DNA from: a virus
Lineage: Duplodnaviria > Heunggongvirae > Uroviricota > Caudoviricetes
Reading direction: 5' to 3' (one strand)
DNA length: 3,389 nucleotides
IMG/VR virus record: IMGVR_UViG_2693429642_000028
Shown: positions 1 through 3,389 of the stretch, piece after piece
How the letters are laid out: the number at the start of each line of letters is the position of its first letter
Position numbering within the stretch: the first letter of the stretch is position 1
Program-made: the position numbers and the translations under genes
The notes under the pieces: model-generated
Database searches by the model: none
Told to the model about the DNA's origin: nothing
Seen by the model: the letters and a program-made list of their open reading frames with translations, nothing else

Positions 1-315
1 GACAGTCTCCGGAAGACGGTTGTTGCGCACGTATTCGGTGAACGCACTATGGCGACGCTGGGGCGTCTTATGAGCCTGCTGTCACCCTTTGACGTGGTGA
101 TATGGATGACGGATGGCTGGCCGCTGTATGAATCCCGCCTGAAGGGAAAGCTGCACGTAATCAGCAAGCGATATACGCAGCGAATTGAGCGGCATAACCT
201 GAATCTGAGGCAGCACCTGGCACGGCTGGGACGGAAGTCGCTGTCGTTCTCAAAATCGGTGGAGCTGCATGACAAAGTCATCGGGCATTATCTGAACATA
301 AAACACTATCAATAA
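1..315 (+). CDS. insB: IS1 transposase InsB (C-terminal portion of InsAB'), 5'-partial at window edge
   Basis: Frame 1 reads [44 protein letters not shown]…[13 protein letters not shown] with stop TAA at 313-315. This is the recognised InsB C-terminus. The 88-aa ORF in the track starts at an internal Met; the true CDS continues upstream of the window. Confidence 0.93.
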
Positions 316-330
316 GTTGGAGTCATTACC
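308..330 (+). repeat. IS1 terminal inverted repeat (right end of element)
   Basis: Reverse complement of 308-330 is GGTAATGACTCCAACTTATTGAT, the 23-bp IS1 terminal IR. The IS1/host junction is therefore at 330/331. Confidence 0.85.
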
Positions 331-447
331 GTGAGCTTCTTCGCCTTCGGCAAGGCCTTCGAAGTATTCTTCGTAAGCCTTTTCCATGATTGTGTCAAAA
401 TCCATATCACTCACCTGAGTTTCTTTCCAGCCAGCGACGGGCACCAT
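331..447 (-). pseudogene. 3'-truncated host/prophage ORF interrupted by the IS1 insertion
   Basis: The minus-strand reading frame MVPVAGWKETQVSDMDFDTIMEKAYEEYFEGLAEGEEAH runs without a stop straight into the IS1 inverted repeat at 330 and only terminates inside IS1 (track ORF 250-447). The native C-terminus has been replaced by IS1-derived sequence. The same frame is open further upstream to ~480 without an ATG. Confidence 0.6.
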
Positions 448-643
448 TTTCGGTTTTAAACGTTTTGCTTTTGGTATACGTCATCGCGGTGAACGTACCG
501 TCCTGGTTGGGGAACACGCCACATACCAGAGATTCGCTGTTGCCAAGATCGATAGTATCCATGCTGACCTCATTTCCCCTTAACGCCGGGGTAGCGGAAC
601 AAAAACCTGCTGCATAGTTATTAAAGTTGAACCCTGCCGTCAT
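407..643 (-). CDS. Hypothetical small protein (78 aa as called) immediately downstream of the repressor; possibly the N-terminal part of one larger gene that is frameshifted and then IS1-disrupted
   Basis: ORF MTAGFNFNNYAAGF…TYTKSKTFKTENGARRWLERNSGE, with GAGG 9 nt upstream of the ATG at 643. An alternative internal start MDTIDLG… has GAGGT 4-5 nt upstream. It overlaps the IS1-truncated ORF by 41 bp in a different frame. I do not recognise the family. Confidence 0.4.
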   Translation of the reverse strand: MTAGFNFNNYAAGFCSATPALRGNEVSMDTIDLGNSESLVCGVFPNQDGTFTAMTYTKSKTFKTENGARRWLERNSGE

Positions 644-741
644 GTTCTTACGCCTCGGGCTGGCTACTTAACCCCTGACCACTGCCTGGTAACTCGAAGT
701 ATTGCCCTGCATTCTGTGGGGTGGGGAGAGGGAATGAATGA

Positions 742-770
742 AGTTTAGAAAAATGAACTTTTCAGGTCAA
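742..770 (-). promoter_or_regulatory. Candidate sigma70 promoter (minus strand) for the ORF starting at 643
   Basis: Minus-strand TTGACC (plus 765-770), a 17-nt spacer, then TAAACT (plus 742-747). Hexamer match only; no experimental support. Confidence 0.2.
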
Positions 771-854
771 TGTTTTTTTATCAAAACATTTTAAGCAGGC
801 AGCTGTTAAGCCATCACCACGATGGCATACAGTTAATCAAATAGATGAGGTCGG

Positions 855-1493
855 TTAAATATCTTGTTGAATTTTAAAGCATACGCCCAATATGCAAGAT
901 AGATCATCCAGCATAATTGAAGGGTAGCGAGGATTCGTGGGGACTAAAAGAATATCCGGCCCTTCTATCTCCAGTTTACGAATGACAGGTGTTGTGGTCC
1001 CTTTGGGTAAGGCAAGGACAATATTTCCTGGTTGTACGGTTCGATCGGGATCAACAAAAACTGTTGAACCATTTGGGATGGAAACTCCCCCACCAGATGT
1101 TGACATACTGTCACTCTCTAGAACAACTGCAAAGGTATTGGCCGGGATTTCTCCGACAAGCTGCACACAAGAGGTTATTGAGGAATTTTTCATATAATCA
1201 CTCCAGCTTGCTGCCTGCTGAAGTGATAGTAGCGGAACCGTTTTTATCGGCGGTAAAGATAGATCAAGCGAATCACCTGTATTTAACTCTCCTCCATTAA
1301 GAAGCCAATTTTCGTTTACTTTCAATATTTTTGCCAGTGAACTTATGTAACGCGAGGACGGCGCTCCTCCACCGTTCATCCATTGACTTACGGAGCCTTT
1401 TGATGCGCCAGTGGCATTGACAAGGTCTTTGCCTTTCAGGTTTAGCGCATGCATACGTTGGGTTATGCGTTCAGATATTGTTTGCTTGCTCAT
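855..1493 (-). CDS. CI/LexA-like prophage repressor: N-terminal XRE-type HTH plus C-terminal S24 (LexA-like) peptidase domain
   Basis: 212-aa ORF. The N-terminus carries an HTH-like segment (…GKDLVNATGASKGSVSQWMNG…). The C-terminus aligns by eye with lambda cI: ESDSM vs EGNSM (catalytic Ser), FVDPDRTVQPGNIV vs LVDPEQAVEPGDFC, VIRKLE vs FKKLIR (catalytic Lys), LVPTNPRYPSIM vs LQPLNPQYPMIP. It is divergent from the rightward early genes. No Shine-Dalgarno precedes the ATG. Confidence 0.93.
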   Translation of the reverse strand: MSKQTISERITQRMHALNLKGKDLVNATGASKGSVSQWMNGGGAPSSRYISSLAKILKVNENWLLNGGELNTGDSLDLSLPPIKTVPLLSLQQAASWSDYMKNSSITSCVQLVGEIPANTFAVVLESDSMSTSGGGVSIPNGSTVFVDPDRTVQPGNIVLALPKGTTTPVIRKLEIEGPDILLVPTNPRYPSIMLDDLSCILGVCFKIQQDI

Positions 1494-1556
1494 GTTTTGA
1501 TTTTAAAACACAGATGGTTTTGTTTCTTGACTTTCTTTGGTTTTGATTATTAAACT
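1493..1556. promoter_or_regulatory. Divergent immunity-region operator/promoter: three GTTTTG-initiated sites at 23-bp spacing, with PRM-like and PR-like promoter candidates
   Basis: GTTTTG occurs at 1494, 1517 and 1540, exactly 23 bp apart. Site 1493-1510 TGTTTTGATTTTAAAACA has 6-bp inverted arms (TGTTTT-N6-AAAACA). Site 1540-1555 GTTTTGATTATTAAAC is a close relative. A rightward -35 TTGACT lies at 1527-1532 with -10 candidates around 1548-1556. A leftward -10 TAAAAT (plus 1500-1505) sits 6 nt from the repressor ATG. Confidence 0.5.
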
Positions 1557-1584
1557 TTTGGCGTTCAGTTTTATGGAGCGACTC

Positions 1585-1827
1585 ATGAAAAAATCAGAAG
1601 TATTAGGCTATTTTGGCGGAGTTGTTAAAACAGCCGCAGCTCTAGGAACGTCAAAAACCACAGTCAGCATGTGGGGGGAAGAGGTTCCGTGGAAATGGGC
1701 GTTGCTAATTCAGGCAGTCACTGCCGGGGCGCTCAAATATGAGTTACACATACCGACGGTTGTCATTCCCGGTTCTGATCATAATCCGCCTTCTAACCAA
1801 GGGGGGATTCATGAAAATCAAGCATGA
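1585..1827 (+). CDS. Cro-like HTH early regulator (YdaS-like)
   Basis: MKKSEVLGYFGGVVKTAAALGTSKTTVSMWGEEVPWKW… has a Cro/CI-type HTH signature (AAALGTSKTTVSMW). GGAG lies 7 nt upstream of the ATG at 1585. It is the first gene transcribed divergently from the repressor. The track ORF starts further upstream (1537, and in-frame 1573), but those ATGs lack an RBS. Confidence 0.8.
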   Translation: MKKSEVLGYFGGVVKTAAALGTSKTTVSMWGEEVPWKWALLIQAVTAGALKYELHIPTVVIPGSDHNPPSNQGGIHENQA

Positions 1828-2236
1828 ACACATCCGCATGGCGATGAATGCCTGGGCGCGTCCTGATGGCGAAAAAGTTCCGGCAGCTGGAATAACCCAG
1901 GCTTATTTTGAGTTGGGTATGACGTTTCCTGAACTGTACGACGACAGCCATCCGGAAGCCCTGGCTCGCAATACCCAGAAAATTTTCCGCTGGATAGAGA
2001 AAGACACCCCTGATGCAGTTGAAAAAATTCAGGCGTTGTTACCAGCTATCGAAAAAGCAATGCCACCTCTGCTGGTGGCCCGAATGCGCAGTCATAGCTC
2101 AGCCTATTTTCGGGAACTAGTGGAGACGCGGGAGCGACTGGTGAGAGACGCTGATGATTTTGTCGCAGTGGCAATCGCCGGTTTCAATCAGATGAACCGT
2201 GGTGGCCCGGCAGGAAATGCTGTGGCAGTGCATTGA
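1811..2236 (+). CDS. YdaT-like early regulatory protein (reported functional analogue of CII), ~141 aa
   Basis: Start ATG at 1811 is preceded by a strong SD (AAGGGGGG) and overlaps the Cro-like stop by 17 nt. The N-terminus MKIKHEHI… and the ~140-aa size match my recollection of the YdaT family, which follows a Cro-like YdaS gene in Rac/CP-933P-type prophages. Family membership was not verified by search. Confidence 0.75.
   Translation: MKIKHEHIRMAMNAWARPDGEKVPAAGITQAYFELGMTFPELYDDSHPEALARNTQKIFRWIEKDTPDAVEKIQALLPAIEKAMPPLLVARMRSHSSAYFRELVETRERLVRDADDFVAVAIAGFNQMNRGGPAGNAVAVH
2071..2078 (+). other. Chi octamer GCTGGTGG
   Basis: Exact match to the E. coli Chi recombination hotspot sequence on the plus strand, inside the YdaT-like CDS. 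A single occurrence may be chance. Confidence 0.7.
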
Positions 2237-2306
2237 GTGATAATAGCCATATCGAATCGCTTCCGGCAACTCGTGAGTAAAAGATTCGGTATCAGAAGAG
2301 GTGAGT

Positions 2307-3389
2307 ATGGCTAACGCCTGGCTCAGATTATGGCATGACATGCCAAATGACCCTAAGTGGCGAACAATTGCCAGAGTGTCAGGGCAGCCAATTGCAACAG
2401 TGATGGCAGTGTATATCCACCTCCTGGTGAGCGCGTCACGAAATGTCACGCGAGGTCACATTGATGTCACGACAGAAGATTTGGCAAGTGCGCTCGACGT
2501 GACAGAAGAGGTAATTGATTCAATTTTGCAGACGATGCAGGGGCGGGTACTTGATGGTGATTTAATCACTGGATGGGAAAAACGCCAGGTGCTTAAAGAG
2601 GACAACGGCAATATTTCGCAAACCGCAAAATCTCCTGCAGAGCGCAAGAGGGCGCAGCGAGAGAGGGAAAGAAAGCGGGAACAAAATGGCGATTGTCACG
2701 GCGCGTCACGAAATGTCACGCACATGTCACGACGAGTCACGACAGATAAAGATACAGATAAAGATACAGATAAAGATACAGATCAAGAAGATCAAAACAC
2801 TATGGTCCATGGCGTAAAAAACGCCACGAACCAGGCAGGGGATGTTCAGACCGTCAATCTTGGTCAGCCAGCAGGCACGACACCGGAAGCCGATTCAGCG
2901 TATGCGCTGAAAGCCGATTCGGGCGCTGTGCAGCAGGTGATGACCGCAAGGCCGGAGCAATCACACCAACTGCAGCAGCCCGAAGCCGATTCCGCCATTC
3001 AGCGGGAAGCCGATCGGGTAGTCCCGGAAAACACCGGGCAGTCTGTGGGACGAGTGGATTATCCGGATGTGTTCGAACAGGTCTGGCGGGAGTACCCGTT
3101 GCGTGCCGGAGCAAACCCGAAGAAATCCGCTTTCAGTGCCTGGAAGGCCAGATTACGCGAGGGGGTGCCACCAGAAGCCATGCTGGATGGCGTGAGGCGT
3201 TACGCAAGATACTTGGCGGCTACCGGGAAAACGGGAACGGAATTTGTTCAGCGAGCGACGACGTTTTTTGGACCGGACCGGAATTTTGAGAACCCCTGGT
3301 TGCTCCCGGTAAGCGGCACGAACAACCAGCGTTGTGTGAATCATATTTCTGAACCGGATAACGAAATTCCGCCGGGCTTCAGGGGGTAA
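2307..3389 (+). CDS. Phage replication initiation protein (lambda-O-like replisome organizer), complete, 360 aa from ATG 2307
   Basis: SD AGAGGTGAG lies just upstream of ATG 2307 (the track begins at in-frame GTG 2301). The N-terminus MANAWLRLWHDMPNDPKWRTIARVSG… resembles the N-terminal DNA-binding domain of phage replication initiators. The middle is a charged low-complexity linker (…ERKRAQRERERKREQ…TDKDTDKDTDKDTD…). The C-terminal domain carries DYPDVFEQVWREYP…AFSAWKARL. Position after Cro/CII-like genes fits the lambdoid O slot. Stop TAA at 3387-3389. Confidence 0.85.
   Translation: MANAWLRLWHDMPNDPKWRTIARVSGQPIATVMAVYIHLLVSASRNVTRGHIDVTTEDLASALDVTEEVIDSILQTMQGRVLDGDLITGWEKRQVLKEDNGNISQTAKSPAERKRAQRERERKREQNGDCHGASRNVTHMSRRVTTDKDTDKDTDKDTDQEDQNTMVHGVKNATNQAGDVQTVNLGQPAGTTPEADSAYALKADSGAVQQVMTARPEQSHQLQQPEADSAIQREADRVVPENTGQSVGRVDYPDVFEQVWREYPLRAGANPKKSAFSAWKARLREGVPPEAMLDGVRRYARYLAATGKTGTEFVQRATTFFGPDRNFENPWLLPVSGTNNQRCVNHISEPDNEIPPGFRG
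2431..2471 (+). repeat. Iteron cluster 1: four GTCAC(G/A) repeats at 10-11-bp phasing inside the replication gene
   Basis: GTCACG at 2435, 2445 and 2466, and GTCACA at 2455. The 21-mer GCGCGTCACGAAATGTCACGC (2431-2451) is identical to 2701-2721. An inverted copy CGTGAC lies at 2498-2503. Confidence 0.6.
2695..2746 (+). repeat. Iteron cluster 2: five GTCACG repeats at 10-11-bp phasing
   Basis: GTCACG at 2695, 2705, 2715, 2726 and 2736 (spacings 10, 10, 11, 10). It is immediately followed by the A-rich tandem repeat. The last unit GTCACGACAGA is shared with the end of cluster 1 (2466-2476). Confidence 0.65.
2742..2789 (+). repeat. 12-bp direct tandem repeat ACAGATAAAGAT: three perfect copies plus a degenerate fourth (ACAGATCAAGAA)
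   Basis: Read directly: perfect copies at 2742-2753, 2754-2765 and 2766-2777, degenerate copy at 2778-2789. In frame it encodes (TDKD)n in the linker of the replication protein. Two GATC sites at 2782-2785 and 2790-2793. Confidence 0.9.

Follow-up and report, generated by a model that had tools for sequence, protein, structure and literature searches.

The locus described here raises the question of which gene was interrupted by the IS1 element lying next to the CI-type repressor gene of a lambdoid prophage, and of whether that gene would be expressed together with the repressor in the lysogen. The original prediction, made on the 3,389-nt stretch that we call the window, was that IS1 had inserted into an unrecognised accessory gene occupying a rex-like slot downstream of the repressor gene. 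We propose instead, with a probability of about 85%, that region 250-650 consists of the end of IS1, codons 1-25 of ydfB and a complete ydfA, and that ydfA and ydfB are the promoter-proximal pair of a dicBF-type early-left operon in a lambdoid prophage of the Qin or P22-immC-like type.

The stretch begins within IS1, of which the right-hand 330 bp are present (positions 1-330, plus strand), with the 3' end of insB (stop codon at 313-315) and a terminal inverted repeat that ends ...GGAGTCATTACC at position 330. The translation of 1-315 matches the Pfam family DDE_Tnp_IS1 (5e-57, positions 28-131 of 131), as expected for the DDE transposase InsB. Compared with the IS1A annotated in E. coli HS, bases 1-331 show 99.7% identity, and the alignment extends to the final base of that element. 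When the window was aligned to IS1-free alleles, we observed that native homology begins exactly at position 331, which sets the breakpoint at 330/331. At 100% identity, the window corresponds to the end of the NCBI draft contig CDQY01000220.1 (assembly GCA_000941535.1), a contig that terminates within IS1, and the identical IS1/ydfB junction is present in seven or more additional contigs, which come from other assemblies and from metagenomes; because of this identity and this recurrence, we consider that the junction is real. It is absent from the complete RefSeq E. coli genomes. We discarded 13 apparent full-length matches to 231-430, which are two-piece joins of a nearby IS1 with a ydfB located elsewhere, for example in E. 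coli HS, and an exact 37-mer of the junction gave zero matches in genome_contigs, a collection with one genome per species in which such a result says little.

On the native side of the junction, positions 331-405 (minus strand) align without gaps to RefSeq genes annotated "ydfB: protein YdfB", the identity over the locus being 99.4-99.6%. By this alignment, the interrupted gene is identified as ydfB, which in E. coli K-12 is a named gene of the Qin prophage and which occurs across E. coli prophages and in some phages. Intact ydfB, as found in IS1-free alleles, has 42 codons (MDFDTIMEKAYEEYFEGLAEGEEAHSFNEFKQVLSSSAKSNG; the RefSeq gene is 129 nt long). The window keeps only codons 1-25, and with 17 codons lost it falls short of the full-length 42-codon ORF, so that the allele is a disrupted one. 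IS1 has thus indeed taken the native 3' end of a gene, as had been supposed, and the rest of the reading frame is IS1. The resulting chimeric ORF, ydfB'::IS1 (250-405 in the ORF list, minus strand, 51 aa), is made of 25 native residues (MDFDTIMEKAYEEYFEGLAEGEEAH) followed by 26 IS1-encoded residues; this exact protein is recorded in several NCBI draft and ENA metagenome assemblies, and gene callers sometimes lengthen it to 65 aa by using an ATG at 447 (ORF 250-447). A minus-strand frame running into IS1 therefore does exist, since 250-447 is stop-free across position 330, but it is not the ORF directly downstream of the repressor gene, which is the intact ydfA. The 100 or more residues that had been attributed to a single gene belong to two small proteins encoded in different frames, of 51 aa and, in its intact form, 42 aa. 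Versions of the locus that are free of IS1, with an ORF that continues past position 330, were found as well: region 331-860 has a match in 4,380 of 5,426 complete E. coli genomes, and in 778 of them the match extends over 80% or more of this region.

The gene had been presented as one that could not be recognised. In fact it is known and named, but its function is indeed uncharacterised, ydfA, ydfB and ydfC remaining in the E. coli y-ome of uncharacterised genes (PMC11551758). Relatives that carry the name YdfB in databases share 86-95% identity with the intact allele; altogether 63 relatives were found, all of them 66-95% identical, and every displayed source name is Escherichia. The HMM search and structure prediction on the intact protein that had been recommended gave a match to PHROG 2061, a family of unknown function (2.5e-26), and a predicted two-helix hairpin, with zero family matches in Pfam, NCBIfam and PADLOC. 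In the AF2 model (pLDDT 76, pTM 0.35), a helix at residues 3-19 is followed by a loop (20-26) and by a second helix (27-40); the IS1 cut is predicted to fall in the interhelix loop and would take away helix 2. A helical hairpin of 42 residues is too small for meaningful fold-search matches. The only functional hint that we found for these genes comes from a screen of the ASKA library, in which the ydfB and ydfD overexpression clones were candidates for resistance to both H2O2 and HOCl, and ydfA was a candidate for resistance to H2O2 only (PMC8228696).

The neighbouring gene, ydfA, is intact. It occupies 407-562 on the minus strand (51 aa, DUF1391) with its own stop codon at 407-409, and RefSeq annotates this 51-aa form; by direct reading of the sequence, GAGG lies 6 nt ahead of its ATG at 562. 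An in-frame ATG upstream, at 643, gives a 78-aa ORF (407-643) that is called by some annotators and is the one quoted in the original prediction as MTAGFNF.... Only one base past the ydfA stop, at 405, ydfB starts in a different frame. We rejected the idea that the two are one frameshifted gene, since the same arrangement, a stop and a start separated by 1 nt, is present in intact alleles. YdfA matches Pfam DUF1391 (PF07151; 2.9e-27 over residues 29-76 of the 78-aa ORF, with 94.5 bits for a gathering cut-off of 27.3) and PHROG 751, of unknown function (1.8e-36), and zero NCBIfam families; it has 240 relatives, those that are named coming from Escherichia, Shigella and Salmonella. Its AF2 model (pLDDT 69) contains three to four strands and a C-terminal helix, and comparison with the PDB by Foldseek gave zero matches at E ≤ 0.001. 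A profile search of solved structures gave a weak match to a phage head decoration protein (E = 0.025), which we regard as a chance match and from which the "head-DNA stabilization protein D" labels of some phage records probably stem.

What normally follows ydfB can be read from the IS1-free loci. Region 331-3389 is 98.8% identical to the corresponding loci of strains 120899 and ATCC 11775, in which the RefSeq gene order leftward of the repressor is ydfA, ydfB, ydfC, dicB, ydfD (DUF1482), exonuclease, excisionase and integrase; in strain 120899, the DicF RNA was detected between ydfC and dicB (Rfam, 76.7 bits). The dicBF-type order ydfA-ydfB-ydfC-DicF-dicB-ydfD is present in these two strains and also in the isolated phage Tritos, where DicF is annotated. 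In the window itself, this order ends at codon 25 of ydfB, with no ydfC, dicF or dicB, and the Rfam search gave zero RNA families within the window. In K-12, the Qin prophage carries ydfABC, then dicF, dicB and ydfD (PMC5069750). The polycistronic dicBF transcript of this strain starts at dicBp, upstream of ydfA; DicA represses dicBp, whose activity goes up 22-fold upon deletion of dicA, and the dicA-dicBp intergenic region contains three operators, in a lambda PL-like manner (PMC10448788). Induction of dicBF is toxic via DicB and DicF, YdfD is a lysis protein, and DicB blocks infection by phages that depend on ManXYZ (PMC10448788).

Between the repressor gene and ydfA, a consensus scan combined with allele comparison revealed a putative PL-type (dicBp-like) sigma-70 promoter (742-770, minus strand; TTGACC-17-TAAACT). 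Its -35 hexamer is a perfect TTGACA in the allele of strain 120899; the scan returned 3 promoter-like sites in the window for 2.1 expected in shuffles. The leader of the early-left transcript, placed from the position of this promoter, would extend over 563-741 (minus strand), the interval that separates the start codon of ydfA from the predicted -10 hexamer. An operator-like palindrome, TGTTTT-N6-AAAACA (771-788), abuts the -35 hexamer, so that computationally this interval holds both a promoter and a candidate operator. A second copy lies at 1493-1510, in the divergent cI/cro region; these are the only two perfect copies in the window, and two matches occurred in 0 of 200 shuffles (0.02 expected). 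Another copy, with three mismatches (1539-1556), overlaps the -10 of a rightward promoter-like site; a PR-like promoter (1527-1556, plus strand; TTGACT, 18 nt, TAAACT) precedes a gene of the P22_Cro family (1585-1827, plus strand; Pfam P22_Cro, 1.1e-15). The repressor gene (855-1493, minus strand) encodes a 212-aa CI-type protein with an N-terminal HTH (Pfam HTH_3, 1.7e-4) and a C-terminal S24 self-cleaving peptidase domain (Pfam Peptidase_S24, 2e-13); its N-terminus resembles DicA (NCBIfam, 2.6e-10, below the cut-off), and the protein is presumably RecA-cleavable.

Judged from their motifs and positions, these palindromes and promoters are the classic shared-operator arrangement at PL and PR/PRM. 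The ORF list contains no minus-strand ORF of at least 30 aa between the repressor stop at 855 and position 643, and we found no intrinsic terminator between that stop and ydfA, merely a 6-bp hairpin (810-826) without a U-tract. Since no ORF precedes the promoter and since the palindrome recurs at cI/cro, we infer that an early-left operon of the PL type, controlled by the repressor, begins with ydfA and ydfB, the regulation being assigned by analogy and from the shared palindrome. By the same analogy, ydfAB would lie in the N-position of this operon and is expected to be off in the lysogen; conceivably, the repressor maintenance promoter could give some low-level read-through into ydfA and ydfB' in that state.

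According to this scheme, the 212-aa repressor would bind the TGTTTT-N6-AAAACA palindrome abutting the -35 hexamer and thereby keep the early-left promoter off in the lysogen. Upon loss of the repressor, transcription would start from the TTGACC-17-TAAACT promoter (770-742), and the early-left transcript would yield YdfA and the truncated YdfB chimera before running into IS1. The genes ydfC, dicF, dicB, ydfD and those beyond would be disconnected from their promoter, or else deleted or moved. In this way, toxic division-inhibitor genes (DicF, DicB) and a lysis gene (YdfD) would leave repressor-controlled expression, which would be a normal step of prophage decay. As induction of the operon is toxic, its disruption would carry no disadvantage for a prophage in decay and may even be favoured. 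We also observed that breakpoints recur around ydfB codons 23-28 in public assemblies, this IS1 junction included; in a reading to which we give a low probability, such breaks, by which the toxic genes further down are lost, may reflect selection and not neutral decay.

Whether IS1 simply inserted into ydfB or whether the junction is the scar of a larger rearrangement stands at roughly even odds. The second possibility, to which we give slightly less than one chance in two, is that the junction is the end point of an IS1-mediated deletion, of an inversion or of an IS1-IS1 recombination that removed or relocated the genes from ydfC to int, in which case the 17 missing codons of ydfB would not be found across this IS1. 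A complete 768-bp IS1, with both terminal repeats and the same junction, is present in four contigs, and beyond the element each goes on in its own way, one with two bases only, one with an IS3-family transposase, one with a yad-type fimbrial/htrE locus and one with DNA that lies upstream of xapA. The 3' remainder of ydfB appears in none of the four, nor does the 9-bp duplication GTGAGCTTC, and this speaks for a rearrangement. However, the contigs spanning IS1 are short (1.3-2 kb) and derived from short reads, paths through a 768-bp multi-copy repeat are unreliable, and the flanks may be artefacts; the xapA-upstream and fimbrial/htrE flanks map to unrelated chromosomal loci, and we do not take them as reliable linkage, and the source contig, for its part, stops inside IS1. 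Three other observations point to a rearrangement. In the source contig, the other end (right edge) of the prophage remnant is a deletion scar with an in-frame DUF977::tdcG fusion; another assembly that has this junction ends within a ydaT-like gene, next to mazE; and a scan of metagenomes for a junction between the 3' end of ydfB and the left end of IS1 (TGAAGCT, 0-12 bases, IS1 left end) gave two matches, both at unrelated loci. In addition, given how far the decay of this prophage has gone, a deletion associated with IS1 is plausible. The left end of IS1 tells the two cases apart. After a simple insertion it would read ...TTGAAGCT GTGAGCTTC | GGTGATGCTGCC..., that is, the 3' part of ydfB and the 9-bp direct repeat; a sequence ...TTGAAGCTGTGAGCTTC|GGTGATGCTGCC... 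with ydfC-dicF-dicB beyond it would indicate the same, and another flank would indicate an IS1-mediated deletion or rearrangement.

The interpretation of ydfA and ydfB as the head of a dicBF-type early-left operon can also be considered in the light of phage genomes. Tritos shares 333-726 with the window (ydfB, ydfA and the leader), the homology ending just short of the promoter, and its repressor (CI) differs; as the homology runs to 726, the leader appears to travel with ydfAB. Phage vB_EcoS-640R1 shares 573-860 and has the same repressor; in this phage, a 118-aa gene of PHROG 21318 replaces ydfAB and is followed by ydfC, dicB and ydfD. These mosaic boundaries assign ydfAB to the early-left arm: as far as sequence comparison can tell, ydfAB is a swappable cassette at the head of this arm and travels with it, not with the repressor gene. 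We regard it as unlikely that, as such an accessory cassette, ydfA-ydfB encodes products which act jointly, early after induction, on a target in the host or in a competing phage; their role may in that case be host takeover, counter-defence or exclusion.

In phage lambda, the rexAB genes are located between cI and PL and share the transcript of cI. That the interrupted gene sits in such a slot, is co-transcribed with the repressor in the lysogen and has had an exclusion or defence function inactivated by IS1 now seems very improbable to us. Like rexAB, ydfA and ydfB are co-oriented with the repressor gene and located to its left, with no U-tract terminator in between; their position is swappable, the phage with the same repressor having a different gene of 118 aa there; YdfB has no characterised function; and DicB, from the same operon, blocks phages requiring ManXYZ (PMC10448788). 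Unlike rexAB, however, ydfAB lies downstream of a PL-like promoter with its abutting operator-like palindrome (742-788), and between the end of the repressor gene at 855 and this promoter, where a rex-like gene would have to sit, there is no ORF. The homologous operon of K-12 is repressed in the lysogen by DicA (PMC5069750, PMC10448788), and ydfAB accompanies the early-left arm where the immunity regions differ. Moreover, YdfA, YdfB, YdfC and the alternative 118-aa protein match no PADLOC model, and ydfAB has no sequence similarity to rexAB. The protein data on YdfA and YdfB neither support nor exclude a defence function; what makes either of them a poor candidate for defence of the lysogen is their place in a repressor-controlled early-left operon. 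The intact allele matches neither a housekeeping gene nor a phage structural gene, and IS1-free versions exist, so that the idea of an uncharacterised accessory gene at this locus has been re-filed under another operon and not refuted.

Finally, the junction might be a product of the assembly, if the end of a contig had been collapsed onto the repeated IS1. This would agree with the terminal position of the window in a draft contig and with the multi-copy nature of IS1, but it is extremely improbable since at least five assemblies in NCBI and three of metagenomes in ENA contain contigs with the identical junction (...GAAGAAGCTCAC|GGTAATGACTCC...).

What we see here is the immunity region of a Qin/P22-like prophage, textbook-type in its layout and disrupted by IS1 in a routine way, and as such it matters little: a known gene (ydfB) in a known operon (dicBF type) is disrupted by a known element (IS1) in the ordinary course of prophage decay. 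What is corrected is the map, which now puts ydfA and ydfB in a repressor-controlled dicBF operon and not in a lysogen-expressed, rex-type slot. YdfA, YdfB and YdfC are found in most E. coli genomes, and the sole open biology is the role of these promoter-proximal peptides; a truncated ydfB allele is the wrong place to study it.

When compared with IS1 in E. coli and Shigella (IS1A/IS1B), the element has no unusual features, the length of 768 bp, the InsB DDE transposase and the terminal repeat ending GGTAATGACTCC being common to both. The position of ydfAB in the window matches that of the first genes in the lambda PL operon (PL/OL, then N) and in P22 immC (c2, PL, gene 24) (PMC5069750, in part): in each case, a promoter under repressor control precedes the first leftward genes, and its operator motif also occurs in the region of the rightward promoter. 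YdfA and YdfB themselves, unlike their position, show no similarity to lambda N or P22 gp24; the sole Pfam family is DUF1391, in YdfA, and the PHROGs matched are all of unknown function, with no indication in either of an antiterminator function. From the dicBF operon of Qin, whose repressor is DicA and whose Cro analogue is DicC, the window differs by its repressor, which is a 212-aa protein with HTH and S24 domains (LexA/CI-type) and not the 135-aa DicA, and by the IS1 cut after codon 25 of ydfB. The two have in common the first two genes, their order and their coupling by a stop and a start 1 nt apart, a promoter between the repressor gene and ydfA, and a divergent repressor/cro pair upstream, and the IS1-free alleles of the locus go on, as Qin does, to ydfC, DicF, dicB and ydfD.

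Many 'YdfB, partial' entries in public collections, from several alleles, end at residues 23-28, that is at ydfB codons 23-28 (minus strand; window 331-340 and the equivalent positions elsewhere). The same collections contain chimeras: in protein entry P0051, ydfB codon 24 is joined to ydfA leader sequence, and in P0058 the same codon is joined to other DNA. There is also an allele, represented by P0004, in which ydfA is missing and the leader ORF is joined directly to ydfB. Together, the partial entries and the chimeras suggest that a breakpoint or a recombination junction recurs close to the ydfB loop codons.

Two of the other contigs that carry an identical IS1/ydfB junction differ from the window farther along. 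In contig L005 (GCA_000947375.1), the sequence is identical through window base 1992, homology then stops inside the ydaT-like gene, and past the break (region L005 7600-7760) the contig continues from a point roughly 30 bp upstream of mazE, in the group mazEF-mazG-pyrG-eno. This contig has IS1 ends at both its edges, and the join between the ydaT-like gene and mazE is either a real rearrangement or the product of a chimeric contig. In the ENA metagenome scaffold L014 (271-690), the repressor position is occupied by a 139-aa ORF rather than by the 212-aa one of the window; this pairing could reflect recombination between heteroimmune prophages that followed the IS1 event, or a separate insertion at the identical base; alternatively, the metagenome contig may be chimeric.

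On the source contig, past window base 3389 and to the right of the replisome-organizer (O-like) gene, a DUF977 gene is fused in frame to a tdcG-type L-serine dehydratase (5618-6976 of CDQY01000220.1); the dehydratase part makes up the C-terminal two-thirds of the 452-aa product. From this fusion, the right edge of the prophage remnant is a deletion into the tdc/yha region.

We also observed that the 212-aa repressor ORF (minus strand; window 855-1493, 5525-6163 in ETEC strain 120899 and 5523-6161 in ATCC 11775) is unbroken in all three sequences and encodes an N-terminal HTH (HTH_3, DicA-like) and an S24 domain. RefSeq and the gene calls of the source contig give a 'LexA family protein' of 112 aa (855-1193); the start of the repressor is probably set too late in the public annotation. 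Both the window and ATCC 11775 have TTGACC as the -35 hexamer of the PL-like promoter, where ETEC strain 120899 has the consensus TTGACA (window 763-765 versus 5433-5435 in strain 120899), a difference that would constitute a natural promoter-strength variant adjoining the operator. Several phage genomes (ON470583, ON470580, PV340562) label YdfA homologues 'head-DNA stabilization protein D'; the sole basis found for this label is a weak similarity over 20 residues to PDB 1td0, a phage head decoration protein (E = 0.025), and the label is likely a propagated misannotation.

Within the O-like gene, TGTCACG occurs six times for 0.47 expected, a count reached in none of 200 shuffles. The repeat stretches lie at window 2434-2504 and 2694-2745, and TRF marks a ~10-bp array at 2694-2744. 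Immediately after this array comes a perfect-looking 12-bp tandem repeat (ACAGATAAAGAT, 3.9 copies, 2742-2788) encoding DKDT repeats within the O-like protein's linker. The TGTCACG repeats and the ~10-bp array look like origin iterons embedded within the initiator gene, a placement like that in lambda, where ori sits within O.

Follow-up and report, generated by a model that had tools for sequence, protein, structure and literature searches.

The closest experimental precedent for the probable leaderless repressor mRNA of the locus described here is prophage CP-933P of E. coli O157:H7 (Jurenas et al. 2021, PMC8630535). Its PRM transcript was mapped by 5' RACE to the A of the paaR2 start codon, and N-terminal sequencing combined with intact mass spectrometry confirmed translation from that AUG (PMC8630535). 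In E. coli K-12, dRNA-seq detected only five leaderless mRNAs, three of which come from the prophage repressor genes dicA (Qin), racR (Rac) and ymfK (e14) (PMC4681348). The leaderless nature of racR was also seen by primer extension (PMC9638921), and the cI mRNA of PY54 was found to be leaderless by RACE (PMC4488713). Experiments have shown a leaderless message for lambda cI as well, so that the cases already known include lambda, CP-933P, Qin, Rac, e14 and PY54.

The stretch of DNA analysed here (3389 bp, hereafter the window) comes from a lambdoid prophage of E. coli and constitutes its immunity region. The region is widespread: more than 700 complete E. coli genomes, out of 5426, contain at least 80% of the window, and the whole stretch between positions 700 and 2300 is found in three phage records. 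Strains with this region include UTI89, APEC O1 and IHE3034 (protein accessions ABE06946.1, ABJ00675.1 and ADE89892.1) as well as ATCC 11775. The genes follow the order ydfA-like, repressor, cro, ydaT and replication gene. The ydfA-like gene (407-643, leftward) encodes a DUF1391 protein, and the repressor gene (855..1493, minus strand) encodes a protein of 212 aa of the cI/C2/LexA type. Divergent from the latter lie a cro-like gene (1585..1827, plus strand; Pfam P22_Cro), which has the Shine-Dalgarno (SD) sequence GGAG at 1575-1578, ydaT, a cII analogue (1811..2236, plus strand), and a rightward replisome-organizer gene (2307-3389). In a related genome, the region is flanked by dicB-ydfD-ydfC-ydfB-ydfA on one side and by replication genes on the other, so that the repressor occupies the position of dicA in Qin of K-12. 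The end of an IS1 element fills positions 1-330, and matches in other genomes begin at 331/333; this IS1, 0.5 kb away in the window, interrupts ydfB. The prophage is cryptic in many of its host strains. No Rfam RNA family was detected in the window. The sequences of the operator, the promoter and the N-terminus were also looked for in the full text of the searchable literature, with no match, and a search of the literature for dRNA-seq of E. coli strains carrying the prophage yielded no usable study.

The repressor combines an N-terminal helix-turn-helix (HTH) domain (Pfam HTH_3, E = 1.7e-4, 22.0 bits, slightly below the 23.0-bit cut-off) with a C-terminal Peptidase_S24 domain (E = 2e-13), which is the architecture of phage repressors of the cI/C2/LexA type. 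An alignment with the lambda repressor structure 3bdn spans residues 13-204, and the match to lambda cI itself is weak (phmmer E = 3.8e-10). In the pairwise alignment, VQAGMF of lambda pairs with QQAASW of the repressor, placing Ala-Ala, not Ala-Gly, at the position of the self-cleavage site in the lambda linker; these residues are invariant among relatives.

CP-933P resembles the window in its family context, with the dicB-ydfC side, a cro-like gene, ydaT and replication genes, and the two YdaT proteins are 84% identical. The intergenic region is 91 bp long in the window and 97 bp in CP-933P. The regulators themselves differ: PaaR2, which consists of an HTH only and is followed by a toxin-antitoxin pair, and YdaS have no detectable similarity to the repressor and Cro of the window. 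The paaR2 promoter, GATAAT-TACCAC-ATG with a 3/6 -35 at 17 bp, has the same layout as that of the window. The operators of CP-933P also differ, being GTTTAGTAA repeats that precede the -10 and do not cover it.

Putative promoter and start codon of the repressor gene

On the minus strand, the sequence preceding the repressor gene reads ...CTGTGTTTTAAAATCAAAAC-ATG. It contains a -10 hexamer of a putative PRM-like promoter, TAAAAT (1500..1505, minus strand; 5/6 to TATAAT), that ends 6 nt before the ATG, just as a preliminary description of this DNA had stated. The intervening spacer is exactly 6 nt, CAAAAC (1499..1494). When the last T of the hexamer is taken as -7, the A of the ATG (1493) becomes +1 and the C before it -1. 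Among the seven repressor promoters compared, this -10 is the nearest to consensus, tied at 5/6 with GATAAT of CP-933P. The poor -35 noted in the same description is also present, as the candidate AAGAAA (1523..1528, minus strand; 3/6 at 17-bp spacing), which lies inside the operator-like site R2 and overlaps the -35 hexamer of the cro promoter by 2 bp. No TGn extended -10 was found upstream of TAAAAT. A consensus promoter scan with a threshold of 9/12 did not call the PRM-like promoter because its -35 matches at only 3/6 positions and an extended -10 is missing; the PRM promoters of lambda and CP-933P, at 8/12 each by hexamer counts, would also fall below this threshold. A second minus-strand -10-like hexamer, AATAAT (1551..1546), is located inside R1, 52 nt upstream, with an equally poor -35 (3/6), and a leader that began from it would have no SD. 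It may conceivably serve as a minor start.

Comparison of the 22 nt upstream of the repressor ATG with the 3' end of 16S rRNA gave no SD match, which upholds the earlier claim that such a sequence is absent. The best duplex amounted to -1.6 kcal/mol, against -5.6 for cro, -11.0 for ydaT and -10.1 for the replication gene in the same window. Twenty annotated neighbouring genes had a median of -6.8, and only one of them had a duplex weaker than -2. The predicted mRNA begins AUGAGCA, and its first 30 nt have a minimum free energy of 0.0 kcal/mol, with 48% A after the AUG. In a 60-nt fold, the probabilities that the A, U and G of the start codon are unpaired were 1.00, 0.96 and 0.70.

The frequency of such a -10 arrangement was estimated by shuffling the 91-nt intergenic region 20,000 times with preserved dinucleotides. 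In these shuffles, a hexamer with at least 5/6 matches, including A2 and T6, occurred at a gap of 6 in 0.3% and at a gap of 5-8 in 1.1%. Applied to all ATGs of a related 15-kb locus, the same criterion returned 0.6% (gap 6) and 1.5% (gap 5-8). The arrangement of TAAAAT, 6 nt and ATG is unlikely to have arisen by chance. Among 87 related loci of this immunity type, no variation was seen in the hexamer, the 6-nt gap or the ATG. Because TAAAAT sits inside an operator-like palindrome, its conservation is not independent evidence for a promoter and may reflect protein binding instead of promoter function.

These features, together with the CP-933P precedent, make it probable that the repressor has a leaderless or near-leaderless maintenance transcript. 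In a lysogen, sigma-70 RNA polymerase would use TAAAAT (1505..1500) plus the poor -35, and transcription would begin at the A of the repressor start codon (1493) or no more than 1-2 nt from it. An mRNA of this kind would have neither a 5' UTR nor an SD, and translation would depend on recognition of the 5'-terminal AUG, on an unstructured and A-rich 5' end, by a ribosome with fMet-tRNA. A different view would be that the prophage is decayed and silent, that its repressor gene is not expressed from here, and that the arrangement is a coincidence in an AT-rich operator region. Many carriers are indeed cryptic, Qin/Rac-like prophages, and the IS1 inside ydfB lies only 0.5 kb away in the window. 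Nevertheless, such a coincidence is very improbable, given a chance probability of ~0.3-1%, an intact open reading frame (ORF) with a pattern of purifying selection, and the continued expression of repressors from leaderless mRNAs in Qin, Rac, e14 and CP-933P, which are cryptic prophages too.

The leaderless reading presupposes that ATG 1493 is the true start, and database calls conflict on this point. RefSeq/PGAP gives a 112-aa product from M101, one phage record gives 199 aa from M14 and others give 212 aa, and each of the three forms is deposited on ~1000 or more contigs. If the annotated start were wrong and the real one were M14 (1454) or M101 (1193), there would be no leaderless mRNA; the preliminary description had itself named an alternative in-frame start as a result that would overturn its interpretation. 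A start upstream of ATG 1493 was rejected, since an in-frame TAA (1505..1503) four codons upstream leaves no room for a longer ORF and makes the ATG (1491..1493, minus strand) the first start after that stop. Downstream of it, codons 2-13 are constrained. Compared with relatives of 84-90% protein identity, they show 3-6 synonymous and 1 non-synonymous codon differences, distributed over codon positions 1/2/3 as 0/1/4-7, a pattern that matches the rest of the gene, and in codons 14-100, too, substitutions favour third positions as they do in the remainder.

The two shorter forms are also difficult to reconcile with the protein. The repressor aligns over residues 1-69 with the same residues of P22 C2 and over residues 6-67 with residues 2-62 of the 434 repressor, so that translation from M14 would lose the first helix of the HTH domain. 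Nor is M14 preceded by an SD (anti-SD duplex +0.4); in the homologue P0005 it is conserved, the change being H15N. M101 is preceded by a GGAG SD (-6.5 kcal/mol), which probably accounts for the 112-aa call of PGAP, but a start there would remove the entire DNA-binding domain. The 212-aa ORF, the product of which is predicted to begin MSKQT, is unbroken in 87/87 loci examined, and its start codon is AUG, neither GUG nor UUG, and is invariant in the 87 loci. The upstream TAA, the codon pattern and the collinear N-terminus favour ATG 1493 as the true start of the repressor, and a real start at M14 or M101 is highly unlikely despite the number of contigs that carry the shorter forms.

Operator-like sites and possible autoregulation

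Three copies of an operator-like 16-mer lie at a 23-bp period between the divergent repressor and cro genes. R3, GTTTTAAAATCAAAAC on the minus strand (1494..1509), is a palindrome with 5-bp arms centred at -8.5 from the ATG; it spans the -10 and +1 and abuts the repressor ATG. R2, AGTCAAGAAACAAAAC on the minus strand (1517..1532, centre -31.5), is the weakest copy and contains the -35 of a PR-like promoter for cro (TTGACT, 18 bp, TAAACT; 1527..1556, plus strand). R1, GTTTAATAATCAAAAC on the minus strand (1540..1555, centre -54.5), overlaps the spacer and -10 of PR. The 16-mer pattern has three matches in the window, a number reached by 0 of 200 shuffles. In relatives, sites R1-R3 are invariant and the spacers between them vary. 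An OL-like operator copy of the 16-mer, GTTTTTTTATCAAAAC (772..787), adjoins a leftward PL-like promoter (TTGACC at 770..765, 17 bp, TAAACT at 747..742).

The region shares with lambda PRM/cI an arrangement of divergent PR and PRM promoters, here putative, with three operators or operator-like sites at a 23-bp period and a weak -35. The lambda sequence TAGATT-TAACGT-ATG (-35 4/6) has the same 6-nt gap as TAAAAT-CAAAAC-ATG of the window, the lambda mRNA and the predicted one both begin AUGAGCA, and both repressors consist of an HTH plus S24. The relation of R1 and R2 to the -10 and -35 of PR, which they overlap, is much like that of OR1 and OR2 in lambda. The two systems differ in that the upstream region of lambda cI has an SD-like score of -6.0 as opposed to -1.6 here, no GGUGAU-type SD-like element for PRE transcripts precedes the repressor ATG, Cro is of the P22_Cro family, and cII is replaced by YdaT. 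The likeness to lambda cI that had been proposed earlier holds in that the layout of -10, 6 nt and ATG is identical, while the operator positions differ. The centres of OR3, OR2 and OR1 are at -19, -42 and -66, and R3, R2 and R1 are 10-11 bp, or one helical turn, closer to the ATG. As a result, R2 covers the -35 and R3 the -10 and +1, whereas OR3 of lambda lies over the -35/-10 spacer.

This geometry bears directly on regulation. The preliminary description had taken the poor -35 to imply activation by bound repressor, a suggestion that the positions at -8.5/-31.5/-54.5, compared with -19/-42/-66 in lambda, do not bear out. Lambda-like activation appears doubtful because R2, centred at -31.5 from the predicted +1, covers the weak -35 instead of abutting it near -42, the position from which a repressor can touch sigma region 4. 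The earlier interpretation is upheld in part: its (near-)leaderless expression is well supported by indirect evidence, from sequence features and analogy, while its lambda-like activation finds no support in the operator geometry. Stimulation of the repressor promoter by low levels of repressor, through some other contact or by relief of competition from PR, is possible by analogy with CP-933P, the PRM of which is stimulated ~4-fold by low PaaR2 and repressed at high levels (PMC8630535). Binding of Cro, or of excess repressor, to the R3 palindrome over the -10 and +1 would be expected to shut the promoter off, and R1 and R2 would cover PR. The compressed geometry of these operator-like sites would make the locus a convenient comparison case for PRM-type autoregulation in which OR2 does not have its lambda-like position.

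A probable YdaT site and a probable second route to repressor mRNA

In CP-933P, YdaT recognises the operator TTGATT-N6-AATCAA (PMC9986795) and activates a leftward PRE promoter at a cro/ydaT-type junction (PMC8630535). A probable YdaT operator, GGGATTCATGAAAATCAA (1804..1821), is located at the cro/ydaT junction of the window and is identical to the CP-933P site, TTGATTCATGAAAATCAA, at 16/18 positions. The block containing this site is conserved across all loci compared. By analogy, the site likely marks a PRE-type leftward promoter for a repressor transcript with a long leader, and such a transcript, also without an SD, probably exists here too. Since a PRE-type transcript is probable, some of the repressor may derive from mRNA that is not leaderless. 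The PRE-type route would complement, and not replace, the leaderless maintenance transcript.

A stronger version of this idea is that the repressor is made mainly from leadered transcripts, arising at the YdaT-activated PRE-type promoter of the cro/ydaT junction or at another upstream leftward promoter. The ribosome would then start at an internal, SD-less AUG by an S1-dependent route, the SD-independent translation being aided by the A-rich, unstructured upstream sequence, and TAAAAT would be merely a part of the operator. Its position within the R3 palindrome fits such a view, as do the conservation of the YdaT site (16/18) and of the 5' region of ydaT with CP-933P and the activation of PRE933P by YdaT in that prophage (PMC8630535, PMC9986795). 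The consensus scan also matched a leftward TTAACA-18-AATACT inside cro; this candidate was rejected as the main promoter because its -10 is not conserved and reads AAAACT in relatives. Moreover, PRE-type promoters serve establishment, not maintenance, and an internal AUG with an SD match of -1.6 kcal/mol would translate poorly in E. coli. In CP-933P, which has the same overall design, the maintenance start maps to the ATG despite the presence of PRE. We therefore regard leadered transcripts as an unlikely main source of the repressor, bearing in mind that the leadered and leaderless routes are not mutually exclusive.

A further possibility concerns the logic of the switch as a whole. The lambda PRE transcript carries a GGUGAU-type SD-like element for cI. 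At the locus studied here, no transcript would carry an SD for the repressor and the operators are one helical turn closer to the ATG, and for these reasons the switch could operate in a way of its own, in which the repressor would be wholly dependent on initiation at a 5'-terminal AUG (70S-type), the promoter would be governed by occlusion only and YdaT would have an antisense role. With respect to the promoter, control would come from occlusion, with R3 over the -10/+1 and R2 over the -35, and from competition with PR, with no activator contact. With respect to YdaT, leftward transcription would act mainly as antisense interference against cro and would not supply translatable repressor mRNA. 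Taken jointly, this combination of features is rather improbable.

Distribution of the layout among phage repressors

The c2-cro regions of P22 and phage 21 provide a comparison in which the proteins are homologous. The N-terminus of the repressor is collinear with theirs from residue 1 (28% identity), Cro belongs to the same P22_Cro family, and the cro leader and SD are similar. As in the window, the last operator of the P22-type region abuts the repressor ATG and contains a -10-like hexamer; the P22 operators were recognised by their half-site consensus ATTTAAGA. In P22, the -10-like TAAGAT ends 9 nt before the ATG, from which a leader of 2-3 nt is predicted. P22 differs in having an intergenic region 11 bp shorter, an unrelated operator sequence and c1 (cII-type) instead of YdaT. 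Among the K-12 prophages, dicA is alike in that the repressor adjoins ydfA-ydfB-ydfC-dicB and is divergent from a cro-like gene. The dicA, racR and ymfK genes differ in encoding other repressor proteins, with DicA and RacR consisting of an HTH only, and in having weaker -10 boxes at other gaps (5-9 nt).

We then considered how far the layout extends in the repressor family. Homologue searches that returned proteins of at least 73% identity, or viral-contig loci of 99-100% identity, were unable to test the geometry across diverged operators because the relatives were too similar, and a tblastn survey of phage records was used instead. This yielded 221 relatives, of which 218 were below 60% identity, and 14 representative loci with 24-31% identity, belonging to ~8 immunity types, were sampled. 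In 11 of the 14 loci, the ATG that corresponds to the repressor start is preceded, at a gap of 6-9 nt, by a -10-like hexamer (at least 4/6, with A2 and T6; base rate 8.5%), and an SD is usually missing. These loci comprise the P22/21/Hafnia/Erwinia type, phage L, 733R5, Klebsiella P18-100, Vibrio VaK, Oslo and Lys8385Vzw/YeP3. One member of the survey, Cronobacter ENT39118, has a strong SD instead. As judged from these sequences, the sharing of the design by distant members means that a -10 close to the ATG is a habit of the family and not a peculiarity of this locus.

Another leaderless lambdoid prophage repressor adds little to the concept, as the feature is recurring and documented. The probable leaderless start offers an explanation for the inconsistent and often truncated records of a repressor that is very common in E. 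coli prophages, as in the RefSeq form of 112 aa, which is without the DNA-binding domain; gene callers that require a ribosome-binding site lead to mis-annotation of the switch regulator. Our survey suggests that the true starts of cI/C2-type repressor genes can be recognised by a -10 box located ~6-9 nt ahead of an ATG without an SD.

Repressor start codons on record

Public records carry three starts for the single repressor gene (855–1493, minus strand), which give products of 212, 199 (from M14) and 112 residues (from M101), and each of these forms is found in approximately 1000 contigs or more. The RefSeq/PGAP choice is the 112-residue form, which is without the HTH domain and is annotated, for example, at positions 6523–6861 of the related locus L001. 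The in-frame methionine codon M101 has a GGAG Shine-Dalgarno sequence (−6.5 kcal/mol) that probably draws gene callers to it, which would account for this start in the records. Among 87 related loci of the same immunity type, position 1498 (A or G) is the sole variable base in R3, the operator-like 16-mer abutting the repressor ATG, and in the 6-nt gap between the −10 element and the ATG. The gap accordingly reads CAAAAC or CGAAAC, and within this set the variation is limited to the diverged lineages (84–90% identical in repressor protein).

Promoters and operators

Within 1523–1532, the −35 hexamer of the rightward PR (TTGACT, 1527–1532) shares 2 bp with that of the putative leftward promoter of the repressor gene (AAGAAA, 1528..1523), so that RNA polymerase can probably not bind both promoters simultaneously. 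At the equivalent position, CP-933P and P22 share the motif AGTCAAG with the window.

The operator 16-mer has a fourth copy, GTTTTTTTATCAAAAC (772–787), which adjoins a leftward promoter (TTGACC-17-TAAACT, 770..742). The region 742–787, in which a single clear operator copy was found, is likely OL/PL, driving ydfA-ydfB-ydfC-dicB. An IS1 end with an IS1F-type transposase C-terminus occupies 1–330, its terminal inverted repeat ending at 330, and interrupts a ydfB-like gene (277–405); in most other genomes, the match to the window starts only at 331/333.

The YdaT operator of the O157:H7 prophage CP-933P has been defined experimentally as TTGATT-N6-AATCAA (PMC9986795). A candidate counterpart, GGGATTCATGAAAATCAA (1804–1821), extends across the ydaT start codon; it agrees with the CP-933P operator at 16 of 18 positions, and one of its half-sites, GGGATT, is degraded. 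The match suggests a PRE-type leftward promoter at the cro/ydaT junction, and YdaT would possibly bind this variant of the site more weakly.

Candidate self-cleavage site of the repressor

Lambda cI cleaves itself at an Ala-Gly site within VQAGMF. In a single pairwise alignment, QQAASW of the window repressor (residues 92–96; ~1207–1218, minus strand) lies opposite this segment, so that the site reads Ala-Ala rather than Ala-Gly, and these residues do not vary among the relatives. Judged from sequence, RecA-stimulated cleavage of the window repressor may be altered or slow.

Follow-up and report, generated by a model that had tools for sequence, protein, structure and literature searches.

The DNA analysed here is a 3,389-nucleotide stretch from a tailed-phage genome (hereafter, the window) that carries, in order, a repressor gene (minus strand), cro, a ydaT-like gene and a replication initiator gene (plus strand). 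The relevant features are listed below.

1527–1556, plus strand: promoter-like site (TTGACT-18-TAAACT) between the divergent repressor and cro genes, found by consensus scan only
2307–3389, plus strand: gene for a replication initiator (replisome organiser) of 360 amino acids, which holds both repeat clusters, the inverted copy, the A-rich tract and the hairpin
2307–2591, plus strand: region coding for the N-terminal winged-helix domain, approximately residues 1–95 in an AlphaFold2 model
2435–2471, plus strand: cluster 1, four direct GTCAC(G/A) iterons starting at 2435, 2445, 2455 and 2466
2498–2503, minus strand: single inverted iteron (CGTGAC on the plus strand), three helical turns past the last direct copy of cluster 1
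2695–2741, plus strand: cluster 2, five direct GTCACG iterons starting at 2695, 2705, 2715, 2726 and 2736
2742–2800, plus strand: A-rich, low-GC tract with the 12-bp tandem unit ACAGATAAAGAT in 3.9 copies, encoding DKDT repeats in a predicted disordered region
2803–2833, no strand assigned: inverted repeat with a 13-pair stem and a 5-nt loop, directly to the right of the A-rich tract

The site at 1527–1556 is probably the early promoter for rightward transcription, and RNA started there would run across the putative origin described below. A promoter and terminator scan revealed no convincing promoter inside the initiator gene and no promoter or operator features at cluster 1. A minus-strand "promoter" at 2719–2692, scoring 9/12, is made of iteron sequence.

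The initiator gene starts at ATG 2307, with an AAGAGG ribosome-binding site approximately 6 nt upstream and an alternative GTG at 2301. Its product was assigned to PHROG phrog_3729, "replication initiation protein" (E = 4e-256), and identical copies of the gene bear the PGAP name "phage replisome organizer". The homologous proteins begin with MANxWLRLW. In a Pfam search with the whole protein, no family appeared at E ≤ 0.01; there was no match to lambda O (Phage_rep_O), and at E ≤ 10 only weak matches to Phage_rep_org_N and HTH_Crp_2 were obtained. The Phage_rep_org_N model PF09681 gave 16.6 bits (E = 0.008), below its cut-off of 23.3, and TIGR01714 gave 19.2 bits against a cut-off of 49.8, with the whole model spanned (residues 5–125 versus model positions 1–119). 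Only one of 58 homologues matched Phage_rep_org_N at E < 0.01, and the sub-threshold scores do not place the initiator in this family. A Rep_3-type initiator domain (two winged helices) was not matched in Pfam, NCBIfam or PHROG, and a profile search against solved structures identified no homologue by sequence.

We built an AlphaFold2 model with a 58-sequence alignment. It predicted a confident helix-turn-helix and wing topology for the N-domain (mean pLDDT of 80–97 per 10-residue block over residues 11–90), with helices at residues 4–11, 16–25, 29–45, 56–63 and 67–77 and a beta wing at 78–88, followed by a basic helix at 110–126 and a disordered linker. The top Foldseek match among viral structures was unnamed (E = 7e-5), and the named replisome-organiser and Lin1244-like matches were weak (E of about 0.1). 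Against the PDB, all matches lay above E 0.1 and corresponded to generic winged-helix regulators.

The motif GTCACR occurs ten times in the window, nine times directly and once inverted, and all copies fall within 2435–2741. Dinucleotide-preserving shuffles of the window contained 3.05 copies on average and 8 at most, and 0 of 200 shuffles reached 10. The iterons are spaced at 10/10/11 bp in cluster 1 and at 10/10/11/10 bp in cluster 2. The 21-mer GCGCGTCACGAAATGTCACGC is identical at 2431–2451 and 2701–2721, and GTCACGACAGA is present at exactly 2466 and 2736. The two 21-mers lie in the same reading frame, encoding ASRNVT twice. A sequence-only reading of this DNA had reported nine direct repeats in two clusters (four and five), helical phasing at 10–11 bp, a shared 21-mer and terminal unit, and 12-bp A/T-rich tandem repeats with two GATC sites beside cluster 2; all of these were confirmed at the positions given here, and the tenth, inverted copy at 2498–2503 is an addition to that description. 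In the related phage Tritos (complete genome, 46.4 kb), GTCACR is clustered only in the two arrays.

The two arrays overlie different parts of the protein. Cluster 1 encodes residues 43–55 (ASRNVTRGHIDVT), which in the model make up the last part of helix 3 and the loop ahead of the helix-turn-helix, in agreement with the earlier placement of a second, upstream cluster in the N-terminal-domain coding region. The inverted iteron encodes D64-V65-T66, corresponding to the turn of the helix-turn-helix. Cluster 2 encodes residues 130–145, in the low-confidence, predicted disordered linker after the folded N-domain and the basic helix.

The A-rich tract begins one base after the last cluster 2 iteron. 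Tandem Repeats Finder delimited 2742–2788 (period 12, 3.9 copies, 97% matches), and the GC content is 0.28 at 2750–2799 versus approximately 0.54 on both sides, with a strong excess of A on the plus strand. The copy number of the tract differs between near-identical relatives. We propose that the tract at 2742–2800 serves as a DNA-unwinding element. The adjacent inverted repeat (DNA fold of −8.7 kcal/mol, z = −3.2) may belong to the origin. GATC sites are located at 2781 and 2790; the window as a whole shows no enrichment of GATC, and a Dam/SeqA role for the pair was rejected. A search for DnaA boxes returned one match with one mismatch, far from the clusters and within chance expectation.

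Repeats that overlie coding sequence could be a by-product of protein constraint, with a needed peptide, ASRNVT...VT, duplicated in frame into the linker. The common frame of the 21-mers, with ASRNVT encoded twice, agrees with such a duplication, and the ASRNVT...VT motif is invariant among close homologues. However, copies of the single hexamer fall in each of the three reading frames and are translated as V-T, S-R and G/C-H, which are different dipeptides. The spacing of 10–11 bp is no multiple of 3, cluster 2 lies in a predicted disordered region whose sequence is otherwise free, and other iteron classes encode a wholly different peptide while keeping the phased-hexamer design. We compared synonymous sites in 23 diverged, non-redundant homologues. 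The 13 iteron-core codons of the two clusters showed a modal-codon fraction of 0.95, in comparison with 0.51 at 54 other conserved degenerate codons (Mann–Whitney p = 8e-8). Among the core codons, Ser44 is TCA in 22/23 homologues, and Val47 (GTC), Thr48 (ACG) and Gly50 (GGT) are each identical in 23/23; in the inverted iteron, Val65 is GTG in 20/20. The other conserved codons in the homologues use three to six codons. Since the hexamer is read in three frames and the synonymous core positions are almost fixed, the repeats are DNA elements under DNA-level selection, not peptide repeats. The reading frames and synonymous sites rule out a protein-level repeat, and we give almost no credence to the by-product explanation. 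The sequence-only reading had named homologues that keep the peptide and lose the repeats as evidence against an origin; the comparison yielded the opposite, with near-invariant cores.

The diversity for these comparisons came from a GTDB genome scan and phage BLAST matches, as a viral-contig scan with the N-domain returned only 99–100% identical copies, which are useless for divergence tests. Among 5,426 complete E. coli genomes, at least 729 carry the initiator gene, with matches covering most of the queried segment, and the gene is also present in phages of Pseudomonas, Aeromonas and Ralstonia; the prophages carrying it have integrases and are integrated. Homologues at 38–60% identity carry CGAACG(C), GTAACG, GTGACG or GCAACG(C) in place of GTCACG, and the hexamers form at least five natural specificity classes. 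The alternative hexamers are present in both clusters with the 10–11 bp spacing kept, the peptide changes with the hexamer, and the sequence logos of clusters 1 and 2 are the same within a class. In a blind test, a hexamer occurring at least twice in both regions was detected in 43 of 55 genes, versus 1.3% of codon-shuffled controls. These comparisons indicate that the hexamer class switches in both arrays together across homologues.

The place of cluster 1 within the gene is the same in homologues of Enterobacteria, Pseudomonas, Aeromonas, Bordetella, a Ralstonia phage and others, each with the homologue's own hexamer. Cluster 2, with three to six copies, is found in nearly all homologues, always next to a purine-rich tract, and in most of them a (GAYANN)n tract encoding DK/DT/EE follows it. 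Because six homologues with cluster 2 are missing a recognisable cluster 1, the upstream array is usual but dispensable and is not essential for every family member. Two more distant phage relatives, a Microcystis phage and a cyanophage, have no repeats or only weak ones. Inverted GTGAC is present at approximately gene nt 193 in 20 of 26 GTCAC-class genes, and inverted copies past cluster 1 also occur in Ralstonia phage Firinga and the GTAACG class; the CGAACG class showed none after cluster 1. The iteron number varies by 21 bp, corresponding to 7 codons or 2 helical turns. From last copy to last copy, the clusters are 249, 258, 267, 270 or 339 bp apart. A fixed helical phase between the clusters was considered as evidence of a rigid loop and rejected; the distances vary in steps of 3–9 bp with no constant phase, and a rigid, phase-dependent loop is not favoured.

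The surroundings of the repeats vary widely. The iterons are the same alongside unrelated immunity genes and in hosts that span three proteobacterial classes. The repressor and Cro of Tritos differ, with an annotated Rha-family gene in place of the YdaT-like gene of the window, and the Pseudomonas phages have other genes around the initiator. The C-terminal domains are interchangeable, one N-domain with its iterons being joined to unrelated C-domains and accompanied by different immunity genes. The repeats therefore go with the N-domain. The E. coli initiator has a DnaT-like tail and no loader gene after it; the gene directly after the initiator in the relatives from Aeromonas, Ralstonia and cyanophages encodes a phage DnaB-type helicase.

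We consider it likely that the region is a lambda-like origin within the initiator gene, accompanied by a conserved auxiliary initiator-binding array. The origin of this lambdoid prophage would thus be overlaid on the code for the prophage's own replisome-organiser initiator. We propose cluster 2 as the core initiator-binding array, in which the winged-helix N-domains would bind side by side to five GTCACG hexamers, arranged one per helical turn in one orientation. The duplex would open at the adjoining purine-rich, 28%-GC tandem tract (2742–2800), and the interchangeable C-domain would then recruit the helicase. For the E. coli version, the DnaT-like tail and the lack of a downstream loader gene point to primosome proteins of the host as the probable route of recruitment. 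The iteron and unwinding-element architecture of ori-lambda, which the sequence-only reading had recognised inside the gene, is supported by the location of cluster 2 and the tract in the disordered linker. Cluster 1, with four hexamers and the inverted copy approximately 225–260 bp upstream, may provide a second binding array for the same protein. Its role is most likely auxiliary, raising the local occupancy of the initiator and bridging to cluster 2. Such bridging would loop or wrap the DNA between the arrays and thereby help or tune origin firing.

In PLSDB, no small plasmid carried the module as its sole replicon. The matches there were limited to large plasmids containing prophage segments, together with two Pseudomonas records of 50.9 kb that resemble circular phage genomes. 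In the open literature, we found nothing on these repeats or the origin of this family; earlier work may exist in subscription journals. The origin of this prophage group has apparently never been described before.

Cluster 1 could instead be a negative control element, at which bound initiator would couple to cluster 2 or to a second copy of the genome ("handcuffing", known from iteron plasmids) or would block RNA polymerase within the gene, so that less initiator is made and the origin fires less. This idea overlaps with the auxiliary role, as the same protein would occupy both arrays and only the sign of the effect differs. Some lineages do without cluster 1, as expected of a regulatory site; its position in the transcript is early, ahead of most of the initiator coding sequence, and an inverted copy comes after it. 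Split arrays of one iteron also serve in plasmid copy-number control, as in P1 (incC/incA), F (incB/incC) and RK2 (oriV, 5 + 3 iterons). However, limiting the copy number has no obvious benefit for lytic phage replication, the scan found no promoter or operator features at cluster 1, and transcription through the lambda origin is stimulatory and is not blocked by the O complex (PMC7466680). We regard a braking function as possible, if unlikely. Binding of the arrays by another factor, such as a host protein, repressor/Cro, terminase or partition protein, for packaging, partition or transcription control appears very unlikely. Phased arrays of short repeats are also known in pac and par sites, but the retention of the same iterons amid unrelated immunity genes, in hosts from three proteobacterial classes, argues against a host factor or a repressor. 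Moreover, homologues of this single gene differ in hexamer class, and a plasmid partition site is not expected in integrated, integrase-bearing prophages. Iterons together with an A-rich tract inside the gene for an initiator form the classic layout of an origin (PMC7466680, PMC6316719).

Within the folded domain, only N14/T14 and the iteron-encoded loop stand out as class-discriminating residues. Loop residues 45–55 vary consistently by iteron class (SRNVTRGH versus NATERGRTQ, among others), and the basic helix, residues 100–126, also differs between classes. The loop might help to read the variable iteron bases, in which case the binding site and the binding residues would be the same DNA stretch. 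We consider this a long shot; the tracking of class by the loop is confounded by the fact that the iterons encode it. If true, one change would alter both the site and its reader, and origin specificity would be fully switched once that change was copied into cluster 2. Such a mechanism would constitute a self-referential protein–DNA recognition code, with a built-in route to new, mutually non-interfering prophage replication specificities.

The locus provides a well-defined candidate origin for a large prophage group. Two codes reside in one sequence, as the protein code and the putative binding sites share bases, even in a structured domain. The hexamer classes offer material for studying the joint change of an initiator and its sites. 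As cluster 1 can be wholly destroyed by synonymous changes, its role as an enhancer, loop anchor or brake is amenable to a clean test.

In lambda and the Stx phages, the iterons and an AT-rich tract occupy the central part of O, and additional iterons make the protein longer (PMC7466680), a lengthening that the locus described here shares. As in ori-lambda (six iterons in the Stx variants), the putative origin resides in the gene for the initiator and belongs to the rightward early operon, downstream of cro. The direct repeat array lies immediately beside the proposed unwinding tract, which is AT-rich and strand-asymmetric; both fall in the code for the linker that joins the DNA-binding N-domain to the C-domain, the putative recruiter of the helicase. 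There is no detectable sequence homology to lambda O, and the resemblance is one of architecture, not of family membership. Lambda iterons are 19 bp long, have internal dyad symmetry and bind dimers, whereas those described here are 6–7 bp cores with a 10–11 bp period. In further contrast to lambda, a second array with an inverted copy lies approximately 225–260 bp upstream in the code for the DNA-binding domain, and no P-type loader gene follows the E. coli version.

The replisome organiser gp38 of Bacillus phage SPP1 binds direct repeats by an AT-rich unwinding element in its own gene, as well as a second site (PMC6316719). The locus is similar to oriL (in gene 38) and oriR of SPP1 in having repeats beside an AT-rich element within the initiator gene and a second repeat set elsewhere, and the N-domain is weakly similar over the full length of the Phage_rep_org_N model. 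The second site of SPP1, however, is approximately 13 kb away and intergenic, and it forms a complete origin-like unit that includes an AT-rich element, whereas the second array here is approximately 225–260 bp off, in the same gene, without an AT-rich tract of its own.

The iteron plasmids P1, F and RK2 likewise carry two arrays of one repeat, and one of the two arrays here is by an AT-rich region. Their split arrays are a few hundred bp apart, around or in the initiator gene, and some include single inverted iterons. In contrast to the present repeats, the plasmid iterons are 17–22 bp long and are bound by RepA-family proteins with two winged helices, while no Rep_3-type domain was detected here. 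The plasmid arrays are also intergenic rather than overlaid on the code for a DNA-binding domain, and handcuffing here is hypothetical. In satellite phage P4, ori and crr are two separated clusters of one short repeat, both bound by the initiator and both needed. The P4 initiator is a primase-helicase (alpha protein) unrelated to the one described here, and its sites lie several kb apart, but the bipartite layout of one short repeat is common to both systems.

The 3,389-bp window covers the immunity and replication genes of a lambdoid prophage, one of the Qin/Rac-like kind known from E. coli. We identified the following elements.

1-330: the last 330 bp of IS1, with the end of insB and the terminal inverted repeat
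407-643, minus strand: DUF1391 ydfA-like gene
855-1493, minus strand: S24-peptidase repressor
1585-1827: P22-Cro-like gene
1811-2236: YdaT-like gene
2307-3389: 360-residue gene, ending with the window

The 2307-3389 gene was assigned by PHROGs to phrog_3729, 'replication initiation protein' (E 4e-256), and its identical copies are named 'phage replisome organizer' in RefSeq. With segment 331-3389 as the query, 729 of 5,426 complete E. coli genomes contained a place covering at least 80% of it; the segment is also present in sequenced E. coli phage records, e.g. Tritos and Evi. A ydfB-like ORF (250-447, minus strand) adjoins IS1 and its reading frame continues into the element, so the left arm of the prophage appears to be interrupted by the insertion. 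The last 17 nt of the cro-like ORF (1811-1827) are shared, in a different frame, with the YdaT-like ORF (ATG 1811), a tight early-operon packing consistent with translational coupling.

The window contains ten GTCACR sites (iterons), every one within 2435-2741, while its shuffled versions contained 3.05 on average and never reached ten. The sequence-only reading had proposed nine direct iterons in two clusters, and all nine were found; the 21-mer and the end unit GTCACGACAGA common to both clusters were exact matches, and the 12-bp tandem repeat and the two GATC sites of the A/T-rich tract were likewise recovered.

2435, 2445, 2455 and 2466: cluster 1, four direct iterons
2498-2503: one inverted iteron
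2695, 2705, 2715, 2726 and 2736: cluster 2, five direct iterons
2742-2788: 12-bp tandem repeat ACAGATAAAGAT, 3.9 copies, directly after the last iteron
2781 and 2790: GATC sites
2803-2833: hairpin formed by an inverted repeat (13 pairs, 5-nt loop) that adjoins the A-rich tract on its right

In the A-rich tract the GC fraction falls to 0.28, with a strong excess of A on the plus strand. The 2803-2833 segment, folded as single-stranded DNA, gave -8.7 kcal/mol (z = -3.2); in the lambda origin, too, a palindrome lies on the right-hand side of the AT-rich region. Throughout the 46.4-kb genome of phage Tritos, these two arrays are the only clustered GTCACR sites. The copy number of the 12-bp unit differs among near-identical relatives, and the gene in Tritos (locus L004, 3008-4078) is one DKDT unit shorter. 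The length of the proposed unwinding tract is therefore polymorphic, with slippage as the probable cause.

An AlphaFold2 model of the initiator, built on 58 homologues, placed a helical winged-helix domain at the N-terminus (helices 4-11, 16-25, 29-45, 56-63 and 67-77, then a wing at 78-88), with mean pLDDT values of 80-97 in 10-residue blocks over residues 11-90. It is followed by a basic helix (110-126) and a low-confidence stretch, which is presumably disordered. Cluster 1 corresponds to codons 43-55, from the last part of helix 3 into the loop that precedes the helix-turn-helix; the inverted iteron, codons 64-66, encodes the turn of this motif. The predicted disordered linker contains both the residues encoded by cluster 2 (codons 130-145) and the DKDT repeat. 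Relatives with a common N-domain and repeats have wholly different C-terminal domains (DnaT-like, Phg_2220_C or unassigned). Cluster 2 and the A-rich tract thus lie mid-gene, between the DNA-binding N-domain and an interchangeable C-domain.

The nine hexamers begin in all three codon phases, the same DNA encoding V-T, S-R or G/C-H, and their 10-11 bp period is not divisible by three. We collected 51 homologous loci from GTDB contigs (one genome per species), together with phage homologues, and aligned the codons of 23 non-redundant GTCACG-type genes. Among codons with a conserved and degenerate amino acid, the commonest codon accounted for 95% of sequences at the 13 positions in the iteron cores of both clusters versus 51% at the 54 positions elsewhere (Mann-Whitney p = 8e-8). 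The core codons included Ser44 (TCA, 22/23), Val47 (GTC, 23/23), Thr48 (ACG, 23/23), Gly50 (GGT, 23/23) and His51 (CAC, 22/22), and Val65 in the inverted iteron was GTG in 20/20; nearby Leu, Val, Ala, Arg and Glu each used three to six codons. The sequence-only reading had named a kept peptide with lost repeats as the pattern that would speak against it; the reverse was seen, the cluster 1 peptide changing with the hexamer (SRNVTRGH, NATERGRTQ and others).

GTCAC was absent from homologues at greater distance (38-60% identity), which come from alpha-, beta- and gamma-proteobacteria and a Ralstonia phage. In them, both cluster positions are occupied by a different hexamer, again spaced 10-11 bp apart.

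CGAACG(C): at least 12 homologues
GTAACG: four homologues
GTGACG: one homologue
GCAACG(C): Ralstonia phage Firinga

Inside each class, the two clusters gave the same sequence logo. A blind count compared region A (nt 100-270) with region B (nt 290-470); some hexamer occurred two or more times in each of them in 43 of 55 genes, versus 1.3% of codon-shuffled versions. Three of the 12 failures (loci L090, L099 and L110) still have both arrays, and failed solely because of a GTCACA variant or a shifted cluster 2. Across homologous genes, both arrays show selection at the DNA level and change in concert.

Iteron number varies by 21-bp indels, equal to seven codons or two helical turns, as in the TCHGVSL insertion of the E. 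albertii and O157-type copies. At the Escherichia albertii locus (L086, gene nt 129-181; protein P0017), TCHGVSL adds two phased iterons to cluster 1, making six, within the folded-domain loop. Longer insertions at this loop, likewise made of iterons, were observed in the homologous loci L105, L107, L109, L110 and L119 and in Firinga.

Nearly all homologues have cluster 2 and, after it, a purine-rich tract of the (GAYANN)n or a similar kind. In three AT-rich genomes (L111, L113 and L120), only two degenerate copies precede a long (GATAAA)n run. Among homologues with cluster 2, cluster 1 was absent or unrecognisable in these three and in L126, L129 and L130. No repeats were seen in a Microcystis phage gene, and only weak ones in a cyanophage gene. 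This distribution points to cluster 2 and the tract as the core element, and to cluster 1 as a frequent addition that the family can do without. The inter-array distance, from last copy to last copy, ranges from 249 to 339 bp, and the helical phase is not constant. Two loci, L123 (a Serratia MAG) and L132 (Pantoea), keep the N-domain, then continue into a different protein part; at gene nt ~320-380 they have ACTACGTA-type repeats and palindromes in place of cluster 2, and they lack cluster 1. These may represent a different origin type or a different function.

A lambda-like embedded origin is the best-supported reading of the arrangement. The N-domains would line up head to tail on the phased cluster 2 hexamers, with one on each helical turn; the low-GC tract alongside would melt, and the C-domain would recruit the helicase system, with transcription from the early rightward promoter passing across the site. 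Cluster 1 would serve the initiator as its second array, and a bridge from one array to the other would loop or wrap ~225-260 bp, which could aid assembly and opening, or act as a restraint as in iteron plasmids. Binding of the arrays by another protein, such as a host factor, repressor, terminase or partition protein, is unlikely, because the same iterons occur alongside unrelated immunity genes and in hosts from three proteobacterial classes, and because the hexamer class switches among homologues of this one initiator gene. We consider it rather improbable that the cluster 1-encoded loop helps to read the iteron, making site and reader the same bases. In the folded domain, only N14/T14 and the residues of this loop are class-specific; this evidence is confounded, since the iterons encode the loop and the basic helix after the folded domain also varies by class.

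The C-terminal tail (…EPDNEIPPGFRG; 3318-3389, the last 24 codons) resembles the C-terminal end of the primosomal protein DnaT at E 4e-4, a match far below the cut-off. The DnaT DNA-binding domain was present in 17 of 58 homologues. The next gene in E. coli relatives is DUF977, not a helicase loader, and in Aeromonas, Ralstonia and cyanophage relatives it is a DnaB-type helicase gene. The DnaT-like tails and differing next genes, noted for the window and locus L136 (8093-8515), thus suggest one origin-binding module with different helicase-recruitment routes attached.

The N-domain was detected in 26 of 50,697 phage records, none from classical model phages. At two homologous loci, L002 (Aeromonas phage pAEv1818, 2429-3346) and L140 (MW202785.1, 1315-2316), the conserved MANxWLRLW start is internal, and the annotated starts seem to be placed 24 and 57 codons too early, respectively. 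Two Pseudomonas aeruginosa records of ~50.9 kb submitted as plasmids, CP137943.1 and CP124671.1, contain the Pseudomonas-phage homologue and match the related phages in size. Both are probably circular genomes of phages that were caught in assemblies.

Lambda O gave no match for the initiator protein, Phage_rep_org_N fell below threshold, though with a full-length alignment, and fold searches returned only weak winged-helix or replisome-organiser matches; no solved structural relative was found. On these results, we file the system by architecture, as one that would work like the lambda and SPP1 embedded origins, and not as a member of those protein families. In open-access papers, nothing was found on the iteron sequence or on iterons in such replisome organisers. 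An origin within the initiator gene is textbook, and split arrays also occur in the P1, F and RK2 plasmids and in P4 ori/crr. New here is a large, uncharacterised family of initiators whose 6-7 bp iteron recurs every 10-11 bp. Also new are the conserved second array, which overlies the coding sequence of the DNA-binding domain itself, and the existence of five or more natural iteron classes, with both arrays switching together. The closest architectures are ori-lambda in O and SPP1 oriL in gene 38. SPP1 gp38 also binds oriR, a second repeat set ~13 kb away (PMC6316719). In ori-lambda, the iterons and AT-rich tract lie in the middle of O, a layout described for lambda and Stx phages (PMC7466680), and cluster 2 and the A-rich tract are likewise mid-gene here.
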